From the IMG/VR virus record IMGVR_UViG_3300022939_000006: a DNA stretch of 64,000 nucleotides. One strand, 5' to 3'. Of the stretch, positions 1 to 64,000 are shown piece by piece. The notes beneath the pieces are model-generated. The model ran no database searches, was not told the DNA's origin, and saw nothing but the letters and a program-made list of their open reading frames with translations. Made by a program: the position numbers and the translations under genes. Position 1 is the stretch's first letter. Each line of letters begins with the position of its first letter. The stretch comes from an uncultured virus (IMG/VR IMGVR_UViG_3300022939_000006). Its lineage: Duplodnaviria > Heunggongvirae > Uroviricota > Caudoviricetes.

Positions 1-589
1 CTGTACCAGAATTACTCAACATTGTTGCCCAGTCATTAGTTTTGTTAATGTTTCCACCTGATGCTGTACTAACAAGATTTACTTCAAATGTTATGCTACC
101 GCCACTGTTAAAAAAGTGTCTACGTGTATCTTCACTTGTGAACGTAGCTCTGTAATATCCATTTAGGTTTGTATTCCATTGAGCTGTACGGGTTAGAGTT
201 GCTACATTATTATTAGAAGTACTTTGTGTAGGATGAAGTGCAAATCTTTGAGGATCTGCTTCAACAAGTGCCATAAAATCTATATAGTCTTGCCATCCTT
301 TAAGTACGCCGTTAGGATTATCACTTGTGTCCCATGCAATTAAATCTTCAACAGCAGGAATCGCCAAAGAACCTGCAGGAGATGAATTAGCTTGGTGTCT
401 ATAAATTTTGTCAAAATCTGTGTATAGTGCGTTTAGATCATTGGCATAAATTATATCGTCTACAGCAACATTATTACTTGCTGTAGTTTCGCCATATCCT
501 TCGGTGCCGCTACCATTTCCTAAGATAGCTTCTACCCTATTTTGGACTGCATTATAATTGTTGGCTGTGATAATATCACCGACTGCCAT
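1..589 (-). CDS. Virion structural protein, paralog of 611..1519 (truncated at window edge)
   Basis: Not in the ORF track. ATG at 589 with GGAG upstream; reads MAVGDIITANNYNAVQNRVEAILGNGSGTEGYG...RRHFFNSGGSI, clearly similar to the adjacent 302-aa ORF. Confidence 0.8.
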   Translation of the reverse strand, partial: MAVGDIITANNYNAVQNRVEAILGNGSGTEGYGETTASNNVAVDDIIYANDLNALYTDFDKIYRHQANSSPAGSLAIPAVEDLIAWDTSDNPNGVLKGWQDYIDFMALVEADPQRFALHPTQSTSNNNVATLTRTAQWNTNLNGYYRATFTSEDTRRHFFNSGGSITFEVNLVSTASGGNINKTNDWATMLSNSGT

Positions 590-610
590 ATTTTAATCTC
601 CATACTTTGC

Positions 611-1519
611 CTATAAGGCATTAGTTATTGCAAAAGCAGGCAATGCAACATCTACATACAACCCGCTTGCTCTTACATATCCAACTTGTGCTTTTAGAAC
701 TCCTTGAACTGGTTCGTCAATTTTGTAACCACCAGGATTATGATCATAGTAGTAAAATCTAATAGCAATAGTTTTTGCATCAGGTGCTTTTGCTTCGATA
801 ATATAATTATTATTTCCGTAAACGCCTGTTGCACTTCTTCTGTAAATTTCTTGGTATGAAGTAGTTAAATCATAATTTCCAATCGCAGATGGTGTACCTT
901 GTCCAGTAGTGCTAGTTGTATCATAATTAATACTGACAGTGCCTGCTGTTGCAAGGATATTTGCCCAGTCTTGGCTTTTAGCAACACTATCACCTGAAAC
1001 TGGTGTGTTACTTAATGCACTTATCATGGTTAAAGACCCGCCTGCATTAAAAAAATGCCTTCTATGATCTGCATCATCAAATGTCATAGTAATTTCAGTA
1101 TCAATTGGAGCTCTCCATTGATTTCTTCTTTCGGCAATTTTTGCGGCATTATCGTCACTACTTTGTGCAACTGCTAATTTAAATCTTTCTGCAGGTGATT
1201 CAATTACTGTAATAAAATCTTCATAGTCTGCAAACCCTTTTAAAACATCACCGTCACTTGTATCTTCTGCAATGGTGTCACCAATTGCTACTGTTGCAAT
1301 GCTGTTTGGCACTGCACCGATTTGATGTATTTTAATTTTATTAAGATCTGTAAAAAGATTGTTAATGTCTTGTGCAGTTACTCTTAAACCGCTTGATACT
1401 TGCTGGCTTGTTACTTCTTGTCCGTAACCTTCATTACCCGAACCGTTACCTAAAACTGCGGCAACTCTACCTTGAGCATTGTTGTATCTTGCAGATGTTA
1501 TAATGTCGTTTACTGCCAT
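611..1519 (-). CDS. Putative virion structural (tail/fibre-associated) protein
   Basis: 302-aa ORF in the structural block, downstream of a TATAAATA late promoter; has a tandem paralog. Confidence 0.65.
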   Translation of the reverse strand: MAVNDIITSARYNNAQGRVAAVLGNGSGNEGYGQEVTSQQVSSGLRVTAQDINNLFTDLNKIKIHQIGAVPNSIATVAIGDTIAEDTSDGDVLKGFADYEDFITVIESPAERFKLAVAQSSDDNAAKIAERRNQWRAPIDTEITMTFDDADHRRHFFNAGGSLTMISALSNTPVSGDSVAKSQDWANILATAGTVSINYDTTSTTGQGTPSAIGNYDLTTSYQEIYRRSATGVYGNNNYIIEAKAPDAKTIAIRFYYYDHNPGGYKIDEPVQGVLKAQVGYVRASGLYVDVALPAFAITNAL

Positions 1520-1551
1520 TACTTCACTTCCTATTATGTGCGTGTTTTAAA

Positions 1552-1559
1552 TATTTATA
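1552..1559 (-). promoter_or_regulatory. T4-type late promoter TATAAATA
   Basis: Exact T4 late consensus ~33 nt upstream of the 611..1519 start; gp55 is encoded in the window. Confidence 0.75.
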
Positions 1560-3033
1560 CTTTTAACACACACTCGATTAACTTTTCGCCGTCGTCATTA
1601 CTTGACTCTAGTGCAACTCCAACCAATCCATTACTTGAAATAGTAGAAGCAACACCATCCTGCCATGCGTAAACAGCCTGTCCTTTAGATACAGGACCTG
1701 TTACTCTTACAGGAACACGACCTTTTAAAGCAATAGGGTGTCCATCTGATTCTGCATTCATTAAATATGCAGGTTTATCTGAAATAACTCCAATAGCAAA
1801 ATCACTTACTTTTGCCGCTCTTGTTTCTGCTTCTCCTCCAACAGCCATTACTGTACCTACTGGATATTCTTTGTCTGTTGTGTATTTTTCTGCTAAATCA
1901 GCATACTGAGCTTGAATAGCAGTTCCTCTGAAAAAGTTTGCAAAAATATCACCTGAATTGTCTCTTAGTGCAGTAGTATTTGCTGTAGCACTAGTATCAC
2001 CAGCATAAGATGCACTGTTGTATAAAATAGCAGTAGCTGATGTTGCATTTCCTCTTAAATTGTCAGCCCACACATCGCTCCATTTTGCTGTGCTTGAACC
2101 AAGTGTATATGTGCTTGTAGATCCAGGATTAATTCCTGTTGATTGTACAATAGCACTTGTAATTTGTGTACTGTTTGCGTTACTTGTTTTTAATTTTATT
2201 ACATTGTTAACACCAACTTCGTTTGCAACTACACCTTGGTTACCGTTTTCAATGTATAAGTGTAAATCATTTTGATCACCTATAGTTATTCCGCTATCTG
2301 GAAAACGCACTGTTGTTGAAAATGTTGTTGGTTGTCCTGGAACTGTTTGCACAAAAGAACTTGCATCAATTCCGTTTAATTTTAATGCGTTACTTGAAGT
2401 ACCCCAATAATAATGATTAGTAGTTGTAACACCGTTTGTTGCCGCTTGGGTGTTTACCAATGTTGTACCTTTTTTGATTACATCAAATCCAGTAATTGCG
2501 TTTGCAGGATCAGTTGAATCAATAGTAAATTCTTGTGAGCTAATTGTAAAAATAACTTCGTCATCGATGGTTGCGGCAATAATACTGTGGTTGACAGATT
2601 GCGTATCACGAACTGTACGTGATTGCATCTGTGTTAAACCTGTTCCTGTACCTTGCGGACCTACTAAAATAAAACTACTTCCGTTATATGTGTAAAGTTG
2701 GTTGTTTCCTGAATCCCACCAAAAATCACCAGTAGTTAAACCTGTTGGTTGAGTAGTAGCAACTTCTGCGCCACCTGTAGTTTTAAATTTACTACCATCA
2801 TAAAATTTAATTTTATTTGTGGCTTGATCGTGCCATATTTGTCCGCTTACTGGTTTAGGTGGTTGAGATGTTCCGGAAAAATTTTCTAACAAAAACAAAA
2901 AGTTTTCGTTTTGTATTTCACCGTACCCAGCATAATTTTTACCAACAAACGTTAAATCTGTTGTTGTGTCTATTGTACCATCTTGAACAACTACTAATGT
3001 TGCTCCGCTATATTTGTTTATCGTATATGCCAT
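1555..3033 (-). CDS. Tail fibre/baseplate-associated protein with C-terminal autocleaving intramolecular chaperone (peptidase G2/IMC-like) domain
   Basis: Shared MAYTINK...GKNYAGYGE...LLENF N-terminal module. C-terminal YADLAEKY...IGVIS..PAYLMN...ALKGRVPVRV.GPV.KG motif. Confidence 0.7.
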   Translation of the reverse strand: MAYTINKYSGATLVVVQDGTIDTTTDLTFVGKNYAGYGEIQNENFLFLLENFSGTSQPPKPVSGQIWHDQATNKIKFYDGSKFKTTGGAEVATTQPTGLTTGDFWWDSGNNQLYTYNGSSFILVGPQGTGTGLTQMQSRTVRDTQSVNHSIIAATIDDEVIFTISSQEFTIDSTDPANAITGFDVIKKGTTLVNTQAATNGVTTTNHYYWGTSSNALKLNGIDASSFVQTVPGQPTTFSTTVRFPDSGITIGDQNDLHLYIENGNQGVVANEVGVNNVIKLKTSNANSTQITSAIVQSTGINPGSTSTYTLGSSTAKWSDVWADNLRGNATSATAILYNSASYAGDTSATANTTALRDNSGDIFANFFRGTAIQAQYADLAEKYTTDKEYPVGTVMAVGGEAETRAAKVSDFAIGVISDKPAYLMNAESDGHPIALKGRVPVRVTGPVSKGQAVYAWQDGVASTISSNGLVGVALESSNDDGEKLIECVLKV

Positions 3034-3055
3034 GTTTCAACCTTTACATTTAATA

Positions 3056-3063
3056 TATTTATC
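3056..3063 (-). promoter_or_regulatory. Late promoter (GATAAATA)
   Basis: TAAATA core in a short intergenic gap ahead of a structural gene. Confidence 0.6.
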
Positions 3064-4890
3064 TTAAACACTTGACACTAGATCCTGACTAAATGTCCAA
3101 GCGCCACTGCTTGTTACATATTCTTTTAAAGCTCTTGTTATAGTTACACTAACTGTACCTGTTGCGCTTCCAAAAGCTACATCTTGAAGCACAGATTCAT
3201 TCTGTACACCAGCTGAATCTACAGCAATGAATGATTTTGTTGTTACAGCGGTAATATCAATATTACTTACTGTTGCACCTGCAAGTGATGTACAGTGTAT
3301 TCTTGCTATTGTGCCGTTTGCCGCAACTGATGATGCCGGAACAAGATCTTCAAGAACAAGACCGATCTGTGTGTCATTAAGTCCTGTTGCATCCATACTG
3401 AATGATATCGCGGCCGCCGCAATTTGTTCATCAACGTAAACTTTAGAAGCCGCATCAGTATCTGCACTAGGCACACCTAGTCCTGTAATTTTATTATTAT
3501 TTGTTAGGTCTAAATTACCTGCTAGTGTTAAGTTTAAGCCACCGCCTGTAGTTGTAATTGTATTACCGTCTATGGAAACGTTGTCAACTGCTAAACTTGT
3601 GAGAGTACCAATGCTAGATAAACCGTTTGCACTTGTAACACCAGTACCTAATGCTGTTGCACTTAATACGTCATTACCATCTATTTTGTATGTGTTTCCA
3701 CTTGTTAAGTTTGCATTTACATTGCTTGTCCATGAATTTGTAGCTTGTATCCAAGTCCATTTTTTATCATTACCTGTTACCCTTACAACCATACCTGCAT
3801 CATCTGCCGCAGTATCAGTTACAAGTGTACTATCATCTGTAATTGCAAGTTCTATTTGTTTATCTTGAATTCTTAAATTATTAACATCTATACTTGCTTG
3901 TGTGCCTTCAACAAGTAAATTACCTGTGATTCTTAAATCGCCTGAGACATCTAAAGTATAATCTGGATTAGATTTAAAGACGCCAACTCTTTGATTTTGT
4001 GCATCAATATAAATTGCATCAACTTGACCTGCACCAGAACCACTTGATGTAACTCTAAATATTACGTTTTCATCTAGTAATTGATTTGAATAAACAAAGT
4101 CAGCACCTAATGGACTAATAACTGTGTTAGCATTTGGACCAATAGTAATACCTGCACTGTTGGATACTGTTAAACTTCCTGATATAATACTATTCGTACT
4201 TGTTGTAAGGAAATCATCTGCAACAACTCTTTGCCCACTTGATGTAAGAAGTGCTTTTGCAATGTCAGCAGTTCCTTCGTATATAAAATCAGAAGATACA
4301 ATGTTGATACCTTTTTTAATATTTCCTGTAATACCAGCTATCTCAAAACCAACAGCAGGTGTAAATTCTAAGTTACTAATTACTGCAACTCTTTCTGTTC
4401 CAGTTGAAGCGTTTCCTATGTATAAACTAGCTACAGTTCTTGTTCTGTCTTGTACATCTCTGAGTGTTTCTACTTTGAATCCTGTTAGCCCTTGATCTTT
4501 TGTATACAAAGGACCTGCTAGTACTGGAGTACCTTCACCATCATAAAAATATATTTGATCATTAAGGTTGTCTATCCATAAATCACCAGCTACCATATTA
4601 GGTTCTGTTTTTTGAACGAAAGGTCCACCAACTGCTTTAAATGTTTGGCCTTCATAAACTTTTAATCTTGCTTGTGTAGTATCCCACCAAAGTTGCCCAG
4701 TAATAGGATTGCTTGGAGCATTTGTATTACTAAAGTTTTCTAAAAGTTTTATATAGTTTTCATTTAGATATTCACCAAAACCTGTGTAGTTTCTCCCTAC
4801 TAAAGTTAATGAAGTACTACTTGTATCAATAGTACCGTCAATTAAATCAACAAGTAATGATCCATCTGTTTTATTAAGTTTATAAGCCAT
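3064..4890 (-). CDS. Tail fibre-like virion protein (MAY.LN paralog)
   Basis: Same N-terminal module as its neighbours; G/T/S/N-rich beta-repeat body. Confidence 0.65.
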   Translation of the reverse strand: MAYKLNKTDGSLLVDLIDGTIDTSSTSLTLVGRNYTGFGEYLNENYIKLLENFSNTNAPSNPITGQLWWDTTQARLKVYEGQTFKAVGGPFVQKTEPNMVAGDLWIDNLNDQIYFYDGEGTPVLAGPLYTKDQGLTGFKVETLRDVQDRTRTVASLYIGNASTGTERVAVISNLEFTPAVGFEIAGITGNIKKGINIVSSDFIYEGTADIAKALLTSSGQRVVADDFLTTSTNSIISGSLTVSNSAGITIGPNANTVISPLGADFVYSNQLLDENVIFRVTSSGSGAGQVDAIYIDAQNQRVGVFKSNPDYTLDVSGDLRITGNLLVEGTQASIDVNNLRIQDKQIELAITDDSTLVTDTAADDAGMVVRVTGNDKKWTWIQATNSWTSNVNANLTSGNTYKIDGNDVLSATALGTGVTSANGLSSIGTLTSLAVDNVSIDGNTITTTGGGLNLTLAGNLDLTNNNKITGLGVPSADTDAASKVYVDEQIAAAAISFSMDATGLNDTQIGLVLEDLVPASSVAANGTIARIHCTSLAGATVSNIDITAVTTKSFIAVDSAGVQNESVLQDVAFGSATGTVSVTITRALKEYVTSSGAWTFSQDLVSSV

Positions 4891-6926
4891 TAAACATTCC
4901 CAGTATAAATTATATAATTCAAACTCATAAATGGATTCATTATATCCACTGCTTGACCTGTAGTTCCTGCAACACTACCACTTGATGTTGCCGCTTGTCC
5001 AGCATTTTGTCCTGTAGGTGCATCAAATACAATTGATTCTGCAGGACTTCCTGGACCTTTTGCCGCATCTAGTATAGTGTAAAATTGTGTTTTATTACCA
5101 TCTGGACCAATTTGTAAATCGTGTTCGTGATCTGGTATTTGATTTGCACTAAGCGTTACATCTTCTGTACCGCCAGTATTACCAAGTTCGCTACCTCTAA
5201 GTCCAGTAATCCTATTAGCGGCTGTACCTCCCATATCATCAAGACCTGCGATTGTTCTACCACGTAAGTCAGGTAATGCAAATTTAGCAACACCGCCATC
5301 ACTAACTAGATTTGCTTGTAAATAGTTAAATCCTATTACTTGGAATAGTTTAGGATAATCAATTTGTAGTACTTCACTACCATCACATATAAGCCAATTT
5401 AAAGGTGCTGTGGTTCCTGCATACGGTAAAATTACACCTGGTGGATTAGTAGGAACACTTGACAGCAAATCTTCTTGTCTAATTCTATATAGACCAACTT
5501 GTCCTTGCGTTCTGTTTAATAAAAATTCATCTGTAGTTGTTGACGCATTCGTAAATGTTTTATTACTAATAAAACTGTTAGATACAGTAGTAACAAAAGT
5601 TTTTTGGTTGCCGCCTACTTGTCCGTCAAATGTAAATGCGGGTGCATTTACTTCACCGCTCATAGCAAATGTAGTTGCACTAGAAATTTTATCAGCACTA
5701 CCTGATCTACCACTTACTTGCCCTGTTACATTACCAATTAAATTTCCTGTAAAGTCTGTAGCATAAATGTTTCTAAATTTGTTACTTGCAGAACCAATTG
5801 TATATGTATTAGTTGTGTCTGGCACAATATTTCTTACTTCAGTATCACCGATAATATTTAAAGTACCGCCAATATTTGTATCGCCTGCTATACCTGTGCC
5901 ACCTTTTACAACTAACGCACCTGTGCCAAAATTTGTACTTGCAGTTGTGCCATCAATTGTAATAGCGTCACTTACCTTTATTTTTCCTGTAACATCTAAT
6001 GCTTCACTAGGTGCTGTATTGTTAATACCAATATTAGTTGTACTGTCTACACGCATTACAGTTTTAATTTGGCCTTCATTGTTTACACGAATGTCTAATG
6101 AACTGCCACTAGTATTGTGTGTAATAATACCTGCTTGTCCTTCAACACCTATTGACAATTGGTTACCACTACCAACTAACATACCGTCATCAGTTCTAAT
6201 TCTTAATTGTTCTGTTGTAGTACTAGCTACATCTCCTCTTAAAAAATTAGAGGCTTCAATTTTTGTCCCATTTACAATTAGGCTTTCTGCTTGTTCTGCA
6301 GGTCCATAAAACTTAGGTGTACCTGCACCAGTTATATCTGCAACGCTTAAATTAACTCCTGGATTAATTTGGTTAAATCCATTAATTTGTGCTTTTGGTG
6401 TAAATGTATCACTGGCAATAATAGCAACAGGTAATTGATTTATTTCAACAAGTAATGCTGTGTAATCAATATTATCTTGGCCTTGGATTACTGTTGCACT
6501 AACACCTGTGCTCAAACCTCCTGCATATTCTGGACCTACTAATGTCCAGCCCGAACCTGTATACAAATATAATTGTTGGTTGTCTGTATCGACCCAAAGA
6601 TCACCTGTTAAACTGTTAGATGCCTCAGGAGCTGTACTTGCTTTTTTCAAACCACCACTTGCTATCCATTGTGTTCCATCATAAACTTTTAATTGTTCAC
6701 TGCCTGGTGTTGTGTCATACCATAACTGTCCTTCAACCGGATTAGCAGGAGCAGATGCGTTAGCAAAATTTTCTAAAAGTTTTAGAAAGTTTTGATTAAA
6801 TTCAACACCATAACTTGTTGTGTTTCTACCTACTAAACTTAAACTTGTTTGGTTGTTAATATCATTATCTTCAACAGTTATACTGCCTTTGTTTGTAACG
6901 TCAGTGAAATTAATTGTATATGGCAT
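4890..6926 (-). CDS. Short tail fibre-like protein with phage tail-collar domain
   Basis: Collar motif PPGVILPYAG..AP.NWLICDG...FALPDLRGR, and C-terminal P(F/Y)..LNYIIY. Confidence 0.75.
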   Translation of the reverse strand: MPYTINFTDVTNKGSITVEDNDINNQTSLSLVGRNTTSYGVEFNQNFLKLLENFANASAPANPVEGQLWYDTTPGSEQLKVYDGTQWIASGGLKKASTAPEASNSLTGDLWVDTDNQQLYLYTGSGWTLVGPEYAGGLSTGVSATVIQGQDNIDYTALLVEINQLPVAIIASDTFTPKAQINGFNQINPGVNLSVADITGAGTPKFYGPAEQAESLIVNGTKIEASNFLRGDVASTTTEQLRIRTDDGMLVGSGNQLSIGVEGQAGIITHNTSGSSLDIRVNNEGQIKTVMRVDSTTNIGINNTAPSEALDVTGKIKVSDAITIDGTTASTNFGTGALVVKGGTGIAGDTNIGGTLNIIGDTEVRNIVPDTTNTYTIGSASNKFRNIYATDFTGNLIGNVTGQVSGRSGSADKISSATTFAMSGEVNAPAFTFDGQVGGNQKTFVTTVSNSFISNKTFTNASTTTDEFLLNRTQGQVGLYRIRQEDLLSSVPTNPPGVILPYAGTTAPLNWLICDGSEVLQIDYPKLFQVIGFNYLQANLVSDGGVAKFALPDLRGRTIAGLDDMGGTAANRITGLRGSELGNTGGTEDVTLSANQIPDHEHDLQIGPDGNKTQFYTILDAAKGPGSPAESIVFDAPTGQNAGQAATSSGSVAGTTGQAVDIMNPFMSLNYIIYTGNV

Positions 6927-6929
6927 CTA

Positions 6930-7532
6930 TTACACTCCTGACAAACTTTGTACTCTAACTGTATAATCTATTTGTACTAATCTGTTTAAAGATTTTTGTA
7001 CTGGATGAAAAATTACATGTGTAATTAATCTACCTGTACCTGACGGATTATAACTTTTTAAACCTAGCTCATCAAAAACATATAGTGCTTCGTTACTGTT
7101 TGACGTATCAAAAGCATCTTGTCCTTGTGGCTCTCCGTAGTCGAGTAAACATGTAACAACAATGTCAGTATAGTTTGTTCCGCTAACATGACGTGTTTCT
7201 ATTTTATTTCTAACTGGATCTGTGTTACTTGTACTTCTATCGTCTACAACTTTTGTAAATGTTTGATTATATAAACTAGCATTAGTTCCTGTTGAGTTTG
7301 GTGTAAGATATGTAATAATACCTGTTGGATCAACGCTTGTGCCGCCGTTACCAAAGCTCATTTCATATATCATACCTTGGCCTTGGTTTGCAAGGCTTTC
7401 AGCAAGAGCAATACTCATATTTTCATAGTGAATAGCATTTCGCTTATCAACATACACTTCACCTGTATTAGGATCATGTATTTTGATGTGTCCTTTAACT
7501 ACTACTCCTGATTTGTCTTTAATGTCCGTCAT
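6930..7532 (-). CDS. Putative baseplate/virion structural protein (~200 aa)
   Basis: Start moved to ATG 7532 (MTDIKDK): it has AGGA upstream and a TAAATA at 7552-7559, and avoids overlap with the upstream gene. Confidence 0.65.
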   Translation of the reverse strand: MTDIKDKSGVVVKGHIKIHDPNTGEVYVDKRNAIHYENMSIALAESLANQGQGMIYEMSFGNGGTSVDPTGIITYLTPNSTGTNASLYNQTFTKVVDDRSTSNTDPVRNKIETRHVSGTNYTDIVVTCLLDYGEPQGQDAFDTSNSNEALYVFDELGLKSYNPSGTGRLITHVIFHPVQKSLNRLVQIDYTVRVQSLSGV

Positions 7533-7551
7533 GTTGTCTTTCCTGCTACTG

Positions 7552-7559
7552 TATTTATT
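7552..7559 (-). promoter_or_regulatory. Late promoter (AATAAATA)
   Basis: TAAATA core overlapping the upstream stop codon. Confidence 0.6.
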
Positions 7560-10500
7560 AATTTGGCAACTCCGTCGTTCTAGCACGAATAAAGTTTGCT
7601 ATGTCATTGTCTGCATCTGCTAAACTCTCGCCTAAATTTGTCCAAGTTTTACCAATACGTCTAATAACCACTATTTTTTGTCCATCAGTTGGAGTTTCTG
7701 CAAGTTGTATTGTATTACCGTTAAGTGTAAACTCTGCATTTGCTGTTATATCTCCTTCTGGGCTATCTTGATCTACAAATCTTGTTACAAAATTACCTTG
7801 GGCATCTTTTGTATCAGTTTGGTAAACACTAATAGCACTTTTACGTAATCTACGTCCTGCTACAAAAACTTCAAATAAATCTGCTGTAATTTCAGCTACA
7901 GTTTTAGTAGATCCCGAATCTTGTTTGTACTGTGTTGCAATAGCTGAAGCATCAAAATCTAATTCATATGTGCTTGCAACGCCATCTGCTGTGAAAATTT
8001 GAGTAATTGTTTCATCTCTGTAGGGGATATTTTCGCTTGGTCCTTGTTCAATAACTTCTGTTCCTGTAGTTAAAAGTGTATTAACACCAGTACCTAGTGT
8101 ACCTCTACGTATTTGACGTAAACTATTACCCTGTTTCACAAAATATTCTATTCTTTCACCATTTATAAACACTACACCAGGTATTTTGCTTGCTTTACTA
8201 GGAGCATTCAAACCTGTTGCATCAACAAGATCTATTTTTGTATCAAACCAATTTAAATCACTTGCTAGTTTGTACTTAGTATTATCATCAATGCGTTTGT
8301 AGTGAACGCGATTCAATATATCTTTAAATTCTCTAAATCCAAACTTGACTGTTAATTTTTCCTGACTCCATTCAATATATTCTATAGTATCATTTGCACT
8401 GATATTTTTTAATATTTTAATATAATATGGATCATCTGTAGTTCTGTAATCAACATTTGCTACTAATCTATCACCATTTAAGAAAACCCAAACATCTTGT
8501 GCATGAGACGCTTCTTTTCTTAATTTTATAATGCCATTTGCAAGGCTTACATAGTCTGCGAATGCTTGTGTACCTCCAACAAGAGTTTTTCTTGTTAAGA
8601 AATCATATTTTGTTCTAGTTAAGTTTTGAATATCATGATTACTAAACATTTGCACTTCAACTGTTGATCCTAGTACAGGTGCTGTGTCAAAGTAAACTTT
8701 GTCTCTAGTTGATATAAATCTTTGTGTGCTTGTTTCATCTGTACCTACATATCCAAATGCATATTCACCATCTGCCATTAGGAATATTTCTAGTTTGTCT
8801 CCAACTACTCCTATTCCTTGTGTAAGTGTAATACTGTTTGCTGTACTATTCCATCTATAATCAATTGCTTTGCGTAATAATTCATCGTTTAGATATACTT
8901 CAACTTCACTTGTTTTCACGCTGTTAGAATAGTATTGCCAATCTTCTATGAAGTATTCTCTTTCGTTTGCTTCGATTAACATTTCTATATTATATCCTGC
9001 TTGAAGTATAACATCATTAACACTTACTATTGTGTTATGTTGAGTAGGTAATCCACCAATAGAATCTGTTTGTATATCAAATACTGTTGTACTACCGTCA
9101 CCAACAAAAGTATGAGTAGTTGTAGAACTATATGACTTATTACTTCCGTAGAAAATACCGTAGTCTACTACTTGTCCTATCTGAGGTGCAACATTAAATT
9201 CTATACCAATTAATCCATCATCTGTTTTATAAAGCTGACTTGATATTTCTACACCATTTATATTTGCAAAGTGTGTGGCATTATCTGTCCAAATTGCATT
9301 TGTAACAAAAGTATTAGTGCTTCCGTCTGCTACAAATTTATCAATGTCGAGAATTTTCTCTCCACTGTTACCCATAGTAACAATGTTAAGAACTTTACCA
9401 GCTGTAGGTATAGTGTCAAACGTTAATGTATCATTTACCCAATCAATAGTATAATCTACTTTTTTAATTGTAGCATTATCTAATTTGACCCACACAGCAT
9501 CTATACTATTAGGATGCTGACCTAGATCAAATGTTCCGTTGACTCCATCAGTAGTCCAAAACTTACTAATTATTTCGCTTGCACCATCATCTGGTCTATG
9601 ATAAACTTGAATATCTACAGTATCTGCAATTCTACCCGGAACTAGTTCTTCAGGTCCTGTAGTTGTCATAGGAGTAATAAAATTATCTCCGTCTACAATT
9701 ATTTCTGCCGCATCTATACCTTTTGCATTATTATATGATAATGCTCCTCCTGATAGTTGCGTGTCGTAACTTGCACTATCTGGCTTAAAGCTACCATCAC
9801 TTGTAACTTTTCTTAAAATGAACACATCACCATTTGTGCTTGGTATTACAAGATCATCTAAATTAAGTGTTGTTTGCTGACCGTCTCCTGTAATACTACG
9901 CATTATAGCATTTGGATTTGCACCTCTGGAACTATCATGTAGGTAATTAGGATCATCAATTCGTACATTATTTTTGTATACATTATATACAACACCATTT
10001 TCTAAAGGATTATCCCAACTAAATTCTACTGTTGATCCATCTAGCTGAACTATGATATCTTCATATGTATTATCGTAAATATCATATGGTACTGTTCCAT
10101 AACCGTCTACTTCAAAGCCACCGCTACCTTTAAAATCGAAGCTCTTAACTTCGACACCACCAAAATCAACACCTTCCATTAACTGTGTAATGTCCTTGCC
10201 AAGCATGCCTGAGGTAGGTGCATAGTACATTTCAATTCTATCTTGGGCTGTTAATAAATTAGGTGATAGTTCATAATCTACTTTTACGACTGTGCCTAAC
10301 TTAGGCGCATCAGTAAATATAATTCTTCCCTTTTCTCTTGTATATGTTTTTGTTTTATCTATATAATTTTCAAAAGTATATTCGCTTCTTAGTGATTCTA
10401 CTCCATTTAGATAAACTTTAACTTTAGCACCATTTAAATTCATAGGCCATTTTAAATTAAACACACTAGTAACTGCTGTTCCTGTAAATGTTTCTGATTT

Positions 10501-13500
10501 TTTAACTTCTAGTATGTAAGGAGTTCCGCTAACTCTGTCAAATTTAGTAATTACATGCATTGCTCTTACTTTACCATTGCCAAGAACTGCACTTGCTGAA
10601 CCAAACTCGCCGCCATCAGATACTGAACCGTTTAATACTACGTCAGGTATACTTGTATAACCGCTACCAGGAGTTAATATTTCAATTTTGCTCAACTTGC
10701 TATTACTTAGGTATGCTTTTGCAGTGGCACCTGATCCGCCGCCTCCTTCAATAGTAACTTTAGGAGGTAATACATATAAATTTCCAGTTTTACCTATTGT
10801 TATTTCTTTAATTTCATAGCCTACATTATCTTTCCACCATTTGTCAGGATACTGATCAATACTATCAGGTAGATTAGTTATTACATTGTTATTAATTTTT
10901 GTATTTGTAGGAATAATTTTTTGTTTAATGTAATCATATCTCGGAGGTAAATCAAAATCAGAAATTGTAGTATTTGTAGGTTCTACCTTTTCATAAGAAC
11001 TTACATACTGTCTAACTTTAGTTTTGTATGGTTTTACTTCGTTGATATAATCTTGGTAACTTTCAATGCTATCATTTTTAAATGTAATTCTTTGGCTTAA
11101 ATCGCCAACATTGTGTACTGCTTGAATAAAGCTAGTTTTGAATGCCCAATCTATATTAGGTTGTTCTTTAAATGCATATCTTAGGCTTGCTACAAATAAC
11201 TTGTTGTATTCGTCATTCAGATTGTCAACAAACAAATTGTCTCTCAAAACTTCAAGTATAATACGTGTTTCAGTAACAGGCTGATTGTCATAAAAATTAG
11301 TATCAAAAGTGTTACTATCAAATCCAGTTAAATTATTTTCAACATCATACAACCCTGACTTAAATTGTATTGTTGCATTTTGTTTACCAACTACTGCATA
11401 ATTTACTGTGTAATCTACATTTTGTTGATCGTCTATCTTTTCTAACAACAACCAACCGCCTGTGCCAACACTACTAATTTTTACAATATCACCTACATTG
11501 TTTTGTAAGCCATCTAACTGATAGCTGTAGTCTATAAGATCTTTAATTTCAGTAAATGCGTTGAACCCATCTTCGTACCAATCTTTGTATTCCCAAAATA
11601 GATTTGTATCAAACCTCTGCGCTACTGTTCTATTCCATTTAGATCCATTGTAATTGTATAAACTCCATTTATTAGAAACTGTATCGTCATTTACAACTAG
11701 AACAGTAAAGTTTCTTACTGTAAGTGTAGTAGCAGAATCGTAACCTTCGCCTGGATCTACAATATTAACACTAGTAATTTTACCGACCTCGTCAATTGTT
11801 GTTTCTATTATAGCATCTGTACCTATACCATTTACAGTAACGGTTGGTCCTAATCTTGATGTTAATGTTTCTGTGTAACTAGGATCAATATAACCTCTAC
11901 CAGGATTAGTAATAGCTACAGACACAATTCTACCGTCTATAATTGTAGGTGTTAACTCAGCTGTGATACGCTTTGCTACACCTACAAAAGGTAAATCTTG
12001 GAATGTGTCAATTGCTAGGTCATATCTTCTTGATGTAATATTAGGTTGTGGATCACTTTCTCTAAGTCTACTAATGTCAAACTCGTCTACAATAATATTT
12101 TTAATTAAAACACCGTTAGCTCTTTCAATTACTTCTTTAAGAGCTTCAGTTCTATTAACAAACATACTTTGTCTTGGTTTGTTATTAATACCATATTTTG
12201 CTTTTGCACTTAATCTTGGATCTGGGACTTGTCTATCTTTTCTATCATAACCTATTAGACTATCAAACCATTTTAATTCAATATCTCTATTTGGTCTACT
12301 AGAGCCAATTCCGTCTGTTAAGATTTGGTACTCTAAATGTCTATTCTGTTCTTGATTATCTAAAGTGTAATAACTTAAATTCAATGCAACATTGTTTCCT
12401 GACAGTAGAGGTTTTACATTAAACAGAGCCATTCTATCTTTACTCTGTAGTGCCGCAAAAGCATAACCTTGTCCTGCTGGATCATTAATTAATTGGCGGA
12501 CGGCAAATGCAGTTAATTTTCTATTTTCTACACTAGGTAATACCTTTTTGTTTGCTACCCAATAAAAATATTTAGGTTTACTTCTACCTGCGACACTATC
12601 CCATACTAGTCTTGTGCTGTAAACTTCGTCACCATATCTACTAATTCCACTTATGCCCCTGTCTAAACCATCATTAGTATCAGCAATCTCATTCCATTCT
12701 GCAGGTAATAAATCAGTCATTACCCATTCATAAACATTTACTATACCATTAGGGAATGGTTTGCCCCAATAATTTGTTTGATATTGTATATCATTTTGAT
12801 AATAGTTATAATATTTAACTGCACCTATATCCCACCATAGTTGTCCTACATGATCTGCACCCCAACTATTTTGTTCATCAACTACAACCGTATCATCTCC
12901 TATGCTATAAGTTGCAGGATCATAATATGTTTTGTAACTTATTTCTTGTTCTGCAGGACCTGCAATTTTTCCTTGTACAGGATCAATAAAGTCTAGTGAT
13001 TGTACTAGAGTATTAGTTTCAGTATTGTAAAGGAATAAGTTTTTAATATTTGGAATATCAATTTGATCAATTGGTGATCTATGTGTGTTCCATGCTTTGC
13101 TTCCTATTGGTTTTCTAAAGTCTACAATAATACCTTGATAAGTTGCTAAATCTGTCATTTCTGGAATAGCAGTATAAACATGATTTTGTTTTACAAGCAG
13201 ATTTTTACCAAATTGTATTGCGTTAGGATCATCAAATATAAACTGTTCAGAATAAATTAAACTTTTGTTTATTCTTTCGTACATAAAAATTACGCCAGCG
13301 TCAATATTAGATGCTTTCTTAAATTTTGTAAACCCATCATCAAAAGTTGTAGTATCATTGTCAAAAGTATTAGGTATTTCAATATCACCATTTAATGATG
13401 TTACTGCAAGCTGATTACCGTCAAAGTTAATATATGCACCAAAATGTTCTGTTTGTTCATTGTTAGGTGATTTTAAAGTTTGGTTTAAAACAAACTGTTG

Positions 13501-16500
13501 ATTTTGTAATGTGTAAACATATACTACACCTTGATCTCTTTTAATATTATCATTAAAAGTTTCTGATATAGCAATCATTTCACCGTCTGTAGAAATACTT
13601 ACAGCATCACCAAAGCCGCTTAAATTGCCTGTAGATAAATCTACATATGGTGCTTCTATACTTTGAGAAAGTATATATTGTCCTCCTGGTAATTGTCTAT
13701 AAACATTTACTATACGTTCTCCTGTACTATCGTTTCCTTGTATGCGAGAACTTACAATCATTACAGAACCATCCGGCGTCTGATCAAAACTCTTAGCAAA
13801 ATCTCTAATTCCAAATTCTGGATCGAATGTTTCTTCACCTACAAATGCATTTAAAGGAGTATTTGGAATATATCCAACATGACTAATTCCAATATCTAAT
13901 GCTGTCCAATCAGCTTGTATAAATGCACTTCCGCTTGCAATGTTTCTAAGAGCTTGATATGGTTTTCCTAAATATTCTACAATTTCATTTTGTTTATAGA
14001 ATGTTTGTGAATCAAACTCTCCTCTAAATAAAGGATTAATATCTAAAGTAAAATCAAAAGTATTTGCATCTGTATCAGTGCCATGTTTAATAAAATGTAT
14101 ACTACCTGCATTATTGGAAGTATTGTTACCATTGCTTGCTACTGAAATTCTATAAATTCCACCATCTTTTGAAAAACTAATTTCATCGCCCAGTCTCTTG
14201 TAGTTTTGTCTTTCTGGCACAGTATAACTATTATAAACTTGGTACTGTCCGGTGTTACTTATATCATATACAGTAAACATACCTTCTTCTGTTAAGCCAC
14301 TCACTGTTGTACCAGGACCGTCTTTAACAATTAGGTTGTTTACAAGATTCCAGTCGTTATTATTTGAGGAAGGAATATTTGGATCCCTTGGAATACCCTG
14401 TAGTGTGTCTACATCATAGAAGAAGTATTCAAAATTAGTAAGTTGAGATTGAGCAACGTTTGCAAAATTACTGTCCTCTTCTATAACAATAATTTTACCA
14501 ACCAACGAACCAGCAATGCTTACTTGCTTAATTTCACCTATAGGTCTTGCGTTTGCCCTAATTCGAAGTATGTTTGCAGTTGTTCCAAAATTATCACCAA
14601 CACTCCATGTACCTGTGACATTTTTAACATAGATTCTTACATCGTTAAATTGTCGTTTGTAAAACGCAACTTCTGCTTCAGCACCTGTAACACTGTCTCT
14701 AACTGTATCGCCTATTACTAATTCAAATGGTAACTGTTGTCCGCCAACATTTTGGAACTGTGTGAATTCAAAATCAATATAACCATCCCATAAATCACTT
14801 ACTGTATGCTCTTTGTTAATTAATGTTCTGTCAATTGCTGTATCAGTGAAATCAGTATTAATTACATCTACATCCATATAAAATTTATCACCATTGCTTA
14901 GTGTAGATGTAAATGTAGCTGGTCCTCTTACAGTCCATAGAGGAGATGGATAAACTGCAAAGTTGTTGTTTGGATCTCCTTCGTATGTAAGTGTTTCCAT
15001 AAATGATGCTTGTTCATTTAAAGTAACTGGCAAAAGTAGTTGTGTTTGATTGTTTTGAGCTGTAACTTCTGTAGGTGTAATGTTGTAATAAAAGTTAGGT
15101 GTTGTTCTTCCACTTGCGGCAGTCAATATATCAACATACACTAATCCATGACCCGGATCTGTAAACACGTTTGAACTATCGTTACTTGTAGTATATGTTG
15201 GTGTATCTATCCACCAATAACCACCAAGGACATTTGTATTATCTTGGAAGTCTTCACTAAAGTCTCCTATGCGTAAATTGCCTACAAACAAAGTACCAGA
15301 TTGTTCAAAAGTACCATTTACATTTGAAACATAAATTGTTAATGTTTCAATATTATTTGCAACATGAACTATTTCACCACTTGCAACTGCACTTGATATA
15401 GTTTCACCAACTGACGGTAAGTTAACGTAGTTTTGTACTACTAAGACGTTATCAACTTTCTTTTGTATGGTGTGCTGATCACTTATTACACCGTCTGTGA
15501 TAGCTGGAAATTCTCCATTGAAAGGTTGTACATCAACATTGTATCCTTCAGGATGAACATAGCTAAAGTTATTCCAATTAAGAACTAATGTATCTCCAAC
15601 AGCTGAAGCATTATAAGCTGTATATGGTGCTCTTACAAGTACATGGCTTGTTTGCTGATTGTTTAATTTGTAATCACCCGCTTGTAGTAAATTAACTAAA
15701 CTACTATCAGATTGAGACACAATGTTTACAAAACTATCAAAACTAGAAAATTCAATAGCACTGGTGCTAGGATCAATTGCCTGAATTGCTTCAAATAAGT
15801 TTGGTCCGTATTTTACAATTTGTCTTTTATTATAAGCTCTTGAAGGATTAAACTCTCCTTGATAAAAAGAATAAACACTTGATGCTTTTGGTGAACCTAC
15901 TACAACATACAATCCATCTGGACTTACTGCAACACTTTCTCCAAATTGTGGTGCAACACTAGTATTTCCTATTACGCTAATAGGTGCATCTAAAATTTGA
16001 TCTAGTACAAAATTTGTGCTGTCGCTTGCACGTTTGTAAATATGGACTTGTCCATTACCTTTGTATGGAATACCAACTGCCATAACTGTATTAGATTCAT
16101 TGACGCTTATACTGTGCCCAAAGCCGTGGAAGGAACTATCAAGTTCTATAGAACTTAATATTTTTTGGTGCTCGTTATAAACTTTATTATTTTTTAGTAC
16201 AGTCCACTTATTATTGTCATCATTGTCTACCCAAATTATTTCATTTTGCTTTAAACTTGATGTTACATTGTCATTTGCACTTTGTAAATCTGCTTCTCGC
16301 TGACTTGTAAAAAATGATATTGTTCCTTGAGGATTTGCATCATCATAATTACTATAATCATCTTTGGTAGTTGTAAACTCAATTATATTATTATAAACTT
16401 TTGTTGCTTTATAAAAACCATCCATATTTGTATAGGTAGTGGTATTCATATTTGTAATACCAAATATATCACCTACGCTTATATCTCTGACTGTTTCATT

Positions 16501-19500
16501 TAAAGTAATTGTTATGACACTATTATTATTGTTAAAGCCAACTATTCTCAGTGAGCTTTCTGTATGTTGTAAAACATCCCATGTTTGGTTGTTAGTGGCT
16601 ACCCAGATATAAGCATGTTTGTCTATATCAGTAATGTTAAAATCTAATATACCGTCTTTAGTGGTAACTGCACGGTTGACATCTTGTCCTGTTACATATC
16701 CTACTGTTTTTACAAAAAAATCATCGTTGTATTTTGTAGGTAATTTGTTTGTGTCATATCCTGTTGGTTTTAAAAATACATCATAGTTTGGTATTCTGTA
16801 AACAAGATCAGTTTTTCCTACTGGAACATTATCTACTAGTTCAATTGTTTGCGGCTCAACTTTAAATTGATTTTCGTCTAGTTGCCATTCAATTTCATCA
16901 TAATTATCTGTAGCACCATAACTACCTGTTTTGATTGCCCATTCTTCGTTAAAATCTACACTTTCTTTGTTTGCACTAGCCAAACTATCAAATAGTTTAT
17001 CAATACTATTACGTGTACCTTTGTCTTGTATAAATCCTTGGTAGAATTTAAACTGGCTTACATCATCATTTATTATGTTTTCTAAATACTGTCTTTTTTG
17101 GTAGCCAGTTAAATGTTGAGCAAGTTTTTGTTGCTCTACATCGAAATTATCACTTTCTAATTCATAAAAATCTGTAAACTGATTAACTCTATAATCAAAG
17201 TTTGTAAGTAATTTAGGAGTAGGTTTAGAATCTAATTTATTCCATTTATTAGCAACAAATTTTTCAGTACCAGGCACTGTATTTTTTGCAGTATAATAAA
17301 ATTCTTTATAAAGCACTGTGTCGCCAATAGCATAATCTTTGTATTGTTCCCAATCTGATACTTCAGCTTTATCGTATACGAATCCTGGAATATTTAAACT
17401 TCCATCCCAGCCATCGCTTACATAACCTAAAACTCTAATTCTTTCTTGCCTATATCCTGTCACAGGATCATAAATTACATCACCGAACACACTTGTATTA
17501 TCTAAAAGTGCCACATGTTCTATTTGAACTAAAGGTAGTTCAACAAAGTACACTCCGTCTGCGGTGTTTACTAATGTTATATTGAAGTCATTACCAGATC
17601 TTGCTAATCTTGTAAATTCTCCTTTAAGTTGTTCACCACCTGCATTTTGCATTTTATTTTCATAAAATTTGTTTTGAAGATCATCAACTACATTGTATTC
17701 TTTTTTAAAGGTAATTTGATTAGCACTAGGACTTAGTGTTAAAACAGTACCCGGTGCCCATCCTTGAGTGGTCCAATACATAAATTCTTTAGTGCTTAAT
17801 TTCCAATCTTCTACAGTTTGAGATTCTTGGTTGTAATAATCAAAAGTGAATCCTTGTGTTTCTAAATAGTTTCCGTAACCTAAAAGAAAATCAACAACTT
17901 CTTGTGTAGTATTAAAAACATGACCATAAGGAAGAGTTTCTACATCTGTATCAAAGGCAGTTCTAAATTGAGCAGTTACTCCGCCTCTTGTTGGTATTGT
18001 AGGAATTTTGGTATATTTGCTTGGATCAAAAACAGTTGTGCTTGTATGTTCTTCAACTACTTTATAAAAAGTATTTTCATATCTAACATAACTGTCAATA
18101 GTATATTTTTTATCAGTATCCCATTCTACAAAACTTTCACTTACTCCTCCAACATTTATGTTAGGGTCATCTACTCTTTGTTTTGCAGGTGTATAGTAAA
18201 ATAAAGGATCTAATTTGTTATATCCTCTAATAACATATCCATATGATTGTTTTTCTATTATTACGCCGCTATAAGATACAATACTAGTAGGCGAACTTCT
18301 GTTTAATGCAACTGTATAATTTTCAAAAGGTAAAAATACGTTACCTTTATTAAACGGAGTTCTGCTGTCTAAAATAAATCTCAATTTATTCTTATCTGTA
18401 AATGCGCCTAGTTTAATTCCTAGCTGTAACTTCAATCCTTTTAATTCTGCTTCATATTGATTATTTGTAATTTCACTATTTTTCAAAACATAATTTACAA
18501 CATAATCTACAAAACCGCTTGTATAAACTCTTGTTACATCGCCATACAAATTACTAAATTCTAAGTTTTCTATTGCAACTGGTTTATTTGTATTTCTGTA
18601 AACCCATTGTCCTGCAAGGTTTCTTTTTACAGCTGAAATATCCCAACCTAGTCCCATTACTTTAGAAGGTTGTGATAATAACCATGCTTTTACAATACTA
18701 AAAGGATATTCTCCACTTCTTCTCCAAGCAGTTTCTGCAGGGCTTTGATCACCAAACTTAAATCCTTTTCTTGCATAAGACTGTACATAGTCTTTTGCAT
18801 ATCCGCTGGCTAGTGGACTTATTAGATTACCATCTACATCAACAGGAATATGTTTTGAAAGATCTTGTCTAACATATTTTTCATTGTATATTACAGGTTT
18901 ACCTGGTTCTGCAATTTTTCCTGCTTCTAAATCTTCCCATAGTATTAAGTTATCAGAAGTATACGGAGCAGGACCATACTTTTTCTCCCACCATTTAGGT
19001 TTAATACTAAACCCTAGCATTTCCCAAGGTGTAGTATGAGGTGTGTCAGTGTCGTATGCTTCTTTATATACATTTCTCCAGAACCCGTCAATTCTTATTT
19101 TGCCAGGGCCTGTCATGTCTGAGTAGTTGTAAGTAAAGCTGTCTGTCTCTAAGAAACTATTATTTGTAGTATAATCTACTCCGCCTAGACTTTCTGACCA
19201 TTTTACAAAGTCTTTTAACAAAATATTGTCTATTTGTTTTTTTGTAAACTTTGTATCTCTGTCTTTTGACGGTACAAAGTCATTTATGTCTAACTTTGTT
19301 GTATCATAATTTACTTTACAGTTATTATAGATTCTTCTTTCTAATTCTAATAATAAATTGTCTCTAAAATCATTATATCCTACTGTTTTACTTCCGTCAT
19401 GTCCAATAATTACTGTTGTAGGTGTTCTATATGAATTATCAATTTCTATTCTAGGCAAAAACTTAGGATATAAACCTAGTTTTGTAGGAGTAGGTGGTAC

Positions 19501-22410
19501 AAAACTTCCGTCTGTACTTTCATACTCAAAAATTTCTATTTTGTCACCTTCTATTTTAGGTGCAGTTATTACAGCAAATCCGTCATTGTTAAATGTGTAA
19601 TCTATATCATAAGCTAATTGTTGTCCGTTTTTATAAATTAGTACAGATTTATTTGACATTTTTGATAAATCAAATACTTCACTTAAACTAAAAAAGTTAT
19701 TTTCTTCATCGTATACTGTAAACTCTAATCTTTTATAACCTTGGTAAGGAATCATGTCACTAAAATAAAAAGGATCATTAGTAGTTTTTGTTTTGAATGC
19801 TTCCTTTAGTATTCTATCAACATGTTGTCTAACAGGTCCTTCATAACCTAATGTGTCAGCAATTTGTATAAAAGATCTTTTAAATGTTCTATATTCTTTT
19901 CTAGCAAAGTCTATAGCTTTTACTATGTTGCCGCCTTGTGTTGTAATATGGTAAAAAGGTAATACAGCAGGGCCTGCATGTTGTAAGAATTTTTTACCAA
20001 ATTGGTTAACATCTCCTAAGTCACCTAAGTTACTGTTACCGGGAAACTCTCCTTTAAAATCTTTTAAGTCTTCTATCATGCCAAAAACATGATCGTTAAT
20101 TTCGCCTAAAGTAAATGTTGATAAATCTTTATTTGCACTATTTCTTTCTAGTCCAAACGGAAATTCGTAATGTCCGTTTTGATTTTTAGATGTAGCACTA
20201 TGAGTTTTAATAATAACTTTTGCTTCGCCTTCAATAGGTGTGTCGAAAGTTACAATAGCTTTTTCATTTTGTTTTGACAAACTCCAGTCATATCTATACT
20301 TGTTGTCTACTAATACAGAAATATCTAAGTCTGTTAAAAGACCGCTTTTATCATAAACATCTATCTCAAATGCTTGTGCAGTATCTACGATATTATATTG
20401 TGCAACAACTTTTTGCCTTAGGTCATTTTTACCTTTTGTCCAACCATTTTTATATTCAAACGTACTAATATCTGAATACTTACGCAAAAATCCTTCTTTT
20501 GTTTTTTTGCTTACTACATTATTATTTTCTTGGTATGTAAAAGAGTTTGTAACTAGATCAAAATTAAACGTAATATCTCCTACGTTTTCTAATGCTCTGT
20601 AAACTAAAGGAAACCCTAGTTCGACGTCATCGGTGCCTGTACCAACAGCATAAGAAAATAATTTAGTTCCTTCAAATGTTGTTGTGGAATATACAGATGT
20701 ATCACTAAAACTTACACCGTTTTCGTCAAATAAATCAAAATGCGGTTGTTGATTTAATTTTGTTTTTTCCTGTCCTTTAATCCACTTTGTTCCATTATAC
20801 CACCAATGTTTTCCTCCGTTTTCAGTTCCTTTTTTAATTAGAACTACATCATTATTTTGTGGATTTGCATTAGTGTCTTCTATAAGAGCAATTTGTGGCA
20901 CTGTTCTATTATGTGTGATAAACTTAACAAGATATATTTTATTATTAACACGGATATCAGTATCTGCAACAAACAATACACGCATGCCGTCAGTTAAATC
21001 TACTCCGTCAATATTATATCCTACACCGCCTTCAATGTCACTAAACACATCTTTACTTTGTGTGTCAATAATATCAATATCGTATGCTTTCGATTGTGTT
21101 CCAAAATTATTTAATTTTATACCAGCTTCGAATTCTATAATAGGTCTTTTAGCTCTTTGTGATTGGTCAATATCAACTATATTACCATTTAATTCTGCGG
21201 CTTTTTCGATAACACTACGATGGAACCATTTGTTGTTACGTGACCAAGCGTTCCTGTCAGGAGATGCCCTGTTAATTACAATATAATCTTTATTAGCACT
21301 GTAACTAGCCGCATTACCATAAGGCAGTCTATCAAAACTTTGTCCATCAAACGGTATAGGAACATCGTCAGCATACGCAAGATTAATTACTAAATCTTGC
21401 TCGTTTATTAATTTAATTGAACTACCAACACCTTCTACAATATATTCACCTAACGCAAATTTTGCAGGTGTTACATCTCCTGCAAAATTAATTTTCATTC
21501 CGTTTTGTAAATTAAAACCTTTTGCAGTTTTATAAGTTTTTTTACCTAATATTTCTGCTTCTACATCTATTGCTGTTGCTTCGTCTGCATCAGATATTCT
21601 AATTATGCCGCCTGCATTGATATTGTTACTATCTACATAATATAATCTATTAGGTGCATCGTTAGGAACAGTAAAAGTAATTGTTCCTTCTTCTATATTA
21701 TTATTAATTAAAGAATTATCTTCATAGATAAATTCATCATCTAAGTTTCTTTCTGTTCTAATACTGAATTTCATTTCAGGAGTGCTTACCTGAAAATTAT
21801 AAGTTTGTCCTCTGAATAATTCAATAGTTGCATTTTGTTCTAAATTACTATTAAAAACAAATGCAGGACTAATATCATTTTGAACACTGTTAACTAAAAA
21901 AGTAGTTTCTATTTCTGTGCTTTGTCCTACAACTTGTACAGATGCTGGACCGTTTGGTAGCCAAAAGTATTCTCTAAAGTTTACAAGTTTATCCCAATCT
22001 ACATTAGGATTCCAAGAATAATATTCTGCTTGATTAAGTTTACTATGGTTAGTAACATCACTACCAAAATTTCTTAACTGGTTAATATAATCATTATAAT
22101 CTTTGTAATAATTTACATTGTCTAATAAATCTTTATTTACAACTACAGGTTCTAATTGATATGTTTCTCTGTCAGAGTTAATATCTTCTACATAATTGTC
22201 TGCAACACGAAACGCTTTTGCATCACGTCTGCCGTAATAACCATTTAACTTTACTGCAACACCCGGTTGAGTAATTTGATCTAAAGTTCCATCTAAAAAC
22301 TTTTCATTTTTTGGAGTACGAAAATACTTAGGAAGAAAGTCTTTTGTTTTTCTTCCTCTTTTGCCGCCAGCTGGTAACGGGCTTTCATTTTGCTTGTTAT
22401 CGTATGCCAT
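7558..22410 (-). CDS. Giant (4950 aa) multidomain virion/baseplate protein
   Basis: Uninterrupted 14.85-kb ORF coupled to gp6 (TAATG). Contains FG-GAP-like repeats (FG.SV.VS.DG), CBM5/12-like W...Y..GD.V.Y segments, (I/V)..PG.GY repeats and F..DG.T..F repeats. Confidence 0.75.
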   Translation of the reverse strand: MAYDNKQNESPLPAGGKRGRKTKDFLPKYFRTPKNEKFLDGTLDQITQPGVAVKLNGYYGRRDAKAFRVADNYVEDINSDRETYQLEPVVVNKDLLDNVNYYKDYNDYINQLRNFGSDVTNHSKLNQAEYYSWNPNVDWDKLVNFREYFWLPNGPASVQVVGQSTEIETTFLVNSVQNDISPAFVFNSNLEQNATIELFRGQTYNFQVSTPEMKFSIRTERNLDDEFIYEDNSLINNNIEEGTITFTVPNDAPNRLYYVDSNNINAGGIIRISDADEATAIDVEAEILGKKTYKTAKGFNLQNGMKINFAGDVTPAKFALGEYIVEGVGSSIKLINEQDLVINLAYADDVPIPFDGQSFDRLPYGNAASYSANKDYIVINRASPDRNAWSRNNKWFHRSVIEKAAELNGNIVDIDQSQRAKRPIIEFEAGIKLNNFGTQSKAYDIDIIDTQSKDVFSDIEGGVGYNIDGVDLTDGMRVLFVADTDIRVNNKIYLVKFITHNRTVPQIALIEDTNANPQNNDVVLIKKGTENGGKHWWYNGTKWIKGQEKTKLNQQPHFDLFDENGVSFSDTSVYSTTTFEGTKLFSYAVGTGTDDVELGFPLVYRALENVGDITFNFDLVTNSFTYQENNNVVSKKTKEGFLRKYSDISTFEYKNGWTKGKNDLRQKVVAQYNIVDTAQAFEIDVYDKSGLLTDLDISVLVDNKYRYDWSLSKQNEKAIVTFDTPIEGEAKVIIKTHSATSKNQNGHYEFPFGLERNSANKDLSTFTLGEINDHVFGMIEDLKDFKGEFPGNSNLGDLGDVNQFGKKFLQHAGPAVLPFYHITTQGGNIVKAIDFARKEYRTFKRSFIQIADTLGYEGPVRQHVDRILKEAFKTKTTNDPFYFSDMIPYQGYKRLEFTVYDEENNFFSLSEVFDLSKMSNKSVLIYKNGQQLAYDIDYTFNNDGFAVITAPKIEGDKIEIFEYESTDGSFVPPTPTKLGLYPKFLPRIEIDNSYRTPTTVIIGHDGSKTVGYNDFRDNLLLELERRIYNNCKVNYDTTKLDINDFVPSKDRDTKFTKKQIDNILLKDFVKWSESLGGVDYTTNNSFLETDSFTYNYSDMTGPGKIRIDGFWRNVYKEAYDTDTPHTTPWEMLGFSIKPKWWEKKYGPAPYTSDNLILWEDLEAGKIAEPGKPVIYNEKYVRQDLSKHIPVDVDGNLISPLASGYAKDYVQSYARKGFKFGDQSPAETAWRRSGEYPFSIVKAWLLSQPSKVMGLGWDISAVKRNLAGQWVYRNTNKPVAIENLEFSNLYGDVTRVYTSGFVDYVVNYVLKNSEITNNQYEAELKGLKLQLGIKLGAFTDKNKLRFILDSRTPFNKGNVFLPFENYTVALNRSSPTSIVSYSGVIIEKQSYGYVIRGYNKLDPLFYYTPAKQRVDDPNINVGGVSESFVEWDTDKKYTIDSYVRYENTFYKVVEEHTSTTVFDPSKYTKIPTIPTRGGVTAQFRTAFDTDVETLPYGHVFNTTQEVVDFLLGYGNYLETQGFTFDYYNQESQTVEDWKLSTKEFMYWTTQGWAPGTVLTLSPSANQITFKKEYNVVDDLQNKFYENKMQNAGGEQLKGEFTRLARSGNDFNITLVNTADGVYFVELPLVQIEHVALLDNTSVFGDVIYDPVTGYRQERIRVLGYVSDGWDGSLNIPGFVYDKAEVSDWEQYKDYAIGDTVLYKEFYYTAKNTVPGTEKFVANKWNKLDSKPTPKLLTNFDYRVNQFTDFYELESDNFDVEQQKLAQHLTGYQKRQYLENIINDDVSQFKFYQGFIQDKGTRNSIDKLFDSLASANKESVDFNEEWAIKTGSYGATDNYDEIEWQLDENQFKVEPQTIELVDNVPVGKTDLVYRIPNYDVFLKPTGYDTNKLPTKYNDDFFVKTVGYVTGQDVNRAVTTKDGILDFNITDIDKHAYIWVATNNQTWDVLQHTESSLRIVGFNNNNSVITITLNETVRDISVGDIFGITNMNTTTYTNMDGFYKATKVYNNIIEFTTTKDDYSNYDDANPQGTISFFTSQREADLQSANDNVTSSLKQNEIIWVDNDDNNKWTVLKNNKVYNEHQKILSSIELDSSFHGFGHSISVNESNTVMAVGIPYKGNGQVHIYKRASDSTNFVLDQILDAPISVIGNTSVAPQFGESVAVSPDGLYVVVGSPKASSVYSFYQGEFNPSRAYNKRQIVKYGPNLFEAIQAIDPSTSAIEFSSFDSFVNIVSQSDSSLVNLLQAGDYKLNNQQTSHVLVRAPYTAYNASAVGDTLVLNWNNFSYVHPEGYNVDVQPFNGEFPAITDGVISDQHTIQKKVDNVLVVQNYVNLPSVGETISSAVASGEIVHVANNIETLTIYVSNVNGTFEQSGTLFVGNLRIGDFSEDFQDNTNVLGGYWWIDTPTYTTSNDSSNVFTDPGHGLVYVDILTAASGRTTPNFYYNITPTEVTAQNNQTQLLLPVTLNEQASFMETLTYEGDPNNNFAVYPSPLWTVRGPATFTSTLSNGDKFYMDVDVINTDFTDTAIDRTLINKEHTVSDLWDGYIDFEFTQFQNVGGQQLPFELVIGDTVRDSVTGAEAEVAFYKRQFNDVRIYVKNVTGTWSVGDNFGTTANILRIRANARPIGEIKQVSIAGSLVGKIIVIEEDSNFANVAQSQLTNFEYFFYDVDTLQGIPRDPNIPSSNNNDWNLVNNLIVKDGPGTTVSGLTEEGMFTVYDISNTGQYQVYNSYTVPERQNYKRLGDEISFSKDGGIYRISVASNGNNTSNNAGSIHFIKHGTDTDANTFDFTLDINPLFRGEFDSQTFYKQNEIVEYLGKPYQALRNIASGSAFIQADWTALDIGISHVGYIPNTPLNAFVGEETFDPEFGIRDFAKSFDQTPDGSVMIVSSRIQGNDSTGERIVNVYRQLPGGQYILSQSIEAPYVDLSTGNLSGFGDAVSISTDGEMIAISETFNDNIKRDQGVVYVYTLQNQQFVLNQTLKSPNNEQTEHFGAYINFDGNQLAVTSLNGDIEIPNTFDNDTTTFDDGFTKFKKASNIDAGVIFMYERINKSLIYSEQFIFDDPNAIQFGKNLLVKQNHVYTAIPEMTDLATYQGIIVDFRKPIGSKAWNTHRSPIDQIDIPNIKNLFLYNTETNTLVQSLDFIDPVQGKIAGPAEQEISYKTYYDPATYSIGDDTVVVDEQNSWGADHVGQLWWDIGAVKYYNYYQNDIQYQTNYWGKPFPNGIVNVYEWVMTDLLPAEWNEIADTNDGLDRGISGISRYGDEVYSTRLVWDSVAGRSKPKYFYWVANKKVLPSVENRKLTAFAVRQLINDPAGQGYAFAALQSKDRMALFNVKPLLSGNNVALNLSYYTLDNQEQNRHLEYQILTDGIGSSRPNRDIELKWFDSLIGYDRKDRQVPDPRLSAKAKYGINNKPRQSMFVNRTEALKEVIERANGVLIKNIIVDEFDISRLRESDPQPNITSRRYDLAIDTFQDLPFVGVAKRITAELTPTIIDGRIVSVAITNPGRGYIDPSYTETLTSRLGPTVTVNGIGTDAIIETTIDEVGKITSVNIVDPGEGYDSATTLTVRNFTVLVVNDDTVSNKWSLYNYNGSKWNRTVAQRFDTNLFWEYKDWYEDGFNAFTEIKDLIDYSYQLDGLQNNVGDIVKISSVGTGGWLLLEKIDDQQNVDYTVNYAVVGKQNATIQFKSGLYDVENNLTGFDSNTFDTNFYDNQPVTETRIILEVLRDNLFVDNLNDEYNKLFVASLRYAFKEQPNIDWAFKTSFIQAVHNVGDLSQRITFKNDSIESYQDYINEVKPYKTKVRQYVSSYEKVEPTNTTISDFDLPPRYDYIKQKIIPTNTKINNNVITNLPDSIDQYPDKWWKDNVGYEIKEITIGKTGNLYVLPPKVTIEGGGGSGATAKAYLSNSKLSKIEILTPGSGYTSIPDVVLNGSVSDGGEFGSASAVLGNGKVRAMHVITKFDRVSGTPYILEVKKSETFTGTAVTSVFNLKWPMNLNGAKVKVYLNGVESLRSEYTFENYIDKTKTYTREKGRIIFTDAPKLGTVVKVDYELSPNLLTAQDRIEMYYAPTSGMLGKDITQLMEGVDFGGVEVKSFDFKGSGGFEVDGYGTVPYDIYDNTYEDIIVQLDGSTVEFSWDNPLENGVVYNVYKNNVRIDDPNYLHDSSRGANPNAIMRSITGDGQQTTLNLDDLVIPSTNGDVFILRKVTSDGSFKPDSASYDTQLSGGALSYNNAKGIDAAEIIVDGDNFITPMTTTGPEELVPGRIADTVDIQVYHRPDDGASEIISKFWTTDGVNGTFDLGQHPNSIDAVWVKLDNATIKKVDYTIDWVNDTLTFDTIPTAGKVLNIVTMGNSGEKILDIDKFVADGSTNTFVTNAIWTDNATHFANINGVEISSQLYKTDDGLIGIEFNVAPQIGQVVDYGIFYGSNKSYSSTTTHTFVGDGSTTVFDIQTDSIGGLPTQHNTIVSVNDVILQAGYNIEMLIEANEREYFIEDWQYYSNSVKTSEVEVYLNDELLRKAIDYRWNSTANSITLTQGIGVVGDKLEIFLMADGEYAFGYVGTDETSTQRFISTRDKVYFDTAPVLGSTVEVQMFSNHDIQNLTRTKYDFLTRKTLVGGTQAFADYVSLANGIIKLRKEASHAQDVWVFLNGDRLVANVDYRTTDDPYYIKILKNISANDTIEYIEWSQEKLTVKFGFREFKDILNRVHYKRIDDNTKYKLASDLNWFDTKIDLVDATGLNAPSKASKIPGVVFINGERIEYFVKQGNSLRQIRRGTLGTGVNTLLTTGTEVIEQGPSENIPYRDETITQIFTADGVASTYELDFDASAIATQYKQDSGSTKTVAEITADLFEVFVAGRRLRKSAISVYQTDTKDAQGNFVTRFVDQDSPEGDITANAEFTLNGNTIQLAETPTDGQKIVVIRRIGKTWTNLGESLADADNDIANFIRARTTELPN

Positions 22411-25400
22411 TAGTAACCATAACCTCCACCGGAATTACTATTTGTATCTAAGCCGCCTCCTGTTGAGCCGGATGATATAACACTACCTGAAGATGAACTT
22501 TGAACTCCAGTGTTTGCAGTTTCTTGACTTGCGGTTACTACGTTACCTGTTGCTTTTAGTCTGCCTGCTGTAACTGCATCTATAATTTCTACATTATTAA
22601 CTGTTGCACTGTTTACAAAAATTTCATCAGCTTCTGATTTTATTTCAAACAAACTACCAAATGACTGATCGCTTGCATTTGGTACAATTACAATACTAAC
22701 AACGTCTGGAGTAAGTTCATTCATAATAAATGTACTCAATTCAGTAAAGTAAAAACTTTCTCCAAATTCCCAATTATCTAAATTAAAGAATGTGTTAATG
22801 GCACTAATTACTCTTGATTTTATTTCATTGTCATTTACAACTGTATCAGGATTCTTTACTATTTTAAATGTTGCTTGCAAACTTGTCTCAGCTTTCGATC
22901 CAAATAAAGGTTTATATTTTACAGGGTGATAAATTACTTCATCACTTATACTTTTTATCTTATCTAATTCTGTACCATAGCTTTGGAACAATTGATCCGC
23001 ACTTGCAGGAATTGGTTTTTGTGCTATATCTCCTGCTAACCATTGTCTATAAAAAGTATCATAACTTCTTGTTAGCAAATATGTGTCAATAATATTCGAA
23101 GCCGCAGGATCAATTCTTTGATTGTAATCAGCACTGTGTAGGTAACGGAATTTAAGTTTATCTCTACCAATGTAACCTCTATAATCTTCAATAATGTTTA
23201 AATTTTTCTTGGCATTGTCTAGTTTGTAAAATAATGAAGTTGATCTATCAAAAAATAGTTGTCCAGCATTGTATTGACTATATGCACCTATAGCACTTGT
23301 AGAAGCAACAATATTAATGCCTTCTTCTGTAGCGTCTACAAATTTGAAATCCTCAACTTGGTCTGTAGTGATGTATTTTTTAACAAATATATATTTTTCT
23401 GCAGGATTAACAGTTTCTGCAACAATGTCTACAAATCCTTCAGGATTATCCACAACACCGTCATCGTCTACATCAAAAAATCCAATTTCTATTTTTTTAG
23501 TATCAATATAACCTTCTGCATCTCTATATTCTTTAACCACTTCAAAATCATAACTTCTTGTAAGTGGGCTTGTAGTATCCGGTTTTGGATTGATTTCTAA
23601 AACTTCAACTTTATCTTTAATAATTTTTCCTGTCAAATTATCATATGTTTTGTTGGTGCTATCATAAAAGAATTTTATTTCTTTATCACTTTCAAAAACA
23701 TACGTTAATGTACGATAAGTGATATCATATTTTTCACCATCAGTTTTAAAATATAGTAACCAACTTGCATCTAGATTTTGATTGCTTGTATCACCTGATT
23801 TACCTGTGCTAAACGAAGAAACAGTATCTATATTTTGATTTGTAATTAATCGCCAAGTTCTTGTTTCTACATCATATCTTAAACCAAATGTGTTGGTTGC
23901 AAACGCTTGGTCAATAATTTGTGTTTTAACTGCATCAATAATTACGTTTGCTAACTTAGGTTTAACTTCTTGAAGGATTGCATCAGTAGGAATAATATCA
24001 TTTAAAACAATCGGTCCTAATCCGTTGTCTGCTATAATTGTTCCATTACCTGATACACTAATAACTTTTGTCCAAAGATAATCCACTGCACCAGGATGAT
24101 TGCTTTGACCTGCCATCAAAATGTTTTTCTTATTAGTCATAAAATGATAGCCTTGCGGTGCAACAAATTTTAAGAGTGTTCCCGGTTCTACAAATCTTAA
24201 ATTGTTTGCAGTAAATGTATTAACAGGATATGCAAACGCATTTGGGTTACTTGCTTCTGGTTGTTGTGTAAAATAACCTGTTGTTCTGTTTGTATCTGCT
24301 GTGCTTGATACCCATGAAGCGTCTAAATCAGACGTTAAAATTTTTGTAAAGTTTGCAAGATAATAATTTTGTATTTTTCTATCTCTTATAATAGGTTCAA
24401 TTACATTAGTTATTGCACTCTCGATATCAGTTTGTGTAATAAAATCAAAACTTGTTCTTAGATCTTTTGTTTGCTTATAGATAACACCGTCGTTTGCATA
24501 CAAGTTTGTGCTACTGTATTTTCCTGTTGTATCTTTTAGATCAAAATATCTACTTATTCCACTAGCATTTCTGTTAACACTTTTTACTTTTACTATTTCT
24601 TGGCTTATACCTAATGGTGCAACATTATAATCTTCTGCTGTTATCATTCTATTTTGTGTATAAAATGTTGCAGGTGCATTTGCTTTTATACTTGCATTTG
24701 TTTCACTTACACTAGCATTAGATACTGTATTATTTAAACTTGCAGTAATTGTTAACGTTTCAGGTATACCTGTTTTGCTTAGATAGGGAATTAAAATCCT
24801 TATGTTTTGCATTTCTTCAGGTTTAATTGTGTATCTTTGATTTGCGCCTGTTCTATAAACAGCTTTAAATCTTCCTTTTGGCAGATTTCCAAAAACACCA
24901 TCACTAAAAACTAAACTAATCCTATCTTGAATTCTTGTTTTGACAGCAAATAAATTTCTTATATTTTTATTAATACTATTATAAATGACATTGTTACCTT
25001 CAACTGCATCTACTTTAGTCCATTCTGCAACTTCTTGTCCTGTATCGTCTAGCTCAAACAACCAAACATCTTTATCGTTAATGTTGATTGCATCAATATC
25101 AATAATTTGATTTGTAGTTGGATTTGTTACTGCAAACTCTCCTTCGTCGAGTGTTCCTTGTTTAAACTGTAAGAAGAATCCTGTATTAGTACTTGCTGGT
25201 CCTTGATTGTCATCTTTGTACAAACATGCTAGACTGTTACCAACAATAGGAAGTTCTTCAGACACTGTACCAGATTCTAAATCACTACTAACAACTTCAA
25301 ATGGTAGTGTTTGTCCTTGCACTGTAGAACTGTATGTATAGATAGGTCTATCTGTGTTTAGAGCATTAAATCTATATTGATAGTGCGGTATGCTTGCTAC

Positions 25401-25934
25401 TGTTTCAATTTTTAATGGTTTGCCAAATTGATTTTGTCCTCCCAAACAAGCATTCATTACTTTAATAAATTGTTCATACCAATCAGGATTACTTGGATCA
25501 TTCCAATTAATTCTTTGTCCTGCAAGGTTAAAATTATTACTGTCTAGTACATCTTCACTTGTATTAATACTATCAATTTTTAACATGCCAGTCGCTGATT
25601 GATTTCTTTTAGGATTATAAGACAATAGTCTTGCTAGACGTAGTACGCTTTCGCGACGTTCTGCTAATTCAAGGAAGTTTTCTCTAGCATTTAAATCAAC
25701 ACGGAAACTTATATTTTGTCCTAGGAATGCAATTAGATCAATTAGTGCTAGGTATTCTGAACTTTCAATATAATCATTAAAATCCTCAGGATAATTTTGT
25801 CTGAGGTAGTTTATCATTGTTCTGCGTAAATTGTCAAAGTCATAACTTTGAAAATCTGCGTTCTTAAAACTTTGATATATGCGTTTCCAATCTTCGGCAA
25901 CCAATAATCGATTTTGTCTGTCTGTTGATGACAT
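22410..25934 (-). CDS. gp6: Baseplate wedge subunit (T4 gp6-like)
   Basis: N-terminal DF..YDFD.LR..MI.YL...FNDY.ESS...LID..A...EN FL..A.RRESV.RLA..L.YNP; QNRMITAEDY motif; lies next to gp25. Confidence 0.85.
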   Translation of the reverse strand: MSSTDRQNRLLVAEDWKRIYQSFKNADFQSYDFDNLRRTMINYLRQNYPEDFNDYIESSEYLALIDLIAFLGQNISFRVDLNARENFLELAERRESVLRLARLLSYNPKRNQSATGMLKIDSINTSEDVLDSNNFNLAGQRINWNDPSNPDWYEQFIKVMNACLGGQNQFGKPLKIETVASIPHYQYRFNALNTDRPIYTYSSTVQGQTLPFEVVSSDLESGTVSEELPIVGNSLACLYKDDNQGPASTNTGFFLQFKQGTLDEGEFAVTNPTTNQIIDIDAININDKDVWLFELDDTGQEVAEWTKVDAVEGNNVIYNSINKNIRNLFAVKTRIQDRISLVFSDGVFGNLPKGRFKAVYRTGANQRYTIKPEEMQNIRILIPYLSKTGIPETLTITASLNNTVSNASVSETNASIKANAPATFYTQNRMITAEDYNVAPLGISQEIVKVKSVNRNASGISRYFDLKDTTGKYSSTNLYANDGVIYKQTKDLRTSFDFITQTDIESAITNVIEPIIRDRKIQNYYLANFTKILTSDLDASWVSSTADTNRTTGYFTQQPEASNPNAFAYPVNTFTANNLRFVEPGTLLKFVAPQGYHFMTNKKNILMAGQSNHPGAVDYLWTKVISVSGNGTIIADNGLGPIVLNDIIPTDAILQEVKPKLANVIIDAVKTQIIDQAFATNTFGLRYDVETRTWRLITNQNIDTVSSFSTGKSGDTSNQNLDASWLLYFKTDGEKYDITYRTLTYVFESDKEIKFFYDSTNKTYDNLTGKIIKDKVEVLEINPKPDTTSPLTRSYDFEVVKEYRDAEGYIDTKKIEIGFFDVDDDGVVDNPEGFVDIVAETVNPAEKYIFVKKYITTDQVEDFKFVDATEEGINIVASTSAIGAYSQYNAGQLFFDRSTSLFYKLDNAKKNLNIIEDYRGYIGRDKLKFRYLHSADYNQRIDPAASNIIDTYLLTRSYDTFYRQWLAGDIAQKPIPASADQLFQSYGTELDKIKSISDEVIYHPVKYKPLFGSKAETSLQATFKIVKNPDTVVNDNEIKSRVISAINTFFNLDNWEFGESFYFTELSTFIMNELTPDVVSIVIVPNASDQSFGSLFEIKSEADEIFVNSATVNNVEIIDAVTAGRLKATGNVVTASQETANTGVQSSSSGSVISSGSTGGGLDTNSNSGGGYGY

Positions 25935-25958
25935 ATTACATTCCTTAGTTAACTATTG

Positions 25959-25966
25959 TATTTATT
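25959..25966 (-). promoter_or_regulatory. Late promoter (AATAAATA) for the gp6 operon
   Basis: TAAATA core ~25 nt upstream of the gp6 start. Confidence 0.65.
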
Positions 25967-25995
25967 TGAGATTGTAAAGTGCGTATATTATTTTG

Positions 25996-26442
25996 TTAGA
26001 TAAGTCCGTTGTTTTCGTCAAAATCTAGACGCATTTTTTCGGAAATATTGTAGGGCAAATATGTTAGATCAACTTCAATTTGTATTCCACTCTCATATGT
26101 TGATACTGATATGCCATTGACCTGTAATCTAGGGTCATAATTTACTATATTTGTTACATTCTCTGCAATAGCTTTTTTTAAATCATCTGTAAATGGTTCG
26201 TACAAAGCGTCCCATATAATAGTACCAAATTCAGGATTTTCTAATTTTTCACCTTGACGTATATGAAAATGGTTAATCAAGTCCTGTTTGATTAGAGCAA
26301 GATCATAAAGTGTAGTACTTTTTTGTGCAGGATTTACTGTTGAAAGCCCTCTATATGCTTTGCTAGACACAACAGGTTTTGGCCTATTTGTGTTACTATT
26401 AACAGCAATTCTTTTGTATAAATTTTTTTCTATAGTGCTCAT
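25996..26442 (-). CDS. gp25: Baseplate wedge subunit (gp25-like)
   Basis: IKQDLINHF..R.GE...PEFG..IWD.LYEP...I...DPR pattern of the GPW/gp25 family. Confidence 0.88.
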   Translation of the reverse strand: MSTIEKNLYKRIAVNSNTNRPKPVVSSKAYRGLSTVNPAQKSTTLYDLALIKQDLINHFHIRQGEKLENPEFGTIIWDALYEPFTDDLKKAIAENVTNIVNYDPRLQVNGISVSTYESGIQIEVDLTYLPYNISEKMRLDFDENNGLI

Positions 26443-26446
26443 ACTG

Positions 26447-26454
26447 TATTTATT
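26447..26454 (-). promoter_or_regulatory. Late promoter, probably giving a leaderless gp25 mRNA
   Basis: TAAATA-CAGT-ATG with no Shine-Dalgarno. Confidence 0.6.
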
Positions 26455-26752
26455 GTCCTATGTTTACAAAACTTGCGCCGCTTGTTATTTTGTCATTATC
26501 ACATGCATCGTTTTTCCTTGCTACATATGCACCCACGATCTTTACAACTGAACTACTTCCTGCTATAGCCGCAGTGTGGTCTGGGCAAGGTGGATTAGGT
26601 GGTGCAGGATGAGATACTGTCAAGTCGCCTTTTCTACACACAAGTTCTCCTTGTATTTTTACAAATGTTTGACTAGGTGCATCAAGTGTTGTAGTACCTG
26701 TACAACTATGTCCTGTGCTTACTGTATCTCCTTGTCTTGCTACTTCTGGCAT
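26450..26752 (-). CDS. PAAR-domain spike tip protein (gp5.4-like)
   Basis: VARQGD..STGH.C, V.I.G..V.R.GD...H, H...I..GSS.V.I.G..VAR..D...SGA..V.IG. Confidence 0.9.
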   Translation of the reverse strand: MPEVARQGDTVSTGHSCTGTTTLDAPSQTFVKIQGELVCRKGDLTVSHPAPPNPPCPDHTAAIAGSSSVVKIVGAYVARKNDACDNDKITSGASFVNIGQ

Positions 26753-27513
26753 TATACTGTTGTATCCTCTGATCCTGTAGTTGTTACTGCTGTTGATCCA
26801 TCAATTGGAACATCTGCTTCGGCAGGTAAACTCCAGTTTCTTTTTACACTTCTCACATATTGACTGTTGCTGTTAAATCTATAATTTGATACTTTTGCAT
26901 CATTGCCTTGGTTTCCACCTAAAACTTTTATTACACCATTGCTTGTAATTTCTTGAATAAATCCTATGTGTCCTCCGCTACGTGTTTTTGATTTGAATAT
27001 TACAACGTCCCATTTACGTATTTTTCCTGTGTCTCTCCAATCAACTTCGCTACCCCAGTTGTACCATGCTTGACTTGACATTGTAGGATTGACTGGTATT
27101 TGTGCAGTATACAAAGCCCAACTTACAAAAGCCGCACACCATGCGTATGTCATAGCACTACTATCTTGTGTGTACGCATTTCCACAAACTTTGTAACATT
27201 CTAATATCCTAGGATTGCCTGGATTTCCTCTTTCTTTCCAGTCTTGAGTGAGAACATTTTTTAAAAGTGCATCTAATCTTTCATAACCTGGTCCAGATGG
27301 TAATGGTCCTGGAGTAATATTAGGATCAAGCGGAGGTAAATTTGTACTGTTGCTTCCTGTGTAAGCTCTACTACCAGGACCTGTGCTAGGATAATCTCCT
27401 TCTAAATCAAGGTAATCATATCTGTTTGCTTCTAGTAAATCGTTCCAGGCGGCATTATCCTGTATTTGTGCAGGATTTACTACCGGGCTAAAAGGAATAT
27501 ACACTTGACACAT
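26752..27513 (-). CDS. TIGR02594-family (CHAP/NlpC-P60-like) putative peptidoglycan hydrolase
   Basis: NPRILE, AWCAAFVSWAL (Cys), GHIGF (His), VLGGNQ. Confidence 0.8.
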   Translation of the reverse strand: MCQVYIPFSPVVNPAQIQDNAAWNDLLEANRYDYLDLEGDYPSTGPGSRAYTGSNSTNLPPLDPNITPGPLPSGPGYERLDALLKNVLTQDWKERGNPGNPRILECYKVCGNAYTQDSSAMTYAWCAAFVSWALYTAQIPVNPTMSSQAWYNWGSEVDWRDTGKIRKWDVVIFKSKTRSGGHIGFIQEITSNGVIKVLGGNQGNDAKVSNYRFNSNSQYVRSVKRNWSLPAEADVPIDGSTAVTTTGSEDTTV

Positions 27514-27514
27514 T

Positions 27515-30118
27515 TTAACTTACTCCACTATTCAAATTTGGATCTATACTTGCTACTAATATTGGACTTCTTACCCAATCAGGATCATATCTACCATTAG
27601 ACAAAAACTTAGCTTGATAGTAACCTTGATCTTTTGGATAGCCAAGATTAAATCCGCCTTCTGTACCAGCAATGGCCATTCTAAAGTTTCCTAAAACACC
27701 TCTACCAAAATCTCTATATCTTTCTTTAAGGTATGCGGCAGTAACAGCAACACTCTTTGCTACATCTGTAAGCATCAACGTAGGATCATCTACAATTTCT
27801 ACACCGAATGGATTATAATCTGACACTAACTCTTCTTTTGTAAGTCCAGCAAGTTTACCATAACGTTCGTGATTGCCTTTACCTGTTAGCTGTATAAGTC
27901 CTCTTCCGATAAATTTAGCACCATCACCTGCTGTTGTATTGCCCATGTTACGTCCAAGTCTATGTTGATTACCGTAAACATATTCAAAAAATTGTGCTTT
28001 ATCAGCTTTAAGTTCTGTTAGTGCAGAATCACTAAGTTGTCGTGTACTGCTAAAAATACTACGTATTCTATCGTTGCTTGTTCCGCCATATCCGCCTTCA
28101 GTTTTCAATTCTAATCCAGATTCAGTTTCAGCACAAGCAATAGCAGAGTAAACTTGTTCTTCTGTAAATCCTTCTGCATAAAGAGCTTGTGCAAATACAC
28201 GAGATAACTCTTGTTTACTTACTTTTACAGGTTCTGGATCAGGTGGAATATTTGCCGCTCCTACAGGATCAAATCTTGCACTTCCTTCCGGTGCTGTTCC
28301 TGAGGTATTGTAACTATTTGGTTGAGATCCTGAAAGTACAACTGTTCCTCCAGGTCCTCTAGCAAATGTATCTGGAGTGCTAGGAGGATAAGTTTCAGGT
28401 TGTGAGTTTCCTGCACGTATATTATCTGAACTATATTTTACTGGATCTAAATGTTCATGTTCAAACCAAGGTTCTTGTGAAGGACGTCTACTTGTTTCTC
28501 TTGCTAATTCAGGAGGAGTAGGATCTACAATATTTGGAGCAGGTGGAATAACTGCTTCTGCAGGTGCTTGCGGCGCTGGAGGAGTTGATCCTTGAATATC
28601 AATATCGTTTCCGTCAGCATATATTACCATGTTTGCACCAGCATGTAAATTTTGTGTAGCATCAGATCGTAGTGTCATAGTGCCTACACTCTTAACATGA
28701 AAAATATTCCCTGCTTCTATTTTCGTTGCTAATGCACTTTTTTGCGAAATCTCGGCTTCTGCTAATACTTTAATATTTCCTAATGCTTTTAAATTGTAAT
28801 CTCCATCAGTAGTAATGTTTACATATCCACAACCTTCTATACCTACACCTGTTGCACTACCAAGAGCTAAATTTTCTCCAGATATAACACTTTGTTTTGC
28901 ACCTGCAACAATACTACCTTCGTTAGTCGCATATAGTATCATATTAGTGTTGGTTTGCATACTTATATCAGCACTTGCATTTACACTAAACTGTGTACCG
29001 CTTACCATATTGGTGCTGTTAATAGTGCTTGTTTTAATTTTATCTGCTACAAGATTAAATGTTTGACCAGCTGTAATGTTAACATCTTTATCTGCCGTAA
29101 AATTAATATCTTCTTGAGATCTTACACTAATACTATCTCTACTGTAAATATCAATTTTTCCGTTACTTGTAAGTTCAATCCACGCTGTTCCTCTACTGTT
29201 ACTAATGTAAATTAAATCTTCAGTATTGTGCAACACAATTTGGTGTCCTGTACGTGTTCTTAATCGGACATGCTCATTGTGAGGAAGTGTAGGATCGCCG
29301 CCATCTTCTCTAGCCTCTAAATTTATATATTGCATAGGTGTTTCCCAAGGTTTACCTATACGTAAAAATTTATCATCACCGTCGTCCATTACAAAACTAG
29401 AACCGCCTAATCTACTTTTGAACATGCTTACTTTAGTACCTTCGTGTCCAATTTCAGCTTTTGGAGCACCTTCTCTTTTATCTAAAGGTCCTGGTGTACT
29501 CCATCCAAATACTGCACTCGGAATATCTCTTCTAGCACTTGATGTTGTGATTCCCCTTACTTCGTCTTCAATTAAACCACTTTGTATAAGACTTTTTGCC
29601 AAATCTAAATGAACAGATTTTTGCACTGTTGTAGGATCTGATGGAGTTTGATGAATAAATTTATTAAATTCTGCGGCTGGTGCTTTTTTCGGAAAGTCTC
29701 GCAAATTTGCTGTTGAAGAATTTCCGGGTACCATAAAATTCATAAATTCGTCTTGGATACATCCTATCCAATAACACTTGCTTGTATTTCCTTCTGCAAA
29801 AATTACAAGAACTCTTGTACCAACATCAGGTGGCACTGCCCAAAATCCTGAACTTTGTTGTGTGTGTCTATAACCTTCATTTCTTGATGATTGAGAAACT
29901 GGTGTTACATTGTAAAAGGGACTCAAATAACTTGCTTCAAATATTTGTCCTGATCTTTCTGGTTGGTTACCCGAAGCAGACTGTTTTAGCAATTCAACCT
30001 GTAGTGTACCCATGTATTTTGTATCAAGATTGTTAATTACAATAGCTTCAAACGGACCTGGACTTAGAGGTTGTGTAGGCCTTACTGATCTTCCTTGTGT
30101 TCTACTCATTCCTGCCAT
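27515..30118 (-). CDS. gp5: Baseplate central spike (gp5/VgrG-like) with C-terminal GH19-like lysozyme domain
   Basis: OB-fold motif WAVPPDVGTRVLVIF.EG...YWIG; RTRTGHQI and beta-helix repeats; C-terminal ETESG...YG...MGN...GDG.KFIGRGLIQLTG. Start placed at the TAATG overlap at 30118. Confidence 0.82.
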   Translation of the reverse strand: MAGMSRTQGRSVRPTQPLSPGPFEAIVINNLDTKYMGTLQVELLKQSASGNQPERSGQIFEASYLSPFYNVTPVSQSSRNEGYRHTQQSSGFWAVPPDVGTRVLVIFAEGNTSKCYWIGCIQDEFMNFMVPGNSSTANLRDFPKKAPAAEFNKFIHQTPSDPTTVQKSVHLDLAKSLIQSGLIEDEVRGITTSSARRDIPSAVFGWSTPGPLDKREGAPKAEIGHEGTKVSMFKSRLGGSSFVMDDGDDKFLRIGKPWETPMQYINLEAREDGGDPTLPHNEHVRLRTRTGHQIVLHNTEDLIYISNSRGTAWIELTSNGKIDIYSRDSISVRSQEDINFTADKDVNITAGQTFNLVADKIKTSTINSTNMVSGTQFSVNASADISMQTNTNMILYATNEGSIVAGAKQSVISGENLALGSATGVGIEGCGYVNITTDGDYNLKALGNIKVLAEAEISQKSALATKIEAGNIFHVKSVGTMTLRSDATQNLHAGANMVIYADGNDIDIQGSTPPAPQAPAEAVIPPAPNIVDPTPPELARETSRRPSQEPWFEHEHLDPVKYSSDNIRAGNSQPETYPPSTPDTFARGPGGTVVLSGSQPNSYNTSGTAPEGSARFDPVGAANIPPDPEPVKVSKQELSRVFAQALYAEGFTEEQVYSAIACAETESGLELKTEGGYGGTSNDRIRSIFSSTRQLSDSALTELKADKAQFFEYVYGNQHRLGRNMGNTTAGDGAKFIGRGLIQLTGKGNHERYGKLAGLTKEELVSDYNPFGVEIVDDPTLMLTDVAKSVAVTAAYLKERYRDFGRGVLGNFRMAIAGTEGGFNLGYPKDQGYYQAKFLSNGRYDPDWVRSPILVASIDPNLNSGVS

Positions 30119-33100
30119 TAAAATCCACCTTCCCATCTACCAGTTCTTTTATTGTAGCGAACATTTCCACCAAGATCTGCTCTTGGTAAATTTACTGCCG
30201 GAGCATCAATATTTCCTTCATTAAGACGCTGAAGTTGTGAAGCCGCTTCACTAGCCGATTGTTCTATAGCTGTTGGAATTTGTACTGGAATATTTTGATT
30301 AGCAATATTAATTGCTTGTTCTGTACTTACAGGACCATTAGGTAGACCTCCTCTTAGCAAAGGACTTACTCCTAATGTATCTCTATTTAATAATTGTTCT
30401 GAACTCATAATACTATCTGTGTATGCACTTGGATTGATTGTAGTAACAGCATCGTTAAGACTAGAAAGATTTTGTCCTAAACTATTTTGTAAGTTACTTC
30501 CAACACTTGATCCAATGTTTCCTAAAACATCGCCTCCATTTAAATTTAGCTGTGTAAGACCTAGTAAGTCTTGAGAAGCGGCTGTAAGTGCATTGAAGTC
30601 TGTACCTATCTGTGCTAGATCTTTTATGTTTATACCATTTTGGAATGTTTCAAATGCACTTGCAACTTGACCAAATGCCGCAAACGCATCACTGCCTATT
30701 ATATCTCTTGTTTTTGTAATGACACTTCTAAGGTTATTAAATCCTGGTAAAATGTTTTCTGCTTCTACCATCCAGTCTAATCTATTAGCTGTATCACCTA
30801 CTCTAGAATTTGTAGCTGTCAATCGTTTTGCAAATTCTGCTGTAATCTCATTTACACTTTCTGCTGGATTAGTAATAGGAACTAGAGCTCCTACATTTTG
30901 GCTTGGTCCAGATTCTTCTTGATTACGCATTCTAATCATTTGCAATTCTTGTGTAAATACACCTTCTTCAAATTTATGCTGTATTTGAATCACTCTATAT
31001 AAACCACTAAACGTATCAACAATTATTAAATCTTCTGGAAAGATCATTTTGCCCGAAGTTGGATCTGTATCTACAGGTGTCCTAAATAATACATTACAAT
31101 AAACTTCACTTCTTCCTGTATTCACTTGCCCGTCAGCTGTCATTGCTGTGTAAGCAGTATCTCTAGCATGATAGTTACCTACACCGTTATCAGATAACCA
31201 AAAAGGATCACCTACAATACGCATGTCTACCCTAATCATGTCTACATTAGAAAAAATTAATCTATCGTTAAAAGCTCTAGCAACTTGTATTTGAGGATCT
31301 GCAATTCCGCTACTGTGATCATTTCCTGAAGCGTTATTAACAGTTTCAACAGCTGATGCTTGTCCTTCTATAGGTGTGGTAGTGCCTGCTCCGTCACCTC
31401 CTGATCTAAAGCCAGGATGAGGGTGTCTTGCGGCTTGCCCTTCTGCCGCACCTACTCTATCTGCGGCTGAGCCTGATCCTCTGTCAGCTGTAAAAGGTGC
31501 CAAAAATGCGTAATTGTATTCTATATTAAAATCAAGGACTGATTTATTTTTTCCTGTATAAACATAGTTGTATTCTTTTGCGGCTTGTACTTTTCTTTCT
31601 GCTACTCCTTGTGTAGGTTCACTTACTGCCGCAAAATGTTCGTGACCGTATTTTTTTGGAACAACACGATAAACATACAAAGACGGATATTGACCACCTC
31701 TTTGCAATTCTTCTTCGTCTTTGATGACGTATGTATCTGTCTGTATGTCATACCAATCTACCATGCCATCTTCTGGAAGATCATTTAGTTGGCGTGCAAG
31801 AGCCCTTCCGTATTGGCTACTAATTAAAACTTCTTCAATAATTTCTTGTATTCTAGTACCTGCCTTAAATGAAAATACTCTTATATCATCTGAAAGTTGT
31901 AAATTTCTACTAGTTCGGTTAAAAATAGGATACCTTTGTGATAAACTTTCTTGGTCTGCTAAACCTTGCGAATTCATTGGTTGAGTTCCTCCTGCAAGAG
32001 GATCGTCAATAATCCATTTACTTCCAATTTTATTATTGCTGTAATCACTTGCCGCATATTTCTTAAACATTGTTTCTAACAAACTACTATCAGTAGTTCT
32101 ATTTGCTAAACCGTTATAAAATTCTGCGAAGGTTCCTGGCACTTCTTCTGAACCGGCATCTGTACCTACTAAACTTTGATAGTATTCTGATAGATATGCA
32201 TCAGTAGTTGGTCTATTAGTGTCTGCTGGACTGCTTACACCAAATTCGTCATAGCCCGGTTGCGCTGTAGCTGTGCCTGTATCAAATTCTCCTCCAGCAC
32301 CATATGCATCATAAATGCTTTTTGGTTCAGATTCTCCTGGAAACAATATAACATATTGATCCGGAGCGGCTACTTGATTTTTTTCTTTTAACTCTTTTAA
32401 TCTTTTGTTGTTTATTTCAGTTAAGCTCTGTGCACCTGTTTGTAACATTTCTCTAATTGTTCTGCCACGTAATGCTACATCTGTTTTTATTTGTGTCACT
32501 GAATCGTGTAGTGCCTGCTCATTCCATGCTATAGCTTCTACTTTGTAGGTTGATCCACCTTCGTTTGTTACAAACTGACTATTGATTAATTTTATAGGAA
32601 GTAACCTTCTACCATAAGGAACGTCCATTACGTTACCATCAACGTCATAACCTTTAAAATCAATTGTTAACAAAAAAGGCGCTTGTATGTAATGACCAAA
32701 ACCTGCTGACTTTGCGGCAACTAAAAGTGCTTGATAAAAAAGTCCCATACTGTAAGGTTCGTAAACTTCAAATTCAATTTTTGTTGCATTAGAATTTCTA
32801 TTCCTAGAACCCATCATAACTATGGACTGTATGTTAAGATTATCCATAAAGAATTCAACACTTGCACCCATTGCTTGTTCTACTCTAGTTCTTGATTCTT
32901 TACCTGTGCGTTTAGCACCGCCACCATTTTGTATAATAGACCATTTGGGTTTTGTAGTTCTATAAAGTTCTGGTTTGTTTATTTCATCTTGAGTAAGTAT
33001 ATGCAAACCAAGAATAGCGTTCATACTTGAATAATCTTCTAATTCATTTGGCCAAGGTGGAGGAGTTACTCCAGGTACCAGTTCTCCAGCACGTACCGAA

Positions 33101-33351
33101 TGTCCAATGGGTCCTGGTTTTGGAGATAAATTACTTTTAAACTGTGTTGGATTTTGTGTAGCAAAAGGAGACTTATTTGTAACTAACCCTAATGCTCCTT
33201 GTGCTTCGCCTTGTAAACCTTCTAACTGAGTTTTTACATTTTGTGTAGCACTAAAAAGTTTATTACGAAAATTATTTTCAAACTCTGGTACAAAGTTTGC
33301 TAAATCGTTAAGTTTTTTGTTTACTCCATTTAGGATGTTTCGGAATGCCAT
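30118..33351 (-). CDS. Putative baseplate hub protein (gp27/late-control-D-like)
   Basis: Lies between gp53 and gp5; M.IVGDPFW and SGLYRVIQIQHKFE.G.FTQ.L motifs typical of hub proteins. Confidence 0.6.
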   Translation of the reverse strand: MAFRNILNGVNKKLNDLANFVPEFENNFRNKLFSATQNVKTQLEGLQGEAQGALGLVTNKSPFATQNPTQFKSNLSPKPGPIGHSVRAGELVPGVTPPPWPNELEDYSSMNAILGLHILTQDEINKPELYRTTKPKWSIIQNGGGAKRTGKESRTRVEQAMGASVEFFMDNLNIQSIVMMGSRNRNSNATKIEFEVYEPYSMGLFYQALLVAAKSAGFGHYIQAPFLLTIDFKGYDVDGNVMDVPYGRRLLPIKLINSQFVTNEGGSTYKVEAIAWNEQALHDSVTQIKTDVALRGRTIREMLQTGAQSLTEINNKRLKELKEKNQVAAPDQYVILFPGESEPKSIYDAYGAGGEFDTGTATAQPGYDEFGVSSPADTNRPTTDAYLSEYYQSLVGTDAGSEEVPGTFAEFYNGLANRTTDSSLLETMFKKYAASDYSNNKIGSKWIIDDPLAGGTQPMNSQGLADQESLSQRYPIFNRTSRNLQLSDDIRVFSFKAGTRIQEIIEEVLISSQYGRALARQLNDLPEDGMVDWYDIQTDTYVIKDEEELQRGGQYPSLYVYRVVPKKYGHEHFAAVSEPTQGVAERKVQAAKEYNYVYTGKNKSVLDFNIEYNYAFLAPFTADRGSGSAADRVGAAEGQAARHPHPGFRSGGDGAGTTTPIEGQASAVETVNNASGNDHSSGIADPQIQVARAFNDRLIFSNVDMIRVDMRIVGDPFWLSDNGVGNYHARDTAYTAMTADGQVNTGRSEVYCNVLFRTPVDTDPTSGKMIFPEDLIIVDTFSGLYRVIQIQHKFEEGVFTQELQMIRMRNQEESGPSQNVGALVPITNPAESVNEITAEFAKRLTATNSRVGDTANRLDWMVEAENILPGFNNLRSVITKTRDIIGSDAFAAFGQVASAFETFQNGINIKDLAQIGTDFNALTAASQDLLGLTQLNLNGGDVLGNIGSSVGSNLQNSLGQNLSSLNDAVTTINPSAYTDSIMSSEQLLNRDTLGVSPLLRGGLPNGPVSTEQAINIANQNIPVQIPTAIEQSASEAASQLQRLNEGNIDAPAVNLPRADLGGNVRYNKRTGRWEGGF

Positions 33352-33352
33352 T

Positions 33353-33658
33353 TTAAATTCCTAACATTGTTTTCAAAGCCGGCCCTTTTGGCAAATATAT
33401 TTTTGTTCCTGCTTCTATATCAAAAACAGGATCTTTAATTGTATCCATATTTCTTTGTGCAAATACCCACCATAATTTTGTAGTGCCATATAAATCATAA
33501 GCTAATAAATCTGGACGGTGTGTGTATTGAGTTTCTATTTCATAAAGTACATCATCTGCTTCAGCAGGCACTGGTCTAATCGAAAAAACTCCTAGATAGT
33601 CATTTCCTACTTTAGGTGTATTTTTCCAAGGACTTGAAGCACTATAACTTGCAGGCAT
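33353..33658 (-). CDS. gp53: Baseplate wedge protein gp53-like (LysM-like)
   Basis: RPDLLAYDLYG...LWWVFA..N...DP.FD...G..IYLP. Confidence 0.82.
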   Translation of the reverse strand: MPASYSASSPWKNTPKVGNDYLGVFSIRPVPAEADDVLYEIETQYTHRPDLLAYDLYGTTKLWWVFAQRNMDTIKDPVFDIEAGTKIYLPKGPALKTMLGI

Positions 33659-34515
33659 TATATCATTCCATTATTACTAATTAATTTTCCACTTACAAAA
33701 TCTTGTAGTGTAAATTTTTCTATATGTGTTCTACTGTAAATTGGTTGTACAGTAACAGCAATTAAACTTTGTGAAGGTACCCAGGTTCCTGGTTTTGTTT
33801 GATTTCCTGGAGTATCTGTTTCTCCCTCAATATCTGTTTTTAGATAATCAACATCTTGCGGCATATCAATATTAAAACCTGTTACTACACATGGTACATT
33901 TTTAAACACATATTCACCATAACCATTAAGTTTTGTAATAGGTGGCGGATTTCCTGTGTTAGCTCCATTGTCTCCATAAAACATTTTAGTCAATGTTCTT
34001 AAGAATGTAACTGCGGCTACCCAATATTTTGCATCTGTGTTGTTTTCAATAAAAAAGTCACCACTAATTGTAATTGCATCCACAGATGATGTTTGATAAT
34101 TAAAAAAAGGATAATTAGTATGTACAGGTTGCATTGAGTTGTAGCTTGCAGAGTGTGAAAATATTATCGAAGGAGTAAAAGGAAATATCATTCTGTTACC
34201 AGTTCCGTCTGTTCCGAGAGGTTTTAATAATTCACTGTTAAGTTCTTGTAATACTGGAGGTACAGATAAACTTACACGCCAATCGTTGTCGCCAGCATCA
34301 TCTATAACCAATGCAGTTGTTGTAGTACGTTCTTCAGGCACACCATTAGCAGGTAAATTCCTACTGCGTACAGATCTCATGTATCCAGCGGCTTCGCCAG
34401 TAAATTTAGCAACTTTATTTGCTTTTTCTGAAATTGCACCCTGCAAAACACCACGTGCATCTCTAGCTATTTGTACACCAGGCTTGTTAGGATCTGCGTC
34501 TTTAAATGTTGGCAT
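33658..34515 (-). CDS. Putative baseplate tail-tube junction/initiator protein (gp48/gp54-like)
   Basis: FPFTP.I...Y...P.H.NY; GNPPP...L.GYG..VF..VP.VV..F..D.P; lies next to gp53. Confidence 0.6.
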   Translation of the reverse strand: MPTFKDADPNKPGVQIARDARGVLQGAISEKANKVAKFTGEAAGYMRSVRSRNLPANGVPEERTTTTALVIDDAGDNDWRVSLSVPPVLQELNSELLKPLGTDGTGNRMIFPFTPSIIFSHSASYNSMQPVHTNYPFFNYQTSSVDAITISGDFFIENNTDAKYWVAAVTFLRTLTKMFYGDNGANTGNPPPITKLNGYGEYVFKNVPCVVTGFNIDMPQDVDYLKTDIEGETDTPGNQTKPGTWVPSQSLIAVTVQPIYSRTHIEKFTLQDFVSGKLISNNGMI

Positions 34516-34538
34516 AATTATTTTACTCCTAGTAGTAT

Positions 34539-34546
34539 TATTTAGT
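34539..34546 (-). promoter_or_regulatory. Late promoter (ACTAAATA) driving the leftward baseplate operon
   Basis: TAAATA core upstream of AGGAG and the ATG at 34515. Confidence 0.65.
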
Positions 34547-34574
34547 TGACTTTTTAATGTACGTATATTATAAT
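34546..34574 (+). promoter_or_regulatory. Sigma70-type promoter for gp55
   Basis: TTGACT-N17-TATAAT. Confidence 0.8.
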
Positions 34575-34599
34575 AAGGCTATAAAACGGAAAGAGGAAT

Positions 34600-35430
34600 A
34601 TGAGAAAAACAAATTACTTAAACAATAAAGACATATTAGCAGAAATACATAAATCAAAAAATACGTTTAATAGTTATACAGATCCAGAATATGGATATTT
34701 TGATATTATTTTACCAGACGTGTCTAAAATAAACATAAGAACTATTGCAGAAGCAAAAAGAAATAAAGCAAAAAAATTAAGCACACAAGCGTTTGAACAA
34801 GCAAAAGCTCAGGGTAAAAAAGTAAAACAAGCAGATTGTGCTATAGATTACAAAAAAATTGACAAAAATGAATTAATTTTTAGAATTATGACTTACGAAC
34901 ATATTCCTGAAGAGCCAGGACGTAAGAAAAATCCAAAAACTGTAGCAGATACAAAAGTAAAATTAAATTTTCCGCCTTTCCAGCACTACAAATTCAATGA
35001 CGACAATGAATTAATAGTAGTTGGAAAAAGCCATTGGCAAGGAGGCATGGAAAATGGCCATTTTTCACTTACGCACGGCCAAGCAACAAATAAACTTGCT
35101 ATGATGTGGATGAAATTGTGTGATCGTTATGCTACAAGAGGTAATGTAAGAGGATATACTTACAATGATGAAATGCGAGGACAAGCAATACTGCAATTAG
35201 CACAGATTGGATTGCAGTTTGACGAATCTAAAAGTAACAACCCGTTTGCTTACTACACAGCGGCAGTCACAAACTCATTTGTACGTGTTATCAACCTTGA
35301 AAAACGTAATCAGAACATTAGAGACGACATCCTTGAAATGAATGATATGAACCCAAGTTATACTAGACAGCATCAAGGCGAATGGGAAGCAAGTGTTAGA
35401 CGCGAAAAAGAAGCGGCAGAGGCAAAATAA
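34600..35430 (+). CDS. gp55: RNA polymerase sigma factor for late transcription (gp55-like)
   Basis: NYLNNKD.L at the N terminus; GYTYNDEM...A...FDESKS.NPFAYYT..V.NSF.R.I..EK; lies next to gp47/gp46. Confidence 0.88.
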   Translation: MRKTNYLNNKDILAEIHKSKNTFNSYTDPEYGYFDIILPDVSKINIRTIAEAKRNKAKKLSTQAFEQAKAQGKKVKQADCAIDYKKIDKNELIFRIMTYEHIPEEPGRKKNPKTVADTKVKLNFPPFQHYKFNDDNELIVVGKSHWQGGMENGHFSLTHGQATNKLAMMWMKLCDRYATRGNVRGYTYNDEMRGQAILQLAQIGLQFDESKSNNPFAYYTAAVTNSFVRVINLEKRNQNIRDDILEMNDMNPSYTRQHQGEWEASVRREKEAAEAK

Positions 35431-35434
35431 CCTC

Positions 35435-35463
35435 TTGACTTTATACAATTTTTAGTGTAAGCT
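35435..35463 (+). promoter_or_regulatory. Sigma70-type promoter for gp47/gp46
   Basis: TTGACT-N17-TAAGCT. Confidence 0.6.
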
Positions 35464-35489
35464 AGTAAAAAATATTAAGAGGATATTAA

Positions 35490-36500
35490 ATGTTTAAGAA
35501 AGCGGCTGTCTTTACAGATATCCATTTTGGCCTTAAAGGCAATAGTAAGGTTCACAACGATGATTGTGAAAGATTTATAGACTGGTACATAGAACGTGCA
35601 AAAGAGCACGGTTGTGAAACTGGTATATTTTGTGGTGATTGGCACCACAACAGGAATAGTCTTAATCTTACAACTATGGATGCTACTATACGTTGTTTAG
35701 AAAAACTTGGACAAGCATTTGAAAATTTTTATATGTTTGTTGGCAATCACGATTTGTACTACAAAGACAAACGTGATGTAAGTTCAACAGAGTTTGCAAG
35801 GCATATTCCAGGTATTACAGTAGTAGAAAATTTTACTGAAATTGAAGATGTAGCACTTGTTCCTTGGTTAGTTGGAGACGAGTGGCAAAAAATACAAAAA
35901 TGTAAAGCCAAATATATGTTTGGTCATTTTGAATTACCTCATTTTTATATGAATGCTATGGTGCAAATGCCAGATCATGGTGATTTGAAAGCAGAACACT
36001 TTGTAAATCAAGAGTATGTGTTTAGCGGACATTTTCATAAACGTCAACGACAAGGAAAAATACATTATCTGGGTAATGCATTTCCGCACAACTATGCAGA
36101 TGCATGGGATGACAAACGCGGAATGATGGTGCTTGATAGAGAAAACAACGAAGAGCCTGTGTACATTGACTGGGAAGATTGTCCAAAATACAGAACAACT
36201 ACATTAAGCAAACTTCTAGACCCACAATCAGATGTTATCAAAGCTAATATGTATCTGCGTGTTACTATTGACGTTCCAATTAGCTACGAAGAAGCAAGTT
36301 TTATTAAAGAAACTTATGTAAACAATTATGGATGTAGAGAAATAACACTAATTCCTGAAAAACAAATGGAAGAAATTAGTACAAACTTAGATATTACTAA
36401 GTTTGAAAGTGTTGATCAAATTGTTTCAAAAGAAATTGAAGCTATTGAAAGTGAACAATTTAATAAAAAAATGTTACTAGACATATACAACGAGTTATAA
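35490..36500 (+). CDS. gp47: Recombination nuclease subunit (gp47; Mre11/SbcD-like)
   Basis: Metallophosphoesterase motifs D.H.G, GD, GNHD, GH, SGHFH. Confidence 0.92.
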   Translation: MFKKAAVFTDIHFGLKGNSKVHNDDCERFIDWYIERAKEHGCETGIFCGDWHHNRNSLNLTTMDATIRCLEKLGQAFENFYMFVGNHDLYYKDKRDVSSTEFARHIPGITVVENFTEIEDVALVPWLVGDEWQKIQKCKAKYMFGHFELPHFYMNAMVQMPDHGDLKAEHFVNQEYVFSGHFHKRQRQGKIHYLGNAFPHNYADAWDDKRGMMVLDRENNEEPVYIDWEDCPKYRTTTLSKLLDPQSDVIKANMYLRVTIDVPISYEEASFIKETYVNNYGCREITLIPEKQMEEISTNLDITKFESVDQIVSKEIEAIESEQFNKKMLLDIYNEL

Positions 36501-38273
36501 ATGCTAAAAATAAAAGATTTAACAGTAAAGAATTTTATGAGTGTGGGTAATCAAACCCAAGCTGTTGATTTTAACAAACAACAACTAACACTCGTGCTTG
36601 GTGAAAACTTAGATCAAGGAGGTGATGATTCTGGATCACGTAACGGTACAGGCAAAACTACAATAATCAATGCATTATCGTATGCACTGTATGGCCAAGC
36701 ATTGACCAACATCAAACGGAACAATCTTATTAATAAGACTAATTCTAAAGGGATGTTGGTCACCCTACATTTTGAGAAAGATGGACAAGACTACAGAATT
36801 GAGCGCGGACGCTCTCCCAATGTTTTGAAATTCTTTATCAATAATGAAGAGCAAGAACTAATTGATGAATCTCAAGGTGACAGCCGCAAGACCCAAGAGA
36901 CTATCAATAGCTTGCTAGGTATGAGTCACGATATGTTTAAACATGTCGTGGCTCTTAATACCTATACTGAACCTTTTTTATCATTGCGGCAAAATGATCA
37001 ACGTGCAATTATTGAACAACTTTTAGGCATTACAATACTAACTGAAAAAGCAGAAATACTTAAAGAACAGATCAAACAAACAAAAGATGCAATTACGGAA
37101 GAAACTGCAAAAATTACAGGTATACAAACTGCTAACGAAAGAGTACAAAGTACTATCACTAGTTTACAAGGAACACAACGGGCTTGGCAAGCAAAGAAAA
37201 AAGCAGATGAAGAAAAACTTGCACAATCAATTGACGAACTAGAACATTTAGATATAGACAAAGAATTAGATGCACATGAAAAACTAGCCAATTGGACAGA
37301 AATGAACAATGCTATTATGGCTCTTAACAAAGAAAAAAGCACACTAGAGAGTGCATTACTACGTGCTAACAAGTCTGTGGAAAAAGCAGAAAAAGACATC
37401 GCAAATCTAGAAGATGCTACTTGTTATACATGTGGACAAGCACTACATGATGATAAAAAAGCTGAATTAGAGACACGTAAAACTAAAGAACTAGAAGATG
37501 CACTTGCATACCAAACAGAAGTAGCAGACAAACTTGAAGATGTTGTTAAAGGACTAAATGAAATTGGTGATATTAACGGAAGACCTAACACATTTTACGA
37601 AAGTGCAAAAGAAGCATATGAGCATAGACAGAATGTTGATAGCTTAAAACAAGCATTAGAAAACAAAACCAACGAAGATGATCCGTATGCAGAGCAAATT
37701 AAAGAATTAGAAACAACTGCACTACAAGAAATAGATTGGCAGGCTGTAAACACACTAGATACATTTAAAGAACACCAAGAATTTTTATTAAAATTACTGA
37801 CAAACAAAGATAGTTTTATACGTAAGAAAATTATTGATCAGAATCTTGCATATTTGAACAATAGACTTACACATTATTTAGATAAACTAGGACTTCCTCA
37901 TCAAGTTGAATTCCAAAATGATTTAAATGTACAAATTACACAACTTGGACAAGACTTAGACTTTGATAACTTGAGTCGAGGTGAGAGAAATAGACTTATA
38001 CTTGGTATGAGCTTTTCATTCCGAGATGTATGGGAAAGTTTGTATCAAAATATTAACTTGTTGTTTATTGATGAGCTTATTGATAGTGGTATGGACACAG
38101 CTGGTGTAGAAAGTTCATTAGCAGTAATCAAGAAAATGGGTAGAGAATTACAGAAAAATGTATTCCTCATCTCACACAAAGATGAACTTGTAGGTAGAGT
38201 AAATCATGTTATGAAAGTTATTAAAGAAAACGGATTTACATCGTATGAAAATGATATAGAGATAGTAGAATGA
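36501..38273 (+). CDS. gp46: Recombination ATPase subunit (gp46; Rad50/SbcC-like)
   Basis: Walker A NGTGKTT, coiled coil with CYTC zinc hook, LSRGE signature, LFIDE Walker B, ISH. Confidence 0.93.
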   Translation: MLKIKDLTVKNFMSVGNQTQAVDFNKQQLTLVLGENLDQGGDDSGSRNGTGKTTIINALSYALYGQALTNIKRNNLINKTNSKGMLVTLHFEKDGQDYRIERGRSPNVLKFFINNEEQELIDESQGDSRKTQETINSLLGMSHDMFKHVVALNTYTEPFLSLRQNDQRAIIEQLLGITILTEKAEILKEQIKQTKDAITEETAKITGIQTANERVQSTITSLQGTQRAWQAKKKADEEKLAQSIDELEHLDIDKELDAHEKLANWTEMNNAIMALNKEKSTLESALLRANKSVEKAEKDIANLEDATCYTCGQALHDDKKAELETRKTKELEDALAYQTEVADKLEDVVKGLNEIGDINGRPNTFYESAKEAYEHRQNVDSLKQALENKTNEDDPYAEQIKELETTALQEIDWQAVNTLDTFKEHQEFLLKLLTNKDSFIRKKIIDQNLAYLNNRLTHYLDKLGLPHQVEFQNDLNVQITQLGQDLDFDNLSRGERNRLILGMSFSFRDVWESLYQNINLLFIDELIDSGMDTAGVESSLAVIKKMGRELQKNVFLISHKDELVGRVNHVMKVIKENGFTSYENDIEIVE

Positions 38274-38536
38274 GTAAAGATGTAGTTGTATCAAACTGTT
38301 TAGGTGAAGAAGCAACTCCTATAGATCGCCTCTATGGCGATTTGCACGGAAAATATTTTGTTGTACAAAAAGACTTTACACATTACAAAGGCAAAATTCA
38401 TAAAAAAGGCACACTAGTAAAAGGACTTGACGGCAATAGGTTTAGAAGCCATTGTTTTGTAACAGATGATAACCGTTGGTTTGACCGTTGTGGTATGCCA
38501 ATAGCAAAACCTTCTAATTTAGTGAACGATGAGTGA
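38270..38536 (+). CDS. Hypothetical protein
   Basis: 88-aa ORF coupled to gp46 by an ATGA overlap. Confidence 0.55.
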   Translation: MSKDVVVSNCLGEEATPIDRLYGDLHGKYFVVQKDFTHYKGKIHKKGTLVKGLDGNRFRSHCFVTDDNRWFDRCGMPIAKPSNLVNDE

Positions 38537-38747
38537 TATAACAGACGACATACATGACCAATTGACAAAGGCATACTTAGAATACTTCAAGGCAAATGAA
38601 AAGTTTGAAGCACGTAACTCAGTGAGAACGCACAAAGAAGTACGAAGATGGTTAAGAACTATCCGTACTTTAGCTAAAACACGGATGGAAGAGATTCATG
38701 TGCATCATAACACAACTCGAAAAACCAAATCAGACGTAGATTCTTAA
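38529..38747 (+). CDS. Small basic helical protein, possibly histone-H1-like (Hc1-like) DNA-binding
   Basis: Y...NEKFE..N.......R..L..I..LAK.R..EI pattern resembles small Hc1-like proteins; recognised by eye only. Confidence 0.45.
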   Translation: MSDITDDIHDQLTKAYLEYFKANEKFEARNSVRTHKEVRRWLRTIRTLAKTRMEEIHVHHNTTRKTKSDVDS

Positions 38748-38767
38748 TAGGCCAGGGTAAGTACCAC

Positions 38768-39202
38768 ATGCAATGGACTTATCAAGGAAAACAAGTGACA
38801 GAAATACCAGAAGGTATTGAAGGATTTGTTTACTTGATAACAAATCTTACAAATAATAAAAAGTATATAGGCAAAAAACTAGCAAAGTTTAAAAAAACCC
38901 GTCCTCCATTAAAAGGACGGAAAAATAAACGCAGATCTAAGGTAGAATCAGATTGGAGAGACTATTGGGGATCTTCAGATAAACTAATAGCAGACGTAGA
39001 ACAACTAGGCCAAGACAAATTTAGCAGGGAAATACTGTATTATTGTAAAAGTAGAGGCGAATTATCATATTTAGAGGCTAAAGAACAGTTTGCCCGTGAA
39101 GTATTGTTGAGTGATGAGTATTATAACGGGATTATTAATGTAAGGGTAGGCGGTTCTAAGATTTTAAGAGAAAATTTAAAGGCACACAAGGACACTGTTT
39201 GA
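38768..39202 (+). CDS. Stand-alone GIY-YIG endonuclease
   Basis: GFVYLITN...KKYIGKK, Y.GSS, conserved E (YLEAKEQ) and YYN; K/R-rich insertion; no C-terminal NUMOD DNA-binding repeats. Confidence 0.85.
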   Translation: MQWTYQGKQVTEIPEGIEGFVYLITNLTNNKKYIGKKLAKFKKTRPPLKGRKNKRRSKVESDWRDYWGSSDKLIADVEQLGQDKFSREILYYCKSRGELSYLEAKEQFAREVLLSDEYYNGIINVRVGGSKILRENLKAHKDTV

Positions 39203-39510
39203 TCTAGATAGCTAGATCCACCTTGAGTAGCAGGAAACTGCATCAGAACTGGTGAGTCCAACAGGCTGTATGCTACGAAAACCCCTTAGCACTAGGAACG
39301 AAGCGGGGGATAGCACTTTAATTTATAAAGTGTGATGTCGACGTAGGTTGGGAAAGGTTAGAGCCCAGTAGCATAGTCAAATACCTACTTCCGATCTCGG
39401 CTGAGCGAACTCACATGAAGTTTTCGAGATGATGGAACCGCTAGTAGGTTCCGTCTGACTAAACAATCTACATGAAGTTACAACAATATCACTACGTGAT
39501 ATTGCTTTTT
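39195..39510 (+). ncRNA. Unassigned structured RNA (or ssDNA) element downstream of GIY-YIG
   Basis: GC-enriched, ORF-free region with many perfect helices, GNRA/CGAA loops and a pseudoknot (39269-76/39368-75 crossing 39343-48/39383-88). Confidence 0.65.
39484..39510 (+). terminator. Hairpin plus U-tract, possible intrinsic terminator
   Basis: CAATATCAC-TAC-GTGATATTG followed by CTTTTT. Confidence 0.5.
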
Positions 39511-39565
39511 AATTAAATAGTTTAGTTTGAGCGCAAGCGAAAACTTATATCTACGAAGTAGATAT

Positions 39566-39573
39566 ACTAAATA
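39566..39573 (+). promoter_or_regulatory. Late promoter (ACTAAATA)
   Basis: TAAATA core upstream of ORF 39602. Confidence 0.6.
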
Positions 39574-39601
39574 CACTTATAAAACGTTTTAGGATGATAA
39601 C

Positions 39602-40249
39602 ATGCGTGTAACAGATATTACAGAACAACAAATCAACGAAGCACCAACTAGTAGACTTGGAAATTTCGCCAAAAAAATAGGTGCAAAAGCCGCAGGTGCT
39701 GTAGGTATGTCAGGAACAGCTGGACGACTTGGTGGCGGTGCAGAAGTAGGAACAAAAGCAAACGAATTATACAAATCACTTGCAAGATGGCAAGGTATTA
39801 ACGGCAAAAATGATAAAAACATGACAGCGGCTGATGTTAAAGCATGGGCGGCTCAGGACAAAGTTAATGTAAGCGCAGTTCAAATGCCAAATGGTGTACT
39901 TCCTAAAAATAAATTAATGGATATTATGAAAAAAGTTGCGGCTAGTGAATTAACTGGCGGTAACGTAGGTGCAGAACCGGCATCTAAAGCGCAGGCCACA
40001 CCGCAGAGCGGTGGTGGAGGAGCTATTAGCAAAGCAATTGACGCCCTACAAAAAACAACAGGTAAGGCTGGTGTAAACAATACTCCGGGTAATGCAGTTC
40101 CTGCATCTGATGAAGCAGGTTCAAAAGCAAATCAACAACCTGCAAACGTTAAAGATTTAAAAAACAAAGAAGGTATTCCACCTAACATTCAAACTATGTT
40201 AGATAAACTTACTCCTACAGAGAAAAAAGCACTTGCAGGAGCAATATAA
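39602..40249 (+). CDS. Hypothetical protein, possible internal head protein
   Basis: Late promoter; A/G/K-rich; N-terminal ITE/INE-A sites resembling prohead protease cleavage sites. Confidence 0.55.
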   Translation: MRVTDITEQQINEAPTSRLGNFAKKIGAKAAGAVGMSGTAGRLGGGAEVGTKANELYKSLARWQGINGKNDKNMTAADVKAWAAQDKVNVSAVQMPNGVLPKNKLMDIMKKVAASELTGGNVGAEPASKAQATPQSGGGGAISKAIDALQKTTGKAGVNNTPGNAVPASDEAGSKANQQPANVKDLKNKEGIPPNIQTMLDKLTPTEKKALAGAI

Positions 40250-42204
40250 TGCAACTAGGCGAAGTAACAAACTATAATTTACGTTCACAAACGATATTAA
40301 ATGAAAGTTGGCAAGATCTAACAGAAAGTCAACGCTTGTATATAGGCCGTTGGGAAAAAGAATTATGGCCTTTGTTAGAAGAATACACAAAACAAATTAA
40401 TGAAGCAACACTAACTGTTGATCAAATTGAAGCAATCTTCAAAGGTGCTGAATCGCAAGCAATGGCTGGCGGTGACAATAAGAATATCCTTGGCAAAGCA
40501 GGATCGGCCGCAGGGGCAGTAGCTAAACTTCCAATTGACATTGCAAAAAAAGTAGATGCAAAAATAAATGAACTAGGCAAAGCCGCAAAAAATGCTGGTC
40601 CAGTAAAAAACATGGACAAAAAATTTAATGATCTCAAAGCAGACATTATGGCAAACAAGCCAGACAGTAAAGTTGTACAAGGTATTGTTAAAGTAAGTGA
40701 CTGGGCAAAAGCAAATCCAGGCAAGGCAAGTATTGCAGTTGGTATTCTAACAGCTATTGCGGCATTCGCAGGTGGACCAATGGGCGGTGCGGCCGCTGGT
40801 TTAATACTACGTTCAACAAATGAATTATTAAAAGGTGAAGATTTATCTTCGGCAATAGGAAAGTCTGTTAAAACTGCCGCTTACGGTGCTCTTGCTGGCT
40901 GGGCACTTCAAGGTATTGGTGACTGGTTAGAAGGATTGCGATTTGATGCAGTACCTTATGAAAAAGCACCTGGACTAACAACTATGGAAGTTGGATTTCA
41001 AAAAACTTTAGAAGTTCCGGGATTTAAAGCAGTTGATACACTAGGTAGTATTATAGTTCCAGAAGACCGTGTTGGAGAATTTACTCAATTACTTGACGCA
41101 ATGAAAGATGCAACAGCCGCAACAGGTAGCACAACTGATCCTGCGGCACTAGATGCATTTAGTCAACTTAAAAACTTTGTAGATGGCTTTGATAAAGGAG
41201 AATTTATCAAAGATATGAATCTTGCAAACGAAGTAGCACAAGAAATTGCCGCACAAAATGATGCATTCTTACAAAACTTAACTGCCGCTAATAGTGCTAT
41301 TGCCGCAGTTGCACAAGGTAGTATACAAGGTGCAGGAGAAAAAGGTGCATTTAAAATTGGCGGTGACGAAGTTAAGCCTGGAGATGTTGTAACAAGTGCG
41401 GCAGGTAATAAAAAGGTTGCAGGTGTAGATAGTAAAGCAACAACAACTGATCCTAGCAATTTAGCTGGCAGAGCTAAAATTATGAAAGCGGCAGACGAAT
41501 CAGTTGATATGGAAACAGAATTTGAACGTTTCTTAGCAGAAGCTGGAGTAATGGACAAAATTAAATCTGGTGTCAAATCAGCCGCTGGCGCAGTAGCAGG
41601 CGGTGCAAAAGCTGTTGGTAAAGAATTAGGTAACAAAGTTACATACAACAAACTTATGAAACAGTGGAAAGGAGCAGGGGAACCTGCCGACACTGCAAGT
41701 ATTATGAATATATTACAAGATGCTGGACTAACTAACGACCAAATTGCAAACATAGGACAGGAAGCCAAAGTAGATCTTGGTAAGCCTAGTGAGCAACCTA
41801 AAGCAAGTGAACCGGCAACAGCAAGTGAACCAGCACCAAGTGGTGAACAACCATCAAACACAGCAACCCAACCAACAGGAGATACTAAAGTGGAACCATC
41901 AGAAATCCAAAAAGGTGATACAAGAGAAGTAAACGGAAAAACTTACAAATGGATGGGAGCTCTTTGGGTAGACACAGCAACAAACAAACCTATTGGAATT
42001 TTGCCTTCAATGAAAGCAGGACTTCCTAATCCAAAATTAGATCCTATTATACAAGCCGCTAAAAACGATCCAGAACTAGCAAAATTAATAAAAGCACAAG
42101 TGACTTCAAAAGGTGTAGAAGCAGGCTCAGCAGGCGCACAACAAGCCGCACAAGCTGGTGTACAAGGTACTGAAAAACTTGATGCAAAAGGTGTAAGTAC
42201 TTAA
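40249..42204 (+). CDS. Hypothetical protein with a hydrophobic segment, possible internal/ejected virion protein
   Basis: 651 aa, coupled by TAATG; hydrophobic stretch ASIAVGILTAIAAFAGGPMGGAAAGLIL; several L/I-x-E sites. Confidence 0.55.
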   Translation: MQLGEVTNYNLRSQTILNESWQDLTESQRLYIGRWEKELWPLLEEYTKQINEATLTVDQIEAIFKGAESQAMAGGDNKNILGKAGSAAGAVAKLPIDIAKKVDAKINELGKAAKNAGPVKNMDKKFNDLKADIMANKPDSKVVQGIVKVSDWAKANPGKASIAVGILTAIAAFAGGPMGGAAAGLILRSTNELLKGEDLSSAIGKSVKTAAYGALAGWALQGIGDWLEGLRFDAVPYEKAPGLTTMEVGFQKTLEVPGFKAVDTLGSIIVPEDRVGEFTQLLDAMKDATAATGSTTDPAALDAFSQLKNFVDGFDKGEFIKDMNLANEVAQEIAAQNDAFLQNLTAANSAIAAVAQGSIQGAGEKGAFKIGGDEVKPGDVVTSAAGNKKVAGVDSKATTTDPSNLAGRAKIMKAADESVDMETEFERFLAEAGVMDKIKSGVKSAAGAVAGGAKAVGKELGNKVTYNKLMKQWKGAGEPADTASIMNILQDAGLTNDQIANIGQEAKVDLGKPSEQPKASEPATASEPAPSGEQPSNTATQPTGDTKVEPSEIQKGDTREVNGKTYKWMGALWVDTATNKPIGILPSMKAGLPNPKLDPIIQAAKNDPELAKLIKAQVTSKGVEAGSAGAQQAAQAGVQGTEKLDAKGVST

Positions 42205-42431
42205 AAGAAAGGCTGTCCGGTCTTTTTTGTTGTTTCTAAATTTTCTTTAATTAATTCAGCTATTATTTTTCTATCTTCAGGTTCCATCATAAATGCTTCT
42301 TCTAGTGTGATGCTTCCTCGCATGTGCCACATCATACGCATAATATCAGATTTTAGCTGTTTGCTTTGCCCTTCAAGATTTTTTACTTCTTGTAGGATCT
42401 GTTCAACGGGCCACTGAACGATCCTTACGCG
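42201..42431 (-). CDS. -1 frame extension of the tail assembly chaperone (gpGT/gp51-like part)
   Basis: Not in the ORF track. 76 open codons RVRIVQWPVEQ...WHMRGSITLEEAF.M..EDR...KENLETTKKTGQPFF begin exactly at a slippery heptamer. Confidence 0.75.
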   Translation of the reverse strand, partial: RVRIVQWPVEQILQEVKNLEGQSKQLKSDIMRMMWHMRGSITLEEAFMMEPEDRKIIAELIKENLETTKKTGQPFF

Positions 42432-42437
42432 AAAAAA
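42394..42437 (-). other. Programmed -1 ribosomal frameshift signal
   Basis: U UUU UUC (42437-42431), 5-nt spacer, then hairpin AGGAUC-GUUCA...UGAAC-A-GAUCCU (42425-42394). Confidence 0.75.
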
Positions 42438-43336
42438 GTTGATTGATCAAATGTAATTGGAATTTGAAAAGTTTCCGGAACTCCTTGTTCAATTTGTTCT
42501 TCTGTTGCTCTAACATCCATAGGAGGTACTTGAAATTTTTCTTTTTCAGTTTTAATATGTTCTTGTAAAGCATTAAAAAATTTCTTTTCACTATTTTCTA
42601 AAAATTCTGTAATAAAGGCTCTTTCAGTTACTTCTGTTGTATCTTCAGCTGATAGTAAAGTAATTTTTTCTACACTATTTGCAACCATTTGCAGTGTTAG
42701 GTCTCTTATTTTATTAAAACTTTCTGTAAATTTTTGAAGTTTTATATCTTCTTGCATATCATCTGTGTTTACAAGTGCAAGTATTCTTTGTTCTTCAAAA
42801 GTTTGCATGTTAATTTTACTAAAATCCATATAGGTCAACGGTTTTGTTGTAACTTCCATATTTTCAAAAGTAAATGTTGGATTGAACACAGCATTTGTGT
42901 ATCTATCTAGTACTTGTCGGAGGTCGATAGAGTAATCAACAGTTTCTTTTAAGCCTGGAGGAGTAGCAGTAATTTCCATTGTTTCACCATAGGTTGCAAT
43001 TCTAATAGCAACAAGACTTGCATCAATATCTAGTGCTGGCATTTTCCAAGGATCTTTAATATTAGGAATACAACTTTTTATCATGTCTACAGTTGCTTGT
43101 CCATTTAAAAGAGCATCAGGTGTTTTAAGAGCTAGTTCGTCTTTTGCTGTCATAGCATAAACTGGAAGCTCTCCGTTTTCTGGCATTTCTAAACTACCTT
43201 CTGGATAGTATTTTCCTTTGCTAGGCAGTGTTAGATAAATTTTAGGTTGTCTAAAATGTTTTCTAAGTGGATTGTCTCCACTTGGTTTTATTTCTTGCAT
43301 AAGTGGGTTATGTCCACTAGGCTTTATTTCTGGCAT
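42425..43336 (-). CDS. Baseplate hub/tail assembly chaperone (T4 gp26-like)
   Basis: RQPKIY..LPS.G.YY, V..MTAKDE, D....LVAIRIATYG, C-terminal FF; divergent from the tape measure gene. Confidence 0.7.
   Translation of the reverse strand: MPEIKPSGHNPLMQEIKPSGDNPLRKHFRQPKIYLTLPSKGKYYPEGSLEMPENGELPVYAMTAKDELALKTPDALLNGQATVDMIKSCIPNIKDPWKMPALDIDASLVAIRIATYGETMEITATPPGLKETVDYSIDLRQVLDRYTNAVFNPTFTFENMEVTTKPLTYMDFSKINMQTFEEQRILALVNTDDMQEDIKLQKFTESFNKIRDLTLQMVANSVEKITLLSAEDTTEVTERAFITEFLENSEKKFFNALQEHIKTEKEKFQVPPMDVRATEEQIEQGVPETFQIPITFDQSTFFA
43265..43336 (-). repeat. 36-bp tandem duplication of the first 12 codons
   Basis: MPEIKPSGHNPL / MQEIKPSGDNPL. Confidence 0.85.
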
Positions 43337-43347
43337 ATTTTCCTCCG

Positions 43348-43387
43348 CATAAATACATTATAATCGTATATATGAATTATATTTATA
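43348..43387. promoter_or_regulatory. Face-to-face late promoters for tape measure (+, CATAAATA 43348-55) and chaperone (-, TATAAATA 43380-87)
   Basis: Two TAAATA cores on opposite strands in a 78-bp intergenic gap. Confidence 0.65.
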
Positions 43388-43414
43388 TACGCACATAATG
43401 GGATTCTGTTGTTT

Positions 43415-45880
43415 ATGACTGTAAAAGGTACTATAGGTCAAGAAGATGTAATTTTAGAAGACGCGGCCACGGAAGCCACGCTCAAATCCATACTTGCCGC
43501 TATACAAGGCGGTGGCATGGGCGGTGGTGGAGGTGCAGGAGGCGGCCCTAAGCAAGCCCAGCAAAAGCTACTGGATCTGGCCAAGCAAACTGGTAAAACT
43601 AGTAAAACCGTAAAAGATTTTGAAGAAGATGTAGAAAATGCAGGTAATGCTCTTACTAGAGGATTCGGACATATTGGTCAAGGACTATCAAACATTGCTA
43701 TGGAGTTTATGTCAGGCACTGACAGACTCAGCGAATTTAGCCAACACATAACAGGAGTAATATCTAACATTCCTATTATAGGAGGAATGCTTGGAGGTGG
43801 TCTACAATTACTTACAAGTGTAGTCGATCAACAAATTGATGTATTTAGAGACATGTCAAAAGTAGGTGCAGGTTTTGGTAATGACCTAATGGCAACTAGA
43901 CTAGCGGCCGCTAATGCTGGACTACAATTAGATACGTTCACAGGTATAATTACACAAAATTTAGATAACTTAAATTTCTTTGCAGGCTCTGCTTCTGAAG
44001 CATCAAGACGTTTTGCTAACATAAGTGGACAAGTACAAAAAAATCAAATGCAATTCTCAAGATTAGGAATGACTATGGAAGAAGTTGGCCAATATACTGC
44101 TGACTACATAGCATTGCAAGCTAGATCCGGTAGGGCACAAAGGATGACTGATGCTCAATTAGCCGCAGGAACTCAAGGATATATCAAGAATTTAGATCAA
44201 TTAGCTAGAATGACCGGTAAACAGCGTGACGAGATTGCGGCTGAACTAAAATCACAAGCAGAAGATGATAGAATTAATTTGTTGTTTGCTAGCCTTGATG
44301 CTGGGGCACAACAAAACATACAAAATGTTCTGTCAATGGTTGGTGATGCATCTCCAGAAATGAAAAATGCACTTACAGAAATGATAGCTACAGGCGGTGC
44401 TCCTCTAACAATGTATGGAGCAGAACTTGTAAATGCAAATTCAAATTTAGCGGCCGCGGCCCAAAATTTAAAAAATAATGCACCTGGTGCAATGGAAGAA
44501 TTTTTGAAAGAAATGGACATTGCTGTAAGGAATTCACAAAATGCTGGACAAGCACATTTAGATACACTAGCCGTATCTAGAGCACTAGGTAACGAATATG
44601 GTGCGGCAACATCAGACATGGTTAGTATGAATGATAATATGCTTGATAGGTATTTGGAATCGCAACGTGAGTTAAATGCACAAACAGAAGATACAAAATT
44701 AGACATGACTAATTTTGAAAGTGCAATTACAAAAATTAAAAATACTATACAAACTGCATTGATAGACAGCGGTATCTTCACACTTATTAATACAGAAATG
44801 AGTAAATTTACAGCTTGGTTAAGTGGTCCTGAGGCACTAACAGCAGTGCAAGGAGCAATACAGCCTTTTGTAGATTTTTTCAAAGGTTTTATTGCAGACT
44901 TTAATGATCCTACAAAAGAACCTATGGCGGTTATCAAAGAATATCTAAACAAAGGATTAAGCAAACTAGGTGAACTAATTAAACCATTAATTGCAAGTGC
45001 ATTCAGTGGACTAGGCAGTATGATTATGGGAGCTATCTTTGGCGGTGGCAGTAGTGATGAAACATCAGTACCTGGTGGACCTCCAGGGTCTGGAGATGAA
45101 TCTTCGGGCGCAGGATCGGGAGGCATATTTGTAGGACTAGACGGTGCCTTAGAAAAATTAGCTACAATGGTAGCAGTAGGTGGAACAGTTTATCTTGCTA
45201 TCAAAGGTTTCCAAATGTTACTAGGTGGATTTAGCGCACCAAATGTTATACTTGGTGCAGGTGTACTAGCAGGATTATTAATCGGTACAGGCGCGGCAAT
45301 AGCCCTTGCAGGCCAAGGCATAAGTTCTGCAGGTGATGGCATAGAAAAAATGGCCACAGGTGTTGAACGTATGGCCGCAGTTAAAGATACAGCAAATCTA
45401 AAAGACGTTGCAGTAGCACTTGGTGATCTAGGTAAGGCAATGATAGCTCTTACTGCTGGTGGAGTGCTTGACAGCATAATGAGTTTCTTTGGTGCCGATT
45501 CACCTTTTGAAAAACTAGTAAAAGGTATTAATGAGTTTTCACAAATTGATGCAACAGCAGTATCAAACCTAACTGCGTCTAGCAGTGGACTTGCAAATCT
45601 TAAAGCCTTTACTGAAGATTTAGATGCAGACGGTGTACGTAACTATGCAAGAGCTCTTAGAGAGTTAACAACAGCTATGAAACAACTGAACACAGTACTA
45701 GCTGACCAAAATACAGGTAGAAAAGAGAGCGGATATGCAGTAGCAGACATGCTCAAATCTGGAGCATTAGGCGGCGGTGGCGGCATAAGTAATAGTGGAA
45801 TGAGTCAATTAATTGATTTAATGCGTGAAAATAATAGAATAACAGACCAAATACGAAGGCTAACGGGCGATACTTTGTAG
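43415..45880 (+). CDS. Tail tape measure protein
   Basis: ~820 aa, helical, A/G/L-rich with hydrophobic segments; adjacent to the frameshifting chaperone. ATG 43415 preferred over TTG 43409. Confidence 0.72.
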   Translation: MTVKGTIGQEDVILEDAATEATLKSILAAIQGGGMGGGGGAGGGPKQAQQKLLDLAKQTGKTSKTVKDFEEDVENAGNALTRGFGHIGQGLSNIAMEFMSGTDRLSEFSQHITGVISNIPIIGGMLGGGLQLLTSVVDQQIDVFRDMSKVGAGFGNDLMATRLAAANAGLQLDTFTGIITQNLDNLNFFAGSASEASRRFANISGQVQKNQMQFSRLGMTMEEVGQYTADYIALQARSGRAQRMTDAQLAAGTQGYIKNLDQLARMTGKQRDEIAAELKSQAEDDRINLLFASLDAGAQQNIQNVLSMVGDASPEMKNALTEMIATGGAPLTMYGAELVNANSNLAAAAQNLKNNAPGAMEEFLKEMDIAVRNSQNAGQAHLDTLAVSRALGNEYGAATSDMVSMNDNMLDRYLESQRELNAQTEDTKLDMTNFESAITKIKNTIQTALIDSGIFTLINTEMSKFTAWLSGPEALTAVQGAIQPFVDFFKGFIADFNDPTKEPMAVIKEYLNKGLSKLGELIKPLIASAFSGLGSMIMGAIFGGGSSDETSVPGGPPGSGDESSGAGSGGIFVGLDGALEKLATMVAVGGTVYLAIKGFQMLLGGFSAPNVILGAGVLAGLLIGTGAAIALAGQGISSAGDGIEKMATGVERMAAVKDTANLKDVAVALGDLGKAMIALTAGGVLDSIMSFFGADSPFEKLVKGINEFSQIDATAVSNLTASSSGLANLKAFTEDLDADGVRNYARALRELTTAMKQLNTVLADQNTGRKESGYAVADMLKSGALGGGGGISNSGMSQLIDLMRENNRITDQIRRLTGDTL

Positions 45881-45894
45881 TATAGGAATAGAAA

Positions 45895-47643
45895 ATGAGT
45901 TGGAAAAAATATTTTACACCAGTGCCAACAGCTGATAACTTAGGGGGAAGTTTCAGTCCTTTAGGTGGCGGTAAAAGAGGCGGTGGTGCTACAGCAGGAC
46001 CAGCAAGGTCAAATTATAACAGTTATCTACCAGATGTATATGTAGGTAGTCCAAATCGTGTAGAGCGTTATGGACAATACAATACAATGGATTTAGATTC
46101 AGAAGTAAATGCCGCACTAGACATTTTAGCAGAATTTTGCTCCCAAAAAAATACACAAAACAAAACTCCATTCCTATTAGATTTTAAAAAGAAAGCAACT
46201 AATTCAGAAACTACTATTCTACAACAGTATCTTTTACAATGGTGTAAAGTACAAAATTTTGAAACACGTATGTTTAGAATTATGCGTAATGCATTTAAAT
46301 ATGGCGATCAATTTTTTATTAGAGATCCAGAAACAAAAAAATTATTTCATGTAGATCCAGCAAACGTTGTTAGGATTATTGTAAATGAAAGTGAAGGAAA
46401 AACACCTGAACAATATGTAATTAAAAATTTTAATTTAAACTTTGCTGACATGGTAGCAACAACTCCTCATCAAACTAACGGAAATGTTACTGGTGGAGGA
46501 GATGGTTACTTAACAGGCGGTGTCAGAGGAATGGTAGGACAAGCACCTACGCAAGCTGGTAGCAGATTTCAACAAGGTGAAAATGAAATAACTATAGATG
46601 CAAAACATGTAGTTCATTTAAGTTTGTCAGAAGGCTTAGACAACAATTTTCCATTTGGTAATTCACTATTAGAAACAATTTTTAAAGTATACAAACAAAA
46701 AGAATTATTAGAAGATGCGATTATTATCTATCGTGTCCAACGTGCACCAGAGCGCAGAGTATTCTACGTTGATGTGGGCAACATGCCTTCACACCTTGCT
46801 ATGCAGTTTGTGGAGCGTGTTAAAACGGAAATACACCAAAGACGTATCCCATCGTCGACAGGTGGCGGTACAAATGTCATAGACAGTTCATATAATCCAC
46901 TGTCAATCAATGAAGACTACTTCTTCCCACAAACTGCGGAAGGTAGAGGATCTAAAGTTGAAACACTTCCAGGCGGTACTAACCTAGGAGAAATTGATGA
47001 TCTTAGATACTTCACTAATAAACTTGTACGCGGGTTACGTATACCTAGCTCGTACTTACCAACTGGAGCGGATGATTCAGCTTCACAATATAATGATGGG
47101 CGTGTTGGTACTGCATACATTCAAGAACTTAGGTTTAACACATACTGTGAAAGACTTCAAGGACTTCTTGTAGAAGATTTAAATAACGAATTTAAAAGAT
47201 ATCTTTTAGAAAAGGGTGTAAACATTGATACAGCAATGTTTGACATTAGATTCCAACCGCCACAAAACTTTGCGGCTTATAGACAAAGTGAAATTGATAA
47301 TGCACGTATTCCAACATTTACTCAAATGAGTGCAATACCATACATATCTAATCGTTTTGCTATGAAACGTTTCTTAGGATTAAGTGAAGAAGAGCTTGCA
47401 GAGAATGAAAGACTATGGCGAGAGGAAAATGATGAAAACCTACAACCACTACCAACAGATGCGGCAGGTGAAATGCGCGGAGCAGGTATAAGCAGTGCAG
47501 GTATTGATGCTGACATGTCTGGAATGGATGCAGAAGTTCCAGGAGGTGATGCACCAGTTGATGGAGGAACAGGAGAAGGCCCAGAAACCGCTACAGGAGA
47601 TGCAGGCGCACCAGCAGAAGGAAATACTGACGTAACAGTATAA
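45895..47643 (+). CDS. gp20: Portal protein (gp20-like)
   Basis: LEDA.IIYR..RAPERRVFYVDVGNMP...A.Q; EDYFFP....GRGS.VETLPGG.NLGEIDD..YF..KL..GL.IP.S. Confidence 0.95.
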   Translation: MSWKKYFTPVPTADNLGGSFSPLGGGKRGGGATAGPARSNYNSYLPDVYVGSPNRVERYGQYNTMDLDSEVNAALDILAEFCSQKNTQNKTPFLLDFKKKATNSETTILQQYLLQWCKVQNFETRMFRIMRNAFKYGDQFFIRDPETKKLFHVDPANVVRIIVNESEGKTPEQYVIKNFNLNFADMVATTPHQTNGNVTGGGDGYLTGGVRGMVGQAPTQAGSRFQQGENEITIDAKHVVHLSLSEGLDNNFPFGNSLLETIFKVYKQKELLEDAIIIYRVQRAPERRVFYVDVGNMPSHLAMQFVERVKTEIHQRRIPSSTGGGTNVIDSSYNPLSINEDYFFPQTAEGRGSKVETLPGGTNLGEIDDLRYFTNKLVRGLRIPSSYLPTGADDSASQYNDGRVGTAYIQELRFNTYCERLQGLLVEDLNNEFKRYLLEKGVNIDTAMFDIRFQPPQNFAAYRQSEIDNARIPTFTQMSAIPYISNRFAMKRFLGLSEEELAENERLWREENDENLQPLPTDAAGEMRGAGISSAGIDADMSGMDAEVPGGDAPVDGGTGEGPETATGDAGAPAEGNTDVTV

Positions 47644-47646
47644 ATA
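47639..47646 (+). promoter_or_regulatory. Late promoter TATAAATA, probably leaderless
   Basis: TATAAATA-CATT-ATG. Confidence 0.7.
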
Positions 47647-47650
47647 CATT

Positions 47651-47899
47651 ATGATCCTAAGAGAACTATTTTATTTTGACCGTGAAACTATTGAGCCAGT
47701 TGAGGATAAGCAATATGATCCTCAATATGATCACTCACCGGTTGACTTTGATAGCACACGTAAAACTCGATTAACACTTAGTCAGATTAACCGTGCAAGA
47801 CTAGCATCTGAAATTCATACAGAAGAACAAGAAAAGGAATTACATTTTGTTAGACAAATGTATGGATTAGCGGCAAACGCGGAGGCTGGCGGAGCGTGA
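47651..47899 (+). CDS. Hypothetical protein in the head module
   Basis: 82-aa ORF between portal and core genes, directly after a late promoter. Confidence 0.65.
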   Translation: MILRELFYFDRETIEPVEDKQYDPQYDHSPVDFDSTRKTRLTLSQINRARLASEIHTEEQEKELHFVRQMYGLAANAEAGGA

Positions 47900-47902
47900 T
47901 AA

Positions 47903-48493
47903 TTGAGTATAGCATTTGTATTAGGTAACGGTACTTCCCGGGACGGGATTCCATTAGAATCACTTAAAAAGTTTGGAACAATTTATGCCTGCAATGCAGT
48001 CTATAGAGACTTTGATCCTGACTATCTTGTAGCAGTTGATACAAAAATGGTGAACGAAATTGTGCACCGTAACTACCAATACAAAAGACCTGTATGGACA
48101 AATTATAACAAAACCTTTGAAAAGTACAAAGGATTAAATTATTTTACTCCGAGTAAAGGATGGAGTAGCGGCCCTACAGCATTAGATCTTGCAAGCTCAC
48201 ACAATCACAACACAATTTATATACTTGGTTTTGACTTTAGAGGTATAGGGCCTGAACATAAACGTGTTAATAACTTGTATAGCGGTACTCAAAATTACAA
48301 AGGTAGTCACGATACTGCAACATATTATGGTAATTGGTTGCGCCAAACTACATTAATAATGCAACAAAATGACAAAAAGAGATATATAAGAGTGATACTA
48401 GAAAAAGGATTTATACCAGAACCTTTAGATAAATTTAGTAACGTAACTCATGTAAATAAGGAAGATTTTTGTAAATCTTTCAATATTTTATAA
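47903..48493 (+). CDS. DUF115/MAF_flag10-like (sialyltransferase-like Rossmann fold) protein
   Basis: FVLGNG.SR, IYACNA.YR, PDYLVAVD, SSG.TAL, IYILGFD; TTG start with GGAG upstream. Confidence 0.6.
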   Translation: MSIAFVLGNGTSRDGIPLESLKKFGTIYACNAVYRDFDPDYLVAVDTKMVNEIVHRNYQYKRPVWTNYNKTFEKYKGLNYFTPSKGWSSGPTALDLASSHNHNTIYILGFDFRGIGPEHKRVNNLYSGTQNYKGSHDTATYYGNWLRQTTLIMQQNDKKRYIRVILEKGFIPEPLDKFSNVTHVNKEDFCKSFNIL

Positions 48494-48549
48494 AATTTGT
48501 CAAAAACTGTCTGTTTTTGGCGTATTTTCCAGTATAATATTATAATATA

Positions 48550-48557
48550 ACTAAATA
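48550..48557 (+). promoter_or_regulatory. Late promoter (ACTAAATA) for the head operon
   Basis: TAAATA core upstream of AGGAG and the ATG at 48610. Confidence 0.6.
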
Positions 48558-48609
48558 ATATTGACAGCCTTACCATAGGTAAACTAAACTATTAACACAG
48601 GAGAAAATA

Positions 48610-49626
48610 ATGGCAGACCTAACTAAATTCGAGGAAATGCTCGAAAAACTAGTTAACGAGGATCGTGCTGGTGCTGAAGAGTTATTCCACGATATCGTTG
48701 TAGAAAAATCAAGAGAAATTTATGAAAACCTACTAGAAAATGATCTAGAGGAAGAAGACAAAGAAGTTGACGAAGCGTCTAAAGATGACGAAGTTGATGA
48801 AGCATCTGATGAAGAAGTAGATGAAGCTTCAAAAGACGAAGAAGTTGACGAATCTAAAGATGAAGAAGTTGACGAGTCAGATGACGAAGAAGTTGAAGAG
48901 TCAGACGACGAAGAAACAAAAGAAGGTTTTGATTTAGATCAAGAAGTTGTAACACCAGAAGCAGATCCAATGGACGCAGGTGATGATTTTGAAAAAGACA
49001 TCGAAATGGACATGGACGACGAAGGCGAAGACGGTGATGCAGACCATGAAGAAGAAATGGACGATCTAAAAGACAGAATGATGGATCTAGAAAAAGAACT
49101 AGATGCATTAAAAGCCGAGTATGAAGGCGACAACGATGGCGGCGACGATGAAGAAGGCGGCGACATGGATATGGATGCTGGAGACGAAGGCGATGACGAT
49201 GCTGAAGAAGGCATCGATATGCTTGGCATGGAAGCAACTGACGAAGAAGTTGATGAAGCAAACGACGAAGAAGTTGACGAATCAACTGCTCCAAAATCAA
49301 ATGCTGAACTAATGCGTGAATACGTGAATAAAATGTCAAATGAACCTAAAAAAGGTGACAATGGCGATAACACAAAATCACCAGTAGCTGGCAAAAACGA
49401 TATGGGCGGAACAACTGCAAATATCGTAAAAGGTGGAGACGCTGATACAGGTGGTACATCAGGTGGCTTAGAAGGTAACTCTGCAAAAGAGGACAATATG
49501 GGCAACATTAACGTACCAGGTGGAAAAGCGGCTAAAGCAAACAAAACTATGCCAAAAGGCCATGGCGCTGAGAAAAAAGGCGCAGGCGAAACAGCTGACA
49601 ATAAAAAGTCAACAATTGGCTCTTAA
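48610..49626 (+). CDS. Highly acidic prohead core/scaffold-type protein
   Basis: Extremely D/E-rich with repeated EEVDE(A/S); directly upstream of the prohead protease. Confidence 0.65.
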   Translation: MADLTKFEEMLEKLVNEDRAGAEELFHDIVVEKSREIYENLLENDLEEEDKEVDEASKDDEVDEASDEEVDEASKDEEVDESKDEEVDESDDEEVEESDDEETKEGFDLDQEVVTPEADPMDAGDDFEKDIEMDMDDEGEDGDADHEEEMDDLKDRMMDLEKELDALKAEYEGDNDGGDDEEGGDMDMDAGDEGDDDAEEGIDMLGMEATDEEVDEANDEEVDESTAPKSNAELMREYVNKMSNEPKKGDNGDNTKSPVAGKNDMGGTTANIVKGGDADTGGTSGGLEGNSAKEDNMGNINVPGGKAAKANKTMPKGHGAEKKGAGETADNKKSTIGS

Positions 49627-49651
49627 TTGTTAGTATATTAGGAAAGTAAAG

Positions 49652-50278
49652 ATGAATTTACTGAGCGAGAATTTGACATTTGACCAAGCGAAGATGGTCG
49701 TTGAATCTGCCGATAACCAAAACGGTGGCAAAGACCTTTATATGAAAGGTATTTGTATCCAAGGTGGTGTACGAAACGCAAATGAGCGTGTGTATCCTGT
49801 GGAGGAAATTGGTAGGGCTGTCAAAACTCTCAATGATCAAATCAGCACTGGTTACTCAGTTCTCGGTGAAGTTGATCATCCTGAAGGCCTAAACATTAAC
49901 CTTGATAGAGTTTCACATATGATTACTAGTATGTGGATGGAAGAAAACAATGGTTATGGGAAACTAAAAATTTTACCAACCCCGATGGGACAACTAGTTA
50001 AAACAATGCTTGAAAGCGGCGTTAAACTAGGCGTTTCATCGAGAGGTAGTGGTGAAGTCGACGGCGGCGGAAACGTTGCCGGATTCGAAATAATTACGGT
50101 AGACGTTGTGGCACAACCAAGTGCTCCTGGAGCATATCCTACGCCAATCTACGAACACCTAATGAACGCCCGTGGAGGGTACAAGGCATACGAACTTGCA
50201 AAGGCAACAAAAAATGATGAAAAGGCACAAAAGTATCTAAAGGAATCGTTGATTAATATAATCAACAAACTCCAATAG
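49652..50278 (+). CDS. gp21: Prohead protease (gp21-like)
   Basis: GI.IQ..VRNAN.RVYP, GE.DHP, INLDRVSH, TPMG, GV.LGVSSRG.G, D.VA.PSAP.A. Confidence 0.95.
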   Translation: MNLLSENLTFDQAKMVVESADNQNGGKDLYMKGICIQGGVRNANERVYPVEEIGRAVKTLNDQISTGYSVLGEVDHPEGLNINLDRVSHMITSMWMEENNGYGKLKILPTPMGQLVKTMLESGVKLGVSSRGSGEVDGGGNVAGFEIITVDVVAQPSAPGAYPTPIYEHLMNARGGYKAYELAKATKNDEKAQKYLKESLINIINKLQ

Positions 50279-50292
50279 CTTAGGAGAAAAGT

Positions 50293-51387
50293 ATGATAGA
50301 TGCACTGAAAACACTCTTTGAAAACGATGTTGTTTCGGAAGAAGTCAGAGCACAAATAGAAGAAGCGTGGGAAGCAAAAATTCGTGAAAATAAACAAGCT
50401 GTTACAGCTGAACTTCGCGAAGAGTTCGCTTCGAAATACGAACACGACAAGCAAACAATGGTGGAAGCTATTGATAAAATGCTTGAAGAGCGTCTTTCGG
50501 ACGAGATTGCTGAATTTGCTGAGGATCGCAAATCACTTGCTGAAGCAAAAGCTAAGTATGCCGTTAAAATGCGTGAAAACGCAGATGTAATGAAAGCATT
50601 TGTTTTTGATCAATTAGGCAAGGAAGTTTCTGAACTACACGAAGACCAAAAGAAAATGGCAATTAATTTTGCTAAACTTGAAGAATTTGTAGTAGAGGCT
50701 CTATCTAAGGAAATCGCAGAGTTTTACGAAGATAAGAAAGACCTAGCTGAGACGAAAGTTAGACTAATTCGTGAAGCTAAGGAACACTTCAATAAAGTGA
50801 AAACATCCTTTATTGAAAAGGGTGCAAAATTGGTATCTGAAACAGTTGGAAAAACTCTTAACAAAGAGATTTCTGCACTTAAAGAAGATATCGAAACTGC
50901 ACGTAAAAATGACTTCGGTCGCAAGCTGTTTGAAAGTTTTGCATCCGAGTATGCTAATAGCTACTTGAATGAAAAATCAGAGACAGCTAAACTTCTAAAA
51001 GTTGTAGATGTTAAAGATCTACAGGTTAAAGAAGCGAACGAAGCCGCAGAGAAAGCAACTGCTCTTGTAAAAGAGAGAGAAGCAGAAATACAACGTATTA
51101 ATGAAGCGGCTACGAGAGAAAAAACGATTAACGGATTGATTGAGCCATTAAGCAAAGATCAACGGGAAATCATGACAGACTTACTGGAGAGCGTTCAAAC
51201 AGCTAAATTAAATTCAGCTTTTGACAAGTATCTACCGGCAGTTATTGACGGAAAGAGTCCAGCGAAGCAGAAGGCAAAACTAAATGAGGCTAAAGAAATT
51301 ACAGGCAATAGAGAAACTAACGTCAGTAGTAAGGCAGACGGTGACGATAATGTAATATCGATCAAACGTCTAGCTGGATTAAATTAA
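50293..51387 (+). CDS. gp22: Prohead scaffolding protein (gp22-like)
   Basis: Coiled-coil, E/K-rich ORF between protease and capsid genes. Confidence 0.8.
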   Translation: MIDALKTLFENDVVSEEVRAQIEEAWEAKIRENKQAVTAELREEFASKYEHDKQTMVEAIDKMLEERLSDEIAEFAEDRKSLAEAKAKYAVKMRENADVMKAFVFDQLGKEVSELHEDQKKMAINFAKLEEFVVEALSKEIAEFYEDKKDLAETKVRLIREAKEHFNKVKTSFIEKGAKLVSETVGKTLNKEISALKEDIETARKNDFGRKLFESFASEYANSYLNEKSETAKLLKVVDVKDLQVKEANEAAEKATALVKEREAEIQRINEAATREKTINGLIEPLSKDQREIMTDLLESVQTAKLNSAFDKYLPAVIDGKSPAKQKAKLNEAKEITGNRETNVSSKADGDDNVISIKRLAGLN

Positions 51388-51397
51388 GGAGATAATT

Positions 51398-52573
51398 ATG
51401 TCAGAACTACTAGAAAGTCGCTGGCACGAGACCAAAGATGCGCTTATGGAAGGCTTAACAGGCAACAAGAAGTCTGTTATGTCAGCTACCTTAGAAAATA
51501 CTCGTAAGTATTTGGCTGAGACAGCTACAGCAGGTGCAACTAGTGCCGGTAATGTCGCAACTCTTAACAGAGTTATTTTACCAGTTATCAGACGTGTAAT
51601 GCCAACAGTTATCGCAAACGAACTAGTTGGTGTACAGCCGATGACAGGTCCAGTGGGTCAAATCCACACATTGAGAGTACGCTACGCTGATACAGCTGGC
51701 ACAGGCGCAAGCGGTGCAGTAACAGGCGAAGAAGCACTTTCACCATTCAAGATCGCTGAAGCATATTCAGGTGACACAACCAACGCTACGGCGGCGGCTA
51801 CTGCGGCACTTGAAGGTTCAGCAGGTAACAGACTAAGCATCCAGATCTTAAAGCAAACAGTCGAAGCAAAAACCAGAAAGCTATCAGCTCGCTGGACTTT
51901 TGAAGCGGCTCAAGATGCACAAGCACAACACGGTATCGATGTTGAAGCTGAGATCATGGCGGCTTTAGCACAAGAAATTACTGCTGAAATCGATCAAGAA
52001 GTTTTAGCTTCATTACGTACACTATCAGGTAATGCAGTACAAACTTACGATCAAGCGGCAGTATCAGGTACAGCAACATTTGTTGGTGATGAACATGCGG
52101 CACTTGCAGTTCAAATCAACAGAGCGGCTAACTTGATTGCACAGCGTACACGTAGAGGTGCAGGTAACTATGCAGTGGTATCACCATTTGCATTAACAAT
52201 CCTACAATCTGCTACAACTTCAGCGTTCGCAAGAACAACTGAAGGTACTTTTGAAGCACCAACAAACACTAAGTTTGTAGGTACTTTAAACAATGCAATG
52301 CGTGTGTACGTTGATACATATGCAGGTGACGGTACAGCAGTACTAGTTGGTTACAAAGGTTCTTCAGAATCTGATGCACCAGCGTTCTACTGCCCATACA
52401 TCCCACTAATGTCAAGTGGTGTTGTGATGGATCCAGGTACATTCGAACCAGTTGTGAGCTTCATGACTCGTTACGGATATATCGAGCTATCAAACACAGC
52501 TTCATCTTTGGGTAATGCGGCTGATTACCTAGCAAACGTTGCAATCACAAACGCAAACGTAAGCTTCAGCTAA
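51398..52573 (+). CDS. gp23: Major capsid protein (gp23-like)
   Basis: RRVMP..IA.ELVGVQPMTGP.GQI..LR..Y, K..VEAKTRKL.A.WT.E.AQD, FYCPYIPL, F.P...FMTRYG. Confidence 0.96.
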   Translation: MSELLESRWHETKDALMEGLTGNKKSVMSATLENTRKYLAETATAGATSAGNVATLNRVILPVIRRVMPTVIANELVGVQPMTGPVGQIHTLRVRYADTAGTGASGAVTGEEALSPFKIAEAYSGDTTNATAAATAALEGSAGNRLSIQILKQTVEAKTRKLSARWTFEAAQDAQAQHGIDVEAEIMAALAQEITAEIDQEVLASLRTLSGNAVQTYDQAAVSGTATFVGDEHAALAVQINRAANLIAQRTRRGAGNYAVVSPFALTILQSATTSAFARTTEGTFEAPTNTKFVGTLNNAMRVYVDTYAGDGTAVLVGYKGSSESDAPAFYCPYIPLMSSGVVMDPGTFEPVVSFMTRYGYIELSNTASSLGNAADYLANVAITNANVSFS

Positions 52574-52592
52574 TATTTTTTAGCACAAATTC

Positions 52593-52623
52593 AAAATAGG
52601 GCCTTTGTAGGCCCTATTTTTTT
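52593..52623 (+). terminator. Intrinsic (potentially bidirectional) terminator after the capsid gene
   Basis: AAAATAGGGCCT-TTGT-AGGCCCTATTTT-TTT. Confidence 0.9.
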
Positions 52624-52637
52624 GGCTACATTTTCTA

Positions 52638-52666
52638 TTGACATTTTAGCATTATTATAATATTAT
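52638..52666 (+). promoter_or_regulatory. Sigma70-type promoter for the GH5 gene
   Basis: TTGACA-N17-TATTAT, followed by AAGGAGG. Confidence 0.7.
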
Positions 52667-52687
52667 TAGTAATATAAGGAGGCTCTA

Positions 52688-53854
52688 ATGTTTAGACAAA
52701 TTATGCACGTATTACTTGTAGTATTAGGAATACAACTAGCTACATCAAATTCAGCAACAGCAAATGTTGAATATCCATCAAAAGCATTTGAAGGTACAAG
52801 TATTGTAACGAGGCTGTTATGGCACGGATACAAATATGACGATCCAAGACAGGGCGTTAAAGAATTAATTGCAAACTTAAAACAGCTAGATGTTAAACGT
52901 GTAGTTGTACCTATTTGTATTGATCATATTGCAGAAAAGGGAAATTGTAGTAATCCTTATGCATATGCAAATGATGATGTACGCTTTAATGTTATACAAC
53001 AACTTGTGAGTGCAGGTTACCATGTAACAATTAGATTTCAACCAGAACGAGGCAAAAAAGCTAACGGTTCTTTTGTAACTTTTGTTGAAGACGGTATTCG
53101 TAATGACAAATATATTAGACAAAATTACTTTGATCTTTTACACAAGTATGCATTGCAATACTCAAACTTTTCAAAAGATGAGCTAAGTTTTAATATTCTT
53201 AACGAACCGCATTTTAGAAAAGTTGATAGACTGTATTTGCGTGAATATACTAAAATTGCTAGACAGGCAGTAGAAATTATTCGCAAACAAAGTCCTGATA
53301 GAATTATTATTGTACAATCTATTGCAAAAAGTGCTTTTGCACATGCTCCTCTAAAAAATAAAATTTTAGGATTTGGACCTAATAAATTAGTAAAAGTATT
53401 ACCATATGACAATATTATTTACGGATTTAACTTTTTCGAACCAAATGCATTTACTGAACAAAGAAATGGTGCTAGATCAGGTCTTTCGTGGAACAGCAAA
53501 TGGAACAAACAAATAGAACGTGATGCAAAAACACTAGCAAAATGGTCAAACAAAAAAGGTGTACCTGTGATTATTACAGAAACTGGTGCAGTTACATATT
53601 TTGATGGTAAAACATCAGGACCTAGTACAATCAAAGAACGTGCTATGTTTGGTGAACAAATGTACAACAACTTTGTTGACAAATACGGTATAGGTTTAAC
53701 TTGGTGGGCAATGGAAAAAGACAAATCATTATTTGTATATTGCAGAGCTGTATCATTTAACAGCTGGTATCCACAAATTAGAGCATGGGATATTGATCTA
53801 CTTAAGAGCTTACACTTGTTGTCAAATAAGACAGAAATTAAAACTTGTAGCTAA
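52688..53854 (+). CDS. Exported glycoside hydrolase family 5 (cellulase-like TIM barrel)
   Basis: Signal peptide-like N terminus (..VLLVVLGIQLA..ATA); acid/base motif FNILNEP; nucleophile motif VIITETG; late G..WW. Confidence 0.75.
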   Translation: MFRQIMHVLLVVLGIQLATSNSATANVEYPSKAFEGTSIVTRLLWHGYKYDDPRQGVKELIANLKQLDVKRVVVPICIDHIAEKGNCSNPYAYANDDVRFNVIQQLVSAGYHVTIRFQPERGKKANGSFVTFVEDGIRNDKYIRQNYFDLLHKYALQYSNFSKDELSFNILNEPHFRKVDRLYLREYTKIARQAVEIIRKQSPDRIIIVQSIAKSAFAHAPLKNKILGFGPNKLVKVLPYDNIIYGFNFFEPNAFTEQRNGARSGLSWNSKWNKQIERDAKTLAKWSNKKGVPVIITETGAVTYFDGKTSGPSTIKERAMFGEQMYNNFVDKYGIGLTWWAMEKDKSLFVYCRAVSFNSWYPQIRAWDIDLLKSLHLLSNKTEIKTCS

Positions 53855-53865
53855 ATAGTCTTCAT

Positions 53866-54240
53866 ATGTTGAAGCATAAACATTTGGTGGTAAGAGCAGA
53901 AGTTGATAATCCAATAATCAACAAAGCAAAAGCCACCAAATTTTTACGATCTTTAATCAAAAAAATTAATATGAAACCTTTGTATGGTCCAACTGCAAGC
54001 TATTGCAAAATGGAGGGTAACAAAGGAATAACTGCTTTTGCAATTATCGAAACAAGTCATATTGCAATGCACATATGGGACGAATCACAACCTGCACTAG
54101 TACAACTAGATGTATACAGTTGTTCAGACTTTGACCCAAAAACTGTATTTGAACATTTAGAGTCAATGAAACCAGTAGTAATTGACTATAAATTTTTAGA
54201 TAGAGAAAAACAATTCATTGAAATATTAAATAATAAATAA
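53866..54240 (+). CDS. speD: Pyruvoyl-dependent S-adenosylmethionine decarboxylase-like proenzyme
   Basis: HL.. N terminus, GITA..IIETSHIAMHIW.E, QLDVYSC..F; preceded by CTAAATA (53851-57). Confidence 0.85.
   Translation: MLKHKHLVVRAEVDNPIINKAKATKFLRSLIKKINMKPLYGPTASYCKMEGNKGITAFAIIETSHIAMHIWDESQPALVQLDVYSCSDFDPKTVFEHLESMKPVVIDYKFLDREKQFIEILNNK
54232..54239 (+). promoter_or_regulatory. Late promoter (AATAAATA) directly before the riboswitch
   Basis: TAAATA ends 6 nt before the aptamer 5' end. Confidence 0.6.
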
Positions 54241-54245
54241 TTATA

Positions 54246-54314
54246 CGTTCAGCCTACGGGCCGGAAGTAGCATTAAGCGAAGGAACGCACCTAAACTTTA
54301 ACAAAGGGAGGGTG
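54246..54314 (+). promoter_or_regulatory. glnA-type glutamine riboswitch with RBS-sequestering stem
   Basis: P1 CGUUC/GAACG; P2 GCC-UACG-GGC; GGAAGUA..GAA E-loop; P3 GC-AUUAA-GC. Downstream CACCU pairs with GGGUG across the GGAGGG RBS. Confidence 0.8.
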
Positions 54315-54316
54315 AT

Positions 54317-54472
54317 ATGAACTTTAAATGGGATTTAAAGAAACCCTTAGCAGATCTTAAACGTAAAATAAGCACAAGTGCAGTATTACGTAAACGCTCA
54401 AAAGACAGCATTGCAAGACCTAAGGCCGAAAAAAACATACTATCTAAAGACTCTAGAATGCAAAAAATTTAA
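54317..54472 (+). CDS. 51-aa basic peptide under riboswitch control
   Basis: Below the ORF-track cutoff; strong RBS GGAGGG; MNFKWDLKKPLADLKRKISTSAVLRKRSKDSIARPKAEKNILSKDSRMQKI. Confidence 0.75.
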   Translation: MNFKWDLKKPLADLKRKISTSAVLRKRSKDSIARPKAEKNILSKDSRMQKI

Positions 54473-54491
54473 TTTTTTGGTAAAAAAGAGG

Positions 54492-54520
54492 TTGACATTT
54501 AGATAATAGTTTGCTATATT
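54492..54520 (+). promoter_or_regulatory. Strong sigma70-type promoter for the ncRNA
   Basis: TTGACA-N17-TATATT with extended -10 TG and an A-rich UP-like tract. Confidence 0.8.
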
Positions 54521-54526
54521 AGTAAC

Positions 54527-54745
54527 ATAAGCAACAAGAGAGTAATTAACTTTTGTTTTTTAGTGCATCGAAGAGGCTCTTACCAGAGGGTCGAAGATGG
54601 CTAGTTAGGGGTGGTACCCAGGCATGGTTGCAGAAATGCGTTGTGTCACATCGCTCTACCGAGCGGAACTAGGCGCCCGGGATTCAGACAGGTATCTGCG
54701 TCGAAGGGTTGTAGGTGAAACCGAGTCCTACCTAAAATTGCTTAT
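54527..54745 (+). ncRNA. Unassigned ~220-nt structured ncRNA
   Basis: Own promoter and terminator; 5'/3' closing helix ATAAGCAA/TTGCTTAT; multiple hairpins; no RBS-led ORF. Confidence 0.8.
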
Positions 54746-54753
54746 TATCTTTT

Positions 54754-54787
54754 AAGGTTTACAAAGGAGACTTTGTAAGCCTTTTTT
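54754..54787 (+). terminator. Intrinsic terminator
   Basis: AAGGTTTACAAAG-GAGA-CTTTGTAAGCCTT-TTTT. Confidence 0.9.
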
Positions 54788-54794
54788 CATTTGT

Positions 54795-54896
54795 GATAAA
54801 TACTTGTGTCAGGTAGTGTGCCGCGAGGCGGACTTATGGGGAACCAACCCCGTAGCACCTAGAACGTGCATCGGACTTCTATAAAGGAGAAAACAA
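54795..54896 (+). promoter_or_regulatory. Late promoter (GATAAATA) plus structured 5' leader
   Basis: Three hairpins lie between the promoter and AAGGAG-ATG. Confidence 0.6.
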
Positions 54897-55343
54897 ATGG
54901 GAAGACCACTTAATAAAAGATACTTCGGCGAACCAACTGCCGGAGGTAATGAAATCAAATGCGATTTTCATAACGGGACAGCAGTTGTTGAAGGACACAT
55001 TGTTCGTCAAAAAGGTAGTAAGAAATTCGTAGTAGCAGAAATCGGTGCATCAGACACTGAATACACTTGCACATTAACAACAGGTAAACTTATGTCAGCA
55101 CTAGCGGCTGGTGAAATGGGTATCACTATGTTAATGGATGATTCAGAAACATATCAAGTTTCTAAAATCACTGGACGTAAAGCAACACTAGTTGCTCCAG
55201 ATGCAACAGGAACAAACGCTTATGACGGCAAGTCAGTAGCTTGGAACTTTGACGCAGATCTAACTGATGGCGGCGCACAAGTTGAAGAAGCTGGTGATGA
55301 CGATACAGCAGGCGTTGATGATGACGATTTCGCTAACGCATAA
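54897..55343 (+). CDS. Hypothetical (probably virion) protein
   Basis: 148 aa; strong RBS; late promoter. Confidence 0.65.
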   Translation: MGRPLNKRYFGEPTAGGNEIKCDFHNGTAVVEGHIVRQKGSKKFVVAEIGASDTEYTCTLTTGKLMSALAAGEMGITMLMDDSETYQVSKITGRKATLVAPDATGTNAYDGKSVAWNFDADLTDGGAQVEEAGDDDTAGVDDDDFANA

Positions 55344-55351
55344 GGCAATTT

Positions 55352-55375
55352 TAGGGAGGGAGTTTTCCCTCCCTA
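55352..55375 (+). terminator. Strong intergenic hairpin (attenuator or mRNA-stability element)
   Basis: TAGGGAGGGA-GTTT-TCCCTCCCTA; lacks a U-tract. Confidence 0.5.
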
Positions 55376-55392
55376 CATTATAGGAATTTGAA

Positions 55393-56367
55393 ATGACAAG
55401 TGTAGTAAGAGTACCAAATGATGATTATAGTATAAAAGTTCAAGACGGTGGAACTATCACTCTTGATACTGGACCTGTGCAAGGTGATGTAGTTGTAACA
55501 GGTAATATTACAATCAACGGTACACAAACTGTAGTTAATTCATCAGAGTTAAATATCGAAGATAACATTATTACACTAAACTCTGGAGAAACAGGTGTAG
55601 GTGTTACGCTACTTACGTCTGGTATACAAATAGACAGAGGCGGAGCGGCAGACAGTCAATTTTTATACGATGAAGGTATAACATGGACTGATCCTGTAAC
55701 TAATACTCTACAGAGCGGTGGATTTACATTTAAAAGTTTATCAGGTGCAATACTAGGTATACAAACTGTTGCAATTGATACACTTGGCGGAGATTTACAT
55801 TTAATTAATGAAGGAACTGGTGTTGTAAGTGTTACTGGCACTAATGATTATGAATTGCAAGTAACAGATGACGACGACATTCCGAATAAAAAATATGTTG
55901 ACGATGAAATTGTAACTGCATTAACTAGCACATTCCAAAGACGTATTGAAGAAGGAACAACAAGCAAGTCATTTGTTGAAGTAAGAGATCAAGAAATAAG
56001 CGGACTACAAAGTGTTGTTAATTTTAATTTAGACGGTACAGCTTCTGGACAAATTTTTGCAGACAGAGTTGAATTCCAAGATTTACGTATAAAAGACGGT
56101 ATGATTGAAACACTTATAAGTGATTCAGATTTAACATTATCAGCACCAGGTACTGGCGGAGTTGTTGTACGAGATAATATGACTCTTACATCTACTCCAG
56201 GATTAGATGATGTTCTTGTTGATCCAGCAAGTCCGACAGATGGTATAAAATTATATGTAAAAACTCCTGAAGCAGGTGGTACTGGTTTGTTTTTCAAACA
56301 TAGCGCATCAAAAGACGGAGAAATAGTAAGTAGAAATAGTGCTCTATTATTGAGCATGTTGTTTTAA
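55393..56367 (+). CDS. Fibre-like virion structural protein
   Basis: GN.TINGTQT.VNS..L.IEDNII.LN.GE...GIQIDRG; NKKYVD motif. Confidence 0.65.
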   Translation: MTSVVRVPNDDYSIKVQDGGTITLDTGPVQGDVVVTGNITINGTQTVVNSSELNIEDNIITLNSGETGVGVTLLTSGIQIDRGGAADSQFLYDEGITWTDPVTNTLQSGGFTFKSLSGAILGIQTVAIDTLGGDLHLINEGTGVVSVTGTNDYELQVTDDDDIPNKKYVDDEIVTALTSTFQRRIEEGTTSKSFVEVRDQEISGLQSVVNFNLDGTASGQIFADRVEFQDLRIKDGMIETLISDSDLTLSAPGTGGVVVRDNMTLTSTPGLDDVLVDPASPTDGIKLYVKTPEAGGTGLFFKHSASKDGEIVSRNSALLLSMLF

Positions 56368-56379
56368 AAAGGAAAAAAT

Positions 56380-56718
56380 ATGGCCATAGAAAACGTAGCA
56401 ATAGCAAGTACAGATACAGATCTACTTGTAGTGCCAGCCGGAAAATCCTATGCTGTATTAACCATTATGGTTTGTAATACTGAAGCACCAAATCCAGTTC
56501 ATTTAGAACATGGATTGACAAACTTTGATTTACACTTTGTAAAAAGTGGAGATCCTAAAAGTAATACAAATATGGTTATCAGATCATTAGATTTGCCCGC
56601 TGGTGAAACATTTACATTTGATTCAGAAAAAATTGTTCTGAATGCAGGTGATAAAATTGTAGCACTAGGAGAGTCTCCGACAAACTTAGTTGCAACAGTA
56701 AGTTATTTGGAAGTATAA
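56380..56718 (+). CDS. Hypothetical (small beta-rich virion) protein
   Basis: 112 aa; RBS AAGGA; within the structural operon. Confidence 0.6.
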   Translation: MAIENVAIASTDTDLLVVPAGKSYAVLTIMVCNTEAPNPVHLEHGLTNFDLHFVKSGDPKSNTNMVIRSLDLPAGETFTFDSEKIVLNAGDKIVALGESPTNLVATVSYLEV

Positions 56719-56720
56719 TT

Positions 56721-57221
56721 ATGAGATTAATGAAAGCACAAAGCTCTAATCTTAGAAGTATAAAAGGTAAGGGATTAAAATACGATATTAATGACGTTAT
56801 ACGTATGGACAGCAACTTGGCCATGGTTGTTCCTGTAGGTAATAATGCAGAGCGTCCTGTGTTTCCTGAACCAGGAATGCTTAGATACAACACAGTTTTA
56901 GATGCTTTTGAAATGTATTCAGATGGTGCTTGGGGAGAAGTTAGAAAAAAAGAACCAACTACTATTGTTCAACAAAATTTAGGTAATGGAGATGCTAATG
57001 AAACAGTATTTGGCCCGTTGAATAACGGTGATCCTAATTTTCCGGCACCTAAAACTGCAAAAAATATAATTGTGTTAGTGGAAAATGTATTCCAAATTTC
57101 AGGCACAAATTATCAACTAGTACAAAATCCAGGAGGAAAAGCACCTGGTTATTATATACAATTTAGTTCTGCACCCGATTTAGGTAAGCCGGTTACAGTA
57201 TTGCATAACTTTGATAAATAA
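56721..57221 (+). CDS. Virion structural protein
   Basis: VP.G..AERP...GMLRYNT....FE.Y..G.W fibre-associated motif; G.GD...T.F motif. Confidence 0.6.
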   Translation: MRLMKAQSSNLRSIKGKGLKYDINDVIRMDSNLAMVVPVGNNAERPVFPEPGMLRYNTVLDAFEMYSDGAWGEVRKKEPTTIVQQNLGNGDANETVFGPLNNGDPNFPAPKTAKNIIVLVENVFQISGTNYQLVQNPGGKAPGYYIQFSSAPDLGKPVTVLHNFDK

Positions 57222-57241
57222 TATTAGATTAGGAGTAATAA

Positions 57242-58198
57242 ATGCCGTCATTAAAATCATTGTTAGGATCAAAAAACTTTAGTACAGCAGAAGTTAACCT
57301 TGAACAAGGTAGAATTTATTCGTACATGAATGGTCAAATGTACACAAAAATGTGTAATGGTTTTTGTTTTGTAGCACCAGGAAATGGTGCTGTAACAATT
57401 GACTCTTGGGGCGCAGGAGGATCAGGGGCTAGAATGTGTTGTTGTGGAGGAGGACTTCCAGGCAATGCGGCGGCATTTACTCGAAAAGAAATAAGCATGA
57501 ATGCAGGACAAAGAATTTGTGGCTGTATTGGTAAGTCTTGTGGTAATGCAAGTTCTTTATGTTTTAGAGGATGTTCAGAACCTACTATGTACTGTTGGTT
57601 CTCTACAGGAAGCAATGGTTGTGTATGTACACAAGGTGGAAGAGGTGGAATTAGTTTTTGTTCAACTTCTCCAAGTTTGTATTGTTGCTATAGAGCAAAT
57701 GGTTTTTGTGCAACAAACAGAGGTCCAAACTGTGGACTAGTATGTAACCAGTGTTCAGGTGCTTTCTTAGCTTGTAGTTACGGTGGTGATATTAACAGAT
57801 GTGGTTGTATTAGTTGTTCTAGTTTCTTAGGATGTTATCCACAGTGTACATGTATGCACTATTATCACGTAGCACTACCAGCATATGTAATGGGTAAAGA
57901 TGGTACTATTGTTACATACGCAACAGAAGAAAATAATCCTTATTCAAGATGGTCAGGTATGGGAGCTCACCAATATGTAAACGCTCTTAACGCGGCAAGT
58001 AGAATGCCAAGTATGGGTGTATATCATGCTTCATGTTGGATGGGTAACAGAGCATGTCAGTGTTACGATATGTTAGGTTGTCAGCACCAAGTACCATACG
58101 GATCGGGCGGTCCTGCGGCAAATCCATGTCCAGGTGTTAGAGACCACGGATGGCGCGGCGGCGACGGCGCAGTTCGTATTAAATACGTCGAAAGCTAA
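57242..58198 (+). CDS. Cysteine- and glycine-rich putative tail-fibre-tip protein
   Basis: About 32 Cys in 318 aa; WGAGGSG...GG.G.VRI.Y glycine-rich domain; late promoter at 57213-20. Confidence 0.65.
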   Translation: MPSLKSLLGSKNFSTAEVNLEQGRIYSYMNGQMYTKMCNGFCFVAPGNGAVTIDSWGAGGSGARMCCCGGGLPGNAAAFTRKEISMNAGQRICGCIGKSCGNASSLCFRGCSEPTMYCWFSTGSNGCVCTQGGRGGISFCSTSPSLYCCYRANGFCATNRGPNCGLVCNQCSGAFLACSYGGDINRCGCISCSSFLGCYPQCTCMHYYHVALPAYVMGKDGTIVTYATEENNPYSRWSGMGAHQYVNALNAASRMPSMGVYHASCWMGNRACQCYDMLGCQHQVPYGSGGPAANPCPGVRDHGWRGGDGAVRIKYVES

Positions 58199-58240
58199 TA
58201 ATCTATTACCGATAAATACTGTGTCTAAAGAGGAATCCAC

Positions 58241-61200
58241 ATGGCACAAGTAGGTCGTATATCCGGACCATTATTAACTGCAAATTTAGAACGTCAAGGA
58301 AAAAATCTTGATTTTAGGAATGCATCTAATAGTGTTCCTACTCTTAAACTTGATGTTAATACAAACAAAATAGGTGTAAATTTATCTGCGCCTGCATTTG
58401 ATTTAGATGTTAATTCTACAATTAATGCACCCTTAGTAAGATTGCAATCTTACCAAACCGGTAATTTATCGGTTAGCGGACAAACTATTCAAGCTCTATC
58501 AGGAAATTTAGTTTTCGATGATGATGTTTATACTTCAAGAGCAAGAACACAGCAAATAGATATCCATAATAATACTATAAGCACATATGTTACAAATGCA
58601 AATTTAAATTTTCTTCCTAACGGCACAGGAACAATTGAACTACAATCTACTACGAATGTAACAGGAAGTTTACACGCTACCGGCGATATTACAATAGGCG
58701 GCAATTTAACAATTGGCGATAGTAATCAAGATACAATTACTTTAAACAGTGATGTTGACAGTGATGTTATACCTGTATTTGATAGTGCATTTGATTTAGG
58801 TAAAGATTATTTAGATTCGTCCCAACACAAAAGTTGGCAAAATCTTCATGTAAACGACTTAACAACAAATATATTAACAGTTACACAAGCAACAATTGAT
58901 AATATAGATTTTACCTTACGTGCTGGAAATATATTTTATGTAAGTTCTTTAGGTTCAGATACAAATAAAGGTGATCATCCACAATCTCAATTTTTAACTA
59001 TACGCAGAGCACTTGAAGCCGCAGATAGTAGTGCAAGTGGACCTACAATAATCCACGTTGCTCCAGGCGACTATGCTGAACAACTTCCGTTAGAAATACC
59101 TGCAAATACATCTATATTAGGACATGAGCTTAGAAACGTAACTATATTTCCTGACACTAACAGTCAAAGCGAAGATGTGTTTTTAATCGACGGCGATACA
59201 ACTATTGAAAATATTACAATTAAAGATTTTTATTATGATAGTGTAAACGACAAAGGCTACGCTATTAGATTTAAACCAAACGCAACAGTTACAAATAGAA
59301 GTCCTTACTTTAGGAATATTACTGTGCTTACAAAAGGATCAACAACTTCTGCAACTGATCCTAGAGGTTATAATGCAGGCGATGCAGGAAGAGCTATACT
59401 TGCAGATGGTGCAAGTGTTACAGCAAACTCTGAAGAAGCAAGTATGTTGTTTCATGCCTTTACTGCAATTACACCTGGAGCACAAGCAGTTACATTTACT
59501 AATGGTGTAAGAATTGAATGGTTGAACAGTTTTATCTACTTTGCAGAAACAGGTATTAAGTTAGAAAATGGACTTACCGGACATCTAAGCACAGATGGTA
59601 GCACAGTAAAATACGGTGCTGAAATGAGATGTATTGGTAGTGCAAACGTATACGGTAATAAAGGAATAATTGCTGACGGTAATGATTGCGTAGCATATTT
59701 GATCGATCATAATTTTGCATATATAGGAAATAATGAAGAAGTTGATAATGATAAAACTACCGTTATACAATCAAACGAAGTTACAGAATTAAACAATGGT
59801 AAAGTACTTTTTTCAAGTATAGATCATAACGGTGATTTAAGAGTAGGAAGTGCGTTATATGTAAATCAAGAAACAGGTGAAGTTGATATTAGCAGTGCTA
59901 ATTTTGATTTTAGTGGAGTTGATCAATTAGTTGTAAGAACTGAAGGCAGTAGTGTTACTATAGATAGCACACAAGTACGTACTGATTTTATACGATTCCA
60001 AAATAATATGATGGAATCAGTAGTTGGTGAATTAAACATCACAAGTCCACAAAGCGTAAACATAAATGCCAATACAAACATTACAGGTAATCTAGGTATA
60101 ACAGGAAATATTACAATAGGTGGAGAACTTATTACTTTTGGTGATGCAGACACAGATAGCATAGATTTAAGTGCAGATTTAGTAAGTAATATAATTCCTA
60201 ATTTTCATAACACATATAGTTTAGGTTCAACTACAAAAAGCTGGTCTAGATTATTTGCAGATCAATTAGACTTAGACGAAATTCAAATTAGTGGTAATAA
60301 TATTATTACTAATAATACAAACAGTGATTTATTAATAAATCCAGCAGGTACAGGGCAAACTACTTTTAATAATCTAGAAGTTGGTACAGATAGTACAGCA
60401 GGAACAGTCGATCTTAATGGAGCACAAACATTTAATAATGATTTGAATGTCAATGCATCAACAACATTTACAGGTGATATAGTTTCCAACAAAAATACAA
60501 CTTTTAATACTGTAACTACAACAAGTGTTGATGCACAAGGAATGGCAAATTTTGAAGGTGTTGCAATACTTGGTAATAAAATAACATCAACAGAAAGTGA
60601 TAGTAATTTAGAATTCCGTCCAAACGGAACAGGTAAAATTATAATTAACACCGATGTTGATGCAACAAATATTCAAGCACCTACTGCAAATTACAGTTTT
60701 GATAGTGCTACAATGACATCAAGTAGTGGCGAAAGATTAATAACAAATAATTATGATGTCGAAAATCAAATCATTGGTGATATAAAAATTGAAGGTAACA
60801 GAATTGATACTATAAGCACAAATGCAGATTTAGAATTTAGAGCAAACGGTACAGGTACAGTAATTTTACAAGAAAATGTTAATGTAACTAATGATATTTC
60901 TACCAGCAGTACAGACTTTACAACAGCAACAGGACAAAGTGTAACAACAAATTATGCAACAGTAAACACAGGCTTTACTGCTCCAGGAAGCAGTATTGGT
61001 AGTATTAAATTACATGGAAATACCATTGAAACATTTGACAGTAATGCAGATTTAGAATTAAGAGCAAGTGGTACAGGAACTGTACAGCTACAATCAAACA
61101 CAACAATTCAAAGTAATTTATCAGGTACATCGTACAATCAAAATATTGCAAACTATACAAATGCAACATTTGATGACATTACAATTACAAATAATGTTAC

Positions 61201-62494
61201 AGCACCTACAAACATTCAAACTGAAACTGTAAGTTTTGTAGGTAATGCAATTACTACAAATGCAAGCAATAGTGATCTAGATTTAAGAGCAAGTGGTACC
61301 GGTATTGTAAAACTGCAAGAAGATGTACTAATAGAAAATAATTTAACAATCAATGGTGCAACAAGTTTTAATATATCTAACGCAATTAATACAACTGTAA
61401 ATGATGTAACTACAAATGATTTATACGCACCTACTACTGCAATGTTTGAACAAATACTTGTTAATGGAAACAGTATGCAAACGTATTTGTCAAATTCAGA
61501 CTTTGTTTTCAAAGCATCTGGAACAGGAAATGTTGTTATCAATGATAGTGCAACAATAAACAACGCACTAACTATTGATGGAATACTAACTGTAGGAGGT
61601 ATTAATCTTAATGATGATATTGCTGTAAATCAATTAGAAATGAGCGGTAATATTTTCCTAGATGATAATTTTATAACAACAACAGAATCAAACAGTAATT
61701 TAGAACTTAGAGCAAATGGTGCGGCACTTGTTGAATTACAAGACCTACGTTTTAAAGATAATGTGTTAGATACAAAAACTGCTGATAGTACTGCGGCAGA
61801 TATAATATTCCAGCCGGGAGATTATTTGCAAATAGACTCTACAGGAGATTTATTATTACCAAAGGGTAATTTACCATTATATCAAGACGCTCAAATACAC
61901 TATGATATAAACTTTGACAGCTTTGTCGGATACAGTAATAATGTACACAAAACATTGGGCGGTTTAGCAAGTGATGATCAAAAAACTAGAGTGCTTGCAA
62001 ACACATCTACAAATGGCTTAGAATTTTACATAAAAAATAATAAAATTGCTGACATGGGATATCCTAATTCTACCACTTTCAATAGAGTAGAACTAGCAGG
62101 TATTGACATTGATGGAAACTTAATTACTTCAAATATTACTAATAGTGATTTGCTATTGTTGCCAGAACAAGGAACTGGTGCAGTAACTATAGACAACTGG
62201 CGTTTTTTAGACAATAATATACAAATTACAGGCACCGATAATCATGGTGAATTTGCAGGTACAGGCGATGGTTATGTTAAATTTGACGGTGTAAAAGGTG
62301 TTGTTATTCCTACAGGCGGAAGCGGAACTAGAGAGCCAAATCCAGAACAAGGACACATTAGATACAATACTTCATTGGCATTTTTAGAAGTATATGACGG
62401 TGCATCTTGGGTAACATCGGCAGGTAGCGGCGCAGGTACAAGTGAAGCAGAAATGCAAGAAATTATGAATGAATACATTCTAATCTTTGGGTAA
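58241..62494 (+). CDS. Long fibre-like virion protein with a beta-helix-like domain and internal repeats
   Basis: FYVS..GSD.N.G...F.TI.RAL...I.VAPG.Y.E domain; recurring ...N(A/S)(D/N)L...(A/P).GTG repeats; late promoter at 58211-18. Confidence 0.7.
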   Translation: MAQVGRISGPLLTANLERQGKNLDFRNASNSVPTLKLDVNTNKIGVNLSAPAFDLDVNSTINAPLVRLQSYQTGNLSVSGQTIQALSGNLVFDDDVYTSRARTQQIDIHNNTISTYVTNANLNFLPNGTGTIELQSTTNVTGSLHATGDITIGGNLTIGDSNQDTITLNSDVDSDVIPVFDSAFDLGKDYLDSSQHKSWQNLHVNDLTTNILTVTQATIDNIDFTLRAGNIFYVSSLGSDTNKGDHPQSQFLTIRRALEAADSSASGPTIIHVAPGDYAEQLPLEIPANTSILGHELRNVTIFPDTNSQSEDVFLIDGDTTIENITIKDFYYDSVNDKGYAIRFKPNATVTNRSPYFRNITVLTKGSTTSATDPRGYNAGDAGRAILADGASVTANSEEASMLFHAFTAITPGAQAVTFTNGVRIEWLNSFIYFAETGIKLENGLTGHLSTDGSTVKYGAEMRCIGSANVYGNKGIIADGNDCVAYLIDHNFAYIGNNEEVDNDKTTVIQSNEVTELNNGKVLFSSIDHNGDLRVGSALYVNQETGEVDISSANFDFSGVDQLVVRTEGSSVTIDSTQVRTDFIRFQNNMMESVVGELNITSPQSVNINANTNITGNLGITGNITIGGELITFGDADTDSIDLSADLVSNIIPNFHNTYSLGSTTKSWSRLFADQLDLDEIQISGNNIITNNTNSDLLINPAGTGQTTFNNLEVGTDSTAGTVDLNGAQTFNNDLNVNASTTFTGDIVSNKNTTFNTVTTTSVDAQGMANFEGVAILGNKITSTESDSNLEFRPNGTGKIIINTDVDATNIQAPTANYSFDSATMTSSSGERLITNNYDVENQIIGDIKIEGNRIDTISTNADLEFRANGTGTVILQENVNVTNDISTSSTDFTTATGQSVTTNYATVNTGFTAPGSSIGSIKLHGNTIETFDSNADLELRASGTGTVQLQSNTTIQSNLSGTSYNQNIANYTNATFDDITITNNVTAPTNIQTETVSFVGNAITTNASNSDLDLRASGTGIVKLQEDVLIENNLTINGATSFNISNAINTTVNDVTTNDLYAPTTAMFEQILVNGNSMQTYLSNSDFVFKASGTGNVVINDSATINNALTIDGILTVGGINLNDDIAVNQLEMSGNIFLDDNFITTTESNSNLELRANGAALVELQDLRFKDNVLDTKTADSTAADIIFQPGDYLQIDSTGDLLLPKGNLPLYQDAQIHYDINFDSFVGYSNNVHKTLGGLASDDQKTRVLANTSTNGLEFYIKNNKIADMGYPNSTTFNRVELAGIDIDGNLITSNITNSDLLLLPEQGTGAVTIDNWRFLDNNIQITGTDNHGEFAGTGDGYVKFDGVKGVVIPTGGSGTREPNPEQGHIRYNTSLAFLEVYDGASWVTSAGSGAGTSEAEMQEIMNEYILIFG

Positions 62495-62516
62495 GCTGTA
62501 CATTATTTCATAATCA

Positions 62517-62630
62517 CATAAATACATTATATAACATTAAATCAGACCTAAAATTTGATGTTATCATACTGTGGTCAACCCGCAATGTAAGGTGGTTGGT
62601 GGCACAAGATGCCCGTATTGAGGAGAAGAG
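62517..62630 (+). promoter_or_regulatory. Late promoter (CATAAATA) plus structured 5' leader
   Basis: 12-bp hairpin 62531-62564, then GTCAACC/GGTTGGT and GGCA/TGCC stems before the GAGGAG RBS. Confidence 0.55.
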
Positions 62631-64000
62631 ATGGCTGTAGGTCGCATATCCGGTCCGCTCTTAAAGTCAAATCTCGTTAGAAACGGGATTGACCTGGCTT
62701 TTGAGACGGATCTTCTATATTTGGATGTCAACAACTCGCGAGTTGGAATTAACACCAGCAATCCACAATACGATTTAGAAGTTAACGGCACAATTAGAGC
62801 AGACAATCTAATAGCAGATAATGTTATTGTTGACTCTCTTACATTTGAAAACAACAATATTTCAAGTGATACGGATATTATTAATCTAGGTACAGCTGAC
62901 AATGTTGTTTATCAAAACAAACTTGTTGTAAACAGTATTGAAATTAACGATAATACTATTAGAGTAATCGACAGTAATGCAAATTTAGAATTAGATGCCT
63001 CTGGTACAGGAACAATAGAATTACTTGCAGATACTAACGTAAGCGGTAATTTAAATGTTACAGGAAATGTAACAACAGATGGTAATATTACTTTAGGTGA
63101 CTCTGCAACAGATAGTATTGATTTTAATGCTGAACTAGCAAGTGATCTAATTCCAAATATCAATGACACATATAGTTTAGGTACACCAACAAAAAGATGG
63201 AATGCTGGTTATATACAAAGTGTAAATGCTAGTAATATTACAACTGATACACTGTCAGTTGATGGTATAGATTTACAAACTAGATACGGAAACATAGTTT
63301 ATGTTGCAGAAAATGGTGACAATGCTAACACAGGAACGCACCCGCAAGATCCAGTAGCAACTATTGAAAAAGCATTACAAGTTGTTACTGCTGGAGACAC
63401 AGTGCATATTATGCCAGGAGTGTATCAAGAAAGACTTCCGTTAGTAGTACCAGCAGGAGTAACAGTAAAAGGTCATAGTTTAAGAAGTGTTACAGTTCGA
63501 CCTGATAGTGTTGACTCTGAAGATGTATTTCATTTAAATGGTGAAACTACAGTTGAAGATTTAACAATACAAGATTTTTACTATAACAGCGGAACAGATG
63601 TTGGATATGCTTTTAGATTTGCACCAAACTTTGAAGTTACATCTCGTAGCCCATATATTAGAAACGTAACAGTTTTAACAAAAGGTAGTGTAACAAACGC
63701 TAGTGATCCTAGAGGATTTAATCAAGGTGACGCAGGTAAAGGTGCATATTTAGATGGTAGTGTCGCAACAGCAAATTCAAAAGAAGCAAGCGTTTTATTC
63801 CATGCTGTAACTTTTATTACTCCTGGAGTTGACGCATTGACTATTACAAACGGAGTAAGAGTTGAATGGTTAAATTCGTTTACATACTTTGCAAATAAAG
63901 GTATAAATGCAATTAACGGCGCTACTGGCCTCAAAGGCGCAGGTCAAACAGCAATTAGAGTTAGTGACCTAGACGGTTCGTTTAGTGCAGGAGAAACTTT
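62631..64000 (+). CDS. Long fibre-like virion protein, paralog of 58241..62494 (truncated at window edge)
   Basis: Not in the ORF track. ATG 62631 after GAGGAG; MAVGRISGPLLKSNLVRNGIDLAFETDLLYLDVNNSRVGINT...; shares RSPY.RN.TVLTKGS...DPRG...GDAG with the upstream gene. Confidence 0.85.
   Translation, partial: MAVGRISGPLLKSNLVRNGIDLAFETDLLYLDVNNSRVGINTSNPQYDLEVNGTIRADNLIADNVIVDSLTFENNNISSDTDIINLGTADNVVYQNKLVVNSIEINDNTIRVIDSNANLELDASGTGTIELLADTNVSGNLNVTGNVTTDGNITLGDSATDSIDFNAELASDLIPNINDTYSLGTPTKRWNAGYIQSVNASNITTDTLSVDGIDLQTRYGNIVYVAENGDNANTGTHPQDPVATIEKALQVVTAGDTVHIMPGVYQERLPLVVPAGVTVKGHSLRSVTVRPDSVDSEDVFHLNGETTVEDLTIQDFYYNSGTDVGYAFRFAPNFEVTSRSPYIRNVTVLTKGSVTNASDPRGFNQGDAGKGAYLDGSVATANSKEASVLFHAVTFITPGVDALTITNGVRVEWLNSFTYFANKGINAINGATGLKGAGQTAIRVSDLDGSFSAGET

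What the first reader, a model, noticed from the sequence alone, without database searches (positions are those of the whole stretch)
54492..54787. Stand-alone ~220-nt phage ncRNA with two complementary UACC/GGUA loop pairs (kissing loops, possible multimer)
Seen: a near-consensus sigma70 promoter (TTGACA-N17-TATATT) and a strong terminator bracket a unit with no RBS-led ORF. The predicted +1 (~54527) pairs with the 3' end (ATAAGCAA/TTGCTTAT). Two hairpins display UACC loops: CTCT-TACC-AGAG (54577-88) and TCGCTC-TACC-GAGCGG (54651-66). Two others display GGUA loops: GGG-GTGGTA-CCC (54608-19) and CAGA-CAGGTA-TCTG (54685-98). There is also a CTAGTT/AACTAG multiloop, a GCA-GAAA-TGC tetraloop and a T-arm-like GTAGG..CGAGT-CCTAC (54711-31). 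Inference: the matched loops form two kissing interactions, either intramolecular or intermolecular hand-in-hand oligomers reminiscent of phi29 pRNA or large self-assembling RNAs. The host-type promoter implies early expression, so it could be a protein sponge, anti-defence decoy or scaffold.
Basis: partly seen in the sequence, partly recalled or inferred. Interest (0 to 1): 0.88.

Follow-up and report, generated by a model that had tools for sequence, protein, structure and literature searches.

The report
Known manA RNA, as its own gene
The flagged stretch is a real folded RNA gene of a marine phage, but it belongs to the already catalogued manA RNA family, whose matching loops were recently shown to clip copies together into rings and cages.

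Summary
The unit is not a new class. Window 54533-54741 (+) matches Rfam RF01745, the manA RNA, over the whole model (59.3 bits, cut-off 55.2).

A 2026 cryo-EM preprint (10.64898/2026.07.01.735769; sections 7, 8 and 13 read) shows manA RNAs assembling in vitro through intermolecular kissing loops. The contacts are L5-L7' plus L8-L9' or L3-L8', and the products are pentamer-based decamers and a 60-mer cage.

I compared 81 distinct relatives from viral contigs.
- **L5-L7:** the GGUA/UACC pair (54611-16 with 54657-60) covaries at all four base pairs.
- **L8:**
- **Architecture:** 33 of 76 copies have, like the window, their own sigma70-type promoter and a terminator. An extra helix joins the predicted 5' end to the 3' tail. 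This points to a free-standing RNA rather than a leader.

The biological role is unknown. This scan has reached the same reading on other DNA.

The parts
54492..54520 (+). sigma70-type promoter TTGACA-17-TATATT; predicted start near 54527
   Evidence: 11 of 12 matches. A promoter scoring at least 10 of 12 sits at the same distance in 62 of 79 relatives with enough upstream DNA.
54527..54533 (+). P0 5' strand (AUAAGCA), which pairs with 54740-54746
   Evidence: At least 6 bp join the predicted 5' end to the 3' tail in 52 of 60 promoter-bearing relatives. No permutation of 500 reached the observed mean. Compensatory variants are listed.
54534..54556 (+). P1, the 5' hairpin of the manA model
   Evidence: alignment (model positions 1-26) and fold.
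54533..54741 (+). manA RNA core (Rfam RF01745), full model 1-192
   Evidence: 59.3 bits, cut-off 55.2. My own model R1 gives 188.3 bits.
54575..54592 (+). Hairpin P3 with loop L3 (UACCAG, 54581-54586)
   Evidence: The loop core ACC is conserved, but no compensatory partner was found.
54608..54619 (+). Hairpin P5 with loop L5 (GUGGUA, 54611-54616)
   Evidence: This is the kissing partner of L7.
54621..54647 (+). Hairpin P6 with GAAA tetraloop L6 (54633-54636)
   Evidence: One search lists 22 distinct forms of the apical region among the 81 relatives. GAAA-type forms are the commonest, followed by GAAAA, GAGA and a 7-nt loop.
54651..54666 (+). Hairpin P7 with loop L7 (UACC, 54657-54660)
   Evidence: All four L5-L7 pairs show compensatory changes.
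54675..54709 (+). Hairpin P8 with loop L8 (CAGGUA, 54689-54694)
54711..54731 (+). Hairpin P9 with 11-nt loop L9 (UGAAACCGAGU, 54716-54726)
   Evidence: L8-L9 complementarity exceeded every one of 1000 permutations.
54740..54746 (+). P0 3' strand (UGCUUAU)
54754..54790 (+). Intrinsic terminator (13-pair stem, GAGA loop, T run)
   Evidence: A terminator starts within 20 nt of the core in 35 of 78 relatives, and the stems differ widely in sequence.

Best explanation
**What it is.** The unit is a member of the manA RNA family (Rfam RF01745) in a myophage related to Pelagibacter phage Mosig.

**How it is made.** In this genome it appears to be a gene of its own.
- A host-type promoter starts transcription near 54527.
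- The first seven bases pair with 54740-46 in helix P0, which closes the nine-helix manA fold.
- An intrinsic terminator ends the RNA near 54790, giving a product of about 260 nt.

**How it most likely works.**
- Loop L5 (GGUA) pairs with loop L7 (UACC).
- Loop L8 (GGUA) pairs with L9 (ACC) or with L3 (UACC).
- In the solved family members these contacts form between molecules. They build a pentamer, which closes into decamers or a 60-mer shell.
- I therefore think the functional form is a self-assembled RNA particle made early in infection, not a leader that controls the next gene.

**Shown and inferred.**
- Shown: family membership, the fold, the covariation of L5-L7 and L8-L9, and the promoter-P0-terminator architecture in many relatives.
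- Inferred: the exact transcript ends, that this copy assembles, and that assembly occurs in cells.
- Unknown: what the particle does.
For: **Membership.** The full-length Rfam match scores 59.3 bits against a cut-off of 55.2.

**Fold.** The helices covary (45 of 69 pairs change on both sides; 0 of 500 shuffles reached this).

**L5-L7 contact.** Counted in the 69 of 81 relatives that have a 6-nt L5 and a 4-nt L7:
- pair 1: GC 49, UA 20, so 69 of 69 paired
- pair 2: GC 65, AU 2, so 67 of 69 paired
- pair 3: UA 57, CG 2, so 59 of 69 paired
- pair 4: AU 49, CG 3, UG 4, so 56 of 69 paired

**Permutation test.** Within-molecule complementarity of L5-L7 and of L8-L9 exceeded all 1000 permutations of partners.

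**L8-L9 examples.** Loop AUGGAA or CUGGAA goes with UUCCA in 7 of 8 cases, and CGAGA goes with UCUCG in the most divergent copy.

**Published structure.** The 2010 alignment annotates these same two loop pairs as pseudoknots (supplement file 5).

**Cryo-EM preprint.** It reports intermolecular L5-L7', L8-L9' and L3-L8' kissing loops and an L6-P6' GNRA contact, with decamers and a 60-mer.

**Stand-alone architecture.**
- Promoter in 62 of 79 relatives and terminator in 35 of 78; both in 33 of 76.
- P0 of at least 6 bp in 52 of 60.
- The terminator stems are unrelated in sequence, and their listed sequences do not show a conserved element that could pair with the aptamer.

**RNA libraries.** Contigs identical to the window cover 54527-54677, 54547-54725 and shorter parts of the core. 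Summed word depth reaches 3552 over the core.
Against: - No experiment on this copy exists, and the assemblies in the preprint were made in vitro at high RNA and Mg2+ concentrations.
- I could not see the preprint's figures or sequences, so my mapping of its labels L3-L9 onto these loops is inferred from helix order and from L6 being the GNRA loop.
- Covariation cannot distinguish contacts within a molecule from contacts between molecules.
- In the window L8-L9 is only 3 bp (GGU/ACC).
- The L7 loop reads UCCC, an uncompensated change that breaks a pair, in 8 of 81 relatives.
- 26 of 76 relatives have the promoter but no terminator and run into a gene, often gp32. Another 16 have neither, and 10 of those 16 have an ORF within about 25 nt of the core. 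The same RNA is therefore a leader elsewhere.
- Contigs cannot show transcript ends, and RNA libraries can contain DNA. One identical contig (54688-54838) runs across the terminator.
- The permutation controls ignore relatedness among the sequences.
Confidence: 0.6

Rival explanations
1. It is the classic cis-regulatory reading of manA. The fold is a ligand-sensing aptamer in the leader of an early transcript, and the terminator at 54754-54790 is its expression platform. Ligand binding then decides whether RNA polymerase reads on into the 148-aa gene at 54897.
For: - Rfam and Weinberg 2010 class manA as cis-regulatory and as a likely riboswitch.
- Among relatives, 26 of 76 lack a terminator and run into a gene, and 10 of the 16 with neither promoter nor terminator have an ORF within about 25 nt.
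- The downstream genes include the published partners: mannose-6-phosphate isomerase, Hsp20, rubrerythrin and gp32.
- In the window, GCUUAU of P0 could pair with GUAAGC in the terminator's 3' half.
Against: - The terminators of 35 relatives differ completely in sequence, while the P0 3' strand is nearly constant. The listed sequences show no conserved antiterminator pairing.
- P0 and the terminator do not overlap; an 8-nt U-rich linker separates them.
- The next gene has its own leader (freshwater-2, 73.3 bits) and an ATAAATAC motif at 54796.
- The downstream genes are heterogeneous.
- My three literature searches turned up no report of a ligand since 2010.
Confidence: 0.2
2. It is a free-standing RNA that works as a monomer. 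The loop pairs are intramolecular pseudoknots, as drawn in 2010, and the compact fold binds a protein or acts in trans. The oligomers would then be an in vitro by-product.
For: - The 2010 alignment annotates the two loop pairs as pseudoknots of one molecule.
- Covariation fits this reading equally well.
- The preprint gives no in vivo data; the term 'in vivo' does not occur in its text.
Against: Cryo-EM of five manA constructs showed closed oligomers with the same loops pairing between molecules. The preprint's data-availability section also lists 'monomer' entries for two of the five.
Confidence: 0.18
3. It is a chance arrangement of hairpins, or a short protein-coding gene.
For: ORFs of 35-43 aa lie inside the unit.
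Against: - The Rfam E-value is 1.4e-12.
- There are 81 distinct relatives with compensatory changes in the helices.
Confidence: 0.01

Closest known systems
manA RNA motif (Rfam RF01745; Weinberg et al. 2010, PMC2864571; cryo-EM in bioRxiv 10.64898/2026.07.01.735769)
   Same: - The same nine-helix fold over the full model.
- The same two covarying loop pairs as the published pseudoknots.
- A GNRA loop on P6.
- It occurs in marine T4-like phages.
- The published downstream partners (mannose-6-phosphate isomerase, Hsp20) appear among relatives.
   Different: - It belongs to a divergent branch found in Mosig-like phages of marine heterotrophs. Only 6 of 20 relatives tested reach Rfam's cut-off, 13 more score 34.7-54.7 bits, and 1 gave no hit.
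- It has an extra closing helix P0, its own promoter and a terminator, so here it is not in a 5' UTR.
- Loop L3 reads UACCAG, whereas the 2010 seed rows I read have AUAUA or GGAAUUA.
phi29 prohead RNA (pRNA)
   Different: - No Rfam match to pRNA in the region at E up to 1.
- The fold is different.
- It is not tied to a packaging motor.
- manA assemblies are pentamer-based decamers and 60-mers.
Large self-assembling bacterial RNAs (ROOL, GOLLD, OLE)
   Same: Natural RNA-only homo-oligomers. The preprint cites earlier long-RNA multimers as the comparison. The family names are from recall.
   Different: Those RNAs are several hundred nucleotides long, whereas manA is under 200 nt. No Rfam match to them was found in the window.

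Membership tests
manA RNA (RF01745) | Covariance-model score at or above Rfam's gathering cut-off, over the whole model | tested here: met
   59.3 bits against 55.2, model positions 1-192 of 192, E = 1.4e-12.
manA RNA (RF01745) | Helix architecture: 5' hairpin, outer stem, hairpin P3, a junction holding three hairpins, then two 3' hairpins, all supported by covariation | tested here: met
   the core helices (helices 3-13 of that call) pair in 75.7-100% of cells (81.9% for P2, 75.7% for outer P8). Across all 13 helices, 45 of 69 pairs change on both sides, and no shuffle of 500 reached this.
manA RNA (RF01745) | Pseudoknot or kissing pair between the GUGGUN loop (L5) and the ACC loop (L7) | tested here: met
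   The window has GGUA/UACC, 4 bp. All four pairs show compensatory changes among 69 relatives, and no permutation of 1000 reached the observed complementarity.
manA RNA (RF01745) | Second pseudoknot, between the loops of the last two hairpins (L8-L9) | tested here: inconclusive
   The window has only GGU/ACC, 3 bp. Across relatives no permutation of 1000 reached the observed value, and clear compensated cases exist.
manA RNA (RF01745) | Position in the 5' UTR of a gene (the cis-regulatory classification) | tested here: not met
   A terminator (54754-54790) and a separate leader (freshwater-2) lie between the RNA and the next gene. This is a feature of context, not of the RNA fold.
manA RNA (RF01745) | Self-assembly into pentamer-based closed oligomers | not testable with these tools
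   Shown only for the preprint's five constructs. Their sequences and figures were not available to me.
phi29 pRNA | Match to the pRNA family model | tested here: not met
   No such match in 54150-55000 at E up to 1.
   ARAGORN found 0 genes in the window. The hairpin has an 11-nt loop.

The most novel reading that the evidence does not exclude
In these marine phages the manA RNA is not a gene switch but an early-made, self-assembling RNA shell or ring. Natural selection on loop contacts that are intermolecular in the solved structures would mean the assembly itself is the functional form. The particle could enclose or sequester a host or phage component during infection.
Probability: 0.25. 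Interest if true: 0.85.

Novelty: new member of a known kind. Interest (0 to 1): 0.4.

Why it matters
The manA family has just been shown to form the first natural RNA-only icosahedral cage, but only in a test tube and with no known biological role. Two results here suggest the free, assembled RNA is what evolution maintains. First, many phage copies are self-contained genes with a promoter, a helix clamping the two ends, and a terminator. Second, the very loops that join molecules in the structures covary in nature. Pelagibacter phage Mosig is a cultured carrier of a copy (64 bits), so the question can be tested. For this scan the result is mostly a correction: the 'new' RNA is a known family, already met several times on other DNA.

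Tried and rejected
1. **Riboswitch coupling of the terminator.** The window's GCUUAU/GUAAGC complementarity looked like an antiterminator. The 35 relatives' terminators are unrelated in sequence and their listed sequences do not share the element. Rejected.
2. **Other loop partners.** L3-L5 (80 of 1000 permutations reached the observed value), L7-L8 (69 of 1000) and L5-L9 (903 of 1000) are not supported. L3-L8 gave 13 of 1000 but shows no compensatory change.
3. **A general trade-off between L3-L8 and L8-L9 strength.** Spearman correlation -0.09, p = 0.42. The trade-off is visible only in the 8 GGAA-loop copies.
4. **T4-type late promoter.** TATAAATA occurs 3 times against 9.5 expected, and ATAAATAC 8 times against 6.5 expected, so neither is enriched. 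By my reading, at least 7 of the 8 ATAAATAC sites lie upstream of, and co-oriented with, a gene.
5. **The window's own genome.** It is not held. The nearest record, G001, lacks this region.
6. **Pseudoknot counts with the count of structure pairs.** The model-fitted alignment A3 shifts the L7 loop by one column in the divergent group. I therefore counted loops in a script instead.
7. **RNA-library contigs.** Parts without cover, and the contig that starts at 54527, cannot be used as evidence for transcript ends.
8. **The 14-mer collection scan**. It returned many chance hits. Only loci confirmed by nhmmer and by model R1 were kept. L022 (GC-rich) and the partial copies L024, L123, L126 and L185 were dropped.
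9. **Notes of this scan near this place.** None exist.

Full report
**What is there.**
- A sigma70-type promoter, TTGACA-17-TATATT, lies at 54492-54520, and a 13-pair terminator lies at 54754-54783.
- Between them are the listed hairpins. The MFE fold pairs the first seven bases after the predicted start (54527-33) with 54740-46 (-82.2 kcal/mol, z = -2.53).
- The window is phage DNA. PHROGs names a major head protein, a portal and a baseplate wedge nearby.
- The only similar GenBank phage records are Pelagibacter phage Mosig and the Methylophilales Melnitz phages.

**What it is.** Rfam places 54533-54741 (+) in RF01745, the manA RNA. The score is 59.3 bits against a gathering cut-off of 55.2, and all 192 model positions match.
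- Two other Rfam elements flank it: a glutamine riboswitch at 54244-54291 and freshwater-2 at 54817-54899.
- Mosig carries a manA copy scoring 64 bits, 25-30 nt upstream of a rubrerythrin gene.

**Relatives.**
- Three pattern scans of viral contigs gave 183 loci. Four more loci came from Mosig and Melnitz.
- nhmmer with a profile of the core found matches in 125 of these 187 loci, and 120 were full length.
- With the window these collapse to 82 distinct sequences. One differed from the window only in its ends and was dropped, which leaves 81 (A2).
- My covariance model R1 scores all 81 at 94-200 bits.
- Rfam's own model is weaker on this branch. Of 20 representative loci, 6 reach the cut-off, 13 score 34.7-54.7 bits and 1 gives no hit. 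Routine annotation would miss many copies.
- On an unfitted alignment of 34 relatives, the core helices (helices 3-13) pair in 75.7-100% of cells. Across all helices, 45 of 69 pairs change on both sides, and no shuffle of 500 reached this.

**The loops.** The 2010 seed alignment (supplement file 5 of PMC2864571) annotates two pseudoknots. One joins the GUGGUG loop to the ACCA loop. The other joins the loops of the last two hairpins.

A July 2026 preprint (10.64898/2026.07.01.735769; I read passages and sections 7, 8 and 13, not the figures or supplements) reports cryo-EM of five manA constructs.
- All five form closed oligomers built from a pentamer: decamers, an octamer/decamer mixture, and a 60-subunit icosahedral-like cage.
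- One construct is held by intermolecular L5-L7' and L8-L9' kissing loops.
- Another is held by L5-L7', L3-L8' and an L6-P6' GNRA contact.

Counting helices in order, and using the fact that L6 is the GNRA loop, I map the window's loops as follows. This mapping is my inference.

| Loop | Sequence | Coordinates |
|---|---|---|
| L3 | UACCAG | 54581-86 |
| L5 | GUGGUA | 54611-16 |
| L6 | GAAA | 54633-36 |
| L7 | UACC | 54657-60 |
| L8 | CAGGUA | 54689-94 |
| L9 | UGAAACCGAGU | 54716-26 |

**Tests of the loop pairs.**
- *L5-L7.* In the 69 of 81 relatives with a 6-nt L5 and a 4-nt L7, the four pairs read as follows:

| Pair | Base pairs seen | Mismatches |
|---|---|---|
| 1 | GC 49, UA 20 | none |
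| 2 | GC 65, AU 2 | GA 2 |
| 3 | UA 57, CG 2 | UC 10 |
| 4 | AU 49, CG 3, UG 4 | AG 10, GG 3 |

  Every pair therefore shows compensatory change.
- *Permutation test.* This alignment-free test compares complementarity within a molecule against re-dealt partners. No permutation of 1000 reached the observed value for L5-L7 or for L8-L9. The counts were 13 for L3-L8, 80 for L3-L5 and 69 for L7-L8. The control ignores relatedness among sequences.
- *L8.* When L8 changes from GGUA to GGAA (9 copies) or GGCA (3 copies), L3 stays ACC.
  - L9 reads UUCCA in 7 of the 8 GGAA-loop copies.
  - In the most divergent relative, L8 CGAGA faces L9 UCUCG.
  - L3-L8 is nevertheless the stronger match in 59 of 81 copies. 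In the window it is 4 bp against 3 bp for L8-L9.
The second is possible, and is seen in one solved structure, but has no evolutionary support here.

**Stand-alone or leader?** Among the 81 relatives:
- 62 of 79 with enough upstream DNA have a promoter scoring at least 10 of 12 at the same distance.
- 35 of 78 have a terminator starting within 20 nt after the core.
- Of the 76 with both flanks, 33 have both elements like the window, 26 have the promoter only, 1 has the terminator only and 16 have neither.
- The predicted 5' end pairs with the 3' tail over at least 6 bp in 52 of 60. No permutation of 500 reached the observed mean. Compensated variants include AUAAUACCAA/UUGGUAUUA and AUAUGC/GCAUAU.
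- The terminator stems are unrelated in sequence while the P0 strand beside them is nearly constant. I see no conserved antiterminator and read the terminators as constitutive.
- Where the terminator is absent, the RNA runs into a gene. Most of these ORFs share the gp32 N-terminus, and one was confirmed as PF08804.
- 10 of the 16 copies with neither element have an ORF within about 25 nt. In the 3 of them scanned with Rfam, the RNA follows a tmRNA gene by 10-11 nt.
- The family thus occurs both as a leader and as a gene of its own. The window belongs to the second kind.

**Expression.** Contigs from four metatranscriptome runs were laid on 54300-55000.
- Contigs identical to the window cover 54527-54677, 54547-54725, 54570-54628, 54599-54651 and 54642-54725.
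- Summed word depth over the core reaches 365 (X2) and 3552 (X3).
- These figures sum over relatives that share the conserved core. Contigs cannot show transcript ends, and RNA libraries can hold DNA. One identical contig (54688-54838) crosses the terminator.
- I take this as weak support for an abundant RNA and nothing more.

**Verdict.**
- It is a real RNA gene and a new member of a known family.
- The multimer idea is right for the family but already published.
- The biological function is still open.
- Other sessions of this scan reached the same reading on other genomes. I had reached mine before reading their notes.
- Searches for 'manA RNA', 'manA motif' and 'manA riboswitch' in the held library listed no paper whose title or abstract describes the promoter-P0-terminator form. 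Apart from the three papers I opened, I saw only the listings.

Noticed in passing
window 54244-54291 and 54317-54472: A glutamine riboswitch (RF01739, 47.6 bits) lies 25 nt upstream of a 51-aa ORF that has no Pfam or PHROG match. The same riboswitch-then-manA order recurs in relatives L006, L015, L026 and L058, and L058 has two tandem riboswitches.
   Followed up: partly
window 54817-54899, ORF 54897-55343: A freshwater-2 RNA (RF02980, 73.3 bits) forms the leader, including the ribosome-binding site and the ATG, of a 148-aa protein that starts MGRPLNKRYFG and has no family match. The same motif follows manA in 8 of 20 relatives scanned, and the same protein N-terminus follows it in relatives listed.
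   Followed up: partly
window 54796-54803 and 7 other sites: ATAAATAC occurs 8 times in the window, which is not more than chance. At least 7 of the 8 sites lie upstream of, and co-oriented with, a gene, like the late-promoter core of T4-like phages (recalled). In gp32-linked relatives ATAAATA overlaps the 3' strand of P0, so late transcripts would lack the manA RNA.
   Followed up: partly
L059 1082-1626, L051 1036-1626, L027 1384-2009: In one group of relatives the manA RNA starts 10-11 nt after a phage tmRNA gene. These copies have no promoter of their own, and an ORF follows at +17 to +23 in L059 and L051 and at +226 in L027.
   Followed up: no
L117, L142, L105, L074, L091 and others: In about 20 relatives a perfect 12-of-12 sigma70 promoter and manA lie directly upstream of gene 32, the ssDNA-binding protein (PF08804), separated by an A/C-rich leader of about 60 nt. 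This recalls the autoregulated gene 32 leader of T4 (recalled).
   Followed up: no
window 7558-22410 (-): A single open reading frame of 4950 aa lies here, which is very long for a phage protein.
   Followed up: no
window 53866-54240: A 124-aa ORF just upstream matches the PHROG family for S-adenosylmethionine decarboxylase (phrog_3125, E = 1.5e-13).
   Followed up: no
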